Shown: piece by piece, positions 1 to 64,000 of the stretch
How the letters are laid out: every line of letters begins with the position of its first letter
Numbering within the stretch: the stretch's first letter is position 1
Assembly: GCA_046539325.1 (NCBI GenBank)
Contig: JBKHHD010000002.1
Location: 53,425-117,424 of the forward strand
From: Candidatus Aenigmatarchaeota archaeon
GTDB lineage: Archaea > Aenigmatarchaeota > Aenigmatarchaeia > PWEA01
Direction of reading: 5' to 3'
DNA: 64,000 nt
Notes under the pieces: model-generated
The model's database searches: none
What the model saw: only the letters and a program-made list of their open reading frames with translations
What the model was told of the DNA's origin: nothing
Made by a program: the position numbers and the translations under genes

Positions 1-678
1 GACATCGGACTTGGCAAGGAGGAAAGTGAGAGGATAGAGGAGCTCACCTCTATCAGCGGGCCGATTGGACAGAAGCTGGGGGAGGTAGAAGAGCTTGTAT
101 CAGAGGATAACAAAGCTCTGGAGAGGATGATGGAGCTGAAGGAAATTCTCAAGAGCTACGGTGTTCTTGACAAGGTAAAGCTGGACATGTCGATAGTCCG
201 CGGCTTGGACTACTACACAGGCCTCGTGTTCGAAGTTTTTGATAAGAAAGGTGAGCTGCGCGCTATATGCGGCGGTGGTAGGTACGACGAGCTTGTTGAG
301 CTTTTCGGCGGTGAAAGTGTTCCTGCAGTTGGCTTCGCGATAGGGGACGCGGTTATCGAGGAGCTTATGAGAAGAGAAGATGTTTGGCCTGAGGAAGAGC
401 TAGAAACGGACGTGTACGTGCTTCCTGTATCTGATGAAATCCGCGAGGAAGCTACGGACATTGTCAGAAAGTTGAGGGACGAAGAGCTGATTGTTGAAAC
501 CGACCTCAAGAACAGGAACGTTTCGGCGCAGCTGAACTACGCTAATTCGATAGGCGCAGACAAGGTAATTATAGTTGGTGAAAGGGACCTGAAAGAAGGT
601 AAGGTAACAGTAAAAGACATGGAGTCGGGAGACGAAAAACTAATAAGTTTGGAGGAAGTAGTTGAGAAAGTCAAATAA
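1..678 (+). CDS. hisS: Histidyl-tRNA synthetase, C-terminal part (5' truncated)
   Basis: Frame open from base 1; RGLDYYTG and GGGRYD motifs, class II anticodon-binding domain. Confidence 0.95.
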   Translation, partial: DIGLGKEESERIEELTSISGPIGQKLGEVEELVSEDNKALERMMELKEILKSYGVLDKVKLDMSIVRGLDYYTGLVFEVFDKKGELRAICGGGRYDELVELFGGESVPAVGFAIGDAVIEELMRREDVWPEEELETDVYVLPVSDEIREEATDIVRKLRDEELIVETDLKNRNVSAQLNYANSIGADKVIIVGERDLKEGKVTVKDMESGDEKLISLEEVVEKVK

Positions 679-683
679 CGTGT

Positions 684-757
684 GGCCGGGATGGTGTAGC
701 GGTTTAGCACGAGGGCCTGTGGAGCCCTTAGCCCGGGTTCGAATCTCGGTCCCGGCC
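684..757 (+). tRNA. tRNA-His(GTG), intronless, encoded G-1
   Basis: GCCGGGA/TCCCGGC acceptor, AGGGC-CT-GTG-GA-GCCCT anticodon arm, TTCGAAT T-loop, C discriminator. Confidence 0.95.
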
Positions 758-769
758 CTTTTTCTTGAC

Positions 770-838
770 CTTTAAATAGTTCCAATGTTAATCTAGAGCT
801 GCGCGGTTTTTGGTGGGGTTGCCGTAAGATATTTAAAC
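770..838 (+). promoter_or_regulatory. TATA boxes upstream of rRNA operon
   Basis: CTTTAAATA (~770) and ATTTAAAC (~831) precede the structured leader. Confidence 0.5.
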
Positions 839-2481
839 CTCACTCTGAATTACTTTACGCTGTTAAGGCGTGCCGGCGTAGTTGAGCCTTGGACGTTCTG
901 ACGTCCAGCGATGACCAAAATTCCAGGCACGAACAAATGATGAGGAAGGGAGTTCAATCTCTTCTGATGTAGGAAACCCGAGAATGAAACCGAGAGGTTT
1001 CAGTAGCCAAATGTAGTTGGTGTGACGCGAGGACTAGTTTACTCTCTTACCAATTCCGGTTGATCCTGCCGGAGGCTACCGCTATCGGGATTCGATTTAG
1101 CCATGCGAGCCGAGGGTGGTTTATCCGCCCGGCGGACTGCTCAGTAACACGTAGTCAACCTCCCCTCAGGACGAGTATAACCCCGGGAAACTGGGACTAA
1201 TACTCGATAGGAAAGGGATACTGGAATGTTCCCTTTCTGAAATGTTCCGACGCCTGAGGATGGGACTGCGGTGGATTAGGTCGTTGGGGGTGTAACGGAC
1301 CTCCAAGCCTATAATCCATACGGGCGTTGAGAGACGGAGCCCGGAGACGGACTCTGAGACACGAGTCCGGGCCCTACGGGGCGCAGCAGGCACGAAACTT
1401 TTACAATGCGTGAAAGCGCGATAAAGGGATCCCGAGCGCCTTGGCATTGCCAAGGCTTTTTTGGAGTGTAAAAAGCTCCACGAATAAGGGGTGGGAAAAA
1501 CGGGTGCCAGCCGCCGCGGTAATACCCGTGCCCCAAGTGGTGACCACGATTATTGGGCCTAAAGCGTCCGTAGCCGGCCGGATGGGTCCTCAGTGAAATC
1601 CTGCGCTAAAACGTAGGACTTGCCGGGGAAACTATTCGGCTTGGGACCGGGAGAGGTCGGGGCTATTCCTGGGGTAGCGGTAAAATGCTGTAATCCCAGG
1701 AAGAGCGCCTGTGGCGAAAGCGCCCGGCTGGAACGGCTCCGACGGTGAGGGACGAAAGCCAGGGTAGCGAAGGGGATTAGATACCCCCGTAGTCCAGGCC
1801 GTTAACGATGCCCGTTTGGTGTAGCATCTCCTACGTGGAGGCGCTGTGCCGTAGCGTAGGTGTTAAGCGGGCCGCCTGGGGAGTACGTCCGCAAGGATGA
1901 AACTTAAGGGAATTGGCGGGGAAGCACCACAAGCGGTGGAGGCTGCGGTTTAATTGGATTCAACGCCAGGAACGTTACCAGCGCTGACAGCATGATGACG
2001 GTCCGCTTGAAGAGCGTACCTGAAGCGCTGAGAGGTGTTGCATGGCCATCGTCAGCTCGTACTGTGAAGCGTCCGGTTAAGTCCGGTAACGAGCAAGACC
2101 CACATCCCTAGTTGCTATCGTGTCCTTCGGGACGCGAGCACTCTAGGGAGACCGCCTCCGACAAGGGGGAGGAAGGTGTGGGCGACGGTAGGTCTGTATG
2201 GCCCGAATGCGCTGGGCTACACGCGGCCTACAATGGTCGGGGCAGCGGGTTGCGACTCCGAGAGGAGGAGCTAATCCCAAAACCCGGCCTTAGTTCGAAT
2301 CGAGGGCTGAAACCCGCCCTCGTGAAGCCGGAATCGCTAGTAAGCGAGGGTCACTATCTCTCGCTGAATACGTCCCTGCTTCTTACACACACCGCCCGTC
2401 AAGCCATCCGAGTGGAGCCTTGATGAGGCTTGGGAAATTTTCTCAGGTCTAATCAGGGCTCCGCAAGGAGGGCTAAGTCGT

Positions 2482-3295
2482 AAATTAATTGCGACCTCGG
2501 ACCGAAAGGTTCGAGAAAACCCGGCTGTATGCTGGAAACTCCACTCATACCAGGCTGCCGGAATTGTCCTAAGCTTTTTATCAAAAGCACGGGCAATGTA
2601 AGGTAGAGAGGTCTGGTCGTTGTGGACAATCAGCAGGGAAGCTCACTACTCTGACCTGAAAAGGTGAGGTATAGCCCCTCAGAGACTGCACGCCGGCCCC
2701 TAACGGAGCTGATTGGATGTCACAAAGCTACCTCAAGGGAATACTTCACGATGCCACGGAAAGGAAGTACACCTACCGAATTTCACAAAAGAACAAAGAT
2801 TTCATTGAAAAGCTGGCCGAAATGATTCGAGATCTGGGCAAAAAAGCCTGGATTTAAGAAGAAGGCAACCGAGGAATATACGTAGTGGAATTTAGTAAGA
2901 GTGGTCTCAAAAAGCAAGAAATCGAAACAAGACAAGAAAAAAGAGACTATATCCGTGGCTACTTCGACGCTGAAGGAAGCGTTCCAAGGAGTCCTGAAGT
3001 GCGACCTTACATTTACTTCGCACAACAGGACAAAAAAGACCTAAAGAAAGTGAAGAAATTCATTGAGGAGTTTTAAATTGAAACAGGCAAACTCCACAGA
3101 CCCAGTAAGGAGTCTGATCCAGATTACTGGAGATTTTACATCTCCACAAAGGATCACAAAAAATTTGCCAGAGAAATAGGCTCTTGGCATCCAAAGAAAA
3201 ATCAGCTGCTGAGGGAGATGAGACAGTCCACGCCTCGATGCGAGTCGGGGTGACACTTTCAAAGTGTCCGAACACCATTATGGTGTGAGCATGTG
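2482..3295 (+). mobile_element. Group I intron in 16S rRNA at E. coli position 1498 (814 nt)
   Basis: Splits AAGTCGT|AACAAGG; P1 GTCGT/GCGAC with U-G wobble; terminal G; P3 CCGGC/GCCGG, P4 TGCTG/CAGCA, P7 GACTG/CAGTC. Confidence 0.93.
2717..3253 (+). pseudogene. Decayed LAGLIDADG homing endonuclease in intron P8 loop
   Basis: One frame with YLKGILHDAT and YIRGYFDAEGS motifs, broken by TAA at 2855 and 3074. Confidence 0.85.
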
Positions 3296-3336
<41 letters not shown>

Positions 3337-3385
3337 AATTCATACCAACTACAGGCTAAAATTTCGGGTTTCCTAAAGAACATAC

Positions 3386-3594
3386 GGGCCCGTGGTCTAA
3401 TGGCAATGCAGAACCGTGTTCCGATTTACGGTTTGCACCGGAATGACGTCGCCCTTGCAAGGCGAAGACTGTGGGTTCAAAAGAGACCACTTTGGAATGA
3501 AAACACTTTACTGAAAACGGAGTTTTCGTAAAGATCCAAGCTTCGTTTGAAATATTTTCCAAAGGGTTTTCTGGAATTCCCACCGGGTCCACCA
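3386..3594 (+). tRNA. tRNA-Ala(TGC) in ITS with D-loop (~3406-3443) and T-loop (3482-3577) introns, CCA encoded
   Basis: GGGCCCG/CGGGTCC acceptor, TCGCC-CT-TGC-AA-GGCGA; BHB at T-loop restores TTCAAAT. Confidence 0.9.
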
Positions 3595-3786
3595 GTACTG
3601 TTCGCGATTTTAGAAAGTTTTAAATAACTTCACTGTTACAGGACTTTTGAACCTGATACAGGCCTGATAAGATGACTGGAAAGTAAGACTTGAAGGATTA
3701 GTTGCTTACTTCAGTCTGTTCTTTTTCGTTTTGTTGTATAGTTTTAATGTGCAGCTCTCTACCGCAGGTAGAGGGTGAAGAGTGAT

Positions 3787-3866
3787 AAGGGACGATGAAT
3801 TGAGTTTTGTGAACACCCTTTGATCCCGAGAGGGAGATGATAGTAAGACGATCACAAGAGTCCCTT
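3787..3866 (+). ncRNA. Box C/D guide RNA in the 16S-23S ITS (predicted targets 23S U2552 and U1920)
   Basis: Terminal stem AAGGGAC/GTCCCTT, two K-turn motifs, 10- and 11-nt perfect complements to 23S obeying the D+5 rule. Confidence 0.85.
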
Positions 3867-3967
3867 GGATGAGCTGTTATACGTCAAGTCTTGGAAACTT
3901 ATGTTTCCAGTTTGAAATCCGAGAGGATTTCAAGACCCACCAGCCAACTAGGCTGGAATGGGTCTAT

Positions 3968-6922
<2,955 letters not shown>

Positions 6923-7067
6923 CCATGGACGCATTCCAGCCTGGGCTAAAGGTGGATCTTGAAATCAAGGAACACAAACTTAGAAACAGAGGTTTCCAAG
7001 ACTTGGCGTATAGCAGCTGAAGCTCTTTTCTCATAAGATTTAAATTGTTAGAATCAAATGTTCCTAC

Positions 7068-7523
7068 TGTGGTGAGCTGGAGAGGGACCACCGGGATAGT
7101 TTGGATGAGGTTGTTTTCCTTCACAGGAAACACCCTTGTATTCCCGGAGGAAGCTCCTCCCACCCGTTGTGCTGTAAAAGTGCAACGAGGCCCAGGCTCG
7201 CAAGAGTCCGTCCTGAGAGGGAACGGAACAGGGAACAGAAACGATACCCCCGCGCTGGAGCGTTGAAAGCTGAGAAGGCACGGAGGGATGGAACGTACCC
7301 TGATCTGGGTGGTGCAAGACCAAATAGGCTCCGGGAAATGGATGTGCCTTGCACGTCGGTCTCTTGGAGCGGGTAGGTCGCTATTTGGAGTCCGTGAGGG
7401 CTTCAAACTTGGAAGCATCTGCTTCCGAGAAGATGAATGTCCCGAAGACCTGACATGGACGCGGACTTCGTCCACGTCGTTTTTGGGTCCGAACAGAAGG
7501 AGGGCTACTCCCAGCACACCACA
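7068..7523 (+). ncRNA. rnpB: RNase P RNA
   Basis: P4 halves GAGGAAGCTCCTCCCAC and AACAGAAGGAGGGCTAC, AGAAAC and GGTGCAAG motifs, terminal pairing TGTGGTG/CACCACA, TATA at ~7039. Confidence 0.9.
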
Positions 7524-7549
7524 CTATTTTCTCGCTTGGATTTTAGGCA

Positions 7550-7931
7550 CTACAGAACTTTACGCTTTATTCTTCTGTAATATCTGAGGAACAAACCTAT
7601 AATAATCGAAAAGGCAGTAAATATCAGAAAGTAATAAGGTGGAAACAGCTCTTCGGGTGGGGCTGTTGGAGCTGGTCTTGTTTCGAGACCCAAAGTAAGT
7701 TGAAATAAGAGAATAGTGACGAATATAGTTAACAAAATCAAGGCCTTTCTCTGCATCTTGTCGTAACCTGTAAATATAATATAAATTACTAAGACAAGAC
7801 CAGCAAGTGGTAGTATGAGAGTAGAAGTAAAGCCGACAACAGGTCTAAGGGTTGAAGCTATGAAACCAAGTAAAAATAAAAAATCCGAAAACTAAGAAGG
7901 ATTTTCCGGCTTTCTCTGTAAAGTTTCTCAT
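7550..7931 (-). pseudogene. Small membrane protein gene, apparently frameshifted
   Basis: ATG at 7931 is out of frame with a hydrophobic frame that runs into ORF 7550-7756; shift near the A-run at 7872-7883. Confidence 0.5.
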
Positions 7932-8114
7932 AATTATGTTTCAGTGTTTCTATTTAATTAATTTATTAAGGCACTACACTTCCTTAATCTCTATATTCCA
8001 CTCATCTTTAAGCTTACATACAGGTTATCTTCTGTCCTTCCACCCTCCTCAAATAAATACCTAAAATCTCATTGGTTGGTATTTCGCCGGCTTCACATGA
8101 CACTCATAACCAGG

Positions 8115-8366
8115 TTATTCATTCATTCTAATTACTCTTTTTCTACTTGTTGAATACCTCTTGAACCCTGCATAGAGTAAGTTGGCAAGTCCCACTGTCC
8201 ACCATCCCAAGAATAGGAATATCAAGAAGTGTGCTAATCCACTGCCATAAGAATATCTCTCCATCACTACTTTATGGTGAGCATCGGTCTTCACTTTCCA
8301 ACCCTCTTCTATTAGGTCATTCTTCTTGTTTTCTAACTCCTCCTTTGAGTCAACAGTCAGAGCCAT
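8115..8366 (-). CDS. Small membrane protein
   Basis: 83 aa, GAGGTGA SD, hydrophobic segment ending GWWTVGLANLLY. Confidence 0.75.
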   Translation of the reverse strand: MALTVDSKEELENKKNDLIEEGWKVKTDAHHKVVMERYSYGSGLAHFLIFLFLGWWTVGLANLLYAGFKRYSTSRKRVIRMNE

Positions 8367-8723
8367 TTATCTATCACCTCCCCCTTGACTTATCTATCAT
8401 ACTTGCATCTTTTACTAAAAAAGGTACTAAAGATATAAAAGATTAAGTTTCTTAAAATTCTTCTTCTGAACTAGGAAAGAACTAGAATATACGCCCAAAC
8501 CAATACCCATAGAAGAATAAAGGATTTCAAGGACTACAACTTTTAAATAGATTCGTTTGTAAAACTATAGTGGAAGGTAACACAGGCCAGTGATCTAGGC
8601 GGTGAGGTACTTCCAGAAGATTGCACTATTTTCTTTCATGGATTTTAGGCACTACAGGTAGAGCTGCGGTGTTGTCTTCGGGTACCCAATGACTTAAGTA
8701 TCTGTCTTCTTCAATACAAATCC

Positions 8724-9770
8724 ATGGAAAGTGAGAAGGAGTACATCAAGCCCGATATTGTAACATCTTCTGTCAGGAATGTTGAGCCGCTTAAGGAGAA
8801 GGACAAGGTTCCAGTTCTGAAGAAGGATGGAAGTCCGGAGCCTGGAGACGTAGCCGTTGCGAAGGTTGTCGAGGAAGGCGGAAGCTACGACGAGGCAGAG
8901 CTGGAGGGCGGTGAAATGGTAAAGCTGGAAGAGGGTGATTTAATTGTGGGCGTCCTGGGCGTGAGAAAAGCTGTCCGTGGCTTTGCCTCAAGAATACCTG
9001 AAAAACTGGAAAGGGGGGATCCCATCGACTTCGTCTCGTCAGGAGGCGTGATGGCGGAATGTTTGAGCTCGCCTGAAGAGCTCGGTAAGCCCTACCGTCT
9101 GGAGTTCAGAGGCTTCGTTGCAAACGATACAGGTAAGGTAAATATATCCGAATACTCGATAGATCTTCAGGACAAACTAAAGGTGGACTGTCCTGTAGTC
9201 CTTGTTGCAAGCTCTAGAATGGACGCAGGTAAGACCACGTTATGTGCAGGGCTTATTGAAAAGTTCTCTGAAAGAGGTAAAAAGGTCGGAGCTGTAAAAC
9301 TCACAGGGGTTACAAGGCAGAGGGACAACCTCAGCATGAAAGAAGCCGGGGCCATCTGCTCCTACGAGTTTACGGACTGCGGGTTACCTTCTTCGACATG
9401 CAGTGCTGAAAAAGCTGTGAAGGCTAGCAAGGGGCTTATAAGCGAAGCTGCCGAAGGCGCGGACATCGTAGTCGCAGAGTTGGGTGCAGGTCTACTTTCC
9501 TCCTACAATGTTCTGGAAGTTTTGAAGGACGGAGAGATAAAGGAAGCATGTAGCAGCCTTATATTCATGTCCATAGATCCTGTGGGCGCCTACGGAGGCT
9601 TGAGAATACTTAAGGACCATAGCTACAGGCCTGATGTAATCTCCGGGCCCACTACTGATACGGATGCAGGAAGGGAAAACATACGGAGGTTTACTGAAGT
9701 ACCTGTCTTAAACGGGATACACGACATAGACAAAATATCCCAAATCATTTTCGAAAAGGTGTTTTCGTGA
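8724..9770 (+). CDS. DUF1611-like P-loop protein
   Basis: SSRMDAGKTT Walker A, KLTG and FTDCGLPS motifs. Confidence 0.7.
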   Translation: MESEKEYIKPDIVTSSVRNVEPLKEKDKVPVLKKDGSPEPGDVAVAKVVEEGGSYDEAELEGGEMVKLEEGDLIVGVLGVRKAVRGFASRIPEKLERGDPIDFVSSGGVMAECLSSPEELGKPYRLEFRGFVANDTGKVNISEYSIDLQDKLKVDCPVVLVASSRMDAGKTTLCAGLIEKFSERGKKVGAVKLTGVTRQRDNLSMKEAGAICSYEFTDCGLPSSTCSAEKAVKASKGLISEAAEGADIVVAELGAGLLSSYNVLEVLKDGEIKEACSSLIFMSIDPVGAYGGLRILKDHSYRPDVISGPTTDTDAGRENIRRFTEVPVLNGIHDIDKISQIIFEKVFS

Positions 9771-10720
9771 GAAAGGTCGCTGTTCTCTGGGATGAAAGGT
9801 ATATTTCTGAGGATGAAGTTCTCTTTGAAGACGAGAAGCTGAAGAAGACTATGGAATACTTCTGCAAACAAGGAGAAAGAAAAGGGCTGAAGGTCTACGT
9901 TTCGCACTTTTCTTCCTACGACAAAGGTAAGCTTGAACAGGCCTATACTTTTGATGGTCAGTGGAAAGAGGTAAAAAACATAGAGATAGATCTGGTCTTT
10001 GACAAGTTCTACTTCAACGAAGAGACGAAGGAGCTGAAGTACAGGATTGATGAAGAGGTAGGTATATTCAACCAGCCCGAGTTCGAGGAGTTCTGCAAGG
10101 ACAAGTTCAAAGTCTACTGCACCTTCGCTGGTTACGTGCCCAAGACTGTCAGGGCAAATAAAAACGACCTCGATAAACTTCTCGACGAGTTGATAACGGA
10201 AAATATAGTGGTGAAACCACGCTTCGGATCTGGAGGTGAGTCCGTTAAGATCGTGTCTAAGGACAAGGTTTCAAAAGCTCTGGAAGGCTTTGACGACGAA
10301 GAAATAAAGGAAGGTAATGTACTTCTACAGGAGTTCGTAGACTCCTCAAGAGGCATTCCATCCCTCGATGTAAACGGAGTCCATGATCTGCGAATTGTAC
10401 TTGTAGACGGAAAGCCCTCCTATTCCTTTGTAAGGACTCCTGAAAGGGGAAAAATAAGCAACGTGAGCAGAGGCGGAAACATGGAAACTGTTTCCCTGGA
10501 AAACATCCCTGAGAAAACAATGGACGTGGTAAAAGAAATCGACAAAGTGATGTCAGATTACGATGACCGGATTTACTCCATAGACTTCCTGTTCAGTGAA
10601 AGTGGGGAACCTTTCGTAGTGGAACTCAATTCAAAGCCCGGGATAAAGTTCAACGGAGAAGAAGTTACAAAGAGGAAGAAGAAGTTCATCCAGGATATAA
10701 TTCAAGCACTGAGTTCCTAG
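9767..10720 (+). CDS. ATP-grasp ligase (RimK/YheCD-like)
   Basis: KPRFGSGG, QEFVD, DLR, SNVSRGG, ELNSKPG. Confidence 0.85.
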   Translation: MRKVAVLWDERYISEDEVLFEDEKLKKTMEYFCKQGERKGLKVYVSHFSSYDKGKLEQAYTFDGQWKEVKNIEIDLVFDKFYFNEETKELKYRIDEEVGIFNQPEFEEFCKDKFKVYCTFAGYVPKTVRANKNDLDKLLDELITENIVVKPRFGSGGESVKIVSKDKVSKALEGFDDEEIKEGNVLLQEFVDSSRGIPSLDVNGVHDLRIVLVDGKPSYSFVRTPERGKISNVSRGGNMETVSLENIPEKTMDVVKEIDKVMSDYDDRIYSIDFLFSESGEPFVVELNSKPGIKFNGEEVTKRKKKFIQDIIQALSS

Positions 10721-11601
10721 ACCTCCTGGGCGGAAAGGGCCTTCTGTTTAACGAAGGTTACCATCTCCTCGGGTATATCGACACCCACCACTTCCGAAGT
10801 CTCCTCAGTTATTCCAGGAGAAGCGTTTATCTCAACTATAAAGCCTTCCTCGTCGGAGCTTATTATATCAACGCCGCAGATATCAAAGCCCGTGAGCTTT
10901 GAGGCCTTTACTGCCATCTCCCTCATCCACTCTGGTGCATCGAACTCCTCGCGGTTACCGCCTCTGGAGATGTTAGAACGCCACTCTTTCTCCAAGCCTA
11001 TCCTCTTGTAGGAGTAGGTTTCTTCTCCTATCACCAAGATCCTTATATCTTCGCCGGGGTTCTCTATAAAGTCCTGTAAGCATATATCCTGTTCAAACAC
11101 CTCCAATGTATCGATTATAGGGCGAAGCTCTGATTCGTCCTTGGCTCTCATTATTCCCTTTCCACCGTAGCCGGAAATGAGCTTTATAGTTACAGGATAG
11201 CCTATGTCCTTCGCGGCATCGGTCGCTGCCTCAGTGGAAAGCGTATATATGGACCTCGGAACCTTCACCTCGCTTCCACTGAGCTCTTTGACCGTGGAGA
11301 ACTTGTTCGAGGATATTGAAAAGGAATCAGAATCCATGTGTACGTAGGAGTCCGATTCGTTGAGTATCTCTATTAACTGCTCCGAAAACAGAAGGTCCTC
11401 CCCCGAAAGCCTTGGAAAGACAACATCAAAGTCTGTGAGTTCCGTGTTTTTGTACATAACCCTTGGACTTCCATCGAATCTATATTCGTACCTCACACCT
11501 TCTATCGGAACTGCAAGCACGCTTTCAAAGTACTCCTCTGCCTTCTCGATGATGTAAGGATGCTGCTCAAGGAACGGAGTATATATTATTGCAAACTTCA
11601 T
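10717..11601 (-). CDS. RimK/LysX-family ATP-grasp ligase
   Basis: GYGGKG, DIR, WRSNISRGG, GVD, EINASPG all intact. Confidence 0.9.
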   Translation of the reverse strand: MKFAIIYTPFLEQHPYIIEKAEEYFESVLAVPIEGVRYEYRFDGSPRVMYKNTELTDFDVVFPRLSGEDLLFSEQLIEILNESDSYVHMDSDSFSISSNKFSTVKELSGSEVKVPRSIYTLSTEAATDAAKDIGYPVTIKLISGYGGKGIMRAKDESELRPIIDTLEVFEQDICLQDFIENPGEDIRILVIGEETYSYKRIGLEKEWRSNISRGGNREEFDAPEWMREMAVKASKLTGFDICGVDIISSDEEGFIVEINASPGITEETSEVVGVDIPEEMVTFVKQKALSAQEV

Positions 11602-12437
11602 CTTTCCTCACCTTCTCCTTCAGGCTTTAACATATCAGCTATCTTTTCGAAACTGTTCTTCCCTGAAACCTTCATGAACCTCTCCACATCAGGATTCATG
11701 TGCATATCAACAACCTTGGAATCAACCAGCCTTACCGAGCAGAACTGGGAGCCTATCGCTTCGGCAGCGTTTTCCACAATTTCAGCAACATCTGAGGGAG
11801 GTTTATGGTATTTCTCGCTGGAGCTATCCCTCTTTGGTGACTTTCTCCATGAGTCGCTGCTTATCTTCGTCGAAATGATGTCACCGTCTATGTAAAGACA
11901 GTCGTAAACTTCACCCTCAATGAACTCCTGAACAACCATATAGTTCTTTCCGTGCTCAAGGCTCTCGGAAAAGGCCTCTATGCTGTCTGGATCCTCTGTC
12001 TTCATTATATCCTTCCTTTCAAAGCCCTCGAATTTCTTGCAGACAACATCACCGTCAAACTCCTTCTTGACACCGTTTATTGACTTTTCTGAAGACACGA
12101 CAAAGGTCTTCGGGACAGGTATATTCTTCTCAGTAAGCACTTTGAAGAGGTATGGCTTCTTCGCTATTATGTAGTAGGAAGTACCGTCCATAACCGTGTT
12201 TATATCCTTCTCCATTATACTTTCAAGAAATATTCTTGTGAAAGTCAGGGCCTTCGGAGTAGGTCTTATGAAAAGCGCATCGTAGTCCTCGACCCTTCTT
12301 CCACCGACGTAAGAAACAACTTCCTCCTGGTTCGCATCTATCTTTACGTCTTCTATAGAGTAGTTGTGAAGCTCCTCGAAGTAGTCCTCGAACTTCTCCC
12401 CCAACGACTGATCCTCAGTTATCGTCAATAAATTCAT
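11598..12437 (-). CDS. Degenerate RimK-like ATP-grasp protein
   Basis: IPVPKT, VQEFIEG and WRK retained; glycine loop and ExN motif lost. Confidence 0.75.
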   Translation of the reverse strand: MNLLTITEDQSLGEKFEDYFEELHNYSIEDVKIDANQEEVVSYVGGRRVEDYDALFIRPTPKALTFTRIFLESIMEKDINTVMDGTSYYIIAKKPYLFKVLTEKNIPVPKTFVVSSEKSINGVKKEFDGDVVCKKFEGFERKDIMKTEDPDSIEAFSESLEHGKNYMVVQEFIEGEVYDCLYIDGDIISTKISSDSWRKSPKRDSSSEKYHKPPSDVAEIVENAAEAIGSQFCSVRLVDSKVVDMHMNPDVERFMKVSGKNSFEKIADMLKPEGEGEER

Positions 12438-13992
12438 CTAAACCCCCCTCTTCGTCTTCCTCCTCCGGAACCCAAATCCTCCTGACTTTTTCCTCCGACC
12501 TCCAGTCCTCGGCGAACTTGCTTACGGAGCTTGGTATAACCTCCTTCAGTATGTTCCCCTTTCTTGCTATCTTTGAAAGCTGGACCTCCAAACTCTTTGA
12601 AAGCTTGTCGTAGAGCTTCGGATGTGAGTATACAAGGCCTTCCTTCAACCTCCAGTAGGCCGTGGTTCCTTTCGGAGCAAGCGGTATATAGCCCCTGGAC
12701 TTATCGTACTCCTTCATTGCCTCCTGCATGTCACTGTAGCTTACGTAGTAGACCCCTCCGCTCTTTGAGCTCGGATCCATGACAAGGATCTCGTCGCCTT
12801 CAACACCCAAACATAGAACGTAGTGGCCTGTGGTCGCATCAGGGAATATGACAGGCTTCATGAAGTGTAGTACAACCAAAGCGCCATCGTTCAGCCAGAC
12901 CTTGAGCTCCCTCTTCAGGTTGCTTATCTCCTCGTATGAAATGTAGCTTGCATAGACCTCGCCGTTTGTAAGGCTTTCAACTGAATCAGCAAGATCCTCA
13001 CCCTCCGTTCCTCCGTCCAGCTTTGTACCTGCTTCCTCGCCTATCTCTTCCTGACTCACGTCGTATCCGAAGATCGCTAGAGCCATTTCTGCCGAAGCAG
13101 GCCCGCAGTACGCGGGATTCTGCGCCCGAAAGTAGTCGGTTACTTCGTCCAACGTCTCCACATCGGCCTTAGTCCTTTTGAAGTAAACCTCTCCGTCCAT
13201 GGCCTCGCTGTTAGGTACAAACATGAAGTAGCCCGAGTCCGTGGAAATCGTAGTTCCGAACTTAGTTATATCACGTATCTCACCGGACTCTTCCTTGAAC
13301 TTCACCTTCCTTCCCTTCTTAAACATATTCGAGCTCTTGAGGTAGAATCCGGCGGCGTAGTTGACCACAAGATCCTTGAATCCAAAGAAAAGTATCAACG
13401 CGACCACGAAGACAATGGCATAGGCTGCAGCCTTTAGCGTCTCCTCCAGAAGGTAGGACGAAACGCCTGCCTGTACAACTGCCATCTGTACCACAAGGAC
13501 GTAGAGGAATATCCTGAATACCTTAAGTATTATGTCCACGGCCCTTGGGCTCAGGCCAAAGTCCTCTGTAAACTCACCCATGTCTATGGCCTCGAAGAAC
13601 CTTCTAAGGAGGTCCATCACCAGGTTTACGACTATGAAACCAAGTACTATTATCAGAACCGTGGATATAAGGGTTGGAAGGTTGTCAAGTGTTTGTACAA
13701 TTATATTGTTGGTCATGGGTGCATTGAGGAAAAGCAGGGCGATGAGTATAACAAATATAAGGGCTATGTACTCCACTATCTTCGACGGCTCTGACTTCCT
13801 TTTCTTGATACTTTCAACTGCATCCTCCCCAGAAGTCCTCCTCATAGTCACATGCCGCGAAAGCTTTGAGATAAGCTTGGTTAGAAAGATACCGACCAAA
13901 AGGATTAGTATAGTACCTATTATCCTCCCTTCAGTAGGCTCAAGGAAGAAATCTACAAGTGCGCCAAAAGAATTTTCCAACATTGTAATCAT
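12415..13992 (-). CDS. MscS-family membrane domain fused to a C39-like cysteine peptidase
   Basis: Multiple TMs, FKDLVVNYAAG and MscS beta-domain, then QNPAYCGPAS, GHYV and MDP (Cys-His-Asp). Confidence 0.85.
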   Translation of the reverse strand: MITMLENSFGALVDFFLEPTEGRIIGTILILLVGIFLTKLISKLSRHVTMRRTSGEDAVESIKKRKSEPSKIVEYIALIFVILIALLFLNAPMTNNIIVQTLDNLPTLISTVLIIVLGFIVVNLVMDLLRRFFEAIDMGEFTEDFGLSPRAVDIILKVFRIFLYVLVVQMAVVQAGVSSYLLEETLKAAAYAIVFVVALILFFGFKDLVVNYAAGFYLKSSNMFKKGRKVKFKEESGEIRDITKFGTTISTDSGYFMFVPNSEAMDGEVYFKRTKADVETLDEVTDYFRAQNPAYCGPASAEMALAIFGYDVSQEEIGEEAGTKLDGGTEGEDLADSVESLTNGEVYASYISYEEISNLKRELKVWLNDGALVVLHFMKPVIFPDATTGHYVLCLGVEGDEILVMDPSSKSGGVYYVSYSDMQEAMKEYDKSRGYIPLAPKGTTAYWRLKEGLVYSHPKLYDKLSKSLEVQLSKIARKGNILKEVIPSSVSKFAEDWRSEEKVRRIWVPEEEDEEGGLDEFIDDN

Positions 13993-14094
13993 GTTGTAGT
14001 TTTTGTTTGCCCCAGGACAGTTTTACACTTATCTAATTTAAAACTAACCCCTGTTTTTGGAGTAAAAAGCATCTTGCGGAGCATATCCAACACA

Positions 14095-14235
14095 TTAGAA
14101 GACTCCGTGGCCGTCGAACCTGTCCCTTTCCTTTCTAAGCTTCACATAGCAGTCCGTACAGAGAATTCTTCCGCCATCCTCGAACCTCCTGCTAGACCGC
14201 TTCCAGAAAGTCCCGCACTCATCACATATGGGCAA
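14095..14235 (-). CDS. 46-aa CxxC-CxxC zinc-finger microprotein (not in ORF track)
   Basis: TTG start after GGTGA SD; PICDECGTFWKRSSRRFEDGGRILCTDCYVKLRKERDRFDGHGVF. Confidence 0.65.
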   Translation of the reverse strand: MPICDECGTFWKRSSRRFEDGGRILCTDCYVKLRKERDRFDGHGVF

Positions 14236-14342
14236 GCTCTCACCAACAGACCTTTCCTGAGAACGAAGGTTTATAAAAATTTCCCGAGGCGTGGAGACAA
14301 GTTTTAAATATATAAAGGATAAACTTAAGGAAGTGTTTTGAA

Positions 14343-14507
14343 ATGGAACTGATGTGTAACTCTTGTGGCACGAACCTCATAGGGGAAGACGACTTCGTCA
14401 GGTTTGACTGTCCGAACTGTGGAGAGTCAACAGTGATAAGGTGCAGGAAGTGCCGCAGGAAGAAGAACCCTTACAAGTGTGAGGAGTGCGGTTTCGAAGG
14501 ACCGTGA
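14343..14507 (+). CDS. Zn-ribbon protein, DUF1610/HVO_2753 family (not in ORF track)
   Basis: MELMCNSCG...FDCPNCGE...IRCRKCR...YKCEECGFEGP. Confidence 0.9.
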   Translation: MELMCNSCGTNLIGEDDFVRFDCPNCGESTVIRCRKCRRKKNPYKCEECGFEGP

Positions 14508-14550
14508 CCTTTATATTACTAAGGTTCCGAAAATAGGTATGGTGTCTTAA

Positions 14551-14976
14551 ATGCCCGGAATGTTTGCAGCGAGAAAGCTCAAAAAAGATAGGAAGAAGTT
14601 CCGCTGGAAGGAGAAGGACTACAAGGACAGAATGACCCAGTTCAAGAAGAAGAGAGGTCCCCTTGAAGGAGCCCCACAGGGTAAAGGGATTGTCCTGGAA
14701 AAGCGGGTAGTTGAAGCTATGCAGCCCAACTCAGCACTGAGAAAATGTGTAAGGGTACAGCTTCTGAAGAACGGCAAGCGTGTAACGGCTTTCTGCCCAG
14801 GCGACGGAGCGATAGAGCATATTGACGAGCATGATGAAGTTCTTATAGAAGGACTGGGCGGTTCAGGAAAGGGAGCCAAGGGTGATATTCCTGGTGTAAG
14901 GTGGAAGGTAATCCAGGCCAACGGTGTTTCACTCAAAGAGCTGGTCAGAGGAAACAAGGAGAAACCAACGAGATGA
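14551..14976 (+). CDS. rps12: Ribosomal protein uS12
   Basis: [24 protein letters not shown]. Confidence 0.98.
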
Positions 14977-14982
14977 TAAACT

Positions 14983-15576
14983 ATGAAGATGTTTGGAAAG
15001 TGGGACGTTGAAGGAATTGAAACCGAGGATCCTGGACTGAAGGACCAGATCAATCTTGAACCAATGCTAGCTCCTAAGAAGTCACATGGAAGACATGCAG
15101 GCAATCGCTTCTCAAAAAACGAGGTCAACCTCATTGAGAGGCTCATGAACCACCTTATGGGGCCTGGGCACAGAGGAGATAAGCATAAGATAAGCTCAGG
15201 TAGGTGCGGCGGCGATTCAGACAGTGCATGGAAGATAATGAAGGAATCCTTGGAGATAATAGAGGAAAGGCAGGACAGTAATCCTATAAAGGTTCTGCTT
15301 GAAGCTGTGGAAAATACTGCCCTTGTAGAAGAAGTTTCTTCGTATCAGGTCGGTTCGATAATAAAGAGAAAGGCCGTTGTAACGGCCCCGCAGAGGCGCG
15401 TGGACCTATCGTTGAGACATATGGCACAGGGAGCATACTCCAACTCCGTCGGATCAAACAAGGATATGTCCGAATGCTTGGCTGATGAGATAATCGCCGC
15501 CTACAACAAAGAAAGGGAGTCCTACGCTGTAAGGCAGAAGGAAAGGTTTGAAAGGGAAGCAGAGGGAGCAAGATAA
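14983..15576 (+). CDS. rps7: Ribosomal protein uS7
   Basis: PQRRVDLSLR, ECLADEII; position. Confidence 0.97.
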   Translation: MKMFGKWDVEGIETEDPGLKDQINLEPMLAPKKSHGRHAGNRFSKNEVNLIERLMNHLMGPGHRGDKHKISSGRCGGDSDSAWKIMKESLEIIEERQDSNPIKVLLEAVENTALVEEVSSYQVGSIIKRKAVVTAPQRRVDLSLRHMAQGAYSNSVGSNKDMSECLADEIIAAYNKERESYAVRQKERFEREAEGAR

Positions 15577-15594
15577 AAATACTAAGTGATTGTT

Positions 15595-17781
15595 ATGGCA
15601 AAGGATCTATCGGAACGTGTAAAGAAGCTGATGAGGAAGCAAAAACACATAAGGAATATAGGCACAGCTGCACATATAGACCACGGTAAGACAACGCTCA
15701 CGGACAATCTTCTTGCCGGTGCCGGAATGATATCCGACGAGCTGGCAGGTGAACAGCTTTTCATGGACTACGACGATCAGGAGCAGGAGCGTGGAATCAC
15801 TATTTATTCTGCAAATGTTTCAATGGTCCATGACTTCGAAAACGAAGACTATCTAATTAACCTTATAGACACACCAGGCCATGTGGACTTCGGAGGAGAC
15901 GTCACGAGAGCGATGAGAGCTGTGGACGGAGTTATAGTTCTCGCCTGTGCTGTAGAAGGCGTTATGCCTCAGACTGAAACTGTAATACAGCAGGCACTGA
16001 AGGAAAGGGTCAAGCCGGTTCTGTTCATAAACAAGGTCGACAGGCTGATAAATGAGCTGGAGATGGACGCAAAGGGAATGCAGGAGAAGTTCATGAAGAT
16101 AATAAGGGAGGTGAACAACCTGATAAGGAAGTACGCGGAAGACGAGTACAAGGACAAATGGACCGTTTCCGTAGACGACGGAAGCGTCATGTTTGGCTCA
16201 GCACTGAAGAACTGGGCGATTTCAAAGCCATATATGGAAGAGAGTGGAATTACTTTCAAGGATATACAGGAGAAATGTTCAGAGCAGGAACATAAGGAGC
16301 TGTGGAAGGAAGCTCCGCTGCACCGTATAGTTCTAAACGGTATAATAAGACACCTGCCTAATCCCAAGAAGGCACAGAACTACAGAATACCTAAGATCTG
16401 GCCAGGAGACGCAGAGTCGGAGGCTGGGAAGGATATGAGGGAGTGTAATGCAGAAGGAAAGCTGGCTGCTATAACCACAAAGGTATACGACGACCCACAT
16501 GCCGGTTCTGTCGCAACAGGTAGAATTTTCTCAGGAAGTCTGACCGAAGGACAGGAAGTACACCTTGTAGGCCAGCATAAGGACGAGAGGATGCAGCAGG
16601 TATGCGTCTACAAGGGACAGGAAAGAGTTCCCATGGACAGCGTACAGGCAGGAAACATAATAGGTCTTGTAGGAGTTCCTGATGCCTTTTCAGGAGAGAC
16701 TATATGCAATCCGGACTACAAGATAGATCCCTTCGAGGAGATAAAGCATGTCTTTGAGCCTGTTGTGACCAAGGCTGTAGAGGCAAAGAAGACGAAGGAT
16801 CTTCCGGACCTGGTTCAGTTCCTCAGAAAGGTGAGCAGAGAGGACCCGACGCTGGAGGTAGAGATAGATGAGGAAACCGGTGAGCATCTGGTTTCGGGTC
16901 TGGGCGAACTACATATACAAGCAAAGGTCGAGAAAGGACTCAAAGACGAAGGAATTCCTATAGATAGCTCCCAACCCATCGTTGTTTACAGGGAAACCGT
17001 AAAGAACGAAAGCGATACGTTTGAGGGCAAGAGCCCGAACAAACATAATAAGTTCTACTTTGAGGTAGAGCCCCTCGCTGACGAGATATACAAGGCTATA
17101 GCCAAAGGCGAGATAGATGAAGGAGAGTACAAGGGAAAGAGCAGCGACCTAGCAAACGAGTTAAAGGACCTTGGAATGGACGACGACGATGCAGAGGGCG
17201 TAGAGCTAATAAAGGAGAAGAACATTTTCACGGACGCCACCAAGGGAATCCAGTACCTTAACGATACAATAGAACTTGTCAGGGAAGCAATAAGTGATCT
17301 GATAGACGAAGGTCCTCTCGCAAGAGAGCCGTGCTCAAAGCTTCTCATCAGGCTCGTGGATGCAAAGCTACACGAAGACGCTATACACAGAGGACCTGCA
17401 CAGGTCACACCTGCTGTAAGGTTCGCCGTAAACAACGCAATACTTAGCTCCAACGCCACACTTCTGGAGCCGAAGCAGATTCTAAGGGTTGAATCACCCC
17501 AGGAACATATGGGAGACGTTATGACAGAGGTACAGAACAGAAGAGGCGAGGTAATGAACGTTGATACGGAGGAAGGTACAGCAGTCCTTACAATAAAGCT
17601 CCCAGTAGAAGAGATGTTTGGATTTGAAGGAGAGCTCAAGTCCGCAACCGAAGGTAAAGGTTTCTACTACCTAAAGGATGTTCTCTTCGAATACATGCCG
17701 GACAACCTGAGAAAGGACAGGATCAAGGATATCAGAGAAAGGAAGGGACTAGGAAGAGAAATACCACAGCCAGAGGCATGA
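15595..17781 (+). CDS. fusA: Elongation factor EF-2
   Basis: AHIDHGKTT, DTPGHVDF, HEDAIHRG diphthamide loop. Confidence 0.99.
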   Translation: MAKDLSERVKKLMRKQKHIRNIGTAAHIDHGKTTLTDNLLAGAGMISDELAGEQLFMDYDDQEQERGITIYSANVSMVHDFENEDYLINLIDTPGHVDFGGDVTRAMRAVDGVIVLACAVEGVMPQTETVIQQALKERVKPVLFINKVDRLINELEMDAKGMQEKFMKIIREVNNLIRKYAEDEYKDKWTVSVDDGSVMFGSALKNWAISKPYMEESGITFKDIQEKCSEQEHKELWKEAPLHRIVLNGIIRHLPNPKKAQNYRIPKIWPGDAESEAGKDMRECNAEGKLAAITTKVYDDPHAGSVATGRIFSGSLTEGQEVHLVGQHKDERMQQVCVYKGQERVPMDSVQAGNIIGLVGVPDAFSGETICNPDYKIDPFEEIKHVFEPVVTKAVEAKKTKDLPDLVQFLRKVSREDPTLEVEIDEETGEHLVSGLGELHIQAKVEKGLKDEGIPIDSSQPIVVYRETVKNESDTFEGKSPNKHNKFYFEVEPLADEIYKAIAKGEIDEGEYKGKSSDLANELKDLGMDDDDAEGVELIKEKNIFTDATKGIQYLNDTIELVREAISDLIDEGPLAREPCSKLLIRLVDAKLHEDAIHRGPAQVTPAVRFAVNNAILSSNATLLEPKQILRVESPQEHMGDVMTEVQNRRGEVMNVDTEEGTAVLTIKLPVEEMFGFEGELKSATEGKGFYYLKDVLFEYMPDNLRKDRIKDIRERKGLGREIPQPEA

Positions 17782-17863
17782 AGCTTATAAACAAGTATTT
17801 ATAAAAGAAGAGTACATACTACAAAAGGGGTATTAATCCCATAATTTCAAAGGAGGTGTGAAT

Positions 17864-19132
17864 ATGGCAGACAAACCACATTTGAACCTAGTCACGATAG
17901 GTCATGTAGACCACGGTAAGTCCACGTTAGTGGGACACCTGCTCTACGACACAGGAAACCTACCGGACAAGGAGTACAAGAAGCTTGAAGAAGCTGCAGA
18001 GGAAGCAGGAAAGGAAACCTTCGGGTTCGCTTTTGCTATGGACAGCCTGAAGGAAGAAAGGGAAAGAGGAGTTACCATCGATGTAGCTCACACAGAGTTC
18101 GACACGGACAACTACCACTTTACAGTGATCGATGCTCCAGGACATAGAGACTTCGTCAAGAACATGATTACAGGAGCTTCACAGGCCGACGCCGCGATCC
18201 TTGTTGTTTCAGCCAAGGACGGCGTACAGGACCAGACCAAGGAGCATAGCTACCTTGCAAAGGTTCTAGGTGTAGGTGAAATCATAGTAGCGGTCAACAA
18301 GATGGACACAGTAGACTACTCAGAGGACAAGTTCGAAGAGGTCAAGAAAGAGACGCAGGACCTTCTGAAGAGCATTGGCTTCAAGCCTGGCGACATTCCA
18401 TTCGTACCTGTCTCAGCTTTCTACGGCGACAACGTAGCTGAGCCAAAGGACGAGATGGACTGGTACGACGGTCCGACCATCTACGAGCTTCTTGACGATC
18501 TAGAAGAACCAACGAAGCCAGTAAACAAGTCCATGAGAATTCCTATCCAGGACGTTTACACCATCACAGGTGTAGGTACGGTTCCTGTAGGAAAGGTAGA
18601 GACAGGTCAGATCAAGAAGGGCGACAAGGTTCTCTTCTTACCTTCCGACGTAACCGGAGAAGTGAAGTCAATAGAGATGCATCACGAAGAGGTAGATGAA
18701 GCTCAAGCTGGTGACAACATCGGTTTCAACACGAGAGGAATTTCAAAGGAAGACATAAGAAGAGGAGACGTAGCCTGTGATCCAGACGATCCCGTGACAG
18801 TAGCGAAGGAGTTCAGAGCTCAGATAATCGTCATGGAACATCCCAACGTTATCGCAGAGGGATATACGCCTGTTTTCCACTGCAACACCGCACAGGTAGC
18901 TTCGAAGTTCGTAGACCTCGAGAAGAAGGTCGACTCGAAGACCGGTGAGACAAAGGAAGAGAATCCGGACTACCTCAAGACAGGTGACTCAGCAGTGGTC
19001 AAGATCAGGCCCACAGAACCAATGGCGATTGAAGAACAGGGTGAGTTCCCAGAACTGAGCAGATTCGCTATTAGGGACATGGGCAAGACCGTGGCCGCAG
19101 GAATCTGTATAGAAGTGACTGAAGAGGCCTAA
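17864..19132 (+). CDS. tuf: Elongation factor EF-1 alpha
   Basis: [29 protein letters not shown]. Confidence 0.99.
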
Positions 19133-19235
19133 AACCTCTCCTAATTTTTATTTTCATCTTAATTATTTATTTTAGGTTCTACCAACCAAAAGCTATTTAA
19201 ATTCTAACCATCCAAAGTCGTATGCCGGTGTTAAT

Positions 19236-19559
19236 ATGCCAGGAAAGGCCAGAATAAATTTAGCAGGTAAGGACCATGAGGTCCTTGAAGAGATCTGCAA
19301 AGAGATTACGGGTATCGCAGAGAAGTACGGAGTAGCTTACTCCGGTCCGGTTCCACTGCCAACCAAAAAGCTCAAGGTTCCTGTGATGAGAACGCCTTCT
19401 GGGCAGGGAACTGGCCACGGAAACGCAACATGGGACCACTACGAGCTCAGAATCCACAAAAGACTCATAGAGATGGAAGCCAACAAGCGCGCTCTAAGAA
19501 GGATAATGGGAACGGATATTCCTGAAGAGGTCAACATAGAGATAGAACTGGATGAGTAG
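19236..19559 (+). CDS. rps10: Ribosomal protein uS10
   Basis: SGPVPLPT, ELRIHKRLI. Confidence 0.97.
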   Translation: MPGKARINLAGKDHEVLEEICKEITGIAEKYGVAYSGPVPLPTKKLKVPVMRTPSGQGTGHGNATWDHYELRIHKRLIEMEANKRALRRIMGTDIPEEVNIEIELDE

Positions 19560-19623
19560 TTCTTCTCCTCAAACTAATTTAAACTTCAATGATAATTTCT
19601 CATGGAGAGGCAACTACGAAGTA

Positions 19624-19765
19624 GCCGGGGTAGCGAAGCCAGGTCCACCGCGCCAGCTTGGAGCTTTCGACTGAAAAGCTGGTGGGCGTCAAGGGGCCAA
19701 AGGACGTAGTCGAAGACTACGTCGTTCCAACGAAGCCCGCGTGGGTTCAAATCCCACCCCCGGCG
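19624..19765 (+). tRNA. tRNA-Ser(GGA) with 37/38 intron (19664-19676) and variable-arm intron (~19693-19733)
   Basis: GCCGGGG/CCCCGGC acceptor, CCAGC-TT-GGA-G..A-GCTGG, G discriminator. Confidence 0.88.
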
Positions 19766-20079
19766 CTCGTAAGTTCTACATTTTTCTCTGGGAAAATTCT
19801 TAACCTTTAAATACCTTAGCTTCCTAATTATGGTTGTCTCTCAACGTACCGTTTGGGAAGACCGTCTTCCCGTCTGAAAGGTGACTTTCAGAGCTTGTAA
19901 AAGACCTGATCCGCTTCTAGATCGTGGGCTCCCCATCGGAAAGGTATATAAATATACGGAACAGTTAAAGTTCCGTGTTCGACCCACAGGTTTTAAAAGG
20001 TTTACATTGTAAAAGTTTGCGATAAGAAATCGCAAATAATGGAAGCTTTGCTTCCAGTAAATAGAGGTTAAGTGGTAAC

Positions 20080-21039
20080 ATGCCGGAACCAAGCAGACCG
20101 AAAAAAGGCTCTACAGGAATGTGGCCCAGGAAACGGGCTAGCCGTATGTATCCCTCAGTAAATTCCTGCGTGGATACAGATGAGTGTAAGCCTCTGCTGT
20201 TTGCTGGTTACAAGGCCGGCATGACCCAGGTCACTATGAAGGACCTGAGAAAGACCTCGCCAACAAAAAACCAGATTATTTCTGCTCCTGTAACTGTTCT
20301 CGACATACCTCCTCTCCTTGTTATCGGTGCACGCTCCTACAAAGATACTGTAGAAGGGCTTACTGTCGTGGAGGATGTAGGCGCTGAAGAGGAAGATATT
20401 CCAAAGAAGGTGAGGGAAAGGGTACATATACCAGAAAGGGACAGCTTTGAAAAGGAAGGTGATTTAATAAGGTTTATTGTTTCAATGCAGCCGCAGAGAA
20501 GCGGTCTCGGAAAGAAGGAGCCAGAGGTGTTTGAGGTTCCGATTGGCGGAAGCTTTGAGGAACAAGAGGAATACGCAGAAGAGAAGCTTGGAGAGGAGCT
20601 TAAGGTTGAAGACGTCTTTGAAGAGGGAGAGTTCCTTGACGCTATAGCTATAACTAAAGGTAAAGGATACGAAGGTCCTGTGACAAGGCACGGAGCTAAG
20701 ATAGACAGGAGGAAGGACGAAGCTCCACGAAGAATTGGAAGTATGGGAGCAAGAGGCCAGGGAAGAGTTCTACATACGACTCCGCAGCCAGGCCAGCACG
20801 GCCTACACAGGAGAACGGACGAGTGCAAACATTTCCTTGGTTCCTTTGATCCGGAAGAGATAAATCCTGAAGACGGCTTCGGTAACTATGGCCTCGTAAA
20901 GGAAAACTCATTGCTTATCAAGGGAAGTGTACCTGGTCCAAAAAAGAGGCTTGTAATGCTGAGGAAAAGTATTAAGGATCAGTCAAAGCTTCCTGTGGAA
21001 ATAAAGGATATAAATACTTCAAGCCAGCAGGGTGTATGA
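20080..21039 (+). CDS. rpl3: Ribosomal protein uL3
   Basis: GYKAGMT, TKGKGYEGPV, KGSVPGPKKR. Confidence 0.97.
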   Translation: MPEPSRPKKGSTGMWPRKRASRMYPSVNSCVDTDECKPLLFAGYKAGMTQVTMKDLRKTSPTKNQIISAPVTVLDIPPLLVIGARSYKDTVEGLTVVEDVGAEEEDIPKKVRERVHIPERDSFEKEGDLIRFIVSMQPQRSGLGKKEPEVFEVPIGGSFEEQEEYAEEKLGEELKVEDVFEEGEFLDAIAITKGKGYEGPVTRHGAKIDRRKDEAPRRIGSMGARGQGRVLHTTPQPGQHGLHRRTDECKHFLGSFDPEEINPEDGFGNYGLVKENSLLIKGSVPGPKKRLVMLRKSIKDQSKLPVEIKDINTSSQQGV

Positions 21040-21040
21040 C

Positions 21041-21838
21041 ATGGTCAAAGTACATAATGTAAAAGGTGAGGAGAAGAACGAGGTCAGTCTGCCAGAAGTA
21101 TTTGACGAACATTACAGGCCTGACCTGATAAAGAGAGCAGTTCACCACTACCAGTCCAGGAGGAGGCAGAGCTACGGCGCTGACAAGAGAGCTGGTATGA
21201 AGACTTCAGCGCATTACGAAGGCTCCAGACATGTCGACAACAGCTCGCAGATGATGAACAGAGAAATGTCAAGAATGCCCAGAGAACATGGCGATACGGC
21301 CAGAAGGTTCAGAGCACTGCTTGCTCCCCACGCTGTAGGAGGTATGAAGGCGCATCCTCCGAAGGCTGACAAAAAGTTTGACAAGGGGCTCAACAAGAAG
21401 GAGAGGAAGAAGGCGACGAGGAGCGCTATAGCTTCAACCGCCAACGAAGAAGCTGTAAAGGAAAGAAACCATAAGTTTGAAGGTGAGCTTCCGCTTGTAG
21501 TCGAGGATAAAATAGAAAGTATGGAAAGGACAAACGATGTGGAGGAGGCCCTGGTTAAGCTTGGCTTGGAGGAAGAGCTGCAGAGAGCTAAGAAAAAGAA
21601 GGTGAGGTCAGGAAAGGGAAAGAACCGTGGTAGGAAATACAAGACAAAGAAATCCGTGCTTATAGTTGTTGGTGAAGACGAAGGTATTAAAAGAGCCGCG
21701 AGAAATATTCCGGGTGTCGAAGTAAGGAAGGTCGATGAGCTAAATGCCGAGCTGCTCTCGCCGGGAGCACATGGCTCAAGGCTTACAGTTTACAGCGAAT
21801 CCGCTCTTGACGTTATAGAGAAGAGGTGGGAGAGATGA
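21041..21838 (+). CDS. rpl4: Ribosomal protein uL4
   Basis: RPDLIKRAV, AHPPK, RNIPGV. Confidence 0.97.
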   Translation: MVKVHNVKGEEKNEVSLPEVFDEHYRPDLIKRAVHHYQSRRRQSYGADKRAGMKTSAHYEGSRHVDNSSQMMNREMSRMPREHGDTARRFRALLAPHAVGGMKAHPPKADKKFDKGLNKKERKKATRSAIASTANEEAVKERNHKFEGELPLVVEDKIESMERTNDVEEALVKLGLEEELQRAKKKKVRSGKGKNRGRKYKTKKSVLIVVGEDEGIKRAARNIPGVEVRKVDELNAELLSPGAHGSRLTVYSESALDVIEKRWER

Positions 21839-22098
21839 AGAGGCCAATGGACGTAATAAGATATCCACACCTGACAGAAAAGTCCGTAAGTATGGTAGAG
21901 GAAGAGAACAAGCTTGTATTTATAGTTCAAGATTCGGCAAACAAAAACGAAGTTAAGTGGGCCGTAGAGGAGGAGTTCGGCGTTGGCGTAGTAAAGGTAA
22001 ATACTTTAAACACGATGAAAGGTAACAAAAAAGCTATAGTTCAGCTGTCCGGGGACGACAACGCTATAGATATAGCAACAAGACTCGGAATGCTGTAG
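21835..22098 (+). CDS. rpl23: Ribosomal protein uL23
   Basis: TEKS, ENKLVFIV, KKAIV. Confidence 0.96.
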   Translation: MKRPMDVIRYPHLTEKSVSMVEEENKLVFIVQDSANKNEVKWAVEEEFGVGVVKVNTLNTMKGNKKAIVQLSGDDNAIDIATRLGML

Positions 22099-22117
22099 AC
22101 TATGGATATGGTGTGAT

Positions 22118-22810
22118 ATGCCTAACAAAACGAGAGCACAGAGGAAAGGAAGCAGCAGAAATATAAGGACACCTAGCCATCGCTATGATAAAAAGGCAGA
22201 CTTCGACGACGTAGAAGGAGAGATTGTAGATATAGTCCACGATCCATCGAGGTCTGCTCCTCTGGCAAAGGTAAAGCTTGAGGACGGCGAGGAAAGGTTT
22301 ATAATAGCGCCACAGGGATTGGAGACAGGTGATAAAATAAAATGCGGTATATCCGCGCCCATAGAACCTGGAAACAGACTTAAGCTGGCTGAAATTCCCG
22401 AAGGAGTTCCGATTCATTCTATAGAAATCAAGCCCGGTGAAGGAGGTAAGCTGGCAAGGTCTTCAGGTACCTATGGGACCGTAAAGATGCACGATATAGA
22501 TAAAACTGTTGTGGAGCTTCCCTCAGAGAAGACGAAAAACCTGAATCCGGAATGCAAAGCTACTGTGGGGGTTGTTGCAGGAAGCGGAAGAAAGGAGAAG
22601 CCCTTCGTCAAGGCAGGAAGCAAACACAAGGCTATGAAGGCAAGAGGAAAGAAATATCCAACGGTTTCCGCAGTGTCTATGAACCCCGTGGACCATCCGT
22701 TCGGAGGTTCCACTAAACCCGGTAAACCAAAAACCACAAAATCAACGGCACCGCCTGGCCAGAAGGCTGGTTCATTCGGTGCAAAATCTTCCGGTAAGAG
22801 GGAGGATTAA
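22118..22810 (+). CDS. rpl2: Ribosomal protein uL2
   Basis: [18 protein letters not shown]. Confidence 0.98.
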
Positions 22811-22812
22811 AT

Positions 22813-23193
22813 ATGGCAAAAGATTTTACGTTCAGAGGCAAAACGGTCGAAGAGCTTCGTGAGCTGGATCTGACGGAGTTCGCCGAGCTGCTGGACTCAA
22901 GGAAAAGAAGAAGTCTACTCAGAGGTCTTACTGACGCTCAGAAGGATCTACTTGAAGGCGTCAGGGAAGGCGAAGACTACGTCAAGACCCAGGCCAGAGA
23001 CATGGTAATTCTACCTGAGATGGTAGGAACTAGGATAGGAGTTCACAACGGAAAGGACTTCGTTGACGTAGAGATCGAGCCTGAGATGATAGGACACTAC
23101 CTTGGCGAGTTCGCAAAAACGAGAAAGAAGGTCGACCATTCAGCGCCAGGACTCGGAGCTACAAGAACCTCGAAGCACGTGCCTCTGAAGTAG
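22813..23193 (+). CDS. rps19: Ribosomal protein uS19
   Basis: [10 protein letters not shown]. Confidence 0.98.
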
Positions 23194-23207
23194 TAAGGTG
23201 AAAAAAT

Positions 23208-23597
23208 ATGACAGGATATCCGGTTCAGGTTGAGGAAGAAGACGTGAAGGCAGCAGGCATAGATCTCAGGATTTCAAGAAAGAAGGCACATAAAATCTGC
23301 AAGGAAATAAACAACAAGAAGATGAAGCTGAACAGAGCAAAGGAGTTCGCCGAGAACCTCGTCGAAGGCGACGAGAATATAGGAGGTAAAACGTACAAGA
23401 AAGCTGCGGAAGGCGTACTTGAGGTACTGAACAACGCAGAAAACAACGCAGAGTTCAAGGGAATTGACACTGGAAAGCTGAGAATCAAAACAATAACAGC
23501 AGAACCCGGAAGCACGCTCCGAAGAATGAGAAGGAGAAGGGATTTTGGAAACAGGTTAAAAACAGCTAACGTAAAAGTCGTACTTGAGAGAGGATAA
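23208..23597 (+). CDS. rpl22: Ribosomal protein uL22 (short form)
   Basis: LRISRKK, LNNAENNAEFKG; position. Confidence 0.92.
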   Translation: MTGYPVQVEEEDVKAAGIDLRISRKKAHKICKEINNKKMKLNRAKEFAENLVEGDENIGGKTYKKAAEGVLEVLNNAENNAEFKGIDTGKLRIKTITAEPGSTLRRMRRRRDFGNRLKTANVKVVLERG

Positions 23598-23598
23598 A

Positions 23599-24429
23599 AT
23601 GACACTTGAAAGAGAGTTTATCAAGAAAGGCATAAACAAGAACCAGCTGGAGGACTTTTTTGAAAGAGAGTACCCGAGAGCTGGCTACACAGGCTGTGAT
23701 ATTAAAAGAACACCTATGGGAGTTAAGATAACGATATATGCCGATAAGCCTGGTCTTATAATCGGCAGAGGTGGCGGAAGAATCGACGAGATCACAGAAA
23801 AGCTAGAGGAAGACTTCGGCTTTGAGGACCCGCAGATAGATGTAGATGAAATCGAGAAGCCTGAACTCGACGCGAAAATAATGGCAAAGGAGATAAAAAA
23901 CGCTATCGAGAACGGCGCCAGCTACAAGAGAGTTGCTGGAGGAGTTTTAAGAAGTATAATGAACAGAGGGGCTGCCGGAGCTGAGATAAAGATATCCGGC
24001 AAGCTTTCAGGAGCAAGAGGAAGGACGGAAAGGTTCCAGGATGGATATATGAAAAGCTGTGGTGAACCTGCGAAAAGACTTGTGGACAAGGCTGTGATGC
24101 ATGCAAAGACCAAGCCCGGTACAATAGGAGTAAAGGTAAAGATAATGGAAGAGAAGCCGGACGAAGGGCTGAAGGACGTGGAAGAGGAGACGGAAGAAGA
24201 GGAGAAAGAAGAGGAGACGGAAGAAGAGTTTGACCTTACAGAGGAAAAGGTAAATGAAATAATTGACTCATCGATTTCAGGGGCAAAGGACAAGATAAGG
24301 GAAATTGAAGACGAACTGGACCTCGAGGACTATAAGAAGATACTCGATTACGAAATGGACGACAAGAAGAGGAAGGGCATGATGAAGTTCCTGAAGAAAA
24401 AAGTGGATGAATTCAGCGAGGAGGAATAA
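23599..24429 (+). CDS. rps3: Ribosomal protein uS3 with acidic C-terminal extension
   Basis: PGLIIGRGG KH motif, GTIGVKVKI. Confidence 0.97.
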   Translation: MTLEREFIKKGINKNQLEDFFEREYPRAGYTGCDIKRTPMGVKITIYADKPGLIIGRGGGRIDEITEKLEEDFGFEDPQIDVDEIEKPELDAKIMAKEIKNAIENGASYKRVAGGVLRSIMNRGAAGAEIKISGKLSGARGRTERFQDGYMKSCGEPAKRLVDKAVMHAKTKPGTIGVKVKIMEEKPDEGLKDVEEETEEEEKEEETEEEFDLTEEKVNEIIDSSISGAKDKIREIEDELDLEDYKKILDYEMDDKKRKGMMKFLKKKVDEFSEEE

Positions 24430-24430
24430 T

Positions 24431-24625
24431 ATGGCGATACTGACTACGGAAGAAATGGAAGATATGAGCAAGGATAACCTGGAGGAAAGGCTTGACGAGC
24501 TTCAGCTGGAGCTCGCAAAGGAAAAGGCACAGGTCAAAATAGGCGGTGTACCGGAAAATCCAGGTAAGATGAACGAGATGAAAAGGACCATAGCAAGGAT
24601 AAAAACAAAACTTTCCGAGATGTGA
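24431..24625 (+). CDS. rpl29: Ribosomal protein uL29
   Basis: ENPGKM..MKRTIARIKT. Confidence 0.95.
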   Translation: MAILTTEEMEDMSKDNLEERLDELQLELAKEKAQVKIGGVPENPGKMNEMKRTIARIKTKLSEM

Positions 24626-24636
24626 GGTGAAAATAA

Positions 24637-24942
24637 ATCGCTAACTGTCCCGACTGTGGTATGCCGGAGGAACTCTGTGTCTGCGATACCATAGCAAAGG
24701 AAGAGGAAAAGATAGAGGTTCGCAAGACAAGGAGGAGCTACGGAAAGGAACTCACCATAGTAGAAAACGTTTCGGAAGATATGAACCCTGAGGAACTCGC
24801 AAAGAAGTTAAAGAAAAACCTTGCGTGTGGCGGAACTTATAAGGAAGGTAGGATAGAACTACAGGGCGACCACCTACGGAGGATAAAGGACATCCTCATC
24901 GAGGAGGGCTTCCCTGAAGGCAAGATAGAAATAAAGAACTGA
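24637..24942 (+). CDS. sui1: Translation initiation factor aIF1 (SUI1), probable ATC start
   Basis: LACGGT, IELQGDH; N-terminal CPDCG lies upstream of the first ATG. Confidence 0.92.
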   Translation: MANCPDCGMPEELCVCDTIAKEEEKIEVRKTRRSYGKELTIVENVSEDMNPEELAKKLKKNLACGGTYKEGRIELQGDHLRRIKDILIEEGFPEGKIEIKN

Positions 24943-24943
24943 T

Positions 24944-25222
24944 ATGAGAAAGGTCGAAAACCTCCCCAGGCACGAGCTGATCGGTCTGGAGATGGAGGTA
25001 GTTGAAAGCGAGAATACGTCGGAGGAGGGCATACACGGGAAGGTGGTGGACGAACACAAAAGTGTTTTAAAAGTTGAGTGCGAAGGTGATGAGAAAACCT
25101 TGAGGAAAAGGGGACGCGTGTTTAAGTTCGAGCTCCCTTCAGGAAAAAAGTGCAAGATCGAAGGTGAACTCCTGGAAGGACGTCCCGAGGAAAGAATAAA
25201 GAAAAAATTGAGGAAATGGTGA
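24944..25222 (+). CDS. rnp1: RNase P protein component 1 (Rpp29)
   Basis: HELIGL, GKVVDE, GRPEERIK. Confidence 0.93.
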   Translation: MRKVENLPRHELIGLEMEVVESENTSEEGIHGKVVDEHKSVLKVECEGDEKTLRKRGRVFKFELPSGKKCKIEGELLEGRPEERIKKKLRKW

Positions 25223-25226
25223 AAAA

Positions 25227-25544
25227 ATGGCACTAGGACTAGGCGTGAAGGCTCCAGAGAAGGAGTGCGAAGACAAAAACTGTCCGTTCCACGGACAGCT
25301 TCCGGTTAGAGGTAGAACCTTTGAGGGTGTAGTTACCTCAAAGAACGGAAAAACCGTGACTGTGAAATGGCAGTACCATCACCATGTACCGAAGTACGAG
25401 AGGTATATGAGAAGAAACACAAAGGTCATGACACACTGTCCGCCGTGTATGGATATTGAGGAAGGCGATGAAGTCAAGATAGGTGAAACCAGACCCATAT
25501 CAAAAGGTAAAAGCTTCGTCGTGATTGAAAAGCTAGGTGAATAA
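25227..25544 (+). CDS. rps17: Ribosomal protein uS17
   Basis: CPFHG, PKYERY, GETRPISK. Confidence 0.97.
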   Translation: MALGLGVKAPEKECEDKNCPFHGQLPVRGRTFEGVVTSKNGKTVTVKWQYHHHVPKYERYMRRNTKVMTHCPPCMDIEEGDEVKIGETRPISKGKSFVVIEKLGE

Positions 25545-25545
25545 A

Positions 25546-25944
25546 ATGAGAGCTGTTGGGAGCAAAGTTACAAGAGGAATAGGAGTTGGCGCAAAGCTCG
25601 AGTGTGTAGACAACACTGGAGCAAAGTTGTTGAAGGTAGCTTCAGTTGTAAACTATAAGGGGACAAGACAGAGACAGCCTAAGGCGGGAGTGGGCGACGT
25701 TGTAAGATGTTCCGTGGTAAAGGGCTCGCCTGATATGAGGGAGGAAACACCCCTCGCAGTAATCGTAAGACAGAAAAAGGACTGGAGAAGACCCAGTGGA
25801 AGGAGGGTCAAGTTCAATGACAACGCAGCCGTACTGATAAATGAAAGGAACGAGCCACGTGGAAGCGAGGTAAGGAGAGCAATAGCAAAGGAGGTAGTCG
25901 AAAGGTTCCCTGAGATAGGAAAGGTTGCAAGAGTTGTGGTATAA
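25546..25944 (+). CDS. rpl14: Ribosomal protein uL14
   Basis: DNTGAK, FNDNAAV. Confidence 0.97.
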   Translation: MRAVGSKVTRGIGVGAKLECVDNTGAKLLKVASVVNYKGTRQRQPKAGVGDVVRCSVVKGSPDMREETPLAVIVRQKKDWRRPSGRRVKFNDNAAVLINERNEPRGSEVRRAIAKEVVERFPEIGKVARVVV

Positions 25945-26468
25945 TGAAAACAAAGAAACCTGACAAACAAAGGAAAAGAGCTGCAGAAGCTCCGATGCAC
26001 AGGAGACAGAAGAAGGTCTCGGCTATACTTGAAAAGGATCTTAGGGACGACTTTGGAAGAAGGAGTTTGCCTCTCAGGAACGGCGACGAAGTAAAGGTAA
26101 TGAGGGGAGACTTTAAAGGAAAAGAAGACGAGGTCCGCGGAGTAGATCTTAAAAATATGAAGGTCACCCTAGAAAATCTTGAAAATGAAAAGGTAGACGG
26201 TACAGAGGTAAGGCCCAAAATAGATCCATCGAACTTAATGATACTGGAACCTGATCTCTCGGACAGGGAAAGGGAAGAAATAATCAAAAGGTCGGGCGGC
26301 GAGGTCTCGGAAGAGTTTAAGAAGACAGAAGAGGAAGAAGTGGAGGAAGAGGAAGAAAAGACGGAGGAAGAAGGGTTCAAATGTGAGATATGTGGAGACA
26401 CATTCGACTCAAAACAAGGACTTAATGTACACAAAGGAAAGGCACATCCAGACTACATGAAGTCGTGA
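25944..26468 (+). CDS. rpl24: Ribosomal protein uL24 with C-terminal C2H2 zinc finger
   Basis: GDEVKVMRGDFKG KOW motif; tail CEICGDTFDSKQGLNVHKGKAH. Confidence 0.95.
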   Translation: MKTKKPDKQRKRAAEAPMHRRQKKVSAILEKDLRDDFGRRSLPLRNGDEVKVMRGDFKGKEDEVRGVDLKNMKVTLENLENEKVDGTEVRPKIDPSNLMILEPDLSDREREEIIKRSGGEVSEEFKKTEEEEVEEEEEKTEEEGFKCEICGDTFDSKQGLNVHKGKAHPDYMKS

Positions 26469-26478
26469 GGTAGATATT

Positions 26479-27183
26479 ATGACAAGACACCAAAAAGCGT
26501 TATCTTCACCGAAAACTTACCCAATAAAGAGAAAGGAAAGAAGCTGGGCGATAAAGCCTAGTCCAGGTCCACATTCCGAAGAGAACTGTGTACCGCTAGG
26601 TATAATTGTAAGGGACGTTCTTGGATACGCGGAAACTGTAAGTGAAGTTAAGGGAATTCTAGAGGAAGATAAATGCAGCGTTGATGGAAGAAAGGTAAGG
26701 GACCACAGATTCCCTCTTGGAATCTTCGACTCACTGAGACTTGGTGATGAATACTTCCGTCTGGTTCCATCGAAAAAAGGTTTCGAGCTTGTAAGGATAG
26801 ACAAACAGGAAGCTGGAAAGAAGCTTTGCAGAGTAGAGGATAAAAATGTACTGAAAGGCGGGGAAATTCAGCTGGCTTTGAATGACGGAAGGACAGTTGT
26901 AGCGGACGGGGAACTGAAGGATATAGATACAGGATCTTCCCTTATACTTTCACTGGAAGATAACGAATGTGACAATATACTGAAGCTGGAAGAAGGACAG
27001 GACGTAATGATAATGGGAGGTAAGAACAGGGGCGAGTTTGCCTCTTTCATAGAAAAGAAGATCCTCAAGGGAAGCAGGGAAGACAGAGTACTTATCGAGC
27101 AGGACGGCGAGGAGATAGATCTTCCACAAAGCCTTGTAATACCCATAGATAAAGACGAAATAAAGATAGAAGCCGAAGAGTGA
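26479..27183 (+). CDS. rps4e: Ribosomal protein eS4
   Basis: PSPGPH, VDGRKVRD. Confidence 0.95.
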   Translation: MTRHQKALSSPKTYPIKRKERSWAIKPSPGPHSEENCVPLGIIVRDVLGYAETVSEVKGILEEDKCSVDGRKVRDHRFPLGIFDSLRLGDEYFRLVPSKKGFELVRIDKQEAGKKLCRVEDKNVLKGGEIQLALNDGRTVVADGELKDIDTGSSLILSLEDNECDNILKLEEGQDVMIMGGKNRGEFASFIEKKILKGSREDRVLIEQDGEEIDLPQSLVIPIDKDEIKIEAEE

Positions 27184-27187
27184 AAAT

Positions 27188-27703
27188 ATGTCTGAGGAAA
27201 ATCCAATGAGAGAGATCGAACTTCAGAAGGTAGTCCTCAATATAGGTACAGGAGGTCCAGGTGAAGAGCTCGAAAAGGCTAAAAACCTTCTAGAGGACCT
27301 AACAGGAAGAGAAGCAAAGGTCACAGAGGCGAAGAGCAGGAGCGCTTTCGGTGTATCAAAGGGAAGGGATATAGGCGTTATGGTAACACTCCGTGGTGAG
27401 GAAGCCGAAGAGTTCCTTGAAAGAGCGCTTAAGGCCAGGGACCACAAGCTAAAAAGAAGTAGCTTCGACGACCAAGGAAACTTTTCAGTAGGGATTCAGG
27501 AACATATAGACCTTCCTGGAACCGACTACGATCCAGAAGTCGGCATATTCGGTATGGATATAACAGCTACGCTTGAAAGACCTGGATTTTCCATAAAGAG
27601 AAAAAAGATACCCAAAAAGATAGGAGAAAATCATAAAATAACAAAGCAAGAGGCTATAGATTTCATGAAAGAAAAATTCAACATTGAAATAACTGGTGAA
27701 TAA
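27188..27703 (+). CDS. rpl5: Ribosomal protein uL5
   Basis: NPMREI, VTLRG, GIFGMD. Confidence 0.97.
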
Positions 27704-27704
27704 A

Positions 27705-27836
27705 ATGGCAAAGAAAGAAGTTCCAAAATGCAGAAGGTGCGGTAACAACTGGGGAATAATAAGGAAGTACGATCTGTATATATGCAGGCAGTGCTTCAGA
27801 GAGGTAGCTGAGGAACTTGGATTTGAAAAATACTAG
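27705..27836 (+). CDS. rps14: Ribosomal protein uS14 (not in ORF track)
   Basis: [20 protein letters not shown]. Confidence 0.95.
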
Positions 27837-27844
27837 GTGTTAAA

Positions 27845-28231
27845 ATGAAGCAATCAATACTTTCAGACTGCATGTCAACAATAAAGAACGCAGAAAACGT
27901 TGGCAAGGATAGATGCACTGTAGAGTCTTCAAAAATAGTACTTGAAGCCCTGAAGACACTCCAGAAAGAGGAATACATCGGCGAGTTCGAAAAGATAGAG
28001 GACAACAGAGGAGACAAGTTCAGGATAGAGCTACTGGGAACCATAAACGACTGCAACGCAATAAGGCCAAGGTTTTCGGTGAAGAAGGACGAATACGAGG
28101 ACTGGGAGAAGAGGTATCTACCTGCCAAAGGAATGGGCTTCCTCATAGTCAGTACTTCAAGAGGCATAATGACGCATGAAGAGGCGAAGTCCAAAGGAAT
28201 AGGCGGAAAGCTCGTAGCTTACGTTTACTGA
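27845..28231 (+). CDS. rps8: Ribosomal protein uS8
   Basis: STSRGIMTHEEA. Confidence 0.97.
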   Translation: MKQSILSDCMSTIKNAENVGKDRCTVESSKIVLEALKTLQKEEYIGEFEKIEDNRGDKFRIELLGTINDCNAIRPRFSVKKDEYEDWEKRYLPAKGMGFLIVSTSRGIMTHEEAKSKGIGGKLVAYVY

Positions 28232-28238
28232 TGATAGT

Positions 28239-28772
28239 ATGAAGAGAAAAATCGATGTACCAGAAGACATGGAAGTAGAGGTCACAGACACAGGTGTAGA
28301 TGTCAAAGGCGATGGTGATGAGGTAAACGTCGAGATCAACCATCCACTTATCGATATAAGCTCTGGGAATGGATCTGTCGTTATAGAAACGAAGAAGGAA
28401 ACTAAAAAGACTGGCAGCATTTCAAAGACATTCGAATCAAAGATAGAGAACGCTATAAAGGGGATAAAGGAAGGTTACGAATACAAGCTAAAGGTAATAT
28501 ACAAACATTTCCCAATGGAAGTTAGGGAACAAGGCAACAAGCTCGTGGTCTCAAACTTCCTTGGCGAGAAAAAGGACAGAGAAGCTGACATACTGGACGG
28601 TGTGGAAGTCGAAGTGGACGGCGAAGATATATTTGTAAGGGGTGCCGACAAAGACAAGGTCGGTCAAACAGCTGCAAACATAGAAAGGGATATGCAGGCA
28701 CCGAACAAGAAGGATAGAAGAGTTTTCGAGGACGGAATATATATAGTTGAAAAACCCTCCACGGAGAACTGA
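28239..28772 (+). CDS. rpl6: Ribosomal protein uL6
   Basis: HFPM, NFLGEK, DRRVFEDGIY. Confidence 0.97.
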   Translation: MKRKIDVPEDMEVEVTDTGVDVKGDGDEVNVEINHPLIDISSGNGSVVIETKKETKKTGSISKTFESKIENAIKGIKEGYEYKLKVIYKHFPMEVREQGNKLVVSNFLGEKKDREADILDGVEVEVDGEDIFVRGADKDKVGQTAANIERDMQAPNKKDRRVFEDGIYIVEKPSTEN

Positions 28773-28776
28773 TAAG

Positions 28777-29091
28777 ATGTCGGACAAAAAATTCAAAAGG
28801 CAGAACTCGAGCAGAAAGCTCAACGATTCATGGAGAAAGCCAAAGGGCCACCACTCCTCCATGAGGAAAAAGAAGGGAGGTCAGGGAAAGATGCCCTCAC
28901 CAGGCTACGGAAGCGAAAACAAAGGTATGCACCCTTCAGGCTACTACGAGGTCCTCGTACGTAATATAGACGACCTGGAAGAAATAGACAAAGACGAGGA
29001 AGCGGCCAGAATAAGCTCAAAACTGGGGAAAAGGAAAAAGGAGGAAATAGTTGAAAAAGCCGAAGAAATGGAAATAAAGGTTTTGAACTGA
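28777..29091 (+). CDS. rpl32e: Ribosomal protein eL32
   Basis: FKRQ, WRKPKG, HPSG. Confidence 0.95.
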   Translation: MSDKKFKRQNSSRKLNDSWRKPKGHHSSMRKKKGGQGKMPSPGYGSENKGMHPSGYYEVLVRNIDDLEEIDKDEEAARISSKLGKRKKEEIVEKAEEMEIKVLN

Positions 29092-29100
29092 GGAGGTAAA

Positions 29101-29262
29101 ATGTTTTTGAGATTTGAGGAAACTAAATGTCCTCTTTGTGGGACTTCAGGAAAGGACTCGGACATAGAAGAGCTTTCGGACTGCCCTAAATGTGGGGCAA
29201 AGTTCAACGAGTTCGGAGTTGTACACGCTCCACAAACAGAGAGAAATATCCACTGGACATGA
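29101..29262 (+). CDS. 53-aa CPxC-CPxC zinc-ribbon protein (not in ORF track)
   Basis: GGAGGT SD; MFLRFEETKCPLCGTSGKDSDIEELSDCPKCGAKFNEFGVVHAPQTERNIHWT. Confidence 0.85.
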   Translation: MFLRFEETKCPLCGTSGKDSDIEELSDCPKCGAKFNEFGVVHAPQTERNIHWT

Positions 29263-29272
29263 GGTGTTGAGA

Positions 29273-29728
29273 TTGGACCTATCCACACAGAAAGAAATGG
29301 CAGCAGACGTCTTGGACTGCGGGAAGAACAAGGTATGGATAGACTCGGAAAGGCAAGAAGAAGTAGTGGACGCTATAACTAAGGCCGATATAAGAAGGCT
29401 TGTCCAGAAAGGTATAATAAAGGAAAAGGAAAGCAACGGACAGTCAAGGTCCAGAACAAGAAAGAAACAAGCACAGAAGAAGAAAGGCAGGAGGAAGGGA
29501 CATGGCAGAAGAAAGGGCTCGACGAAAAAAAGAAAGAAGAAATGGATAAGCAGGATAAGGGCCCAGAGGAAGCTGCTAAAAGAGTTAAGAGACAATGGTA
29601 AAATTGATAGGTCCACGTACAGAAGCCTTTACAAAAAGTCAAAGGGCGGAAGATTCGATTCGAAAAAACAGTTAAAAAACTTTATCAAGAAAGAAGGTAT
29701 GCTGAAACAAGGTGAGGATCTTGAATAA
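29273..29728 (+). CDS. rpl19e: Ribosomal protein eL19 (TTG start)
   Basis: KVWID, GHGRRKG, YKKSKGG. Confidence 0.95.
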   Translation: MDLSTQKEMAADVLDCGKNKVWIDSERQEEVVDAITKADIRRLVQKGIIKEKESNGQSRSRTRKKQAQKKKGRRKGHGRRKGSTKKRKKKWISRIRAQRKLLKELRDNGKIDRSTYRSLYKKSKGGRFDSKKQLKNFIKKEGMLKQGEDLE

Positions 29729-30281
29729 CGACATTAAAAGAAGGAGGAAGGAGAAGAAGACCGACTACAACCAGAGGCTCAAGCTTCTGAAGAGCGGCGA
29801 GCCTAGGTTGGTAGTAAGGAAAAGCAATAACCATACGAGAATCCAGCTCACTGCATGGAAGGAAGATGGAGACGAAGTTTTAGCTAGAGGCGCAACAGAT
29901 GAGCTCGAGGAGTTCGGCTGGAAAGGACATACAGGAAACCTACCCGCAGCTTATCTGGCAGGATACCTTATGGGTCAAAGAGCGCAGGAGAAAGGTATAG
30001 ATAAATGTATACTTGATATCGGATTACAGAAGAACACGCAGGAAAACAGAATATATGCCGCCGTAAAAGGTGTTAGAGATGCAGGAGTTGAAGTTCCCGT
30101 AAGCGAGGAAATGATCCCTTCAGAAGAGAGAATTCAAGGAAAACATATAGAAGAACACGCCTCTGAAATGAACGAAGGCGAGAAGAAAGAAAAGTTTTCA
30201 GGCCTTATAGAAAAAGGCTTTGATCCAGAGAAGATAACCCAAAACTTTGAAAACGTTAAACAAAATATAGGTGAAGAATAA
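29721..30281 (+). CDS. rpl18: Ribosomal protein uL18
   Basis: KTDY..RL.LLKS, PAAYLAG. Confidence 0.96.
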   Translation: MNNDIKRRRKEKKTDYNQRLKLLKSGEPRLVVRKSNNHTRIQLTAWKEDGDEVLARGATDELEEFGWKGHTGNLPAAYLAGYLMGQRAQEKGIDKCILDIGLQKNTQENRIYAAVKGVRDAGVEVPVSEEMIPSEERIQGKHIEEHASEMNEGEKKEKFSGLIEKGFDPEKITQNFENVKQNIGEE

Positions 30282-30988
30282 TGCCAGAAGAACAAACAAA
30301 GGACTGGACGCCACAGACAGAACTCGGCAAAGAAGTCGTAGACGGTAAGATAACCTCAGTAGATGAAGTATTTGAGCAGGGCAGGAAGATAATGGAGCCT
30401 GAAATAGTAGATATTCTCCTTCCGAACCTCGACCATGAGCTTGTACTTGTAGGTGGTTCACCTGGCAAAGGTGGTGGAATAAGAAGAACACCCGCCAAAA
30501 GAACGGCAAAGATGCATAAAAGTGGAAGGAAGTACAAGATGACAGCCCTAGCTGTAATAGGAAACAGAAACGGTTACGCCGGAATAGGAGAAGGGCAAGC
30601 TTCTGGCTCAGGAGCTTTCCGAACAGCTATACAGAAGGCTATAAGCAACTCAAAGCTAAATATAATACCTGTCAGAAGGGGCTGCGGTTCATGGGAGTGC
30701 GAATGTGCCTCGCACCACTCCATACCCACACAAGTAGAAGGTAAGTCAGGAAGCGTGAGAGTAGTGCTGAAGCCAGCCCCAAGAGGTGTAGGCCTTGTAG
30801 TCTCAGATGAAGTCAAGAAGTTCCTACAGCTAGCTGGAATAGAGGACTGCTGGGCAAAGACGTTTGGAAAGACTAGAACAAGAGGGAATCTGATAAAGGC
30901 TGTATACAACGCCCTGAGGAACCTCAACCAGCTCAAAATTAACGACGAGTTCAAGGAAAAATCAGGAAGTTTGATAGGTGAAGCATGA
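30281..30988 (+). CDS. rps5: Ribosomal protein uS5
   Basis: RGCGSWEC, PAPRGVGL. Confidence 0.97.
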   Translation: MPEEQTKDWTPQTELGKEVVDGKITSVDEVFEQGRKIMEPEIVDILLPNLDHELVLVGGSPGKGGGIRRTPAKRTAKMHKSGRKYKMTALAVIGNRNGYAGIGEGQASGSGAFRTAIQKAISNSKLNIIPVRRGCGSWECECASHHSIPTQVEGKSGSVRVVLKPAPRGVGLVVSDEVKKFLQLAGIEDCWAKTFGKTRTRGNLIKAVYNALRNLNQLKINDEFKEKSGSLIGEA

Positions 30989-31386
30989 TGTACGCAGCAG
31001 TTAGAATAAGGGGTGAGGTTGGCGTAAACAAGGAGTTAGAGGATACTCTAAAGATGCTTAACCTGAACAAAAAGTTCAGCTGCACTCTGCTACCTGAAAC
31101 GGAAGACTACGAAGGTATGCTTAAGAAGGTAAAGAGCTTCGTTGCATGGGGACAGGTCGATAAAGAAGTCACAGAAGAGATACTTGAAAAGAAAAGCGTT
31201 GAAGAGGCAGAGGAAGTAGTAGAGGCCCTCGAAGAAGGAGAAAGTCTCAGTAAGATCGGCGCGAAAAGGAGCTTCCCGCTTTCGCCACCCTCAGGAGGGT
31301 TCAGTAAAAGTACAAAGAAGCTCTATCCAAAGGGTGAAGCAGGCAAAAGAGACGATATCAACAAGCTACTTGAGAGGATGATTTAG
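30985..31386 (+). CDS. rpl30: Ribosomal protein uL30
   Basis: AVRIRG, LSPPSGG. Confidence 0.94.
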   Translation: MMYAAVRIRGEVGVNKELEDTLKMLNLNKKFSCTLLPETEDYEGMLKKVKSFVAWGQVDKEVTEEILEKKSVEEAEEVVEALEEGESLSKIGAKRSFPLSPPSGGFSKSTKKLYPKGEAGKRDDINKLLERMI

Positions 31387-31387
31387 T

Positions 31388-31804
31388 ATGGGTAAAAAGA
31401 AAAAGCACAGAGGTTCAGGAACACACGGCGGAGGTTCAAAGAAGAAGAGAAGGGGAGCAGGAAACCGTGGCGGACGAGGTAAGGGTGGTGGCAAGCATAG
31501 GAAGATCAAATACCAGAAAGAAAAGAAAGTTGAAAAAGGTTTCAAGAGACCTGGAGCAGTTAAGGACAGTAAAAGGGGTATAAATATAAAGGAGCTTGAG
31601 GGGAGGCTCAAGGAGTTTATAGAAATAGGTGCCTGTGAGAAAGAAGATGGTGTTTATAAAATAAACTTAAAGGAAGCAGGCTACGATAAGCTTCTTGGCT
31701 CCGGAAAGATTACAGAGAAACTAGAAGTGGAAGCCGAAGACTTCTCAAAAAAGGCCAAGGAAAAACTGGAGGAAAGAGGAGGAAGCGTAATTGAACTATC
31801 GTGA
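31388..31804 (+). CDS. rpl15: Ribosomal protein uL15
   Basis: RGSGTHGGG, KLLGSG. Confidence 0.95.
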   Translation: MGKKKKHRGSGTHGGGSKKKRRGAGNRGGRGKGGGKHRKIKYQKEKKVEKGFKRPGAVKDSKRGINIKELEGRLKEFIEIGACEKEDGVYKINLKEAGYDKLLGSGKITEKLEVEAEDFSKKAKEKLEERGGSVIELS

Positions 31805-33197
31805 CTTACTTTCCATTGTTCCTGGTGTTGAAGACCCAAAGAAGAGGCTTAACTTCAACGACAAGTTGAAGTGGACAGGAATAATAATCATTGTATACTT
31901 CATAATGGGAAACATAACTGTCTGGGGGGTTTCTCCGGTCGGCTTGGAGAGGTTTCAATTTCTGCAGACAATCGTTGCTTCCGAGTTCGGTTCTCTCATA
32001 ACCCTTGGAATTGTCCCTATAGTTAATGCATCTATCATACTACAGCTTCTAACAGGAAGCGATATACTTCAGTGGGATACCAACACGCCTGAAGGAAAGA
32101 AGCTATTCATGGGTACACAGAAGCTTCTGGCAGTAGTATTCTGTTTAGTTCAGGCCACGGCCTTCGTTTCTTTCGGTGCAATACCTGCACAGACAGGGAT
32201 GACCGCCTTTGTAATAGCACAGATCGCAGCAGGTGGAATACTGATCGTGCTCATGGACGAAGTGATCTCAAAGTGGGGCTTCGGATCAGGCGTTTCGTTG
32301 TTCATTGCTTCCGGCGTTTCAATGGAAATAGTTCAGAGGTTGTTCAACCCACTGACTGCTCAAGGAACACTACCTACGGCTGCTGAGGGTGCTGCAGGTT
32401 ACATACCTCAAGTTTTCCAAACACTTGCAGTAGGAAACTTAGTCGAAACTGTCGCAGCTCTCATACCTATGATCTTCACCGTGCTTGTATTCTTCCTTGT
32501 AATATACCTTAACGGTATGAAGGTCGAAATACCACTCGCATTCGGCCAGGTAAAGGGCTTCGGTCAGAGGTATCCACTGAACCTTCTTTACACTAGCGTA
32601 ATTCCTATAATATTTACACATGCACTACTGGCCAACTTGAATATAATGGGTCAGATGCTGGCCGAGAGGGGCATGCCAATCCTAGGAAGGTTCGGGGAGG
32701 AAGGAATACCGGAATCTGGCCTCCTTTACTGGATATACAGTCCCCAGGCGGCCACACCCAGAGACGGCCTACTCACAGAGATTGTGGTTAGCAGAATAAC
32801 CGATGCCCCGCTGCCAGAAGTAACGATAGCCTGGATACCCTACGTAGCCACTGTATGTCTGCTAACTATAGTATTTTCTGTTTTCTGGATGAAGACGTCC
32901 GGCCAGGACTCACAAACCGTCGCTGAAAGAATCCACAACATGGGAATGTCTGTACCTGGATACAGAAGGGACAAAAGGATAATAAAGAGGATACTGGATA
33001 GATATATACCCTACCTTGCAGTCCTTTCAGGACTATTTATCGGAATGCTGGCTGTGTTTGCGGATTTCTTTGGAGCGGTGGGCGGAGGAATAGGCATACT
33101 GCTGGCCACAATGATAATATACAGGTTGTACGAAGAGCTTGCACAGCAGCATATGGAAGACATGCATCCAGCTCTGCGGCAGTTCATTGGAGAATAA
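31791..33197 (+). CDS. secY: Preprotein translocase SecY
   Basis: LGIVPIV, SKWGFGSGVSLFI, multi-TM. Confidence 0.98.
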   Translation: MNYRDLLSIVPGVEDPKKRLNFNDKLKWTGIIIIVYFIMGNITVWGVSPVGLERFQFLQTIVASEFGSLITLGIVPIVNASIILQLLTGSDILQWDTNTPEGKKLFMGTQKLLAVVFCLVQATAFVSFGAIPAQTGMTAFVIAQIAAGGILIVLMDEVISKWGFGSGVSLFIASGVSMEIVQRLFNPLTAQGTLPTAAEGAAGYIPQVFQTLAVGNLVETVAALIPMIFTVLVFFLVIYLNGMKVEIPLAFGQVKGFGQRYPLNLLYTSVIPIIFTHALLANLNIMGQMLAERGMPILGRFGEEGIPESGLLYWIYSPQAATPRDGLLTEIVVSRITDAPLPEVTIAWIPYVATVCLLTIVFSVFWMKTSGQDSQTVAERIHNMGMSVPGYRRDKRIIKRILDRYIPYLAVLSGLFIGMLAVFADFFGAVGGGIGILLATMIIYRLYEELAQQHMEDMHPALRQFIGE

Positions 33198-33238
33198 ACT
33201 TTTAACCGAAGAAACAAAGGTTATTATGGTGTGGAAAA

Positions 33239-33871
33239 ATGGTATTTGAGAACGCAGTTACAGGGGTCTTTTTGATATCAGTAGCCATAAGCTTCGTAAT
33301 TTCGCTCCTGTACAAGGTTCTGATGGACCAGGAAGAACTTAAAGAAATAAAGGAAAAGATGAACGAGCTACAGGAGAAGTCCAAAGAAGCAAGGGAAGAA
33401 GGTAACGAAGAAGAGGCAATGGAGTACACACAGAAGACTATGAAGCACAGTAAAAAGCAGATGAAGATGCAGTTCAAGCCTATGATGGCTACTTTCATAA
33501 TAATAATCCCTATATTCTGGTTTGTAATGCCAGGCCTCTATCCTTCAGCAACTGTAAACCTGGCTGAAACGAATACGCTTGAGTACGGAGGACTGGAAAA
33601 GACTGTAACCCTTGAAAACGAGGATCCCCTTGAAGTGACCGTGGACGGTGAGACCTTACAGGAGAACGGGGTTGTGAGGATAAACGACCACAGGCTGAAG
33701 CTGACCGAGTACAGAGCCGGTCAAGAACAACTGGAGTTTTCAAGGGTAGCTGTTCAGCTTCCTGTTTCTCTGCCGTTCTGGGGCAGCGCCTTAGGCTGGC
33801 TTGGATGGTACATTCTAATTTCTCTTGGAGTATCACAGGTATTCAGAAAGCTTATGGGAGCAAGACCATGA
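33239..33871 (+). CDS. EMC3/TMCO1 (DUF106) membrane insertase-family protein
   Basis: TM plus coiled coil, FKPM, GWLGWYI; follows secY. Confidence 0.88.
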   Translation: MVFENAVTGVFLISVAISFVISLLYKVLMDQEELKEIKEKMNELQEKSKEAREEGNEEEAMEYTQKTMKHSKKQMKMQFKPMMATFIIIIPIFWFVMPGLYPSATVNLAETNTLEYGGLEKTVTLENEDPLEVTVDGETLQENGVVRINDHRLKLTEYRAGQEQLEFSRVAVQLPVSLPFWGSALGWLGWYILISLGVSQVFRKLMGARP

Positions 33872-34827
33872 GACGCGAGTTCAAGTTCAAGGAAGCAGTA
33901 GTCTCCGACGCCCGTTTCGGTAACTACCCTAGTTCTCGGGATACGAAAGAGATGATACAAAGAGGTGTGGTAGTTCTAGACAAGCCAAAGGGCCCGACAT
34001 CGCACCAGGTAACGGGTTGGGTAAAGGATATCTTCGGTATAGATAAGGCAGGACATACCGGAACCTTGGACCCAAAGGTTACAGGCGTACTTCTCATCGC
34101 GCTAAGCAAGTCCACGAAGGCTATGCCTGTTCTGAACAAGCTGGACAAGGAATACGTTGCAGTAGTCGTTCTTCATGAGGAATCGGAGAAAGAAGAGGTG
34201 GAGGAAGTTTTAAACAGCTTTCGCGGTGAAGTAAAGCAGGTTCCGCCTAAGAAGTCGGCCGTTAAGAGGAGGGAAAGAACAAGAGAAATCAAAAATCTGG
34301 AGCTTCTTGAAAAGACCGGAAAGGACCTGTTGCTGAAAATAAACTGTGAGGCAGGAACCTACATACGTAAGCTCGCGCACAACATCGGCGAAGAGCTGGG
34401 TTGTGGAGCACATATGAAGGAACTGAGGAGGACCGCCGTGGGGCCCTTTACCGAACAAAAGGCTGTAAAGCTTCAGACATTGAAGGACGACTACGTTTTT
34501 TTCAAGGAAGATGAAAACGAAAATATAAGGAAGGATATACTGCCCGCTGAGGTCTGCGCGGACGTTTCACCCTGCATAGTCGTCAAGGACACAGCTATCG
34601 AAGCACTGTGCAACGGGGCAGACCTAGGAGTGGGCGGCGTGTCCGCAGTAGAAAGGTCTATAGAAGCCGGTGATAAACTTTCTATCCTTTCAGGAAAAGG
34701 CGAACTGGTTGCTGTAGGTGAAGCAGAGATGGACGCCAAGAAGATATACCAGAAGAAGAACGGGAAAGCGGCTTCGTTGATAAACGTTATGATGGAACGC
34801 GGCACATATCCGAAGGGATGGAACTAG
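33868..34827 (+). CDS. cbf5: Pseudouridine synthase Cbf5
   Basis: DKPKGPTSHQV, HTGTLDPKVTG, GTYIRK, PUA domain. Confidence 0.96.
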   Translation: MRREFKFKEAVVSDARFGNYPSSRDTKEMIQRGVVVLDKPKGPTSHQVTGWVKDIFGIDKAGHTGTLDPKVTGVLLIALSKSTKAMPVLNKLDKEYVAVVVLHEESEKEEVEEVLNSFRGEVKQVPPKKSAVKRRERTREIKNLELLEKTGKDLLLKINCEAGTYIRKLAHNIGEELGCGAHMKELRRTAVGPFTEQKAVKLQTLKDDYVFFKEDENENIRKDILPAEVCADVSPCIVVKDTAIEALCNGADLGVGGVSAVERSIEAGDKLSILSGKGELVAVGEAEMDAKKIYQKKNGKAASLINVMMERGTYPKGWN

Positions 34828-34871
34828 AAAACTGGAAAGATTTAAAAAGGTTTGGATTCATAAGAGTTGTG

Positions 34872-35048
34872 ATGTCTTCCCCCGGAAACGTGGAGGAAAT
34901 GATGGAAGTACTCGCCTGTCCAAAGTGCAAAGGCGACGTAAAGCTTAATAAAAAGGAAAACAAGATAGTTTGCCACGACTGCCGGCTCAGGTTTTCCGTC
35001 GAAGACGGCATACCAAATATGCTGTTGGATGAAGCGGAAAGCTTTTGA
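34872..35048 (+). CDS. Trm112-family methyltransferase activator
   Basis: LACPKCKG..C..C..F.VEDGIPNML. Confidence 0.88.
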   Translation: MSSPGNVEEMMEVLACPKCKGDVKLNKKENKIVCHDCRLRFSVEDGIPNMLLDEAESF

Positions 35049-35054
35049 ACGGAG

Positions 35055-35255
35055 GCCGGGGTAGCGAAGCCAGGTCCAACGCGCCGGATTTGAGAACGGA
35101 TCTATTGACGAGAGGATGATATAACTGTTTCAAGAGATCCGGTGGGCCGCGTAAGGTCCTGTATCTGTGGAAGTCCACGTGGGTTCAAAAGAGAACGCTT
35201 TGGAAGTGAAAACACCTTTTCCAAAGGGTTTCTGAAAGTCCCACCCCCGGCGCCA
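35055..35255 (+). tRNA. tRNA-Ser(TGA) with three introns (35095-35136, 35154-35171, 35190-35238), CCA encoded
   Basis: CCGGA-TT-TGA-G..A-TCCGG; BHB motifs at anticodon, variable arm and T-loop. Confidence 0.9.
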
Positions 35256-35273
35256 CATAAAAAAGGTGAAAAA

Positions 35274-35744
35274 ATGGTTGAAGAAAGGAAAAACATATTA
35301 AGAATTTTCAGGACGGACATTCCCGGAGACTGGAAAATAGGTGAAGGTCTGAGACAGCTAAAGGGTGTTAGCTTTTCAACAAGCAAGCCCATACTGAAAA
35401 AAGCAGATGTAGACCCTACCAAGGCCGCAGGGGATATAACTGATGAGGAAAAAGAATCTATAAAGGAAGTTATAAAGTCAGGACAGATCCCCTCGTACCT
35501 ACTCAACAGAAGGAAGGATCCAGAAATAGGAGAAGATAGAATGCTTACCTCAAACGACCTGGAAATTCAGGAGAGACAGGATATAGAGGATATGAAGAAG
35601 CTCGGCAGCTACAGAGGAATGCGTCACAGACATGGACTTCCGGTGAGAGGTCAGAAGACACAGTCCAGCTTCAGAGGAGACAGCTCTGTCGGTGTAGCTA
35701 CAGCTGAAATAAAGGCAGAAAAATCAGGGGAAGAAGGTGAATAA
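35274..35744 (+). CDS. rps13: Ribosomal protein uS13
   Basis: YRGMRH..GLPVRGQKT. Confidence 0.97.
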   Translation: MVEERKNILRIFRTDIPGDWKIGEGLRQLKGVSFSTSKPILKKADVDPTKAAGDITDEEKESIKEVIKSGQIPSYLLNRRKDPEIGEDRMLTSNDLEIQERQDIEDMKKLGSYRGMRHRHGLPVRGQKTQSSFRGDSSVGVATAEIKAEKSGEEGE

Positions 35745-35745
35745 A

Positions 35746-36228
35746 ATGGGGGATCCAAAGAAACAGAGAAAGAAGTATGAGAAGCCTCTTATACCCTGGG
35801 ACGAGAGAAGAATAGAGAACGACAAGGATATTATGAAGAACTACGGACTGAAAAGAAAGGAAGAGATACTCAAGATGGAAAGCTTTTTGAGAAAGCTGAG
35901 AAGGAGAGCAAGGGATGCTGCCGCAGGATCCTCCGAGAAGGAGAGAAATGAACTGCTTCAAAGGTGTAGGAACATCGGACTCATTGGCGAAGACGATGAT
36001 GTTGGACAGATCCTGCGAATCGAGCTGAAGGACGTACTTGAAAGAAGGCTTCAGACGCTTGTCGCAAAGATAGATGGCGTAAGAAGTCCTGGGCACGCAA
36101 GGCAGCTTCTGACACATGGCCATGTAAAAGTAGACGAAAAGGTAATGACTTCGTCTTCGTTCTTCGTTCCAAAGGATCTCGAGGACAAAATATCCGTAGA
36201 TAAAAAGGCACTGGTGATGGACGAATGA
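35746..36228 (+). CDS. rps4: Ribosomal protein uS4
   Basis: [21 protein letters not shown]. Confidence 0.97.
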
Positions 36229-36611
36229 GTCAGAGAAAAGGTCTAGCAAGAATACACTCGTCCGAGAACAACACTATCATACATATAACTGATATGAGCG
36301 GCGCAGAAACTATAAGCAGATACTCTGGTGGAATGGCTGTGGATCAGGACAGGGACAAAGGCGAGCCGTTTGCTGCTATGCAAGCAGCAAAGAAGGCAGC
36401 CAAAGAGGCAAAGGAAAAGGGAATTGACAAGGTAGATATAAAGGTAAGAGCTCCAGGCGGACACGGCTCAAAGAGCCCAGGTCCGGGAGCACAGCCTGCT
36501 ATCCGTGCTATAGCCAGAGCCGGAATGAAAATAGGCAAGATTGAAGATATAACTCCAGTGCCACATGATTCAACGAGAAGGCCTGGAGGCAAAAGAGGAA
36601 AGAGGGTCTGA
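36225..36611 (+). CDS. rps11: Ribosomal protein uS11
   Basis: [16 protein letters not shown]. Confidence 0.98.
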
Positions 36612-36613
36612 TT

Positions 36614-37396
36614 ATGGAATTTGAAAAGATTGAGGAGGACGACAAGAAGCTTAAATTTGTTACAAAGGATACAAATCCAGCTATGATGAACGCTTTGAGA
36701 AGGATCTCGATGAACTACATTCCTGTGCTTGCAATAGAGGACGTCGGAGTAAAGGAAAACAGTTCGCCGATATTCGACGAAGTTATAGCCCAGAGGCTGG
36801 GGCAGGTACCGCTTGTCTTTGATCCAGACAAGTTTACGTTGAAGGGAGAATGCGACTGTGAAGACGGCTGTCCTAACTGTGAGGTTGACTTCACGTTTGA
36901 AGGCGAAGGACTTGGAAGGCTTTACTCGAAGGACCTCGTCTGTGAGACGGGCGATATCGAGGTACTATATGACGAGATACCTATAACAGAGATGGATGAA
37001 AATCAGAGGGTCGAGCTTGAAGCAACCGCAGTATTATCGAAGGGAAAAGATCACTCGAAACATCAGGCAGCTATTTCCTCGTACCAGTACTACCCTATAA
37101 TCGATATAGACAACGATGAGCTCACGAAAGAAGAAAAGGGTCGCTGCGTCGAGGTGTGCCCAAAGGATGTTTTTGAGCTCGATGGCGGCGACCTGAAGGT
37201 TTCAGAGGAAAAGAAATGTACTGTATGCAAAGAATGCGTCAACGAAGTGGATACAGGCGTAGTAGTTACAGGCGACGAGGAGAAGTTCATATTCACCATA
37301 GAGTCTACCTGTTCACTAAGCCCCCAAGAAATAATTGAGAAGGCCGCTGACATACTTGAGAAGAAGTCCGAGAAGGTAGTCGAAAAGTTAAGCTAG
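36614..37396 (+). CDS. rpoD: RNA polymerase subunit D (Rpo3) with ferredoxin-like insert
   Basis: NALRR, CDCEDGCPNC, CPK..CTVCKEC. Confidence 0.96.
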   Translation: MEFEKIEEDDKKLKFVTKDTNPAMMNALRRISMNYIPVLAIEDVGVKENSSPIFDEVIAQRLGQVPLVFDPDKFTLKGECDCEDGCPNCEVDFTFEGEGLGRLYSKDLVCETGDIEVLYDEIPITEMDENQRVELEATAVLSKGKDHSKHQAAISSYQYYPIIDIDNDELTKEEKGRCVEVCPKDVFELDGGDLKVSEEKKCTVCKECVNEVDTGVVVTGDEEKFIFTIESTCSLSPQEIIEKAADILEKKSEKVVEKLS

Positions 37397-37538
37397 CGGG
37401 GGTAACCAAGCGGTCAAGGTAAAGATACGACTAAAGGTGCAGGACTTAAGCTCTCAGCTTAAGTATTGAGGCCCATTGGGCGATGATAAGAAATCCTGTG
37501 GCTTAGTGCCTTCGTCGGTTCGAATCCGGCCCCCCGCA
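37396..37538 (+). tRNA. tRNA-Leu(TAA) with D-loop (37418-37434) and 37/38 (37451-37492) introns
   Basis: GCGGGGG/CCCCCGC acceptor, CAGGA-CT-TAA-G..A-TCCTG, BHB motifs. Confidence 0.9.
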
Positions 37539-37558
37539 TCAACAAAGAGGTTTTGGAT

Positions 37559-37912
37559 ATGGAAAAAACGAACCCGGTACTGAAGAAGACTGTAAGCAGG
37601 CTCGAGGAGAAAGGCAGAAAGGAAGAGTTAGATTTATGGAAGGATCTCGCCAAGAGGCTGAAGAAGCCAAGAAGGAACAAAAGTTCGGTAAATATCTCAA
37701 AGATAAACAGACATGCAAAGGAAGGCGAAACTGTAGTCGTTCCAGGAAAAGTAACAGGCTACGGTAGCTTGGATAAGGATGTGGACGTTGCTGCATTTGA
37801 TTTTTCAAAAAGCGCAAAGGAGAAGGTGGAGGAAGGGGGCAAGGTTATGAGTATACTGGATCTAGCTGAGGAAAATCAGGAAGGCGAAAACGTAAGGATA
37901 ATGGAGGGTTAA
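37559..37912 (+). CDS. rpl18e: Ribosomal protein eL18
   Basis: VNISKINR, VVVPGKV. Confidence 0.96.
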   Translation: MEKTNPVLKKTVSRLEEKGRKEELDLWKDLAKRLKKPRRNKSSVNISKINRHAKEGETVVVPGKVTGYGSLDKDVDVAAFDFSKSAKEKVEEGGKVMSILDLAEENQEGENVRIMEG

Positions 37913-37913
37913 A

Positions 37914-38312
37914 ATGATCGTTGATGCAGAAAACCAGGTTATGGGGAGACTATCTTCGGAAGTAGCTTCGTTGTTGCTTGATGGGAAGGAAGTCAAGGTT
38001 ATCAACTCAGAGAAGGCAATCAAAACTGGCAAGCCTGAGGATACCGTAAAGAAATACCTTAAAAAGAAAAGTATCGGCGATCCGAGACACGGACCATATT
38101 CCTCGCTAAGGCCGGAAAACATACTCAGGGACTCGATAAAGGGAATGCTGCCCACGGAAAAGGAAATAGGAAGGCAGGCTCTTAAGAGATTGGTAATAGT
38201 TCAGGGGAACAGTGGTGAGGAAGGAAAAGCTATCTCAAAGAGCGCCGAGGATCTGACAACAAATTATATAACTCTTGAAGAGTTATCAGAAAGGATAGGT
38301 GGAAAACAATGA
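37914..38312 (+). CDS. rpl13: Ribosomal protein uL13
   Basis: DAEN.VMGRL, KGMLP. Confidence 0.95.
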   Translation: MIVDAENQVMGRLSSEVASLLLDGKEVKVINSEKAIKTGKPEDTVKKYLKKKSIGDPRHGPYSSLRPENILRDSIKGMLPTEKEIGRQALKRLVIVQGNSGEEGKAISKSAEDLTTNYITLEELSERIGGKQ

Positions 38313-38710
38313 CGATAAACGCTGTAGGTAAAAGAAAGGAAGCCAGGGCACAGGCAAAGGTCACAGAAGGAAGCGGAAATATAAGGATAAACTCAAGGCC
38401 TATCGAAAGCTTCAGCGATGAGATGTTCAGACTAATGATAAAGGAACCGCTGAAACTTGCAGAGGACAGAACAGAAGATGTAGATATAGATGTTGATGTA
38501 AACGGTGGAGGCAAAATGGGACAGGCAGAGGCTGTAAGACAGGCCATAGCTAAAGGACTTGTCGAGTTTACGGGAGATGAAAAGCTTGAGAAGAAGTTCG
38601 AAAACTACGACAGATACCTGCTTGTAAGGGACTCTCGCACGGCCGAACCACACAAACCTTCGGTCTCTTCAAAGGGAGCCAGAAAGCACAAACAGAGGAG
38701 CAAGAGGTGA
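38309..38710 (+). CDS. rps9: Ribosomal protein uS9
   Basis: GGGKMGQAEAVR, YDRYLLV. Confidence 0.96.
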   Translation: MTINAVGKRKEARAQAKVTEGSGNIRINSRPIESFSDEMFRLMIKEPLKLAEDRTEDVDIDVDVNGGGKMGQAEAVRQAIAKGLVEFTGDEKLEKKFENYDRYLLVRDSRTAEPHKPSVSSKGARKHKQRSKR

Positions 38711-38714
38711 CAAG

Positions 38715-38906
38715 ATGCTGATACCTGTAAGGTGTATAAGTTGCGGCAAGCCGGTAGGCCATCTATGGGAGGAGTTCAAAGAAAGAGAAGGAGAGGAAGA
38801 CACGAAGGAAGTTCTTGACGACCTCGGCCTCGAGAGGTACTGCTGCAGAAGCCTTTTCATAACACACACAGATTTAGCTGGAAAGGCATCAAAGTTCAAG
38901 AAGTAG
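38715..38906 (+). CDS. rpoN: RNA polymerase subunit N (Rpo10)
   Basis: IPVRCISCGK, RYCCR. Confidence 0.97.
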   Translation: MLIPVRCISCGKPVGHLWEEFKEREGEEDTKEVLDDLGLERYCCRSLFITHTDLAGKASKFKK

Positions 38907-38942
38907 CGCTAATATTTATTTATAATAAGTACAAGACTATTA

Positions 38943-40349
38943 GTGGTGACTATATTGAAGAAGATTTTACCCCTCCTGTCGGCATTCATTCTATTGTCGA
39001 TCTCAATGCCTACAGCAGCTGCACACCTGGAAGTAAGTTTCGAGGAGGAGGGTTCCTGTAAGATTTTGCCGCATACATACGAGATAAATATAACAAACAC
39101 ACACGATTCAGAGGATCTGATCCGGCTTAGCAGACCACGCGAGTTCTCAAGATGGATGTCTCTGTCGAGAAGTATTATGAGGATACAGGCAGGCGAGACC
39201 GAAACAACTGAGTTAACTATTGAAGCTCCGAGAAACGTTGAACTTGGCGAATACCAGACTAACTTTTCTATATTTTCCGAGGACTACGAAGATGTTTCAA
39301 CAACCGGAGAACTTTGCTTCATAGTTCTTAGAGACTATTCAATGATCGTCAGGGACTTTGCCGTAGACAAAGAGGAATACGGACCCATGGACCAGGTTAA
39401 CTTCTCTGTAACAGTTGAGAACGACGGTACAAAGGACTTCGACGACGGCGAGTTCAGAATAGAAGTAACTAAGGAAGGTGAGCAAATTGCAACTGATCTC
39501 GAGAAGTTCGAACTGGAAACAGGGAAAGGTAAAACTGTGGCCAGTTCAATAAACCTCAAGGAACATCAGGCACCAGGAACCTACGACGTAATGTACGAGG
39601 TAAGAGGTGCTGGCCACAAGATACAGTCCGGTGAAGCTAGCTTTGAAGTAATGGAGATGGCCAACTACGAGATAAGCGAAGAGTCGGATGGAAGATACAT
39701 CATAAGAACAAACACAATAAATGCAGAAAACAGAGGCAATATATTAGAACAAAAGGAAATAAATAGAACTGCAGTATTTCCTTTATCGCTGCTGACCACG
39801 GCCGAGGGGGCAGATGTGACCCGGGAAGGTCTCCATACAGTTTACAGCTGGAACATTGAACTTGAACCAGGTCAGTCCACACAGCTAAGTTATCAGATAA
39901 ACTACTGGCCTCTGTACATTCTAATAATACTTCTGGCTCTCATAGCGTTCAGGCTGTTCCTTTACATGAAAGCACCTGTCGTGAAGAAGGAGGTAGTCAA
40001 AAGCGAAATATCCGAAGACAAAAGGGTCCTCACCATATCGCTTCACGTCAAAAACCGGTTCTTCGGAAAAGCCAAAAACGTTATACTGGAGGACTCTGTG
40101 CTTTCCGTGACAAGAGTTCTGGACGAGTTCGATACGGTCAAACCAAACATTGAAAGGAAGGACGACGAAACAACGCTCAGGTGGAAGCTTGGTGAGATGT
40201 TGGCCGGAGACGATAGAGTTATACATTACAAGGTCAAAGTTCTTGTTGAATCCGTTGATGAGCTTGTCTTTCCTCCAGCCAAGGTAAGGGGTGCAGTAGG
40301 AAAGAGAACTTTCGAAAGATCTTCTTCCAAGGTAAAGCTTGGTGTTTAA
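38943..40349 (+). CDS. Secreted/membrane protein with Ig-like (CARDB-type) repeats
   Basis: Signal peptide, beta-rich repeats, one TM, C-terminal beta domain. Confidence 0.7.
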   Translation: MVTILKKILPLLSAFILLSISMPTAAAHLEVSFEEEGSCKILPHTYEINITNTHDSEDLIRLSRPREFSRWMSLSRSIMRIQAGETETTELTIEAPRNVELGEYQTNFSIFSEDYEDVSTTGELCFIVLRDYSMIVRDFAVDKEEYGPMDQVNFSVTVENDGTKDFDDGEFRIEVTKEGEQIATDLEKFELETGKGKTVASSINLKEHQAPGTYDVMYEVRGAGHKIQSGEASFEVMEMANYEISEESDGRYIIRTNTINAENRGNILEQKEINRTAVFPLSLLTTAEGADVTREGLHTVYSWNIELEPGQSTQLSYQINYWPLYILIILLALIAFRLFLYMKAPVVKKEVVKSEISEDKRVLTISLHVKNRFFGKAKNVILEDSVLSVTRVLDEFDTVKPNIERKDDETTLRWKLGEMLAGDDRVIHYKVKVLVESVDELVFPPAKVRGAVGKRTFERSSSKVKLGV

Positions 40350-40398
40350 CGTTACTCCAAAGAAAAGATTTAAAAAGTTTGGATTCAACGACTAGTAA

Positions 40399-40514
40399 GG
40401 CTGGCGGCCAAAGCGGAGGGGCAACTCCCGTACCCATCCGAACACGGAAGAAAAGTCCTCCAGCGATTTGGTCAGTATCCTCAATCCGAGGAGAACTCCA
40501 GGACGCTGCCAGCC
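40399..40514 (+). rRNA. rrf: 5S rRNA (unlinked from 16S-23S)
   Basis: GGCTGGC/GCCAGCC helix I, CCCGTACCCATCCGAACACGGAAG core. Confidence 0.92.
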
Positions 40515-40578
40515 GCTATTTATTCTCCGGGCTAAGCATAAATACTTAAAAGGTTTGTCACAAGAATGTTATGTCGTT

Positions 40579-40676
40579 GCCGCGATGGTGTAGCGGCTCA
40601 ACTCTCGAAGAGAGGGGGCCAAGCATAGAGCCCTGTCGAGGCTCTGACCCGGGTTCAAATCCCGGTCGCGGCGCCA
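40579..40676 (+). tRNA. tRNA-Asp(GTC) with D-loop intron (~40601-40622), CCA encoded
   Basis: GAGCC-CT-GTC-GA-GGCTC; BHB GGCT/GGCC. Confidence 0.9.
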
Positions 40677-40691
40677 TTCCCGAGGTATAAG

Positions 40692-40895
40692 ATGTCAGTA
40701 TCCAGCTGCCCAAGTCTACAGGATAATAAGGAGGAGTGCAGCTGCGCGTATTCAGGCTGTCCCAGAAAAGGCAAGTGTTGCGAATATATCAGGTACCATA
40801 AGAAAAGAGGAGAAGTCCCTGGTTGTTTGTTTCCCGAAGGGGCAGAGGGAAGCTACGACAGGTCCATAGAAAGGTTCGTGAAGGCAGTGAGCTAA
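40692..40895 (+). CDS. Small Cys-rich protein (DUF6485-like)
   Basis: CSCAY..CPRKGKCCE..YH..P.C.F..YDRS pattern. Confidence 0.75.
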   Translation: MSVSSCPSLQDNKEECSCAYSGCPRKGKCCEYIRYHKKRGEVPGCLFPEGAEGSYDRSIERFVKAVS

Positions 40896-40899
40896 GCAG

Positions 40900-41019
40900 G
40901 GGTCCGTAGCTCAGCCTGGCAGAGCACTGGGCTTTTAACTTAATATGTTAAAAGAGCTAGACGTTATGTCGATGATGAAAGAAACCCAGGAGTCGCGGGT
41001 TCAAATCCCGTCGGACCCA
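40900..41019 (+). tRNA. tRNA-Lys(TTT) with 37/38 intron (40938-40983)
   Basis: CTGGG-CT-TTT-A..A-CCCAG. Confidence 0.92.
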
Positions 41020-41157
41020 TAACAACCCATTCGTCAATAGTCTATAAAAAAACACCAAAACCTTTATAAACGTTAAGTTATAATGGAGTTTACCAGCTTA
41101 TGTGCTTTTCTCCGAAGATAGGGTGCGATATTTCGTATAAAATGTGATGGGGAGATT

Positions 41158-41403
41158 ATGGCAAAAGACTACAGCGTTACAGACCACAAGAGAGTACCGG
41201 AACATGAGGTTTTGGGGGACGAGGAAAAGGAAGAGCTTCTTGAAGAGCTGGGTGTAAAGGAACAGCAGCTTCCAAAGATATACGACACTGACCCCGTTGT
41301 CAAAGAGATAGACGCTTCAGTCGGTGACGTTCTTAAAATCAAAAGAAACAGTCTAACAGCAGGCAAGGCTTTGTACTATAGGCTAGTAATAGAGAAAAAA
41401 TAA
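41158..41403 (+). CDS. rpoH: RNA polymerase subunit H (Rpo5)
   Basis: VPEHEVL, LPKI..DPV, YYRLV. Confidence 0.97.
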   Translation: MAKDYSVTDHKRVPEHEVLGDEEKEELLEELGVKEQQLPKIYDTDPVVKEIDASVGDVLKIKRNSLTAGKALYYRLVIEKK

Positions 41404-41411
41404 CAGATAAA

Positions 41412-42902
41412 ATGAAAGGTAAAAAACTCCAGGCGCTTCTAAAGGCGTTCAAATCCGAGAAAGGGTTCGCAAAGTATCAGATAGAGGCCTACAATAGATT
41501 TGTAGACGAAAGGCTACAGGAGATAATAGACGGTATAGGAGAAATAGAGCCCGAGTCCGAGAAGCTGGGCGACTTCAAGATAGAGCTTGGCGAGGTGAGG
41601 GTTGGGGAACCTTCGGTAAAGGAGGCGGACGGAAGTCTAAGGCAGATACTCCCCAAGGAAGCGAGGTTAAGGGATATAACATACTCTGCGCCGATATTCC
41701 TTGAAATGACAACAAAGGCAGACGGTGAAGTTCATGAACAAAAGGAGGTAAAGATCGGTGAGCTTCCTGTAATGGTTAGGTCAAAGAAATGTCCGCTATC
41801 TGATATGACCGACGAAGAGCTTATAGAGGCAGGTGAAGACCCGCAGGATCTCGGCGGATACTTCCTTATAAACGGCACTGAAAGAGTTCTAATGCTTCTC
41901 GAGGAAGTGGCTCCAAACAGAGTCATTGTAGAGAAAAAGGACAAGAAGAAGGTAGAATACGCTGCAAGAATAAACTCTGAGAGGAGTGGTTGGGGTCAAA
42001 GGCATACTATAAACAAGAAAAGGGACGGTCTTCTAACAATTTCCTTTGCAAACGCACGAAAAGTCCCATTGGTCGTGGTTATGAGGGCGCTAGGACTCGA
42101 GACGGATAAAGATATCGTACAGGCAATAACCGAAGAGGAAGAGTATCAAGAGGAAATCTACGCGAACCTCTACGAAACAGAAGTCTCCGACACAGAGGAA
42201 GCTCTGAGCTATATAGGTAAGGGCATGAATGTATCGGAGGAAGAATATAGGAAAGAAAGGGCAGCAGAAGTAATAGACAAATATCTCCTGCCGCATATAA
42301 GTCAGGACGAAGAAGGTAGGATGGACAAGGCAATGTACCTCGGAAGATGCGCAAAAAAGATACTATACGTTGCAAACGGAGACCTTGAGCCAGATGACAT
42401 AGACCACTACAGAAACAAGAGGATAAGAACAAGCTCCGAGCTCCTGGAAATACTTATAAGGAGTAAGCTACTAGGAAGAGTTGGCTTGATTTCAAGGATA
42501 AAGTACAACTACAAGAAGATAGCCAGAAGAGGTAAGGTGCCAACTATAAATACTGTAGTCGAGTCCGATATGCTGACGGGGCAGATCCAGTCCGCTTTTG
42601 CAACCGGTCTATGGGTAGGTGGAAGGAGCGGTGTTTCACAGAGGCTGGAGAGAACGAACTACATAAAGACGCTCTCACATCTGAGAAATGTTACATCCCC
42701 GCTTTCAACCCAGCAGGAGCATTTCGACGCAAGGCAGCTCCATGCAACACACTGGGGAAGACTTGGAGCTACACAGACACCTGAAGGACCAACGATCGGC
42801 CTGAGGAAATACCTGGCGCTCATGGCGTCAATTTCCACAGGACTTCCGAAGGACGAAACAGAACAGTCCCTGGAAACTCTGGAAACTGAGATAAAGAGGT
42901 AA
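41412..42902 (+). CDS. rpoB2: RNA polymerase subunit B'' (Rpo2N)
   Basis: GGYFLINGTERV, DDIDHY.NKR, TPEG. Confidence 0.97.
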   Translation: MKGKKLQALLKAFKSEKGFAKYQIEAYNRFVDERLQEIIDGIGEIEPESEKLGDFKIELGEVRVGEPSVKEADGSLRQILPKEARLRDITYSAPIFLEMTTKADGEVHEQKEVKIGELPVMVRSKKCPLSDMTDEELIEAGEDPQDLGGYFLINGTERVLMLLEEVAPNRVIVEKKDKKKVEYAARINSERSGWGQRHTINKKRDGLLTISFANARKVPLVVVMRALGLETDKDIVQAITEEEEYQEEIYANLYETEVSDTEEALSYIGKGMNVSEEEYRKERAAEVIDKYLLPHISQDEEGRMDKAMYLGRCAKKILYVANGDLEPDDIDHYRNKRIRTSSELLEILIRSKLLGRVGLISRIKYNYKKIARRGKVPTINTVVESDMLTGQIQSAFATGLWVGGRSGVSQRLERTNYIKTLSHLRNVTSPLSTQQEHFDARQLHATHWGRLGATQTPEGPTIGLRKYLALMASISTGLPKDETEQSLETLETEIKR

Positions 42903-42907
42903 ATGAT

Positions 42908-44706
42908 ATGACGGACGTATTTTTGAACGGAAAGTTCGTAGGAGAAACAGAAGAACCCAAGGAGCTTGTGAGAGAAGTCAGAGAGAAAAGAAGAGAAGGA
43001 GCTCTGCCCGAAGAGTTCAACGCAAGGTACAACAGGGACGAGGAGAATATAAGGATAAATACTGATTCTGGCAGGGTTAGGAGACCTCTTGTAAGAGTGG
43101 AAGACGGGGAATCTCTTCTTACAGAAGAACATATAGAAAAAGTAGAAGAAGGTGAAATGAGCTGGAGCGATCTCGTCGAGGAAGGTATAATCGAATGGAT
43201 AGATGCTTCAGAGGAAGAGGATCTGCTTGTGGCTCCAAGGAAAGAAGAGCTTACGGACAAGCATACACATATCGAAATACACCCTGCCAACATCCTTGGT
43301 ATAAATGCTTCTCTGGTTCCTTTCCCTGAATACAACAGAGGTGACCGTATCAGCTACGGAGCCAAGATGATAGGACAGACACTTGGATTCTACAGCGCCA
43401 ACTACCCTCTGAGAGCGGACACTAAAAGCAACATATTATCTTATCCTCAGACACCGCTAGTGACCACACAGACAGAAGAAGCAGTCGAGCTGGAAAAACA
43501 TCCCACAGGACAGAACGTTGTTGTAGCTCTCATATCTTACAAGGGATTTAATATAGAGGACGCTCTGATTGTAAACAAAAGTAGTGTCGAAAGAGGCTTC
43601 GCAAGAAGCTACTTCTTCAGGACCTACGATGCCGAAAAGCAAAGATACTCCGGCGGACAGGAAGACGAGATAGGAATCCCCGACAAGGATGTAAGAGGCT
43701 ACAGGTCTGAAGACGCATACTCAGACCTGTCCGAGGACGGGATTGTCCCACCGGAGGTAGATATAGAGAGCGGTGACGTTCTCGTTGGAAAGACCTCGCC
43801 GCTCCGTTTCATGGGCACAGGTGAGTTTGTAACAGGCATGCAGAACAGAAGGGAAACTTCAGTAACAGTAAGACATGGCGAAGGTGGAGTTGCCGATAAG
43901 GTTCTTTTATCCGAAACTGAAGACGGAAACAAGCTCGTTAAGGTTACCTTAAGGGAAAAGAGGGTTCCTGAGCTCGGTGACAAGTTTGCAACAAGGCACG
44001 GACAGAAGGGTGTAATAGGTCTTATGGAACCTGAGGAAAACCTGCCCTTCACAAAGGACGGCGTAACACCTGATGTAATATTAAACCCTCACGGCATACC
44101 TTCAAGGCAGACAGTAGGACAGCTTCTAGAGGTGCTCGGAGGTAAAGTCGGTGCGCTAAGCGGAAAGAAGGTAGATGCCACTCCTTTCACAGGCGAAGAG
44201 GAAGAAGATCTAAGAGAAAGGCTAAGGGACCTGGGCTTCAGATCGGACGGCAAGGAAGTTCTTTACAACGGAACAACGGGAGAGATGGTGGAAGCAGAGA
44301 TATTCCAGGGTATTGTATATTACGAGAAGCTGGAGCATATGGTTTCCAACAAGATACATGCAAGGTCCAGGGGACCCGTCACATTACTGACCAAGCAGCC
44401 TACAGAAGGAAGGGCCAAAGAAGGTGGTTTAAGGCTTGGTGAAATGGAAAAGGACTGCTTTATAGGACACGGAGCTTCCATGACACTCAAGGAAAGGTTC
44501 TCCTCGGACGAAGTAACACTGCCGATCTGCAAGGAGTGTGGAGTAATAGCTGTAGAAGATGAGAGCAAAGGTGAAGTAAGATGTCCGATGTGTGAGAAAA
44601 GCGAGGACGTAGAGGAAGTTGAGATGAGCTACGCCTTCAAGCTTCTGCTTGACGAACTAAAATCCATGACAATATATCCAAAACTCAATATAGAGGAGTC
44701 GGTATA

Positions 44707-44707
<1 letters not shown>
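42908..44707 (+). CDS. rpoB1: RNA polymerase subunit B' (Rpo2C)
   Basis: GDKFATRHGQKG, GGLRLGEME. Confidence 0.98.
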
Positions 44708-48337
<3,630 letters not shown>

Positions 48338-48338
48338 G

Positions 48339-48743
48339 ATGAAGAAAAAGTTTGACAAGGAAGCAATACAGGCCATAAATCTCTTTGAGGAAGAAACCGA
48401 CGTTGAGGTCAGGGACTTCATACACGACGACGAGTCCGCTTATTTTTTGGTAGAAGAAGGTAAAGCAGGATTAGCTATAGGTAAGAACGGCAAAAATATA
48501 AAGAACATTGGCGAGATGCTCGGGAAAAGGATCAAAGTATTCGAAAACGAAAAGGACGACAAAAAGCTTGTGAAAAACATGGTCATGGAGTCTAACTCCG
48601 TAAAGATAGAAGGCGACACTGCCTACGTAGATGTAGATGAGGAAGACAGAGGTAGGGTAATAGGTGCAAACGGCAGTAATATAGAAAAGGTAAGGACTCT
48701 GCTTAGAAGAAACAGCGATCTTAAGGATCTGAAGCTAGAGTAA
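48339..48743 (+). CDS. nusA: Archaeal NusA
   Basis: AIGKNGKN and VIGANGSN KH motifs. Confidence 0.93.
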   Translation: MKKKFDKEAIQAINLFEEETDVEVRDFIHDDESAYFLVEEGKAGLAIGKNGKNIKNIGEMLGKRIKVFENEKDDKKLVKNMVMESNSVKIEGDTAYVDVDEEDRGRVIGANGSNIEKVRTLLRRNSDLKDLKLE

Positions 48744-48783
48744 AGGAAAGCTTTATAATTTTATTCCGACCAGTACATTTCTA

Positions 48784-48887
48784 GGGTCCGTAGCTCAGTT
48801 GGCAGAGCGTCAGGCTCTTAACGTTTGGGGCTAACGTCCTGGAGGAAAGAAACCTGAAAGTCGCGGGTTCAAATCCCGTCGGACCCA
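48784..48887 (+). tRNA. tRNA-Lys(CTT) with 37/38 intron (48821-48851)
   Basis: TCAGG-CT-CTT-A..A-CCTGA. Confidence 0.92.
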
Positions 48888-48930
48888 TTCTACACTTTGT
48901 TCACTTTATAGATTTAACCCAGCAAAGAAA

Positions 48931-49185
48931 TCAAAGAAGAGAAACGTTCTCGACTTCAACTGAAGTCACGCCTTCCATGTCGCCTATACCGTTCTCTATA
49001 TCGTCGGTTCCTCCTTCGTCTTCGTTTCTAACAACTAAAAGCTTTAGAGCCGTTAGGCCAAAACCTATTTCCTCCCTTTCGGAGTCCTCCACAGGAAACT
49101 CCTCAGAAATTCTGTCCTTAAGTTCATCTAGATCAACTTCAGTTCCTTCCGGTGTCACCTTAAGCCAAATAGCTACATCTCCCAT
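48931..49185 (-). CDS. ef1b: Elongation factor 1-beta
   Basis: MGDV..LKV.P, EEIGFGL.AL. Confidence 0.95.
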   Translation of the reverse strand: MGDVAIWLKVTPEGTEVDLDELKDRISEEFPVEDSEREEIGFGLTALKLLVVRNEDEGGTDDIENGIGDMEGVTSVEVENVSLL

Positions 49186-49189
49186 TTTA

Positions 49190-49375
49190 TCAGTCCTTTC
49201 TTTCGCCTGTTATCTTTTTATTCTTCCAGCTTTCGCTCTTCAGTTTCTTGGTCTTCCCGAAACCACAAGCTGAGCACTGTCCCTTGGAGCGGTTGAAGGA
49301 TTTTCTGCCGCATCTTCTACAGACTCCGTGGGTCTGCTTCTTCTTCTTTCCTGCAGATGGTGTGCCCTTTGACAT
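49190..49375 (-). CDS. rpl37e: Ribosomal protein eL37
   Basis: KGTPS, CRRCG, CSACGFG. Confidence 0.96.
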
Positions 49376-49405
49376 CTAAATCACGCCTCAAGGAATCAGA
49401 TAGTT

Positions 49406-49636
49406 CTATTCGGGCGAGGCAAAAATCACGTTGTCTCCTCGTACAACTATGGTCCCTAGCTTGGTCTTGTTTCCGTCCTTGCCCATTTTCTCAGCGTTTT
49501 CTAGCCAAAGGTTAAGATGCAGGTCGAAAGCTACAAGCTTTCCAGCTATCTTCTCACCGTTTTTTAGGTTAGCGATGACCCTGTCTCCTCTGGCATTTTC
49601 GAGCGCATCCAATGGTCTTTTACCGTCTTCACCCAT
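49406..49636 (-). CDS. Sm-like (Lsm) protein
   Basis: FDLHLNL, VRGDNV; next to rpl37e. Confidence 0.95.
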   Translation of the reverse strand: MGEDGKRPLDALENARGDRVIANLKNGEKIAGKLVAFDLHLNLWLENAEKMGKDGNKTKLGTIVVRGDNVIFASPE

Positions 49637-49719
49637 GGTATCACGTTTTCTTTTATTGAAAGAGTATTTAAAGGTATGGGTCGAAAATATTTAAGTGATG
49701 AACTAAAAGGTGTGATGAT

Positions 49720-50094
49720 ATGTTAAGAAACAGGTCAAGAAGAAGATTAACCGGTGGCAAGAGAAAAAGCAAGAGGAAGTTCAGGAAGCACGAGCTGAAG
49801 AGAGAAAGTATCCTTTGCAAGGTAGGGAACAAGGAACGCAAGAAGAGAATAAACGTTAGGGGCAACCAGGAAAAAGTGAGAGCAAGGACAGTCGGAAAGT
49901 TAAACGTAGCCGACAGTGAAGGAGATACGAACATGGTAAAGATAGAGGACGTGCTCGAAAATGAGGCCAACTCCCATTTCGTCAGAAGGAGTGCACTGAC
50001 AAAGGGGACAGTAGTCAAGACGGAAAACGGCAAGGCAAAGATAACATCAAGGCCTGGTCAAGAAGGTATTGTAAACGCTGTAAGGATAGAGTAA
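49720..50094 (+). CDS. rps8e: Ribosomal protein eS8
   Basis: TSRPGQEGIVNA. Confidence 0.96.
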   Translation: MLRNRSRRRLTGGKRKSKRKFRKHELKRESILCKVGNKERKKRINVRGNQEKVRARTVGKLNVADSEGDTNMVKIEDVLENEANSHFVRRSALTKGTVVKTENGKAKITSRPGQEGIVNAVRIE

Positions 50095-50694
50095 CTACCT
50101 CCTCTCAAACCTGTAGAACCTCACCTTTACATTTTCTTTTTCCTCTTCATGCCAAGGCATAGTTCTTTTCAGAGGAAAGACAAGTTCCTTGCTTAAAGTC
50201 ACTTTACCGCCACACTTCCTGACGTATTTTCTTACAAAATCGTCGGTCTTGGACATATGGAATGAGTAGACAAGGGGCGCTATCTCCAATGATTTCTCTA
50301 TGAACGGCCTATCGCTTCCTCTTTTCTGGGATCCAAAGGGTGGGTTCTGGATAACCAGATCACCTTCGCCATCAACCCCTCTCACGTCCTTGTTCTTGAA
50401 AGTTATATCTACGTCTACCTTGTCTGCGTTTTCCCTTGCAACCCTTATAACTTTCTCGTCTATGTCCACACAAACTACCTCCCCGGCACCAAGTAGCTTA
50501 GCCCCTATTCCCAAGGTTCCTGTTCCACAGCCCAGATCATAAACTTTACTGCCTTTAAATTCTCCTTTCATATAGATGTTCCAGAGAACCGAAGAAGCTA
50601 ATTCAGGCGGAGTTCTGTACTGCTCTAGCTCCGCGCTTGGACTTTCAAAGCTCTCAAGACTCTGCAGTTTAATCTGAAGCTCTTTCATGTTCAT
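50095..50694 (-). CDS. METTL5-like RNA methyltransferase
   Basis: LEQY.TP, DLGCGTG, NPPFG. Confidence 0.9.
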   Translation of the reverse strand: MNMKELQIKLQSLESFESPSAELEQYRTPPELASSVLWNIYMKGEFKGSKVYDLGCGTGTLGIGAKLLGAGEVVCVDIDEKVIRVARENADKVDVDITFKNKDVRGVDGEGDLVIQNPPFGSQKRGSDRPFIEKSLEIAPLVYSFHMSKTDDFVRKYVRKCGGKVTLSKELVFPLKRTMPWHEEEKENVKVRFYRFERR

Positions 50695-50753
50695 ATTTCT
50701 GAATTAGGTTACAATTTTTATATAATTCCATGAAACTATTTTTACGGGGTAAA

Positions 50754-50897
50754 ATGTCAGCTCGTTTACTTGGGAGTATAGATATAGTAGGCGGCTTTCT
50801 TCTCATACTTGCAAGGAGTCACTACCCAACGTTTTCAACTCTTTTCCTCATCTTTGGAATAATTTTAATAGGCAAAGGCCTTTACTCAATGTTATGA
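50754..50897 (+). CDS. 47-aa two-TM membrane protein (not in ORF track)
   Basis: MSARLLGSIDIVGGFLLIL...IGKGLYSML; stop overlaps next start (ATGA). Confidence 0.65.
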   Translation: MSARLLGSIDIVGGFLLILARSHYPTFSTLFLIFGIILIGKGLYSML

Positions 50898-51451
50898 TCC
50901 TTGATAAAGACTTCTACTGCAGAGATCCCGCAGAGGTTGCAAAGGATATACTAGGTAAGAAGCTTGTCAAAGGAAATCTGCAAGGAAAAATAGTAGAAAC
51001 TGAAGCATATTACGGTGAAGATGACCCCGCTTCACATGCATCAAACGGAAAGACTCAGAGGAACAGGCTAATGTTTGGACAAGGTGGAAGGGTCTATGTC
51101 TATCTATGCTACGGCATGTACCACTTGCTTAACTTTACAACAGGGGAAGAAGGTAAGCCAGGAGCGGTCCTTATAAGGGCTGTTGAACCTCTACAAGGCC
51201 TGGAAAAAATGAAAAGTAATAGAAATACTTCGGAGGAAAATCTGACAACGGGCCCAGGAAAGCTTACGGAGGCCTTTGGAATAACAAACAAAGAAAACGG
51301 AGAGGATGCAACCCAAGAGGCTTCGGTAATAACTGTGGAAGGTCTGGGTAATTGCAGTGAAATAAAAAGCACAAAGAGGATAGGAGTAAGTGAACAGCAT
51401 AAAAGGGATCTACGGTTCGTATGCAAGGGCTCAGATTTCCTCAGCAGGTAA
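50894..51451 (+). CDS. mpg: 3-methyladenine DNA glycosylase (MPG/AAG family)
   Basis: IVETEAY, YVYLCYG, AVLIRAVEP, GPGKL. Confidence 0.95.
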   Translation: MILDKDFYCRDPAEVAKDILGKKLVKGNLQGKIVETEAYYGEDDPASHASNGKTQRNRLMFGQGGRVYVYLCYGMYHLLNFTTGEEGKPGAVLIRAVEPLQGLEKMKSNRNTSEENLTTGPGKLTEAFGITNKENGEDATQEASVITVEGLGNCSEIKSTKRIGVSEQHKRDLRFVCKGSDFLSR

Positions 51452-51484
51452 TAATTTTTTAAGTTAGAAACTCTTACTTATACT

Positions 51485-53095
51485 ATGCGGGGGACGAAGT
51501 GGGTTTTTATATCAGGAGGAGTTCTTTCTGGTCTCGGAAAGGGCCTTGTATCTGCTTCTGTGGGAAGGTTTATGCAGTCCAGAGGCTACGAAGTCGTCCC
51601 TATAAAATGTGACGGCTACCTGAACGTGGACCCCGGGACTATGAACCCAATAGAGCACGGCGAAGTATTCGTATTAAACGACGGCGGTGAGGTGGATATG
51701 GATTTCGGGCACTACGAAAGGTTTCTAGGAATTGAAACAAAGTTCGACTGGAACTTGACCTCAGGCAAAATATTCCAATCCGTTATCGAAAAGGAGCGTG
51801 ACGGAGAGTATCTTGGTAAGACTGTGCAGATGATACCGCACGTAACCGATGAAATAAAGGGAAGGTTAAAGAGCGCGGCCGAAGAAGAGGATGCTGATGT
51901 AGTTCTAGTTGAGATAGGCGGAACGGTCGGCGACATGGAAAATATGATATTTCTTGAGGCTGCTAGACAGATGCAGCTCGAACTACCGGAGGAAGATACC
52001 TGCCTTGTCCACGTGACTCTTGTTCCCTGGCTCGAGGCTGTAGGAGAACAGAAAACCAAGCCAACGCAGCATTCTATAAAGGAGCTCGAATCAATGGGCC
52101 TTGAAGCCAATGTCATAGTCGGAAGGGCAGAAGACAGTCTGGAAGACAAAACAAAGGATAAGATATCACTGTTCTGCAACGTTCCGAAAAAGCACGTCGT
52201 ATCTAATCCCGATGTCGAGGAAGTCTATAGAATACCTTTGAACCTGAAGGAGGATGACCTAGACGATGTCGTCTCCGACGAACTTGAACTGAGAAGCGAA
52301 GAGGTTCACATGGAAAGATGGAGGGAACTTGTAGAAAACCTGGAGGATCCTGAAGAAGAAGTAGAAATAGCTATATGTGGAAAGTATACAAAGCTCGAGG
52401 ACTCTTATGTATCGATAAAGGAAGCCTTGAACCACTGCTCCGCGCATCTAAAAACAGAGATGAGTTACAACTTTATAGAAACCACGGAAATAGAAAATGG
52501 CGAGAAAACTGTCAAAGAAGTGCTGGAAGGATCAGACGGTGTAATAATTCCAGGTGGTTTTGGAAGAAGAGGAGCAGAAGGTAAGATAAAGGTTGCTGAA
52601 TACTGCCGGAAGAACGGAGTTCCTATCCTTGGTCTCTGCTACGGGCTTCAACTCATGGTCACTGAGTTCGCAAGAAACAAATGCAACTTAGAAGGAGCTA
52701 ACAGCACTGAAGTAGATGAAGACACAGAAAATCCAGTTATAGATTTAATACCTGAGCAGAAAAACGTCGAGGCCAAAGGAGGTACTATGAGGTTGGGAGG
52801 GCAGGTAACAGAAATAAAGAAGGGGTCTATGGCTGAAGATATTTACGGCAAGAACAAAATAGAGGAAAGGTTCAGACACAGGTACGAAGTGAATCCAAAA
52901 TACCATGACTGTCTCAAAGAAAACGGCCTAAAGCTTACAGGTGTAGCGGAAAAGGAGAATCATATAGTCCAGATAGTAGAGCTGGAGGAACATCCCTTTT
53001 ACTTCGCGACACAGTTCCATCCGGAGTTCACTTCGCAGTTCGAAGAACCCAACCCTGTTTTCATGGAATTCGTAAAATCTTGCAAGGGAAGGTAG
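51485..53095 (+). CDS. pyrG: CTP synthase
   Basis: GGVLSGLGKG, KTKPTQ, CYG, QFHPEF. Confidence 0.98.
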   Translation: MRGTKWVFISGGVLSGLGKGLVSASVGRFMQSRGYEVVPIKCDGYLNVDPGTMNPIEHGEVFVLNDGGEVDMDFGHYERFLGIETKFDWNLTSGKIFQSVIEKERDGEYLGKTVQMIPHVTDEIKGRLKSAAEEEDADVVLVEIGGTVGDMENMIFLEAARQMQLELPEEDTCLVHVTLVPWLEAVGEQKTKPTQHSIKELESMGLEANVIVGRAEDSLEDKTKDKISLFCNVPKKHVVSNPDVEEVYRIPLNLKEDDLDDVVSDELELRSEEVHMERWRELVENLEDPEEEVEIAICGKYTKLEDSYVSIKEALNHCSAHLKTEMSYNFIETTEIENGEKTVKEVLEGSDGVIIPGGFGRRGAEGKIKVAEYCRKNGVPILGLCYGLQLMVTEFARNKCNLEGANSTEVDEDTENPVIDLIPEQKNVEAKGGTMRLGGQVTEIKKGSMAEDIYGKNKIEERFRHRYEVNPKYHDCLKENGLKLTGVAEKENHIVQIVELEEHPFYFATQFHPEFTSQFEEPNPVFMEFVKSCKGR

Positions 53096-53100
53096 TTTCT

Positions 53101-54222
53101 ATGGATATGAACTGGATACTCATACGTTATGGAGAAATAGGTCTCAAAAGCGACTACGTTCGCAGAAGCTTCGAGGACAGACTTATCAACAACATAAGAC
53201 AGGGTCTAGAAGAAAGGGGAATCAATGGAAAGGTGCAAAGAGGCTACTACGGAAGGATCTTCATCAGTACCGAAGAGGTAGAAAAGGCCTCAGAAGTATT
53301 AGAAAGGACCTTTGGTGTAGTTAGCTTCTCTCCTTGCAAAAAAATTTCCACGGAGCTTGAAGAAATTACAGATGAGCTTTCAAGACTGGGACAAGAGGTT
53401 TTGCAGGAAGGTGAAAGTTTTGCTGTGAGAGCGAGGAGGACAGGCGACCACTCCTTCTCCTCAAAGGACGTTGAAGAAAGAGCTGGCTCTAAGATACTTG
53501 AAAGTAAAAACGTCGAAGTGGACCTTGACGATCCGGACAAAAAGGTAATGGCTGACATAAGACAGGGCCAGAGCTACATATTCAATGAAAAAAGAAAGGG
53601 TCCCGGAGGCCTGCCTATAGGAACACAGGGCAAAGTTCTTTCACTCTTCCGAGGAGGCTGCAGCTCCTTGCTGGCTACATGGATGATGATGAAAAGGGGT
53701 TGCTCCGTTACTATTTTACACGGAAAGATGGAGCCTTACTCGGATGACGAAAACTTTGAAAGGTCCTTTGAAGTACTGAAAAACTGGAACCATGGCTCTT
53801 CCTTGGAAGTACTTGAGTTCGATCTAGGAAGTAAGATATTCCAGTTTTCGGAAGAAGGCGAAAAGGGCTACAACTGCGCTCTGTGCAGAAGATTTTTGCA
53901 CAGGCTTGCTTCAAAGGTCACCGAGGAAACAGGCTGTAAGGCGATAGTAACAGGAGACTATATAAACGGGCGCTTCGATCAGTTCCACCTGTACGACGCC
54001 GTTACTCGTACACCGATAATAAGGCCTCTTGTAGGGATGGACAAGGAGGAGATAAATAAAAGGTGTGGTGAAATAGCTCCTGATACAGAGTTCAGAGGTA
54101 GCTGCGAGGCCAAAGATAAGGGAATTTCTGAGGTAAAACAAGAAAGGCTCGAAGAGCTTGAAAAAAAGATTGATATTGAAAAATTGGTTGAAGAAGTAGG
54201 AAAAGAGGTGGTTGAGGATTAA
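53101..54222 (+). CDS. thiI: ThiI-like THUMP protein with degenerate PP-loop
   Basis: IRYGEIGLK, GPGGLP.GTQG, MMKRG; SGGIDS replaced by RGGCSS. Confidence 0.85.
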   Translation: MDMNWILIRYGEIGLKSDYVRRSFEDRLINNIRQGLEERGINGKVQRGYYGRIFISTEEVEKASEVLERTFGVVSFSPCKKISTELEEITDELSRLGQEVLQEGESFAVRARRTGDHSFSSKDVEERAGSKILESKNVEVDLDDPDKKVMADIRQGQSYIFNEKRKGPGGLPIGTQGKVLSLFRGGCSSLLATWMMMKRGCSVTILHGKMEPYSDDENFERSFEVLKNWNHGSSLEVLEFDLGSKIFQFSEEGEKGYNCALCRRFLHRLASKVTEETGCKAIVTGDYINGRFDQFHLYDAVTRTPIIRPLVGMDKEEINKRCGEIAPDTEFRGSCEAKDKGISEVKQERLEELEKKIDIEKLVEEVGKEVVED

Positions 54223-54604
54223 AATACCCAACGAAGAGCTTGTTGAGAGAATAATAAAGCAGAAGCTTAAGGAGAAGGGTGTAGTAAGAAGTCAGGAGGA
54301 GTTAGGAGAGATTGTTGAAAAGGAGTTGAAGGAAATAGACGATTCCTTTCAAATTTCACCAGAAAGAACTAGGAGAATAGCACTAAACGTCTCCGGCGTA
54401 GACGTAACCGTGGAGACAAAGAGATCAGGGGCAAGTAAGCCTGAAAAGTGTCCTGTATGTAACGAAGAGTTGAAGGGTCTATACGCAAAAAACCTTGAAG
54501 GAGAGAGGACACAGGTTGGATTTCGATGCGATAACTGCGGCTACCACGGTGACGTCGAAGAGTTTATGCCTATGAGGTATGAGTTCAAGCTCATCAAGGA
54601 TTAA
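54212..54604 (+). CDS. Hypothetical Zn-ribbon protein
   Basis: CPVC..CDNCGY, terminal P.RY.F. Confidence 0.7.
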   Translation: MRIKIPNEELVERIIKQKLKEKGVVRSQEELGEIVEKELKEIDDSFQISPERTRRIALNVSGVDVTVETKRSGASKPEKCPVCNEELKGLYAKNLEGERTQVGFRCDNCGYHGDVEEFMPMRYEFKLIKD

Positions 54605-54637
54605 ATTCTTATAGATCAAAACAGTTTCGTTAAGTGC

Positions 54638-54854
54638 GCCGGTGTGGCCGAGTCAGGCTCAAGGCGGTGGATTCGAGTCTGGATGTGTTGAGCAAACGCG
54701 ATGAAAGAGAAACATCCACTGGGCGTTAAGGACAAGTACGTAGGCCTTTGCCTACGTCGGTCGACTAGGCCCGCGCAGGTTCAAAAGAAAACCCTTTCGA
54801 AAAGTGTTTTCATTCCCAAAGAAAGGTTTTCGGAAAATCCTGCCGCCGGCGCCA
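54638..54854 (+). tRNA. tRNA-Ser(CGA) with three introns (54678-54713, ~54730-54767, 54786-54837), CCA encoded
   Basis: GCCGGTG/CGCCGGC acceptor, GTGGA-TT-CGA-G..A-TCCAC. Confidence 0.88.
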
Positions 54855-54862
54855 TATTCATA

Positions 54863-55585
54863 TCACTCATCTCTATCAGTGAAATCAATCTCGGATAGCA
54901 TATTATAATCCTCATTCTCTATAGGACTGAAGGTAACCTCTAGACTATAAAAATCAGCTATCTTGCTTACTATTCTCTCCTCAAACTTCAGATTATCCCA
55001 ATCTTTAGGCAGTGAAGAATAGGATGTCTCCAATCCATTGTCTTTGATTTCGAACTGGCCTTGATCGCCTTTCGCTATTTCTTTTACCTTCAATTCACTT
55101 GCTCCGTAGTTCTCTATCCTCGAGTCAATCAAGTTTTCCGTGAGATTATTAAGATGAATTTGGTTCATGTAAACCCTTATTTCATCGCTTGGTTCAAAAT
55201 CAATATTAACTCTTCTGTTTCTCCTCCTTATCTCTTCTATGGAACCTTCAATCGACAGAGAAAGTGGGAAAAAACCCCTTCTTGATTTTAGCTCCTCATT
55301 GGTAAGCCTCATCTTTTCGCTTAGAGCCTCCAACCTTCCAATAGTTTCCAAAGTCCGGGAGCTATACTCATCCCTTGCATCTACACAGTCCTCCTGACAT
55401 GCCAACTTCAAGTAACCTTTCAAAATTCCAATCAAATCAACACCTCGGGTGTATATTTCCTCCAGATCTCCCTTGTAAGAATGTACTTCCTGGTACTTCT
55501 CTTTAAATTCTTCAAAGTCTTCCCTATCAAATTCTTCAAAGTCCTTCTCCAAAATCTCATCTTTTTTGAACATATAAACCTCCAT
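54863..55585 (-). CDS. Degenerate histidine-kinase-like (HATPase) protein
   Basis: NL.ENLI and IKDNG remnants; no clear H-box or G2 box. Confidence 0.5.
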   Translation of the reverse strand: MEVYMFKKDEILEKDFEEFDREDFEEFKEKYQEVHSYKGDLEEIYTRGVDLIGILKGYLKLACQEDCVDARDEYSSRTLETIGRLEALSEKMRLTNEELKSRRGFFPLSLSIEGSIEEIRRRNRRVNIDFEPSDEIRVYMNQIHLNNLTENLIDSRIENYGASELKVKEIAKGDQGQFEIKDNGLETSYSSLPKDWDNLKFEERIVSKIADFYSLEVTFSPIENEDYNMLSEIDFTDRDE

Positions 55586-55685
55586 TTGACAATAGAAGCA
55601 AGTCTAGATTTGTTTTCAAAGCTTTTATTCGTACGAAGTTATTGAAGACGGAAAACTCTTTAATAGGAAAGTGTTAAGAGATTGT

Positions 55686-56351
55686 ATGTCTATGAGAAAC
55701 TTAAAGGCTATCATATTCGACATGGACGGGGTTCTTGTAGACAGTATGGAATACCATGTCCGCTCCTTTGACAAGTCTCTAAAGGAAGTTGGAATAGATA
55801 TCGATGAAAAGGACGTCTACAGGTTGGAGGGCAAAGGCTCAAAGCTAGTCATAAAGGGACTTCTTGAAGAGGAAGGGATGGAAGTCAAGAAAGAGATACT
55901 AGACGAGCTTGTGGAGAGAAAAAGAGAGATATTTGACGAGATAGAAAGAATCAAGATCTTCCCTGAAATCAAAGAACTGTTGGAGGAACTGAAGAGTATC
56001 TTTGACCTCGGACTTGTAACAGGAAGTAACAGAGAGACTGTCGAGAGCTTCCTTGATAAATACTTTCAAGGGATATTCGATATTGTTGTCACAGAAGAAG
56101 ACACTAAAGAAAAGAAGCCTGATCCTGCTCCATTTATGAAAGGCCTTAAAAAGCTGGGAAGGAAAAAGGAAGAGATCATAGTGGTGGAGAACGCGCCCCT
56201 CGGCGTTGAGTCTGCAAAGAACGCAGGCCTTGAATGCTGGGCTGTAGCTACTTACTTGGAAGCTAACTTACTTAAAGAAGCTGGGGCAGATAAGGTCTTC
56301 GAAGACCACGAAAACCTTGTTAAGTATATGAAGGAAAAACTACTCAACTGA
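55686..56351 (+). CDS. HAD-superfamily phosphatase
   Basis: FDMDGVLVD, KKPDP, VVENAPLG. Confidence 0.93.
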   Translation: MSMRNLKAIIFDMDGVLVDSMEYHVRSFDKSLKEVGIDIDEKDVYRLEGKGSKLVIKGLLEEEGMEVKKEILDELVERKREIFDEIERIKIFPEIKELLEELKSIFDLGLVTGSNRETVESFLDKYFQGIFDIVVTEEDTKEKKPDPAPFMKGLKKLGRKKEEIIVVENAPLGVESAKNAGLECWAVATYLEANLLKEAGADKVFEDHENLVKYMKEKLLN

Positions 56352-56405
56352 AGGCTTTCGGCTCACAAAAGCTTTATATTTTTAGACAGCAAATTTACGT
56401 ACCGA

Positions 56406-56517
56406 GCGGTTGTGGTCTAGTGGCTAGGGATTGACGTAGGCGGAAAACCTACGTCCTCAGCTAAGACACGGCCCTGCCACGGCCGTAGCCCGGGTTCAAA
56501 TCCCGGCAACCGCACCA
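56406..56517 (+). tRNA. tRNA-Gly(GCC) with D-arm intron (~56428-56464), CCA encoded
   Basis: CGGCC-CT-GCC-AC-GGCCG; BHB GGCT/AGCT. Confidence 0.9.
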
Positions 56518-56527
56518 TTTTAAAACC

Positions 56528-57196
56528 ATGGCTCTGAGGAATATTCTGGCGGAAAGGAGAAGGGAAATTCCTTTTCTGATATTCATATCTTTTTTGCTTT
56601 CCTTTTTAGCTGCAAGGATATACGTCTACCTCCTTGTCCCTGGCTGGGCAGGCGGGGATATATTTCCCTAGGAAAAATACATAATACACCACTTCTACTA
56701 TGGAATAGCTTTGATTATAATAGCAGGATGGATATCACTTGACCATAAAAACAAGAACCTGGAAAGGCTTAGTGCTATCCTTTACGGCCTTGGTCTGGGT
56801 ATTTTCTTTGATGAAATAGGCTTGCTGCTTACAGAGTTCACAGACTACTGGGCAGGGATCACCTACACGTCAGTGGTTACAATCTCACTGTTCATGCTAA
56901 ACTTCATATTTTTTAAAGACTTCTAGGAGGAAGTTAGCTCTGAAATAAACGCGTTCGCGAAAAAACAAAATCTAGACCATGGTCCCTTGAATTTGATGGG
57001 ACTGGCCGATGTCTTAGACGAGGTGGAAGAAAAAATGCCAAGGACTAGCAAGGTAACAGCCGGTGCAATGGGCTTAATTCTGCTCGCTGGAGGAATACTA
57101 GTTATATGGTATCCTGAACTGATACGGTACTGGGTTGGAGGAGCCTTCCTGCTAAGTGGAATATCACAGCTGATCCGGACGGCAAGAGGGGACTAG
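56528..57196 (+). pseudogene. Membrane protein (IHHFYYG/DE type) broken by two in-frame TAG codons
   Basis: Single frame from ATG 56528; TAG at 56669 and 56924. Confidence 0.75.
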
Positions 57197-57231
57197 CAAG
57201 AAATTTAAATCTTGAAAAGAGAAGGTAGTGT

Positions 57232-57768
57232 ATGGGGCAAGAGTTTACTGGGGAGATTTATTCTGACTGGATGAAGTCCACTCAGGAGAAAAAGTACAGG
57301 GAAATCATCTTAGAGTTTATACTTCCCATCAAGGATAAAATAGATCTGAGCAGTGACAGAGTACTGGATGTAGGGGTAGGTAAAGGATGGTTCGAGAAGA
57401 AGCTACACGAAAGAGAGATTGAATCAAGTATTACAGGTCTGGATGTCGATAAAACGGACTTGGCGATTGAAGGAATCGACTTTGTAGTAGGTGATGGGAA
57501 CAGAATGCCCTTTGAAGACTCTAGCTTTGATTTTGTGATCTCATTCGATACAATCCATCTTCTAAAAAGGCCAAAGGAAATAGAGAGAGTAGTTTCAGAA
57601 GGAGGCTATGCTCTGATCTCGACATACTGCAACGAAAGAAATTTTAAAAGTAGAGGCGACAAAGTTAAATCATTGTTCGACATGGAAATATTGAAGGAGG
57701 GCGTAGTTGGTGATCCAAGCCACGAAATGAGCTACGTGGTGCTTTTCAGAAATGGGTCCGTGGTCTAG
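57232..57768 (+). CDS. Class I SAM-dependent methyltransferase
   Basis: VLDVGVGKG, MPFEDSSFDFV. Confidence 0.88.
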   Translation: MGQEFTGEIYSDWMKSTQEKKYREIILEFILPIKDKIDLSSDRVLDVGVGKGWFEKKLHEREIESSITGLDVDKTDLAIEGIDFVVGDGNRMPFEDSSFDFVISFDTIHLLKRPKEIERVVSEGGYALISTYCNERNFKSRGDKVKSLFDMEILKEGVVGDPSHEMSYVVLFRNGSVV

Positions 57769-57881
57769 TGGCTAAGAACCTTTTCCGCTGACGCGCAAAA
57801 CGTTCACGAAAAGGATTGTCCACAAATGACGTCGCCTTGACATGGCGAAGGTCCCCCGTTCAAATCGGGGCGGACCCACCA
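57754..57881 (+). tRNA. tRNA-Val(GAC) with D-loop intron (~57774-57825), CCA encoded
   Basis: GGGTCCG/CGGACCC acceptor, TCGCC-TT-GAC-AT-GGCGA. Confidence 0.9.
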
Positions 57882-57924
57882 CTCCTCTCTACAATACTGA
57901 AGAAAAGCAATGAAAGCTAAGCCA

Positions 57925-58821
57925 TTAAATTTCTTCCTGAACCTTGACTGAAGTCTGGTCGTCTATGTAGTATCCGTAGTCGAGGTCCACATCGATCGGA
58001 ATCTCTTCGAAGTCTGAGTCACCCGTGTAATTGGCCTCGCAAATGACCTGGAAATCATCGCCATCTCTGACCGTTACATCCCCACTGCAATCCTCATCAT
58101 TTATCCAATCGACATTGTCCGGCAGATCAATACTGACGTTTATATCGTGTAGATCATCACTATCTGGACTTGCATGGCCATCGGTATGGTAGGGAACGCC
58201 CTTTCCCTTGTTCTTTCCTTCTATGTAGAACCTGAAGTCCTTTGCACCCGATTTATCCTCAACAAGCGTCGGTGAGGCACCATCTATGCTTACAGAAAAC
58301 GGTCCATCGGATACTCTGGATACACCCATGCTAGGTATTTCATCGCCTGCCCGAGACCTCTCCTTGTACTCGTCCTTCATCATTACAGGAAGTAAAACTC
58401 TAGCGTTGGTGTTATACTTATAATAAACTCTGCTCTTTATATCGAGGTTCTCGGGACCTACGGATATTTCAGGAGCGTTCATCTCCGCATCAAACGTGTG
58501 CATCTCCCCCTCAAAGTCCTGTGAGGGAGGATCAAGGTTTATTGTGGTAGTAGTATCTAAGTCACCCTCTGTCGCTCCGCTTTTCTGCGTTATCTCGGCC
58601 TGAACATCCTCGGCGGTCACGCCTCCCACGTTCTTGACATCCAGGAGAAGGTCAAAGGAATCACCCGAAAAGACTTCGGAAGGTATGGACTCAAAAGAAG
58701 TTATCTTTAACCCTTGGCCAGTCTCTTCCTCACTACCTCCGCCGAACTCAATACAGCCAGAGGAAAATACTAGGGAAGCCGCGAGCAAAACAATCAGAAA
58801 ACCCTTTTTTACCGAAGCCAT
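57925..58821 (-). CDS. Putative lipoprotein with Ig-like domains
   Basis: Signal ending SSGC; paralogous to next two ORFs. Confidence 0.75.
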   Translation of the reverse strand: MASVKKGFLIVLLAASLVFSSGCIEFGGGSEEETGQGLKITSFESIPSEVFSGDSFDLLLDVKNVGGVTAEDVQAEITQKSGATEGDLDTTTTINLDPPSQDFEGEMHTFDAEMNAPEISVGPENLDIKSRVYYKYNTNARVLLPVMMKDEYKERSRAGDEIPSMGVSRVSDGPFSVSIDGASPTLVEDKSGAKDFRFYIEGKNKGKGVPYHTDGHASPDSDDLHDINVSIDLPDNVDWINDEDCSGDVTVRDGDDFQVICEANYTGDSDFEEIPIDVDLDYGYYIDDQTSVKVQEEI

Positions 58822-58897
58822 ACTACCTTAAGATAAGGTTTGACTCTCTTATTTATAAACTTTGTCCTTTATCTACCTTTCCATCCACTTGTTCAAT

Positions 58898-59794
58898 CTA
58901 TGGTTCCAAACTAACGGTATAACTTCCGTCCTTCACGTACGTATAGCCAACATCTATATGAAATGTTCCCGTCACCGATGTGTCTATACTGTCTTCCAAA
59001 GAGAACTTACAGGAGGTTTTTGCTGTCCCACCGTCTCTGATATCGGTCTCATGAAAGTAAATTTTATTTCCATTTTTCGTTGAACTTCTTCCTTGGCAAC
59101 TCTCCAGACTCAATATATCCTGTGGATACGACATAATGATGTCTCCTTCATCTATAGCTCTACCCCGGACGAATCCATCACCCTTGTTTTCCAGATGGAA
59201 ATGAACTAAAAAATCATCTCCTGCCATCATCGGCTGTTCCTCGGAAACATTGGCCATTATCTCTACAGGCGTTTTTGTTTTTTCGTAACGAACGTCGGAA
59301 AGTTTGTCGAGGTCTCCTGCCTTCTCGCGGAGAATATACTCATCTTCGCTGAGTGCTCTTACATTGAAAACCGCCCTGGCCATTGAGTCGTAGGATACTC
59401 TATATCTCATATCACAGGTCCTTCCCATGTTAATATCATTAGGTGCACTAAAGTTCCAGTTAACCGTCCTTTTCTCACCTGATTCGATGTTATTTGCGGG
59501 GATCTCATCAAGTTTTCCCTCACTGAATACACAGCTATCTACGCTCTCCAGACTGACGTTTTCAAGAGTAGTATTCCCGGTGTTCGCCACATCGAAGAAG
59601 GCCTCCATTCGCCTTCCAGGACGGACGGTCGATGGAGATGGATTCACATTCACAGAGATCTCTTCACGAAGGATGTATTCCGGTTCACCCAGCCCCAGAA
59701 GGCCTACCTCGGAAAAACTAAGTTTGGATGTACTTACACAACCAGAAATAGCCAAAGTAGAAGCAAAAAGCATTAAGAGAGCTATCTTTTTCAT
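58898..59794 (-). CDS. Putative lipoprotein with Ig-like domains
   Basis: Signal ending ISGC; N.G..L.NV and Y.Y motifs. Confidence 0.75.
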   Translation of the reverse strand: MKKIALLMLFASTLAISGCVSTSKLSFSEVGLLGLGEPEYILREEISVNVNPSPSTVRPGRRMEAFFDVANTGNTTLENVSLESVDSCVFSEGKLDEIPANNIESGEKRTVNWNFSAPNDINMGRTCDMRYRVSYDSMARAVFNVRALSEDEYILREKAGDLDKLSDVRYEKTKTPVEIMANVSEEQPMMAGDDFLVHFHLENKGDGFVRGRAIDEGDIIMSYPQDILSLESCQGRSSTKNGNKIYFHETDIRDGGTAKTSCKFSLEDSIDTSVTGTFHIDVGYTYVKDGSYTVSLEP

Positions 59795-59802
59795 CCTATC
59801 CT

Positions 59803-60768
59803 CTAAAGTGTGGGCTCTACGGTCACAGATTTCTCTCCGTAAAGCGTGTACCTGTAATTATCAATATCAACCTTTACCTGGAAGCTGCTAAGTGGCTCAC
59901 TGAAGGGATAACCCTTATTGTCATTGTTCAACTCGTTCTCCGGGTACAGTCTGCAGCTTATCGGAGGCGTCTCGCCATCAATGAAGGGGAGATTTTTGTT
60001 ATCTCCTCCGAGGGAATGTCTACAACCAGTCCTCCAATCTCCGTCATCTTCTAAATTACCTTCTAAATAAGAATTCTTACCAAGTTGATATTCATCGGTA
60101 TTGTTATAACTTATATTGATGCTGACATCTTCAGGGCTGATGTCCTCTAGCTTCCCAGCACCGGCATTTCTGAGTCTGACCTGGAAAGGTATCGAGCTGC
60201 TATTTCTAAAGGGTTGTGACCCTGAAAACTCTACATCCACCTTCAACGGACCTCTAGCCTTTCTTGTCGAAGGAGAAACCTGTGCCACATCGTCATCGCT
60301 TGAAACGTCTTCATCGACAACATAAAGATCGGCACGGCTGTGTGCCTCGAAGTCATACTCAACGTAGTACTTAAGCGGGCAAGCACCGGTCATATCTCCA
60401 AGCTCATCATTGGAAGGTGCTTCAAGACTCCACTCCATGACCCTGGTCGATTCTTCAAAAATATTTTGTTCGCCATCCAGACCTGGTTGATCATTAATAT
60501 CACACTTACCTGTGTCGTAGAGGTCTACCTTAACGTTTTTGGCACTCTCCCGCTGAAACAGGTTCTCCAACTGAAAGGAGAACTCAAAAACATCTCCTCC
60601 ATTTACAGTAGAAGGATCTACAACAGGATCTTCTATAGACAAAACATCATCAGGCTCCTCCGTTTCCTGAGCACCTGCACCCATGAGATCACCCAGGTTG
60701 GTACCTTCAACACAACCGGAAATAAAGAGGACAAGAGAAATGAAAAGTACTAGAATCGCAGCCTTTTT
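59803..60768 (-). CDS. Putative lipoprotein with Ig-like domains
   Basis: MKKAA..ISGC signal; GPL.V, N.G.G and YRY motifs shared with paralogs. Confidence 0.75.
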   Translation of the reverse strand, partial: KKAAILVLFISLVLFISGCVEGTNLGDLMGAGAQETEEPDDVLSIEDPVVDPSTVNGGDVFEFSFQLENLFQRESAKNVKVDLYDTGKCDINDQPGLDGEQNIFEESTRVMEWSLEAPSNDELGDMTGACPLKYYVEYDFEAHSRADLYVVDEDVSSDDDVAQVSPSTRKARGPLKVDVEFSGSQPFRNSSSIPFQVRLRNAGAGKLEDISPEDVSINISYNNTDEYQLGKNSYLEGNLEDDGDWRTGCRHSLGGDNKNLPFIDGETPPISCRLYPENELNNDNKGYPFSEPLSSFQVKVDIDNYRYTLYGEKSVTVEPTL

Positions 60769-60846
60769 CATACAATCACTATCCACACTTACATTCCGTG
60801 ACAATATAAATGTTTGGGATTTGATACTTTGTAAAAGGTCTTTCCA

Positions 60847-63414
60847 TTATTCCTCCTCGTCGTCATACATAACCTCTATACTACTTGTTGTCTCCATTGC
60901 ATACCTGTAACTCATATCGATGCGGAGATCATAGGTTCTTGAAGGAACATCAGAAAGTTCATCGACCTCGACATCACAGCTAACGGTGATACTATTATAC
61001 TCCTTGTCCTTGGCTTGTAGGCCTTCGGCGTCTATCTTATCAAATTCTTTCTCCAGTTTATCCTTGATATTACACTCATCCAGTTCGTCTTCGCCATCTT
61101 TTAGCCACTCGGCATTCGACGTGGTTATATCGATATCCTCCAACTTGGAAAGGGGCATATATCCACTGTCCCTGTTCTTCAAGGTTACTGTGAGGGAAAT
61201 GGATTCATCCCCCTCTATGGGTTGTTGACGAGACGCAGCCATTCCAATTTCAATCGGTCCCCATTCGTAAGTAGATTCCGGGTTGCGAAAATCGATCTCA
61301 TCTCTGGCAGATCTGTCCATAAATTCAGAACTGTTCATTATCTCAACATCCAAGACAGAGGAAGTATTGACATTATATTCCGCCTCTACTCCATACTTAA
61401 GCTGATCACCGGCAGGACTTTCCTTGAAATGCTTCTTTAGATATTTGACCCTGTACTGGTGTTCGACTCCGGGGTCCAATCTATCTATGTCACACTCTCC
61501 ATCATCATTACAGTGCGGGCCTACTATATCACCTCTTTCTGTAGCGGTATCCTTCTCGGATCTCCCTATGAACTCTGCTTTTTTTGCCTTTAAATCCAGA
61601 TCTCGAATAACAGGAGAATTAATGTATTCGTCGCTCTCTAATGCATTTTTTATGCTAAACGTAGAGCTGAAAGCTGTGGACTCTGGCTCATCGAGCTCGG
61701 TCACATCACTTACGCGCCCGATACCTATAGGGTCAAGTCTGCTTATCCCCAGCGCTTGATATTCCTTCTCCACTTCACCCTCCGCTTCGTACATCCTGTA
61801 ACATTCTACAGGGGACGAAAGACATGTCCAACCCTTGCCAAGTGTACCCTGAACCTCAGTAAATTCGCTCATAGCAGGGCTTGCTGTCTTCTGTACCTCC
61901 TGCATCTTGGCATTTACGGTAGGCCACCACTCCCCGAACACGGACTCACCCATTACATCGGGATAGCTGGCAGTCATCGCCATGAGGGCTATAGGCAATA
62001 TAATCACACCCATAATAGGCCTTGCCTCGGGAATAGGAATCGCAACCATAAGTCCCGTAGATACTACTACCAAGAAAAGAACCATGCCGATAGGACTGCT
62101 CGACACAGCAATAATCCCGGAAACCAGGCCTGCGAGACCAGCGAGGCCGTTGAATCCATTCTTCGGAGCCTTTCTCGCCACCCCGATAAATACATAAAGA
62201 CCTAAAACAAAGCCACCTATACCAATAGAAAGCTTAACTTCTGCACTTCTTCCAAGAAGAGCAAGGACAGGGGGAAGGAAAATAACAGAAATAAAAAAAG
62301 TCCAAAGAACCCGATGCCCCCAAGAACTATCCCCATCAGGAAGTTTTTTCTGAAGCCCATCACCCAGACCCTCGCCTGCTTCTTGAAAGGCCTTTGCTAT
62401 TTCCTCGCTCTGACTCCCCGTGAAGCCGCTATCACTATCAGTAATATTCTTCACATCTGGGACAATAAAGAAAAATGCAAATATCAAAGAACCGAGAGAA
62501 AGCATTAGGGCGGGATTGCCAGAAGTAAAGGCAGATGAAAAGGTCACCGCAAACATAAAGCCAACTGCACCAGAATAAACAGTTCTCATCAAAGTCATGA
62601 AAGCCTCGAACTGTCTTTCGTCTGCCTTACTTGAAGAGACCGTAGAAGGGAACAAAAGGACGCCAACAGCACCAATTATGAGCGGTATTAGATTAAATAT
62701 GGGCCTATTACCAACAAAAAACTTGACTCCTACCATAAGGGACAAAAAGCCCATCGTCTTAAACGCTGCCCTTATAAATCCGTAGGGCTTTTCCATGGGA
62801 AAAAATCTCTTCAGAGTCAGTAGAATCACACCACCAAGGATCCCTCCATAGGCGATTCCACCAACACCTAGAAGCGGTAAAACTACTGCAGCAATAGCTA
62901 TAACGCCCAAACTAGTCCCTACCTCTGTGGCAGAACCAGTGATGAGCATCCTTCCTTTACCTTTATCCGGCTCATCGAATGTATGACCACAATCTAAACA
63001 TATATACTCATTTCTAATACCCTTCTTTATGTTGCCTTCTTCGTCATTCTCATCCTTTTCCTTCTTTCTTCCAGATAAATCTGAAGGGCTGTCCAAAACT
63101 CCTTCATCATCCCTAACGGAGTCATGAATACTTCCAGTCATATTAAAGAAATCTTCTTCCTCCTCGTCCATGTCCTCAGAAGAAGAGCCCGAGTCTCCTT
63201 CTGCATCCATCATCTCCGGATCCTTCTTCTCAGAAACTTTTCTTGAGCCCTTCTTAGCCCCCTTGTACACCGTACTGGCCATCTTCCGTACATAATCAGA
63301 ACTGACGTCAGTAAACATCTTAGAAGTCTTCCTGACGGCCTCTTCGGCACTGTGACCTCTCTCCTTGTACTTCTCAACTGCCTTCCTTATCTTTTCTTTC
63401 GCATCGTCCGACAA
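60847..63414 (-). CDS. Large polytopic membrane protein with acidic N-terminus and extracellular beta domain
   Basis: CLDCGH knuckle, about 12 hydrophobic segments, C-terminal GPI.I / N..SG / YRY domain. Confidence 0.75.
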   Translation of the reverse strand: MSDDAKEKIRKAVEKYKERGHSAEEAVRKTSKMFTDVSSDYVRKMASTVYKGAKKGSRKVSEKKDPEMMDAEGDSGSSSEDMDEEEEDFFNMTGSIHDSVRDDEGVLDSPSDLSGRKKEKDENDEEGNIKKGIRNEYICLDCGHTFDEPDKGKGRMLITGSATEVGTSLGVIAIAAVVLPLLGVGGIAYGGILGGVILLTLKRFFPMEKPYGFIRAAFKTMGFLSLMVGVKFFVGNRPIFNLIPLIIGAVGVLLFPSTVSSSKADERQFEAFMTLMRTVYSGAVGFMFAVTFSSAFTSGNPALMLSLGSLIFAFFFIVPDVKNITDSDSGFTGSQSEEIAKAFQEAGEGLGDGLQKKLPDGDSSWGHRVLWTFFISVIFLPPVLALLGRSAEVKLSIGIGGFVLGLYVFIGVARKAPKNGFNGLAGLAGLVSGIIAVSSSPIGMVLFLVVVSTGLMVAIPIPEARPIMGVIILPIALMAMTASYPDVMGESVFGEWWPTVNAKMQEVQKTASPAMSEFTEVQGTLGKGWTCLSSPVECYRMYEAEGEVEKEYQALGISRLDPIGIGRVSDVTELDEPESTAFSSTFSIKNALESDEYINSPVIRDLDLKAKKAEFIGRSEKDTATERGDIVGPHCNDDGECDIDRLDPGVEHQYRVKYLKKHFKESPAGDQLKYGVEAEYNVNTSSVLDVEIMNSSEFMDRSARDEIDFRNPESTYEWGPIEIGMAASRQQPIEGDESISLTVTLKNRDSGYMPLSKLEDIDITTSNAEWLKDGEDELDECNIKDKLEKEFDKIDAEGLQAKDKEYNSITVSCDVEVDELSDVPSRTYDLRIDMSYRYAMETTSSIEVMYDDEEE

Positions 63415-63425
63415 TTACCTCACCG

Positions 63426-64000
63426 TCAAGAGTGATATCTGATTTCCTTAAGATCACTTTCCTCAAGATTTTCTACCTTGTCTATATTTTTAGAACCACA
63501 TCTGGGGCACTTGCCCTCAGGCCCATCAGAGTCCATACCTGTATGGAACTTCGACCAACCTCTCTTTGGCGCGCCCGCAATTTTCTTAAGAGCACTACCG
63601 GCCTTACCAGAAAGGCCTCTATCAGTCAAGAAGCCACCTTTTTTAATATTCCCTTCATTATCGACTGGAGAATAGAGAGCCTCTGAAACACTACTTTCCT
63701 GAAGCCTTCTTTTCTTTTTATTAGCTCTCATCAGAAGCTTATCCATGTAGTCCTTCTGAGGATAGGTTGTTTTTTCTCCTTCAAACGCCTTTTGAATATC
63801 CTTTATTATTTTGTTTAACTCTTCAACACTTGTAGCATTGCTGATTCTACGGTTAAATTTGTTAAATTTTTTATATACATGATCTTTTCGAAAGACGGAT
63901 GCTCTCTCACCACCAACTTCACCTTGATTTTTAAGGTCGCTTTTCCACTTCCTAAGCCAATCCTTTGTCTCGTCATCCTCCACGTTCTTAATCTTCTGCT
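63426..64000 (-). CDS. Hypothetical protein with CPRCGS knuckle (probably 5' truncated)
   Basis: Frame open to window edge; adjacent to downstream gene. Confidence 0.6.
   Translation of the reverse strand, partial: QKIKNVEDDETKDWLRKWKSDLKNQGEVGGERASVFRKDHVYKKFNKFNRRISNATSVEELNKIIKDIQKAFEGEKTTYPQKDYMDKLLMRANKKKRRLQESSVSEALYSPVDNEGNIKKGGFLTDRGLSGKAGSALKKIAGAPKRGWSKFHTGMDSDGPEGKCPRCGSKNIDKVENLEESDLKEIRYHS

What the first reader, a model, noticed from the sequence alone, without database searches (positions are those of the whole stretch)
35095..35143. Ser(TGA) intron: guide for U39
CGGATCT (35097-35103), A, TTGA, C-GAGA-G, GAT, GATAT forms a clean K-turn capped by a GNRA loop. The guide pairs with AGATCCG, present in both precursor and spliced tRNA; D+5 (A35100) pairs with U39.
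Basis: partly seen in the sequence, partly recalled or inferred. Interest (0 to 1): 0.8.

Follow-up and report, generated by a model that had tools for sequence, protein, structure and literature searches.

The report
Methylation guide inside a tRNA-Ser intron
The intron of a serine tRNA gene in a tiny-genome archaeon carries a minimal one-kink RNA guide that most likely directs sugar methylation of nucleotide 39 of its own tRNA, a stripped-down version of a system known until now mainly from tryptophan tRNA.

Summary
Window 35055-35255 (+) is a tRNA-Ser(UGA) gene with three inserts, which the tRNA finders missed. Its anticodon-loop intron (35095-35136, 42 nt) reads: guide CGGAUCU (35097-35103), A, UUGA, C-GAGA-G, bulge GAU, GAUAU. 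That is a K-turn whose canonical stem is one C-G pair capped by a GNRA loop.

The guide pairs with AGAUCCG (35135-35141). The fifth base upstream of UUGA (A35100) pairs with U39 (35138).

Comparative evidence supports a function:
- All 9 of 9 family genomes keep the guide, the K-turn and the +5:U39 register, while the 3' half of the intron drifts.
- The tetraloop varies as GAGA, GAAA and GUGA.
- One genome has a compensatory C-G to U-A change in the guide duplex.
- The same module sits in the Ser(CGA), Thr(UGU) and Tyr introns (+5 on nt 39) and in the Trp, Met and Leu(UAA) introns (+5 on nt 34).
- A copy in the rRNA spacer puts +5 on the 23S U aligned with E. coli U2552.

Fibrillarin, Nop5 and L7Ae are encoded.

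Best reading (about 0.75): an intron-borne, single-K-turn ("half-mer") box C/D guide for Um39 that acts on the unspliced precursor. No RNA or modification data exist. It is a new variant of a known kind.

The parts
35055..35255 (+). tRNA-Ser(UGA) gene with encoded CCA and three inserts
   Evidence: Hand parse. Orthologues in 8 other family genomes. ARAGORN calls tRNA-Ser(tga) after in-silico removal of the inserts.
35084..35088 (+). Anticodon stem, 5' strand (nt 27-31, CCGGA). It is displaced when the guide pairs with the 3' strand.
   Evidence: centroid fold keeps this stem; the MFE fold replaces it with the guide duplex.
35095..35136 (+). Anticodon-loop intron (between nt 37 and 38), 42 nt. 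Bulge-helix-bulge: central helix 35089-35092 with 35131-35134, bulges 35093-35095 and 35135-35137.
   Evidence: Hand parse. The central helix covaries: UUUG/CAAG in G000, CUUG/CGAG in G004, G007 and G002.
35097..35103 (+). Guide CGGAUCU (+8 to +2). A35100 is +5.
   Evidence: 7 contiguous pairs in G000 and 8-9 in the other 8 orthologues. G001 has a C-to-U change matched by G-to-A in the target.
35104..35108 (+). A (+1, unpaired with the target) plus the D-like strand UUGA of the K-turn
   Evidence: UUGA in 8 of 9 orthologues and AUGA in G008. Position +1 is never Watson-Crick with the target in 30 of 30 introns.
35109..35114 (+). Canonical stem of the K-turn reduced to one C-G pair closing a GNRA tetraloop (GAGA)
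   Evidence: CGAGAG in 3 genomes, CGAAAG in 3, CGUGAG in 1. G005 and G008 have longer hairpins at the same place.
35115..35122 (+). C-like strand: 3-nt bulge GAU (35115-35117), then G35118 and A35119 (tandem sheared partners of A35108 and G35107), U35120 opposite U35106, A35121-U35105, U35122-A35104
   Evidence: The bulge is GAU in 8 of 9 and AAU in 1 of 9 Ser(UGA) orthologues. D1:C6 is U-A in 8 of 9.
35123..35136 (+). Variable 3' part of the intron. Its last bases supply the bulge-helix-bulge strand (CAAG 35131-35134) and the first two target bases (A35135, G35136).
   Evidence: Length and sequence differ between orthologues.
35135..35141 (+). Target AGAUCCG: last 2 intron bases plus nt 38-42. 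U39 is T35138.
   Evidence: The RNAfold MFE structure (-15.7 kcal/mol) pairs 35097-35103 with 35135-35141.

Best explanation
The 42-nt anticodon-loop intron of pre-tRNA-Ser(UGA) is a minimal box C/D-type methylation guide. Its 5' half folds into a single K-turn: D-like strand UUGA, a one-pair stem capped by GNRA, bulge GAU, and C-like strand GAUAU.

Inferred steps:
1. L7Ae binds the K-turn and recruits Nop5-fibrillarin.
2. The 7-9 nt just 5' of UUGA displace the 5' strand of the anticodon stem. They pair with the last two intron bases plus nt 38-42(44) of the same precursor, in cis, or of another precursor in trans.
3. This places U39 opposite the fifth guide base, where fibrillarin would 2'-O-methylate it (Um39).
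4. The guide duplex and the bulge-helix-bulge splicing fold exclude each other, so methylation should come before splicing.
5. Um39 would stiffen the weak A31-U39 pair that closes the anticodon stem.

Shown here: the sequence anatomy, its conservation and covariation, the +5 register, and the presence of the protein genes. Inferred: protein binding, catalysis, cis action and the order of events. Only one K-turn is present, so the particle would be a natural half-mer, perhaps with two RNAs on one Nop5 dimer.
For: - Anatomy is exactly as described.
- In 9 of 9 genomes of the family (two genera) the Ser(UGA) intron keeps the guide, the D strand, a capped stem, an RAU bulge and GA, with +5 opposite U39. 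Pairing runs are 7 bp (G000), 8 bp (G006, G005) and 9 bp (the six others). The 3' half of the intron varies in length and sequence.
- The tetraloop changes GAGA, GAAA, GUGA but stays GNRA.
- G001 carries guide CGGAUUU with an intron ending ...GAA. This is a C-G to U-A compensatory change involving an intron-only base.
- The paralogue Ser(CGA) (window 54638-54854) has a different anticodon stem and a matching different guide (UGGAUGU with ACAUCCA), again +5:U39, in 7 of 7 genomes. Thr(UGU) shows +5:U39 in 8 of 8. Tyr shows +5:C39 in 6 of 6.
- Over these 30 introns, 204 of 210 cells at +2 to +8 are Watson-Crick in register, against 23-51% paired in shifted registers. Position +3 shows four pair types.
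- The K-turn non-canonical stem covaries. D position 1 with C position 6 is U-A or A-U in Tyr. D position 2 with C position 5 goes from U-A to C-G in Thr of G001 and G008.
- The same module puts +5 on C34 of Trp and Met and on U34 of Leu(UAA). These are the wobble targets that a review lists for Pyrococcus sRNAs (PMC7994747, section 6).
- A spacer copy puts +5 on the 23S U aligned with the U of E. coli GGCUGUUCGCC.
- Fibrillarin (273 bits), Nop5 (202 bits) and L7Ae (107 bits) are encoded without stops.
- The MFE fold of 35084-35143 forms the guide duplex.
- Precedent: the pre-tRNATrp intron guides Cm34 and Um39 (passages of PMC6313347, PMC7994747 and PMC11408192).
Against: - No RNA-seq or modification data exist for this organism.
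- There is only one K-turn. The abstract of Hardin and Batey 2006 (PMC1635284) reports that a single-site RNP is active but loses site specificity, and that both motifs are needed for specificity.
- G000 has only 7 contiguous pairs.
- The boxes deviate from RUGAUGA/CUGA, and the canonical stem is a single pair.
- No Rfam family matches 35030-35280 (best E-value 1.3).
- The motif alone is not enriched genome-wide.
- Outside the family the Ser(UGA) guide was not found. Of 301 class genomes scanned with an anticodon-arm pattern, 10 matched. Seven were family members, and the three others (G141, G206, G249) have unrelated introns. G012 also lacks the guide.
- The Ser(CGA) guide of G001 is degraded to a 4-bp run, so the constraint is not absolute.
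Confidence: 0.75

Rival explanations
1. Same guide, different substrate and timing. The excised intron (linear or circular) assembles into the RNP and acts in trans on other precursor molecules or on spliced tRNA-Ser, rather than in cis before splicing.
For: In G000 the target string AGAUCCG survives splicing. Reviews state that the pre-tRNATrp intron RNP acts in trans (PMC11408192 and PMC7994747 passages). Archaeal tRNA introns occur as circles (PMC7994747 passage).
Against: Action on spliced tRNA fits poorly. In G001 guide base +3 is Watson-Crick only with the last intron base. In Ser(CGA), Thr and Tyr the +2 or +3 pair exists only with intron bases and would be a mismatch in the spliced tRNA. 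Trans action on precursors is not excluded by anything here.
Confidence: 0.2
2. The K-turn is an L7Ae landing pad with no methylation role. For example, it could be a folding or quality-control device: the guide-like strand holds the anticodon arm open, or delays splicing until other modifications are made.
For: L7Ae binds K-turns in RNAs that are not methylation guides, such as RNase P RNA (title and abstract of PMC4245976 in the listing). The guide duplex competes with the splicing fold. A single K-turn is atypical for a guide.
Against: This does not explain why the spacing between the D strand and the pairing is fixed so that +5 always meets nt 39 or nt 34 in seven tRNA types, or the U2552-equivalent in 23S rRNA. 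It also does not explain why +1 is never paired, as in box C/D guides.
Confidence: 0.1
3. Chance resemblance, or a decaying relic of a former full C/D intron that no longer functions.
For: The motif alone is common by chance. The guide is short. Ser(CGA) of G001 shows decay.
Against: The 5' half is kept in 9 of 9 genomes across two genera while the 3' half drifts. GNRA identity is preserved through three sequences. There are compensatory changes.
Confidence: 0.03

Closest known systems
Box C/D guide in the pre-tRNATrp intron of Euryarchaeota (Haloferax volcanii; Pyrococcus sR50)
   Same: An intron between nt 37 and 38 of a tRNA carries the guide for ribose methylation of its own anticodon arm. 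Nt 39 (Um39) is one of its two targets. The rule is the fifth base upstream of a D-type box. It works with L7Ae, Nop5 and fibrillarin and acts on the precursor (passages in PMC6313347, PMC7994747 and PMC11408192). The primary paper (Clouet d'Orval 2001) was not held.
   Different: The host is tRNA-Ser, not Trp. There is one guide and one K-turn instead of C, D', C' and D with two guides (Cm34 plus Um39). The boxes read UUGA and GAUGAUAU. The K-turn stem is closed by a tetraloop, so the order is guide, D, cap, C.
Predicted C/D sRNA in the 66-nt intron of Nanoarchaeum equitans elongator tRNAMet
   Same: A small-genome archaeon with an intron-borne element that has one box C (with a U-to-G change) and one box D plus a stable hairpin. 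It is abundant as RNA (PMC3491384, section 9 passage). The tRNA-Met intron of this genome has the analogous module with +5 on C34.
   Different: That paper proposes no target register in the passages I read. The host tRNA and the target position (39 here) differ.
Canonical archaeal box C/D sRNAs and their internal C'/D' K-loop
   Same: Tandem G-A pairs, a 3-nt bulge ending in U, the guide immediately 5' of the D-type strand, +1 unpaired and +5 as the target. The geometry of D', short loop, C' is that of a K-loop.
   Different: There is no second motif. A regex for the two-motif layout found 1 hit in the genome against 0-2 in each of 10 shuffles. The RNA is not a free-standing gene but part of its substrate.
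Synthetic half-mer or single-site C/D RNPs
   Same: One K-turn plus one guide. A half-mer RNA bound to target was crystallised with Pyrococcus proteins (PMC6239191 passage).
   Different: Those are laboratory constructs. The single-site RNP of Hardin and Batey was reported to be non-specific (abstract). Here a half-mer appears to be the natural, conserved form.

Membership tests
Archaeal box C/D methylation guide RNA | Box C / box D K-turn: tandem sheared G-A pairs, 3-nt bulge, flanking canonical stem | tested here: met
   UUGA (35105-35108) with GAU bulge plus GAUAU (35115-35122), stem C35109-G35114. Kept in 9 of 9 orthologues. 52 of 54 modules from six tRNA types parse the same way: bulge GAU 41, AAU 8, UGU 2, UAU 1. 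Sequence level only; the boxes deviate from RUGAUGA/CUGA.
Archaeal box C/D methylation guide RNA | Second (C'/D') motif giving a bipartite RNA with two protein platforms | tested here: not met
   The 42-nt intron holds one K-turn only. No conserved second K-turn was seen in the other two inserts of the gene (by eye).
Archaeal box C/D methylation guide RNA | Guide immediately 5' of the D-type box; target nucleotide pairs with the fifth guide base | tested here: met
   A35100 (+5) pairs with U35138 (nt 39). 9 of 9 orthologues. 204 of 210 Watson-Crick cells in register over 30 introns.
Archaeal box C/D methylation guide RNA | L7Ae, Nop5 and fibrillarin present in the organism | tested here: met
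   PF01248 at 106.8 bits (C1:74075-74344). PF01798 at 202.4 bits (C2:23119-23733). PF01269 at 273.3 bits (C2:22464-23108). No stops.
Archaeal box C/D methylation guide RNA | 2'-O-methyl group at the predicted nucleotide, dependent on the guide | not testable with these tools
   No RNA holder among the sequencing runs. No cultured organism is known to me.
Intron-encoded pre-tRNA guide (pre-tRNATrp type) | Located in a bulge-helix-bulge intron between nt 37 and 38 and complementary to its own precursor | tested here: met
   Intron 35095-35136. Central helix 35089-35092 with 35131-35134, flanked by 3-nt bulges (hand parse). The guide pairs with 35135-35141.
Intron-encoded pre-tRNA guide (pre-tRNATrp type) | Two guides, for nt 34 and nt 39, within a full C/D plus C'/D' RNA | tested here: not met
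   There is only the nt 39 guide. No complement to the anticodon-loop 5' side is present in the intron.
Any Rfam RNA family | Covariance-model match | tested here: not met
   Best matches on 35030-35280 have E-values 1.3-9.3 and all lie below gathering score.

The most novel reading that the evidence does not exclude
In this lineage of small-genome archaea the usual free-standing, two-site box C/D sRNAs have largely been replaced by minimal single-K-turn guides built into their own substrates. Seven or more tRNA introns (nt 34 or nt 39) and the rRNA spacer (the U2552 equivalent) carry them. They would act in cis as natural half-mer RNPs. If so, two things follow. First, the guides are a reason why these reduced genomes keep so many tRNA introns. 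Second, site-specific methylation does not need the bipartite RNA architecture thought to be required for specificity.
Probability: 0.4. Interest if true: 0.8.

Novelty: new variant of a known kind. Interest (0 to 1): 0.62.

Why it matters
Intron-borne methylation guides came up in my literature searches only for tRNATrp (experimentally) and as a prediction for the Nanoarchaeum tRNAMet intron. Here the principle extends to Ser, and in the same genomes to Thr, Tyr, Leu, Met and Trp, in a much smaller form with one K-turn.

That gives three things. First, a natural test case for whether a half-mer C/D RNP can be site-specific. Second, a functional reason for intron retention in reduced archaeal genomes. 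Third, a simple rule (guide, UUGA, capped stem, RAU bulge, GA) for predicting Nm34, Nm39 and rRNA Nm sites in uncultured archaea.

The gene also shows that standard tRNA finders miss multi-intron tRNAs in these genomes.

Tried and rejected
- Bare K-turn motif scans of the genome gave no enrichment over shuffles (37 against 29.45; 68 against 51.7 with a local 7-mer complement added). The motif alone is therefore not evidence.
- Loose K-turn candidates with at least 9 nt complementarity to rRNA: 67 rows from 1823 candidates. My own arithmetic, not a shuffle, puts chance at about 60. Only the spacer element with a strong hairpin was followed up.
- Alternative trans targets of the Ser guide: AGATCCGG occurs 23 times in the genome (21.8 expected) and never inside 16S or 23S rRNA.
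- Second K-turn from the T-loop intron: G000 has GUGA and CUGA there, but the orthologues do not (by eye). Rejected.
- My first reading took AGGAUGA as box C' with a 4-nt spacer. I replaced it with the register (G/A)AU bulge plus GA, because orthologues keep AUGA and not GAUGA.
- Introns of Lys(CUU), Gly(UCC), Cys, Pro(GGG), Gln and Ser(GGA) show no module (by eye). Lys(UUU) is ambiguous.
- MAFFT on the 9 introns misaligned G008 and G005, so pair counts were made with my own scripts and the count of structure pairs was not used.
- Those scripts located each D box by a regex that contains the known guide sequence, or by choosing the D box that best fits the +5:nt39 register. The counts lean towards the model. 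The shifted-register control is the check.
- Sequencing runs: no RNA holder listed. The two full holders are DNA runs labelled microbial mat metagenome that may be the source.
- Supplementary files were not consulted. The supplements of PMC3491384 and of Lui et al. 2018 (not read) may list further intron guides.
- Structure prediction, complex prediction and protein searches were not needed and not used.

Full report
WHAT IS THERE

Window 35055-35255 (+) is a tRNA-Ser(UGA) gene that the standard tools miss. Default ARAGORN finds 2 tRNAs in the window. Rfam at gathering score finds 4 tRNAs. ARAGORN with intron search makes 30 calls in the 715-kb, 10-contig genome. None is this gene.

By hand:
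- The acceptor stem is G35055-G35061 with C35245-C35251, followed by G35252 and CCA.
- The anticodon stem is CCGGA 35084-35088 with UCCGG 35138-35142.
- The anticodon UGA is 35091-35093.

Three inserts interrupt the gene:
- a 42-nt intron between nt 37 and 38 (35095-35136);
- about 22 nt in the variable loop (roughly 35148-35169);
- 49 nt in the T loop between nt 59 and 60 (35190-35238).

After removing them in silico, ARAGORN calls tRNA-Ser(tga) in 1841 of 2800 boundary combinations. This supports the gene model but does not fix the boundaries.

The anticodon-loop intron has a bulge-helix-bulge fold. The central helix is 35089-35092 with 35131-35134, and the 3-nt bulges are 35093-35095 and 35135-35137. 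The helix covaries between orthologues (UUUG/CAAG against CUUG/CGAG).

THE OBSERVATION

I first read the C-like box as AGGAUGA. The orthologues and paralogues showed that the conserved core is AUGA, not GAUGA.
- a 3-nt bulge (G/A)AU;
- tandem G-A pairs (A35108 with G35118, G35107 with A35119);
- U35106 opposite U35120;
- the Watson-Crick pairs U35105-A35121 and A35104-U35122.

This is a K-turn whose canonical stem is one C-G pair closed by a GNRA loop, in effect a K-loop.

The guide pairs with AGAUCCG (35135-35141). That string is the last two intron bases plus nt 38-42. A35100, the fifth base upstream of UUGA, faces U39 (T35138). RNAfold of 35084-35143 gives this duplex in the MFE structure (-15.7 kcal/mol), while the centroid keeps the anticodon stem. 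The two folds therefore compete.

IS IT MORE THAN CHANCE?

The motif alone is not. K-turn-like strings are as common in shuffled genomes (37 against 29.45; 68 against 51.7). The weight comes from comparison.

The Ser gene matched in 11 of 41 related genomes, including all 8 other members of the family. In all 9 family genomes (two genera) the Ser(UGA) intron has the guide, the D strand, a capped stem, an RAU bulge and GA, with +5 on U39. Pairing runs are 7 bp in G000, 8 in G006 and G005, and 9 in the other six. The 3' half of the intron differs in length and sequence.

Further points:
- The tetraloop is GAGA in three genomes, GAAA in three and GUGA in one, always GNRA. G005 and G008 have longer hairpins at that place.
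- G001 has the guide CGGAUUU and an intron ending in GAA. This is a compensatory C-G to U-A change whose target side is an intron-only base.

THE SAME MODULE ELSEWHERE

tRNA-Ser(CGA) (window 54638-54854, intron 54678-54713) has another anticodon stem (GUGGA with UCCAC). Its own matching guide, UGGAUGU, is followed by G, UUGA, a capped stem, GAU and GA. Position +5 (A54683) faces U39 (T54715). This holds in 7 of 7 genomes, although G001's guide is degraded to a 4-bp run.

The other cases:
- tRNA-Thr(UGU) (G000 C4, complement of 60220-60372) has the guide GCUGAUUU with +5 on U39 in 8 of 8 genomes. Where its D strand is UCGA (G001, G008), the C strand changes from GAAAG to GAGAG, a U-A to C-G covariation inside the K-turn.
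- tRNA-Tyr has the normal order: stem, C strand, guide, D strand, stem. Position +5 falls on C39 in 6 of 6 genomes. D position 1 and C position 6 covary, U-A in two genomes and A-U in four.

Over these 30 introns, 204 of 210 cells at +2 to +8 are Watson-Crick in the +5:nt39 register, against 23-51% paired when the register is shifted by 1 to 4. Position +3 shows four different Watson-Crick pairs. Position +1 is never Watson-Crick. The scripts found the D boxes with the help of the guide sequence, so the shifted-register control is the relevant check.

Introns of tRNA-Trp and tRNA-Met place +5 on C34, and tRNA-Leu(UAA) (window 37396-37538) places it on U34. The Leu wobble guide with a single K-turn is recognisable by eye in 11 of 12 more distant genomes of other families that I inspected.

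These wobble positions are the ones a review lists as targets of Pyrococcus sRNAs: Leu(CAA), Leu(UAA), Met and Trp (PMC7994747, section 6). Positions 34 and 39 are the two made by the pre-tRNATrp intron.

AN INDEPENDENT CHECK OF THE +5 RULE

In the 16S-23S spacer, window 3809-3842 reads GUGAACACCC, U, UUGA, UCCC-GAGA-GGGA, GAU, GAUA. Its guide has a 10-nt complement in 23S rRNA. Position +5 (A3815) faces U6582.

A gapless alignment with an E. coli rrl gene puts U6582 in the column of the U in GGCUGUUCGCC. That is position 2553 of a 2905-nt annotation. From memory, this is U2552 of the A loop, the RrmJ/FtsJ target.

The element is kept in G006 and G001, with a covarying stem and GAGA changed to GCAA. 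It was found in 3 of 9 family genomes; rRNA operons are often unassembled.

No FtsJ-family protein passes the Pfam cut-off in any of the 9 family genomes, whereas all 14 control genomes have one.

MACHINERY AND MECHANISM

Fibrillarin, Nop5 and L7Ae are encoded without stops.

I therefore read the Ser(UGA) intron as a box C/D-type guide for Um39. The inferred steps are:
1. L7Ae binds the K-turn.
2. Nop5-fibrillarin is recruited.
3. The guide invades the anticodon stem.
4. U39 is methylated.
5. The RNA refolds into the bulge-helix-bulge form and is spliced.

The precursor is the likely substrate. The G001 compensation, and the +2 or +3 pairs of the Ser(CGA), Thr and Tyr guides, exist only with intron bases. 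Cis against trans action cannot be decided here.

The open problem is the single K-turn. A synthetic single-site RNP was reported to be active but non-specific (abstract of PMC1635284). Half-mer RNAs do assemble with Pyrococcus proteins (PMC6239191 passage). A regex for canonical two-motif sRNAs found 1 hit in the genome against 0-2 in shuffles, which hints that single-K-turn guides may be the rule here.

COMPARISON AND NOVELTY

The closest known system is the pre-tRNATrp intron guide (Cm34, Um39). Next is the predicted C/D RNA in the N. equitans tRNAMet intron (PMC3491384).

The Ser element shares their location, the rule, the target position and the proteins. It differs in host tRNA, in having one guide and one K-turn, in box sequence and in the capped stem. 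It fails the bipartite-RNA criterion of canonical C/D sRNAs. I therefore file it as working like a C/D guide and as a new variant of that kind.

My full-text searches turned up no report of guides in Ser, Thr, Tyr or Leu introns. The library lacks most subscription papers and I read no supplements.

The Ser(UGA) guide itself seems confined to the family. A pattern scan of 301 class genomes matched 10. Seven are family members, and three others carry unrelated introns. G012 also lacks the guide.

LIMITS

There is no expression or modification evidence. All structural statements are at sequence level. Insert boundaries other than those of the anticodon-loop intron are approximate. Several surveys of other introns were made by eye.

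Noticed in passing
window 54638-54854 (intron 54678-54713): tRNA-Ser(CGA), also with variable-loop and T-loop inserts. Its anticodon-loop intron carries the same kind of module: guide CUGGAUGU, G, UUGA, GCAAACGC, GAU, GA. Position +5 (A54683) faces U39 (T54715). Kept in 7 of 7 family genomes, degraded in G001.
   Followed up: yes
window 37396-37538 (intron 37451-37492): tRNA-Leu(UAA) intron with guide CUUAAGU, A, UUGA, hairpin, GAU, GAUAA. Position +5 (A37461) faces the wobble base U34 (T37447). The module is seen in 8 of 8 full-length family orthologues; a ninth, G005, is cut at the contig end just after the D box. By eye it is also present in 11 of 12 genomes of other families, two of them as Leu(CAA) with +5 on C34.
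   Followed up: yes
window 3809-3842 (16S-23S spacer) and 6579-6588 (23S): A single-K-turn element in the rRNA spacer. Its guide has 10 nt of complementarity to 23S rRNA, and +5 faces U6582. That base aligns with the U of E. coli GGCUGUUCGCC (U2552 by recall). Conserved with a covarying stem in G006 and G001. Other K-turn-like strings lie just upstream (3776-3800).
   Followed up: partly
whole genome G000 and relatives: No FtsJ/RrmJ-family (PF01728) match above the Pfam cut-off in 0 of 9 family genomes. 16 of 41 relatives pass, mostly marginally. All 14 control genomes have it. This fits RNA-guided methylation taking over the U2552 and wobble sites.
   Followed up: partly
G000 C1 complement 116084-116240 (tRNA-Trp) and 7 orthologues: The intron has a first guide with a K-turn (+5 on C34) and a second guide that covaries with the 3' strand of the anticodon stem. 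In the second guide the fifth base upstream of a conserved hairpin pairs with nt 39, but no NUGA box follows it. The hairpin is followed by AGGUGA. How nt 39 would be selected there is unexplained.
   Followed up: partly
window 35148-35169 and 35190-35238; also about 3440-3595, and 54720-54770 and 54786-54837: These tRNA genes carry several inserts (variable loop, and T loop between nt 59 and 60). The T-loop inserts of different tRNAs share sequence: BLAST hits between Ser(UGA), Ser(CGA), a tRNA in the rRNA spacer and others. A recurring form is GAACCUUUUU...AAAAACGUUCRCGAAAA...GGUUCGGAAA. This suggests a mobile or duplicating intron family.
   Followed up: no
window 40900-41019: The tRNA-Lys(UUU) intron has a perfect AUGAUGA box and a stretch complementary to the anticodon loop, but no clean D strand. 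The best register would put +5 on U33 and +6 on U34.
   Followed up: no
G000 C4 complement 60220-60372: ARAGORN calls this tRNA-Arg(gcg), but a hand parse gives tRNA-Thr(UGU) with a D-loop insert (absent in six of the seven other genomes with this gene; G008 also has one) and an anticodon-loop intron carrying a U39 guide.
   Followed up: yes
window 7072-7519: The RNase P RNA gene lies directly downstream of the 23S rRNA. It scores just above the Rfam cut-off (85.7 against 84 bits) and has long insertions.
   Followed up: no

What the first reader, a model, noticed from the sequence alone, without database searches (positions are those of the whole stretch)
37444..37492. Leu(TAA) intron: guide for wobble U34
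GCTTAAGT (37457-37464), A, TTGA, GCCC/GGGC hairpin, GATGATA. The guide pairs with ACTTAAG|C across the 5' splice site; D+5 pairs with U34. Um34 on Leu(UAA) is made by TrmL in bacteria and Trm7 in eukaryotes. The pairing excludes the BHB, implying a conformational switch or action in trans.
Basis: partly seen in the sequence, partly recalled or inferred. Interest (0 to 1): 0.8.

Follow-up and report, generated by a model that had tools for sequence, protein, structure and literature searches.

The report
Methylation guide inside tRNA-Leu intron
The intron of a leucine tRNA gene in a tiny archaeon carries a minimal guide RNA that most likely directs methylation of the tRNA's own wobble base before the intron is removed, a design so far described mainly for tryptophan tRNA.

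Summary
Window 37396-37538 is a tRNA-Leu(UAA) gene with two introns, which ARAGORN and Rfam miss or misread. The 42-nt intron after position 37 (37451-37492) holds a 9-nt perfect complement of the anticodon loop, then one base, UUGA, a 4-bp hairpin and AUGAUAA. The fifth base upstream of UUGA pairs with U34.

Taken alone, the motif is not rare in the window. Its position and conservation are what count. Of 110 tRNA-Leu(UAA) genes sampled across the same class, 91 keep GA at exactly this spacing and 89 also keep RUGA downstream. The hairpin between the boxes changes sequence but keeps pairing. The Leu(CAA) paralog has the same module with G opposite C34. Trp and Met introns also point to position 34. 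Thr and Tyr introns point to position 39.

A spacer sRNA with the same box format points by the same rule at the 23S A-loop U. Fibrillarin, Nop5 and L7Ae are present; Trm7/FtsJ and TrmL are not detected.

Best reading: a one-K-turn box C/D-type guide for Um34. Its pairing competes with the splicing motif. It is a new variant of the pre-tRNA-Trp intron guide. Methylation itself is untested.

The parts
37396..37538 (+). tRNA-Leu(UAA) gene, 143 nt with two introns; the mature length without CCA would be 84 nt
   Evidence: Acceptor arms 37396-02/37531-37. ARAGORN with introns gives 90820-90962 of contig C2, which equals these coordinates. Orthologs were found in relatives.
37418..37434 (+). First intron, 17 nt, in the D loop. 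Its bulge-helix-bulge is: helix 37412-15/37429-32, bulges 37416-18 and 37433-35, inner helix 37419-21/37426-28.
   Evidence: Boundaries were inferred by hand from the only register that gives a 3-4-3 bulge-helix-bulge. The structure is written out (evaluated at +0.6 kcal/mol, so it is weak on its own). Orthologs without this intron appear (L012).
37447..37449 (+). Anticodon UAA; U34 = 37447, the predicted methylation target
   Evidence: Read from the sequence; N+5 mapping.
37451..37492 (+). Second intron, 42 nt, at the canonical 37/38 position; it carries the guide module
   Evidence: Bulge-helix-bulge: helix 37445-48/37487-90, bulges 37449-51 and 37491-93 (inspection; energy). Same position in 108 of 110 related genes.
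37456..37464 (+). Guide: perfect complement of 37444-37452 (A31 to the second intron base); A37461 pairs with U34
   Evidence: The 7-mer CTTAAGT is found in 73 of 94 related introns, and ATTAAGT or TTTAAGT in 19 more.
37466..37469 (+). D'-like box UUGA
   Evidence: GA at box positions 3-4 at this exact offset in 91 of 94. The same box is used by the spacer sRNA that points at the 23S A-loop U.
37471..37481 (+). Hairpin GCCC-AUU-GGGC that closes the K-turn (acts as the C-stem)
   Evidence: Of 62 distinct inter-box segments in relatives, 40 form a stem of 4 bp or more against the boxes. Shuffles give a mean of 6.2 and a maximum of 14. There are 32 different stem sequences.
37483..37489 (+). Inferred pairs: G37485 with A37469, A37486 with G37468 (sheared), U37487 with U37467, A37488 with U37466.
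   Evidence: UGA is invariant in the alignment of 37 distinct modules. RTGA follows D' by 7-34 nt in 89 of 91. The K-turn pairing scheme is inferred from recalled K-turn rules.
37487..37490 (+). UAAG: 3' strand of the central helix of the splicing motif. It overlaps the C' box.
   Evidence: Inspection; conformer energies.

Best explanation
The 42-nt intron of pre-tRNA-Leu(UAA) is a minimal, single-K-turn box C/D-type methylation guide.

Proposed mechanism:
1. UUGA and AUGAUAA, held together by the short hairpin, form a K-turn that binds L7Ae and recruits Nop5 and fibrillarin.
2. The 8-9 nt just upstream of UUGA pair with the anticodon loop of the same transcript.
3. By the N+5 rule, fibrillarin then 2'-O-methylates U34.
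4. The target and the guide are only 3-5 nt apart. The guide hairpin is also the most stable fold. So the reaction most likely happens in cis on the precursor.
5. The RNA must then refold into the bulge-helix-bulge, which uses the same anticodon bases and part of the C' box, before the endonuclease can cut.

Shown here: the anatomy, its conservation, the change of the guide base with the anticodon, and the presence of the protein genes. Inferred: protein binding, methyl transfer, cis action, and the order of methylation before splicing.
For: Anatomy and N+5 count.

Class-wide sample, chosen only by a 12-nt exon word (parsed):
- 110 tRNA-Leu(UAA) genes in 110 genomes.
- 108 have a 37/38 intron.
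- 94 have a second anticodon complement.
- 91 have GA at D' positions 3-4 at the N+5 offset; about 10 would be expected from a GA frequency of 0.106.
- 89 also have RTGA 7-34 nt downstream.
- The module is present in 23 of 27 families and 54 of 68 genera.

Invariant columns in 37 distinct modules are only the guide, the GA and the UGA. The hairpin keeps pairing through 32 different stems: 40 of 62 segments against at most 14 in 1000 shuffles.

Paralog test: Leu(CAA) in the same genome has CTTGAG, two bases, then TTGA, with G opposite C34. The same holds in all 7 module-bearing stretches of the 19 matched.

The C' box is not a by-product of the splicing motif. Only 21 of 89 modules have it abutting the 3' strand as here. 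In the rest it lies at other distances, up to 118 nt from the intron end (L021).

The module also occurs in a D-loop intron of Leu(CAA) in two genomes, with the same spacing (L028 and L031).

In the same genome, N+5 falls on position 34 in Trp and Met, and on position 39 in Thr(UGU) and Tyr.

Positive control: a spacer sRNA (3787-3866) with UUGA, a hairpin and GAUGAUA has a 10-nt perfect guide whose N+5 base pairs with the 23S A-loop U aligned to E. coli U2552.

Protein genes: fibrillarin, Nop5 and L7Ae are present. No FtsJ/Trm7 family was found. The only SpoU-type enzyme is of the TrmJ type.

Precedent: Pyrococcus C/D sRNAs are predicted to target position 34 of these same four tRNAs (PMC7994747, passage).

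Energies: guide hairpin conformer -17.6 kcal/mol, bulge-helix-bulge conformer -8.6.
Against: - There is no RNA or modification data. No RNA run holds this DNA.
- The intron has only one K-turn motif and no terminal C/D pair, whereas canonical archaeal sRNAs have two.
- The guide duplex is 8-9 bp, below the usual 10-12.
- D' is UUGA rather than CUGA, and C' is AUGAUAA rather than RUGAUGA.
- In this genome an extra G (37470) sits between UUGA and the stem, so the K-turn has a mismatch or an unpaired base next to the sheared pairs.
- No Rfam C/D family matches.
- 19 of 110 related genes lack the module, so it is dispensable or replaced. The search for trans copies in such genomes was uninformative.
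- The Leu(UAA) introns share ancestry, so counts across kin overstate independent support.
- Lys(UUU) has a similar complement whose N+5 base falls on position 33, which the rule does not explain.
Confidence: 0.72

Rival explanations
1. Same RNP, but it acts in trans. The excised intron, linear or circularised by the ligase, pairs with other precursors or with spliced tRNA-Leu(UAA) and guides Um34, as was concluded for the Haloferax tRNA-Trp intron.
For: Reviews report trans action for pre-tRNA-Trp (PMC4090602 and PMC7994747, passages) and stable circular Trp introns (PMC3326292, passages). In two genomes the Leu(CAA) module sits in a D-loop intron far from its target, so a tight local hairpin is not required. 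In a circle, the C' box would be followed by 18 nt and then UUGA, which is the normal C-guide-D order (counted).
Against: The target lies 3-13 intron bases from the guide core in 86 of 91 modules. The intramolecular hairpin is the minimum-energy fold, so cis pairing should win on the precursor. The anticodon loop of mature tRNA is structured, and only 8-9 bp are on offer.
Confidence: 0.18
2. Structural or timing element without methylation. The anticodon-masking hairpin plus an L7Ae-bound K-turn stabilises the precursor or delays splicing, and the spacing is conserved for architectural reasons.
For: The guide fold competes with the splicing motif. L7Ae binds K-turns outside C/D RNAs (PMC5539422, abstract only). 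There is only one K-turn and a short duplex.
Against: It does not explain why the offset is exactly N+5 in 91 of 94. It does not explain why unrelated introns in the genome point at 34 or 39, the two positions known for the Trp intron. It also does not explain why the same box format points at the A-loop U in 23S.
Confidence: 0.08
3. Chance, or a relic of duplication: CTTAAG is a palindrome, so a direct repeat of the anticodon loop would look like a guide.
For: The local motif alone is not rare in the window. For UAA, a direct repeat and an inverted repeat cannot be told apart.
Against: In Leu(CAA), Met, Trp, Thr and Tyr the second copy is the reverse complement, not a repeat. The module is conserved over 23 of 27 families, with only the functional bases invariant.
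Confidence: 0.02

Closest known systems
Intron-encoded box C/D guide of archaeal pre-tRNA-Trp (Haloferax volcanii; Pyrococcus sR50)
   Same: The guide lies in the 37/38 intron of the tRNA it targets. It targets position 34 by the N+5 rule. Guide pairing is incompatible with the bulge-helix-bulge. In this genome the Trp intron uses the same UUGA-hairpin-GAUGA unit.
   Different: The Trp intron is about 65-105 nt, with both C/D and C'/D' motifs and two guides for positions 34 and 39 (PMC4090602, passages). The Leu intron is 42 nt, with one K-turn and one guide. The host tRNA differs. The 2014 review PMC4090602 calls Trp a unique example.
Pyrococcus trans-acting C/D sRNAs predicted to target position 34 of tRNA-Leu(UAA), Leu(CAA) and Met
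   Same: The same tRNAs and the same nucleotide (PMC7994747 and PMC7668247, passages).
   Different: Those are free-standing two-motif sRNA genes acting in trans. Here the guide is built into the target's own intron.
Nanoarchaeum equitans elongator tRNA-Met intron sRNA
   Same: A DPANN archaeon with a C/D-like RNA in a tRNA intron other than Trp (PMC3491384, passages).
   Different: That intron is 66 nt and was seen as a stable RNA, with no target assigned in the passages read. It is in Met, not Leu.
Protein-only Nm34 enzymes: bacterial TrmL and eukaryotic Trm7-Trm734
   Same: They give the same product on Leu(UAA)/Leu(CAA) (TrmL) and on Phe, Trp and Leu (Trm7; PMC6847430, abstract).
   Different: No guide RNA is involved. 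Neither family was detected in this genome.
Synthetic half-mer box C/D RNAs used for in vitro and structural work
   Same: One K-turn plus one guide.
   Different: Those are laboratory constructs (recalled, not read here). This would be a natural half-mer, tethered to its substrate.

Membership tests
Canonical archaeal box C/D sRNA | Terminal box C (RUGAUGA) and box D (CUGA) brought together by the 5' and 3' ends | tested here: not met
   The 42-nt intron has only one GA/UGA pair of boxes. No Rfam C/D family matches.
Canonical archaeal box C/D sRNA | Internal D'/C' motif (K-turn or K-loop) with tandem GA | tested here: met
   UUGA at 37466-69 and AUGAUAA at 37483-89. GA and UGA are invariant in 37 distinct modules. 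89 of 110 genes keep both boxes.
Canonical archaeal box C/D sRNA | Guide directly upstream of D or D', with the target opposite the fifth base | tested here: met
   A37461 pairs with U34. The offset is kept in 91 of 94. G replaces A when the anticodon is CAA.
Canonical archaeal box C/D sRNA | Guide-target duplex of about 10-12 bp | tested here: inconclusive
   9 bp here and 6-9 bp in relatives. This is shorter than usual, but the target is tethered.
Canonical archaeal box C/D sRNA | Assembly with L7Ae, Nop5 and fibrillarin, and SAM-dependent methyl transfer | not testable with these tools
   All three genes are present. Binding and catalysis were not tested.
Intron-encoded pre-tRNA guide (tRNA-Trp type) | Guide in the intron of its own target tRNA, aimed at position 34 and/or 39 | tested here: met
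Intron-encoded pre-tRNA guide (tRNA-Trp type) | Complete two-motif, two-guide sRNA nested in the intron | tested here: not met
   There is one motif and one guide.
K-turn | Canonical stem, 3-nt bulge, then tandem sheared G-A pairs | tested here: inconclusive
   The stem (37471-81), a GAU bulge and GA/GA are present, but G37470 is an extra base. Most relatives lack it. Energy models do not score K-turns.
Archaeal bulge-helix-bulge tRNA intron | Two 3-nt bulges separated by a 4-bp helix, with the splice sites in the bulges | tested here: met
   Helix 37445-48/37487-90 with bulges 37449-51 and 37491-93. The conformer evaluates at -8.6 kcal/mol.

The most novel reading that the evidence does not exclude
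These introns are natural half-mer C/D RNPs that work strictly in cis on a hairpin-tethered anticodon. The more stable guide fold blocks the bulge-helix-bulge, which would make methylation of position 34 a built-in checkpoint that must be passed or released before splicing. On this reading, many tRNA introns of small-genome DPANN archaea persist because they replace lost protein methyltransferases such as FtsJ/Trm7 and TrmL. The guide unit would also be portable and could move between intron sites.
Probability: 0.3. Interest if true: 0.8.

Novelty: new variant of a known kind. Interest (0 to 1): 0.66.

Why it matters
Intron-borne methylation guides have been treated as a peculiarity of tRNA-Trp, with one further case in Nanoarchaeum tRNA-Met. 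Here the same principle appears in Leu(UAA), Leu(CAA), Met, Trp, Thr and Tyr of one 0.7-Mb genome. For Leu(UAA) it appears in most sampled genomes of a whole class whose record titles read Aenigmatarchaeota.

This has four consequences:
- It gives a concrete function for tRNA introns in reduced genomes.
- It offers a natural one-K-turn guide, with which to test how much of a C/D RNA is needed.
- It sets up a clean cis-versus-trans and methylation-versus-splicing experiment.
- The tRNAs that receive Nm34 from TrmL in bacteria and Trm7 in eukaryotes would receive it here from a guide in their own intron. That points to a strong, convergent need for this modification.

On the practical side, standard tRNA finders miss or misname these genes.

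Tried and rejected
- ARAGORN with default settings, and the Rfam tRNA model, did not report the gene. ARAGORN with introns allowed gave a wrong anticodon. I annotated the gene by hand.
- My first guess for the D-loop intron (18 nt, 37421-38) gave no bulge-helix-bulge in any register. I replaced it with 37418-34.
- A loose own-genome scan for NTGA-hairpin-NATGA gave 207 hits, mostly chance. I used it only to spot the compact ones inside tRNAs.
Its archaeal hits have the spacing imposed by the pattern, so I used them only for record titles, not for counts.
- The hunt for trans copies of the guide in five genomes whose Leu(UAA) intron lacks it matched no more often than the reversed control. It was uninformative.
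- Kinship of the genomes behind L033, L040, L060, L105 and L112 is not disclosed. I therefore claim no phylum for them beyond their record titles. One Pacearchaeota-titled locus has the same intron as class member G130, so titles are unreliable.
- The second class, centred on G201, gave a truncated list with 144 matches not shown. In the rows shown, most Leu(UAA) genes have no intron. G217, G220 and G236 have the module. I give no denominators.
- No RNA holder is listed for this DNA, and read laying was not used.
- MAFFT could not place the variable hairpin in fixed columns. I did not run the count of structure pairs or build a covariance model, and used an anchored shuffle test instead.
- Complex prediction and the structure tools do not take RNA and were not used.
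- Supplementary files of papers were not seen. The snoRNAdb tables and the supplements of PMC6009581 and PMC7668247 might list further tRNA guides.
- Clouet d'Orval 2001 (PMC92551) is not held. What I say of it comes from reviews.
- The claim that no Leu-intron guide is in print rests on searches and the passages read.

Full report
WHAT IS THERE

Window 37396-37538 (+) is a tRNA-Leu(UAA) gene. It sits in a tight gap between an ORF ending at 37396 and one starting near 37553-37561. It is 143 nt long because it has two introns. ARAGORN with default settings does not see it. With introns allowed, ARAGORN finds the right span but calls it Leu(aag) with one 59-nt intron. The Rfam tRNA model does not report it.

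By hand, the gene reads as follows:
- Acceptor arms: 37396-02/37531-37.
- D arm: interrupted by a 17-nt intron, 37418-37434. Its boundaries come from the only register that gives a 3-4-3 bulge-helix-bulge (written out).
- Anticodon stem: 37440-44/37494-98.
- Anticodon: UAA at 37447-49.
- Second intron: 42 nt at the canonical 37/38 site, 37451-37492.

The canonical splicing motif for the second intron is present. Its central helix is 37445-48/37487-90, with bulges at 37449-51 and 37491-93.

THE OBSERVATION

The intron holds a 9-nt perfect complement of the anticodon loop, 37456-64 against 37444-52, 3 nt apart. One base follows, then UUGA (37466-69), one G, the hairpin GCCC-AUU-GGGC (37471-81), and GAUGAUAAG. 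The fifth base upstream of UUGA, A37461, pairs with U34.

On its own the motif is not statistically unusual in 64 kb: 2 matches against 0.65 expected, and 16 of 100 shuffles reach 2. The case therefore rests on context and comparison.

ORGANISM AND MACHINERY

The genome held for this window is 715 kb in 10 contigs, 45% G+C, and estimated 91% complete. Many of its tRNA genes have introns. Record titles of genomes that prove to be members of the same class read Candidatus Aenigmatarchaeota. The class name is inferred from those titles only.

- Fibrillarin and Nop5 are adjacent (C2:22464-23108 and 23119-23733), and L7Ae is present.
- No FtsJ/Trm7 family member was found.
- The single SpoU-family enzyme scores as TrmJ/YjtD, the position-32 type. 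It is far below the TrmL cut-off.

COMPARISON ACROSS THE CLASS

I searched 201 genomes of the class for the 12-nt exon word that ends at G37. This does not constrain the intron. 115 genomes matched. I fetched or already held all sites and parsed them.

There were 124 sites. I dropped 14 of them: 13 show no exon 2 and look like chance hits, and 1 (L011) is cut by a contig end. That left 110 tRNA-Leu(UAA) genes in 110 genomes. Of these:
- 108 have a 37/38 intron.
- 94 have a second anticodon complement, separate from the 3'-terminal strand of the splicing helix.
- 91 have GA at positions 3-4 of a four-base box placed exactly so that N+5 is the base opposite U34.
- 89 also have RUGA 7-34 nt further on.

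The GA frequency in these introns is 0.106, so about 10 of 94 would be expected by chance at a fixed offset. The module occurs in 23 of 27 families and 54 of 68 genera. Kin are not independent, so these are descriptive counts.

Box and guide variants:
- D' box: UUGA 42, AUGA 17, CUGA 9, AGGA 8, UCGA 4, and rarer NNGA forms.
- Guide 7-mer: CUUAAGU 73, AUUAAGU 14, UUUAAGU 5.

In an alignment of the 37 distinct modules with 12-16 nt between the boxes, the only invariant columns are UUA-GU of the guide, GA of D' and UGA of C'.

Between the boxes there is either a short loop (a K-loop, as in family f20) or a hairpin. Of 62 distinct segments of 10 nt or more, 40 form a stem of at least 4 bp directly against the boxes. 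In 1000 shuffles the mean is 6.2 and the maximum is 14. The 40 use 32 different stem sequences. This is the conservation pattern expected of a K-turn. It is not the pattern expected of sequence inertia.

THE C' BOX IS NOT A BY-PRODUCT OF THE SPLICING MOTIF

In this genome the C' box overlaps the 3' strand of the splicing helix. Only 21 of 89 modules have that exact arrangement. In the rest the box lies at other distances, up to 118 nt from the intron end. An example is L021, where GAUGA is followed by an insertion and a separate UUAAGAA.

PARALOG AND OTHER tRNAs

The same genome has a tRNA-Leu(CAA) gene (C2:24664-24801, minus strand) with the same two-intron layout. Its intron reads CUUGAG, two bases, UUGA, a GGAA/UUCC hairpin, then GAUGAG. 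The guide carries G where the UAA intron carries A, opposite C34 instead of U34, and N+5 is again position 34.

A class-wide pattern for the CAA anticodon arm with a 20-50 nt gap matched 19 stretches in 18 genomes. Seven of the 19 carry the module, all with G opposite C34 and the same spacing. The other 12 do not carry it; their flanks were not fetched, and several look like coding DNA.

In two genomes of family f8 (L028, L031) the Leu(CAA) gene has no 37/38 intron. There a D-loop intron carries CUUGAG, two bases, AGGA or AUGA, a hairpin, then UAUGA or AAUGA. So the unit keeps its spacing even when it sits in another intron, away from the splicing helix of the anticodon arm.

In the window's genome the same unit occurs in these other introns:
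- tRNA-Trp: N+5 is C34.
- tRNA-Met(CAU): N+5 is C34.
- A gene ARAGORN calls Arg but which reads as Thr(UGU): N+5 is U39.
- tRNA-Tyr: here in the C-guide-D order, closed by a 6-bp stem; N+5 is C39.

Positions 34 and 39 are the two sites guided by the Haloferax tRNA-Trp intron (PMC4090602, passages). Lys(UUU) is an exception: its 8-nt complement and AUGAUGA give position 33 from the nearest NNGA.

AN INTERNAL POSITIVE CONTROL

In the 16S-23S spacer (window 3787-3866) lies a complete C/D-like sRNA, with these parts:
- a 7-bp terminal stem
- GAUGAAU
- a guide
- UUGA
- a 4-bp hairpin
- GAUGAUA
- a second guide
- AAGA

Its first guide is a perfect 10-nt complement of 23S at window 6579-6588. The N+5 base pairs with U6582. 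In an alignment with an E. coli 23S gene, U6582 falls on the U of the A-loop GGC-U-GUUCG. That U is annotated position 2553 of a 2905-nt copy. I take it to be U2552 of the standard numbering, the universally 2'-O-methylated A-loop residue made by FtsJ/RrmJ in bacteria. The numbering and the enzyme are recalled, not from a call.

So in a genome without a detectable FtsJ, the same UUGA-hairpin-GAUGA format with the N+5 rule lands on the site where a methyl group is expected. That makes it reasonable to read UUGA as a working D' box here.

HOW IT MOST LIKELY WORKS

The guide hairpin plus the box hairpin evaluates at -17.6 kcal/mol, and the minimum-energy fold is -18.6. The bulge-helix-bulge conformer evaluates at -8.6, or at best -13.7 when it is enforced.

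The two folds share C32-A35. The intron bases before the guide core number 3-13 in 86 of 91 modules. In family f12 the loop is G37 plus AAA.

From this I infer the following sequence:
1. The nascent precursor first adopts the guide fold.
2. L7Ae, Nop5 and fibrillarin assemble on the single K-turn. Nop5 dimers might bridge two precursors; this is speculation.
3. U34 is methylated in cis.
4. The RNA then refolds, or is captured by the endonuclease, for splicing.

RNA-seq in Methanopyrus places modifications before intron removal (PMC3695527, passages), which fits this order. Trans action of the excised intron, as reported for Haloferax tRNA-Trp, is the main alternative and is not excluded.

WEAK POINTS

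- There is one K-turn only.
- The duplex is 8-9 bp.
- The box sequences are non-consensus.
- There is an extra G37470 next to the sheared pairs.
- There are no RNA data.
- 19 of 110 genes lack the module.

WHAT IS KNOWN

A review of C/D sRNAs states that in three Pyrococcus species four C/D sRNAs target the first anticodon position of tRNA-Leu(CAA), Leu(UAA), Met and Trp. Only the Trp one is the intron (PMC7994747, passage). PMC7668247 (passages) lists Leu(CAA) C34 among the predicted Pyrococcus furiosus targets.

The 2014 review PMC4090602 calls the Trp intron a unique example. Randau 2012 (PMC3491384, passages) adds a C/D-like RNA in the Nanoarchaeum tRNA-Met intron and says that only Trp was known before.

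Four full-text searches and the passages read turned up no description of a guide in a tRNA-Leu intron, nor of a natural one-K-turn intron guide. The original 2001 paper and all supplements could not be read.

Another class, centred on G201, has mostly intron-less Leu(UAA) genes. It shows the module in G217, G220 and G236 among the rows listed (the list is truncated).

VERDICT

It is a new variant of a known kind: an intron-borne, single-K-turn, probably cis-acting box C/D-type guide for Nm34 of tRNA-Leu. It is part of a wider set of such intron guides in this lineage. Methylation, protein binding and the cis-or-trans mode remain to be shown.

Noticed in passing
window 3787-3866 (16S-23S spacer); target at window 6579-6588: A complete C/D-like sRNA with UUGA, a hairpin and GAUGAUA in the middle, and AAGA as the terminal D box. 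Its first guide is a perfect 10-nt match to 23S, and N+5 falls on the A-loop U aligned to E. coli U2552. The genome has no detectable FtsJ. The second guide has a 9-nt match at 23S index 1983-1991, which I did not map to E. coli.
   Followed up: partly
own genome: C1:116084-116240(-), C3:32387-32516(+), C2:24664-24801(-), C4:60220-60372(-), C3:60548-60691(-): Introns of tRNA-Trp, Met(CAU), Leu(CAA), Thr(UGU) (miscalled Arg by ARAGORN) and Tyr carry the same kind of guide unit. N+5 falls on position 34 (Trp, Met, Leu) or 39 (Thr, Tyr). Tyr has the C-guide-D order closed by a 6-bp stem. The second half of the 82-nt Trp intron was not resolved.
   Followed up: partly
window 40900-41019: The tRNA-Lys(UUU) intron has an 8-nt complement of the anticodon loop and a perfect AUGAUGA. 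The nearest NNGA box (UAGA) puts N+5 on U33, not U34. This is unexplained.
   Followed up: no
window 37418-37434: A second intron of 17 nt in the D loop of the same tRNA-Leu, with a compact bulge-helix-bulge and a 4-nt inner loop. It is present in the genus and family but not in more distant orthologs.
   Followed up: partly
L028 and L031 (genomes G056, G032): The tRNA-Leu(CAA) genes lack the 37/38 intron but carry the whole guide unit in a D-loop intron, with the same N+5 spacing to C34. The unit seems able to move between intron sites.
   Followed up: partly
own genome C2:22464-24801(-): The tRNA-Leu(CAA) gene with its intron guide lies about 930 bases upstream of nop5-fibrillarin, on the same strand.
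   Followed up: no
window 57754-57881 and own genome C6:3691-3868, C8:7380-7514; also L216, L217, L198: Several tRNA introns share a repeated sequence type (AACCTTTT ... AAAAGG, with an inner hairpin). A similar type replaces the guide intron in Leu(UAA) of G011, G021 and G043. This may be a mobile intron family.
   Followed up: no
window 7072-7519: The RNase P RNA match is barely above the Rfam gathering score (85.7 against 84). It spans 448 bases for a 288-position model, so it has large insertions.
   Followed up: no
window 49691-49718: This is the only other match in the window to the loose guide-box pattern. It lies just upstream of the ORF starting at 49720. It is probably chance, or possibly a K-turn-like leader.
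   Followed up: no
window 36368-36395: A weak CRISPR-DR4 match (21.4 bits, E 0.26) lies inside an ORF. I take it as chance.
   Followed up: no

Follow-up and report, generated by a model that had tools for sequence, protein, structure and literature searches.

An intron of an aenigmatarchaeal tRNA-Ser(CGA) gene as a probable half-size box C/D-type guide for position 39 of its own precursor

Why archaeal tRNA genes retain introns is an old open question, and the only functional case accepted so far is the guide carried by the tRNA-Trp intron. The question is raised again by a tRNA-Ser(CGA) gene of a Candidatus Aenigmatarchaeota archaeon, whose assembly amounts to 715 kb in 10 contigs (91% complete) and of which a stretch of 64,000 nucleotides (the window) was analysed here. 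An earlier note on this DNA had proposed that the intron in the anticodon loop of this tRNA contains a guide for U39 that is specific to the unspliced precursor. The organization of the intron, its covariation among relatives and its recurrence in other tRNA genes of the genome indicate that it is probably a working guide for Um39 acting on the precursor.

The putative guide unit in the tRNA-Ser(CGA) intron

The tRNA-Ser(CGA) gene extends from 54638 to 54854 of the forward strand, on which all features of the window described here are located, and carries three introns and an encoded CCA. This assignment is based on the reading of the sequence, on the ARAGORN call obtained after in-silico removal of the introns and on the orthologs present in 7 further genomes. 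The spliced sequence was called tRNA-Ser(cga) with its start at 54638, and the call was stable for any remainder of 3–7 nt in the variable-arm loop; the unspliced gene gave neither an ARAGORN call (without intron mode) nor an Rfam match at the gathering score. Multi-intron genes of this type are thus overlooked by tRNA finders. When one intron was permitted, ARAGORN mis-assigned many multi-intron tRNAs, and the anticodon arms were therefore parsed by rule; a loose regular-expression search for such arms returned thousands of false matches. The anticodon CGA is placed at 54674–54676 and the 36-nt intron at 54678–54713, at the canonical 37/38 site, as defined by the parsing of the arm and by an anticodon stem and a 4-bp central helix that covary. 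A second intron of about 40 nt is found in the variable-arm loop, within 54725–54768 (the ends are approximate, and the loop of the G008 ortholog has 4 nt at this place). The third one interrupts the T-loop at about 59/60 (about 54786–54837, with ends that are ambiguous inside an A run) and is similar in sequence to stretches of other tRNA genes. Intron families other than the guide units recur across many tRNAs of this genome.

The guide TGGATGT (54680–54686; N8 to N2 counting upstream from the D'-like box, with N5 being A54683) forms a 7-bp Watson-Crick duplex with AC|ATCCA (54712–54718), that is, with the last two bases of the intron and tRNA positions 38–42, U39 being located at 54715. It is followed by an unpaired spacer base, N1 (G54687), and by the D'-like box TTGA (54688–54691), whose GA is predicted to engage in the sheared pairs of a kink-turn. 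A short hairpin, GCAAACGC (GC/AAAC/GC, 54692–54699), the predicted C-stem of this kink-turn, connects it to the C'-like box GAT/GAAA (54700–54706), in which GAT would be a three-base bulge, GA the sheared partner and AA the bases opposite the TT of the D'-like box. Further downstream, the 3' strand of the central helix of the splicing motif (54708–54711) faces positions 32–35 (54672–54675); this helix is 86.4% paired with compensatory changes, and in the Ser(CGA) arm of this genome G35 lies opposite A54708 as a mismatch. All letters and coordinates given for these elements in the earlier note match the sequence. The pairing that it had proposed across the 3' splice site is perfect over the 7 bp, with an intron-side pair that covaries in orthologs, and A54683, the fifth base upstream of TTGA, does pair with U39 as it had described for D+5. 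Since N2 and N3 pair with i-2 and i-1, the guide-target duplex includes intron bases. N1 was unpaired with i-3 in 14 of 15 arms in one comparison (the exception is a T-A in G041) and in 8 of 10 in another, in which one T-G wobble was seen and the C-G of G008 comes from a wrongly chosen box.

An internal D'/C' motif as found in archaeal box C/D sRNAs is thus present at the sequence level, together with a target opposite the fifth base upstream of D', and the guide resides inside the 37/38 intron of its own target tRNA, in the manner of the pre-tRNA-Trp cis guides. The bipartite architecture of the C/D sRNAs, which comprises two guides and places its two box motifs at a distance of about 12 nt, is missing, as one motif and one guide are present. 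No terminal box C (RUGAUGA) was found upstream of the guide and no box D (CUGA) downstream of the C'-like box, within the 36-nt intron and the adjoining exon bases. The host is not a tRNA-Trp with a complete C/D'/C'/D set guiding C34 and U39; it is a Ser(CGA) tRNA with a half-size unit directed to position 39 only. Archaeal C/D guide duplexes usually measure roughly 10–12 nt, and the 7-bp duplex of Ser(CGA) is shorter; those of the Trp guide reportedly also span exon-intron junctions. The presence of a single kink-turn without terminal C and D boxes, as well as a duplex of only 7 bp, are features that count against a guide.

The arrangement of TTGA, hairpin and GATGA fits a standard kink-turn as predicted from the letters, with a C-stem, a GAU bulge, tandem sheared pairs and a non-canonical stem, and the split of the second box into GAT and GAAA in the earlier note agrees with this assignment. 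In an alignment of 22 arms of Ser(CGA), Ser(TGA) and Thr(TGT) (see below), the GA of the D'-like box and the GATGA are both invariant. The first two positions of the D'-like box vary in orthologs (TT, CT, AT, TC, TG), and variants in other arms, AATGA and AGTGA, retain the (R)UGA core alone. Among the Thr(TGT) orthologs, position 2 of the D'-like box and the base that follows GATGA change in concert (3b-3n; U-A, C-G and G-C), a column that is 75% paired over all arms and not always paired in Ser(CGA). The hairpin that acts as spacer differs in sequence and length in nearly every ortholog, with its ends always flush against both boxes; the end pairs are 100% paired in the 22 arms, both of them with double-sided changes. 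The 8-bp closing stem of the unit found in the tRNA-Tyr intron adjoins its boxes likewise. An alternative reading of GATGA, as the last five bases of RUGAUGA, leaves no bulge and was rejected in favour of a GAU bulge followed by a sheared GA, because of the flush hairpins, the AATGA and AGTGA variants, the covariation of the base after GATGA with the D'-like box and the closing stem of Tyr.

Recurrence of the unit and covariation among relatives

The same layout is seen in the paralogous tRNA-Ser(TGA) gene (35055–35255), whose 42-nt intron (35095–35136) contains the guide at 35097–35103, TTGA at 35105–35108 and GATGA at 35115–35119, with the target at 35135–35141 and U39 at 35138. The concerted change of guide and target between both genes to which the earlier note had drawn attention (CGGATCT facing AGATCCG in Ser(TGA)) is borne out by these coordinates. 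Each of the 19 anticodon-loop introns identified in the genome was then scored for YTGA with a nearby GATGA, for upstream bases pairing with the precursor and for base 5 placed opposite position 34 or 39, and 8 of the 19 showed a kink-turn unit and a duplex in this register. Shuffling of the introns (2000 times) gave a mean of 0.0015 and a maximum of 1 against the 8 observed, and the box pair alone would be expected in only 0.26 arms. When the introns were exchanged between the 19 tRNAs, such units numbered 0.73 on average and 5 at most, which is partly expected because part of each target moves with its intron and several stems share GGA. A chance origin of motif and duplex is excluded.

Within this set, base 5 faces U39 in the Ser(CGA), Ser(TGA) and Thr(TGT) units and position 34 in those of Leu(TAA), Leu(CAA), Met and Trp. 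The Tyr unit is reversed, in the order C-like box, guide, D-like box and closing stem, with base 5 opposite C39. The other 11 introns are devoid of a YTGA/GATGA unit as scored (that of Ser(GGA) is only 13 nt long), and the Lys(TTT) intron is ambiguous, with an ATGATGA box and no clear D' box. A genome-wide search for exact 7-mer complements adjoining a box pair returned 18 matches, 6 of them in tRNA introns (Ser-TGA, Leu-TAA, Ser-CGA, Leu-CAA, Met and Thr-TGT) and the rest scattered in coding or leader sequence; a match at C1:9649 sits upstream of a coding region and was discarded as a tRNA. Classical two-guide sRNAs amounted to 0 in the genome by a strict pattern. The Rfam model of Pyrococcus C/D RNAs gave nothing above 13 bits in it, but the model is equally unsuccessful in each of the 14 control genomes.

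To collect orthologs, up to 40 relatives per tRNA were searched by BLAST, in addition to pattern and covariance-model scans. Ser(CGA) was recovered from 8 genomes with 7 distinct arms (G004 and G007 being identical), and all 7 guide pairs are formed in four of these arms, those of G000, G003, G006 and the Nanohalarchaeota genome G041. The latter differs in its anticodon stem (ACGGA/TCCGT) and in the final base of the intron, and its guide ACGGATAT still forms a perfect 8-bp duplex with ATATCCGT, with base 5 opposite U39. A C is placed opposite A42 in the arms of G004/G007 and G008, and two of the 7 positions are mismatched in that of G001; this imperfect pairing of Ser(CGA) in G001, G004, G007 and G008 is an observation that counts against a guide. 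The Ser(TGA) guide is fully paired in 11 of the 13 orthologs read, and in G001 guide and intron base have changed together (CGGATTT facing AAATCCG), as they have in G346. The Ser(TGA) pairing of G008 and G346 was read by eye from the sequence, because the scripted choice of box was wrong for G008 and G346 was clipped. The introns of G012 and G033 Ser(TGA) lack the guide. All 8 arms of Thr(TGT) are fully paired, including that of G010, in which a GCTGG/CCAGC stem is accompanied by the guide CTGGTTT facing AAACCAG, with a G as base 5 opposite C39. In the case of Tyr, the sequence (T)CGGTAT, one base and a [T/A]TGA box are kept in 6 of 6 genus-level orthologs, with base 5 opposite C39; the unit is absent from 6 orthologs of other families.

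For the alignment of 22 arms, the long or odd cases of G005, G008, G269, G346 and G012 Ser(TGA) were omitted; the first four agree with it by eye and that of G012 is without guide. Over these arms the guide helix is 97.4% paired, with double-sided changes in 4 of 7 pairs. N3 and i-1 form UA in 9 arms, CG in 6, GC in 5 and AU in 1, with a single unpaired case, and, since all four Watson-Crick types occur, the pairing really crosses the splice site. Considered together with the kink-turn, the structure is 93.6% paired and 7 of 11 pairs change on both sides. None of 500 column shuffles reached the observed pairing or covariation score, a count that overstates independence because the aligned sequences are related. 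Sliding the partner by 1–3 columns reduced the pairing from 93.6% to 27–60%, and this control, as well as the four pair types at one position, is valid irrespective of the independence of the sequences.

In 22 of 22 aligned arms, position 39 is faced by the fifth base upstream of the D'-like box, and the same register is found in further arms of other lineages. G346 and G012 are among them, with guides that match their own, different anticodon stems. An exception was seen in the Thr(TGT) arm of G392 (Nanohalarchaeota), where an extra base between duplex and box places U39 opposite base 6. In the Ser(CGA) arm of G012 the guide is kept and the C'-like box is degenerate. The Trp intron of the genus carries a second covarying complement to positions 38–42 (GGATGT facing ACATCC, or CAGGTTT facing AAACCTG), which is followed by a plain hairpin and not by a D box; selection for pairing to this strand thus does not require a box next to it. 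These three cases (the base-6 register of G392, the degenerate box of G012 and the Trp complement without D box) count against a guide.

With regard to the proteins that such a unit would need, fibrillarin (C2:22464-23108, 273 bits), the adjacent Nop5 (C2:23119-23733, 202 bits) and L7Ae (C1:74075-74344, 107 bits) are encoded in the genome with scores far above the Pfam cut-offs. A splicing endonuclease ORF of 389 aa (C6:26737-27564) contains two PF01974 domains. A pattern scan of public genomes located the same intron almost only in Candidatus Aenigmatarchaeota MAGs. In the order of the host, the covariance model built from the 22 arms matches 11 of 22 genomes, namely all 9 of the family to which the window belongs (2–3 units each), G010 and G012, and 0 of the 8 genomes of family f4. 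Across the phylum a narrow Ser-specific pattern matches 12 of 371 genomes (0 for a reversed control pattern). Ten of these matches are real, 8 of which belong to the family of the window, whose ninth genome, G005, is missed because its spacer is too long; the matches in G143 and G323 are not tRNAs. Among the relatives of the Nanohalarchaeota genome the model matches 3 of 61 genomes (E up to 0.01, with stricter filters). As judged by these matches, the unit is patchy but present in two DPANN phyla, many of whose genomes are incomplete.

Proposed alternation with the splicing fold and other explanations

The target strand of the guide also participates in the fold required for splicing, which consists of the anticodon stem and the 4-bp central helix (positions 32–35 with i-6 to i-3). 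This fold is 93.9% paired, a value reached by 0 of 500 shuffles, and exhibits compensatory changes such as C32 with a G at i-3 in G008, so that it is conserved as strongly as the guide duplex. As both structures share one 3' strand, the precursor must alternate between folds, or else the guide acts between molecules. Calculated for forced structures, with proteins ignored, the energies of the splicing and guide folds are −13.0 and −7.9 kcal/mol for Ser(CGA), −14.4 and −15.7 kcal/mol for Ser(TGA) and −18.2 and −13.5 kcal/mol for Thr(TGT); that of Ser(CGA), which favours the anticodon-stem fold over the forced guide duplex, counts against a guide. The minimum-free-energy fold of the Ser(CGA) arm is not unusual (z = −1.57) and lacks both the splicing motif and the guide duplex. 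The splicing fold has an outer helix of only 1–2 bp beside the 5' bulge; this helix abuts the stem of the kink-turn, on which it would stack.

Taken together, the intron is likely to be a minimal methylation guide of the box C/D type, with a single kink-turn, embedded in its own target. In this scenario TTGA and GATGA, held by the short hairpin, would fold into a kink-turn made of the C-stem, the GAU bulge, tandem sheared G-A pairs and two U-A pairs, to which L7Ae would bind and recruit Nop5 and fibrillarin. The seven bases just upstream would pair with the last two intron bases and positions 38–42, thereby placing U39 opposite the fifth base from the box, where fibrillarin would add the 2'-O-methyl group. 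The duplex depends on intron bases and is in competition with both the anticodon stem and the splicing motif, so that methylation would have to precede splicing. Its substrate would be a precursor, either the one that carries the guide or a second one, in a conformation alternating with that competent for splicing. The binding of the proteins, the transfer of the methyl group and this order of events are inferred. The strongest single argument for methylation guides comes from the position-34 units: they are found in exactly the four tRNAs, Leu(CAA), Leu(UAA), Met and Trp, whose position 34 is targeted in Pyrococcus by four C/D sRNAs, one of which is the Trp intron, according to passages of Breuer et al. 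2021 (PMC7994747).

The conservation of the splicing fold could be taken to mean that the intron is a splicing or folding device that transfers no methyl group, in which a kink-turn bound by L7Ae would stiffen the short outer helix of a relaxed bulge-helix-bulge while the copy of the anticodon-stem strand holds the 3' strand, timing or proofreading splicing. An outer helix of so few base pairs abutting the kink-turn stem is in line with such a device, as are the covarying 38–42 complement that the Trp intron keeps without a D box and the guide that persists in G012 Ser(CGA) despite its degenerate C'-like box. This explanation is nevertheless unlikely, since it accounts neither for the constant facing of position 39 or 34 by base 5 nor for the coincidence of the position-34 units with the four tRNAs guided by Pyrococcus sRNAs, and 11 of the 19 anticodon-loop introns do without the unit as scored. 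It is moreover compatible with a guide role, the two not being exclusive.

Had the intron arisen neutrally, from a duplicated anticodon arm or from a mobile intron that spread, the likeness between guide and stem would be an inherited and unselected relic. The guide is indeed close to a copy of positions 28–31 and their neighbours, TTGA resembles U33 followed by the UGA anticodon of Ser(TGA), and other intron families are repeated in many tRNAs of the genome. However, double-sided changes affect 4 of the 7 duplex pairs, including one formed by an intron base to which nothing in the anticodon stem corresponds. The unit is also retained across Aenigmatarchaeota and Nanohalarchaeota with spacer sequences that have fully diverged, and such a relic is very improbable on both grounds. 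The least probable of these explanations, to which hardly any weight is given, is a guide acting in trans on another RNA such as rRNA, with an incidental match to its own precursor. According to passages of two reviews (PMC7994747, PMC4090602), tRNA introns of archaea can persist as stable RNAs after excision and the RNP of the Trp intron is active in trans in vitro, but the guide changes with its own host tRNA in every lineage examined, which a fixed external target would not yield.

The preferred reading, that of a cis-encoded guide, can be extended to the genome as a whole, with less confidence than for the single intron. On balance, it appears that this DPANN lineage moved much of the ribose methylation of the tRNA anticodon arm into the introns of the targets, in the form of natural half-size C/D guides with one kink-turn and one guide of 7–9 nt, directed to position 34 of Leu(CAA), Leu(UAA), Met and Trp and to position 39 of Ser(CGA), Ser(TGA), Thr(TGT) and Tyr. 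The stem of the kink-turn may at the same time serve as outer helix for splicing, so that methylation would be coupled to it. If true, a guide function would give the introns a reason to persist, and one kink-turn would suffice for site-specific guidance when guide and target are placed in one molecule. The eight guide-like introns among 19, and a Ser(CGA) unit in two DPANN phyla, would turn one curiosity into a system. The unit would offer a direct test of the order of methylation and splicing, and a natural substrate of 36 nt for asking how an RNP with a single kink-turn attains site specificity.

Relation to known guides

The intron of tRNA-Trp is called 'a unique example' in a passage of Yoshihisa (2014, PMC4090602), and it is the only intron guide named in passages of a 2024 review (PMC11408192). 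For the elongator tRNA-Met of Nanoarchaeum equitans, a putative C/D sRNA in a 66-nt intron was described at a time when only the Trp case was known (Randau 2012, PMC3491384, in part). In the full-text literature searched, guides in Ser, Thr, Tyr or Leu introns and natural intron guides with a single kink-turn were not found described, the Trp and N. equitans Met cases being the only ones; the original Trp papers and paper supplements may contain a mention.

The N. equitans RNA resembles the units described here in being a C/D-like RNA borne by an intron outside Trp in a DPANN archaeon, and the present genome also has a Met unit for position 34. As given in excerpts of PMC3491384, it is a stable excised RNA with a variant box C and a consensus box D; a cis target is not given in these excerpts, which mention neither introns of Ser, Thr or Tyr tRNAs nor a guide for position 39. 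The free-standing position-34 sRNAs of Pyrococcus are directed to the same site of the same four tRNAs as the position-34 units found here (PMC7994747, in part), but the guides of this genome are half-size and located inside the introns of their targets, and the finding in Ser concerns position 39. The engineered 'hemi' box C/D RNPs, likewise made of one box motif and one guide, are synthetic; in this reduced single-site form they were active in vitro with loss of site specificity, according to an excerpt of Hardin and Batey (2006, PMC1635284). The natural units keep a fixed spacing, which argues that the site matters.

The closest relative is the guide of the euryarchaeal pre-tRNA-Trp intron (Pyrococcus sR50 and Haloferax volcanii; Clouet d'Orval et al. 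2001 and Singh et al. 2004, as reported in passages of PMC7994747, PMC4090602 and PMC11408192), which in Haloferax guides Cm34 and Um39 (PMC7994747). Both reside in the 37/38 intron of their own target and are directed to position 39, and in both the guide would act on the unspliced precursor with guide and splicing folds that are mutually exclusive, a behaviour predicted here from sequence. They differ in the host, which is Ser and, by layout, also Thr, Tyr, Leu and Met in place of Trp only, and in the lineage, DPANN as opposed to euryarchaeal. They differ as well in size, since the Trp introns have a median length of 65 nt (PMC4090602, excerpt) versus the 36 nt of Ser(CGA), and in the boxes, with C, D', C' and D and two guides in Trp versus one kink-turn and one guide in the Ser(CGA) unit. 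As it would work like the pre-tRNA-Trp guide but is without two of the features that define a complete box C/D sRNA, the Ser(CGA) unit is classed as a natural half-size intron-borne guide, one of eight such units in the genome.

Intron family at three loop sites and the splicing endonuclease

The T-loop intron of tRNA-Ser(CGA) (window 54786-54837) belongs to a repeated intron family starting with GAACC or GAGCC followed by TTTTT. Members of this family occupy D-loop, anticodon-loop and T-loop sites in at least eight tRNA genes of the genome of the window (G000) and of relatives, and this recurrence at three loop sites of many tRNA genes suggests that the introns have spread from one tRNA gene to another. 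The tRNA splicing endonuclease is encoded in a single ORF of 389 aa with two PF01974 domains (G000:C6:26737-27564, plus strand), a form that deserves attention given the richness of G000 in splice sites of non-canonical and relaxed types.

Putative variant guide elements in tRNA introns and the rRNA leader

The Ser(TGA) introns of other families, found in G012 (locus L044), G269 (L101/L119), G346 (L121) and G033 (L013), are longer and have in common a conserved module containing ATGGCTTGACTC. In G269 and G346 this module is accompanied by the position-39 guide; in G012 and G033 the guide is absent. Guide plus kink-turn units were also seen 5' of the 3' halves of tRNA-Ser and tRNA-Thr at L133 (G380:C50:682-740) and L135 (G012:C49:863-920), for which no matching tRNA 5' halves were recognised immediately upstream; these loci may represent further introns or split tRNA genes.

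The tRNA-Tyr intron (G000:C3:60548-60691, minus strand; also L075-L079) carries a reversed single-guide unit, made up of a closing stem of 8 bp, the guide and two boxes, (G/A)ATGA before the guide and [T/A]TGA after it, in which the fifth guide base faces C39 across the 3' splice site. This arrangement is kept in all six genus members found and is missing from six orthologs of other families. In tRNA-Lys(TTT) (window 40900-41019) the ATGATGA box of the intron is perfect and a stretch of 8 nt is complementary to the anticodon loop; no clear D'-like box was found at the expected register, occupied by TAGA or CTAG.

The rRNA leader that separates tRNA-His from the 16S rRNA gene displays, within window 885-967, a hairpin followed by CTGA...GATGA (around 885-915) and, further on, a AATGATGA box with CTGA 20 nt downstream of it (around 936-967). 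Both elements of the pre-rRNA leader could be box C/D-like units.

Position-34 units and their tRNA hosts

Introns with the layout of the Ser(CGA) unit, a guide, a TTGA box, a short hairpin and GATGA, in which the fifth guide base upstream of TTGA faces position 34, are present in tRNA-Leu(TAA) (window 37396-37538), tRNA-Leu(CAA) (G000:C2:24600-24800, minus strand), tRNA-Met (G000:C3:32387-32516) and tRNA-Trp (G000:C1:116084-116240, minus strand). The tRNA-Trp intron and its orthologs (L088-L094) hold a second element, whose complement is formed by positions 38-42 together with the final two bases of the intron. It starts 7 nt past GATGA, the expected place of a D guide, and in G002 and G006 it shows covariation with the anticodon stem. 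Directly after it come a conserved hairpin, YGGC...GCCR, and AGGTGA, with no D box there.

In Pyrococcus, according to a review (PMC7994747), sRNAs guide modification at position 34 of tRNA-Leu(CAA), Leu(UAA), Met and Trp. The four hosts of the position-34 units in G000 are the same four tRNAs.
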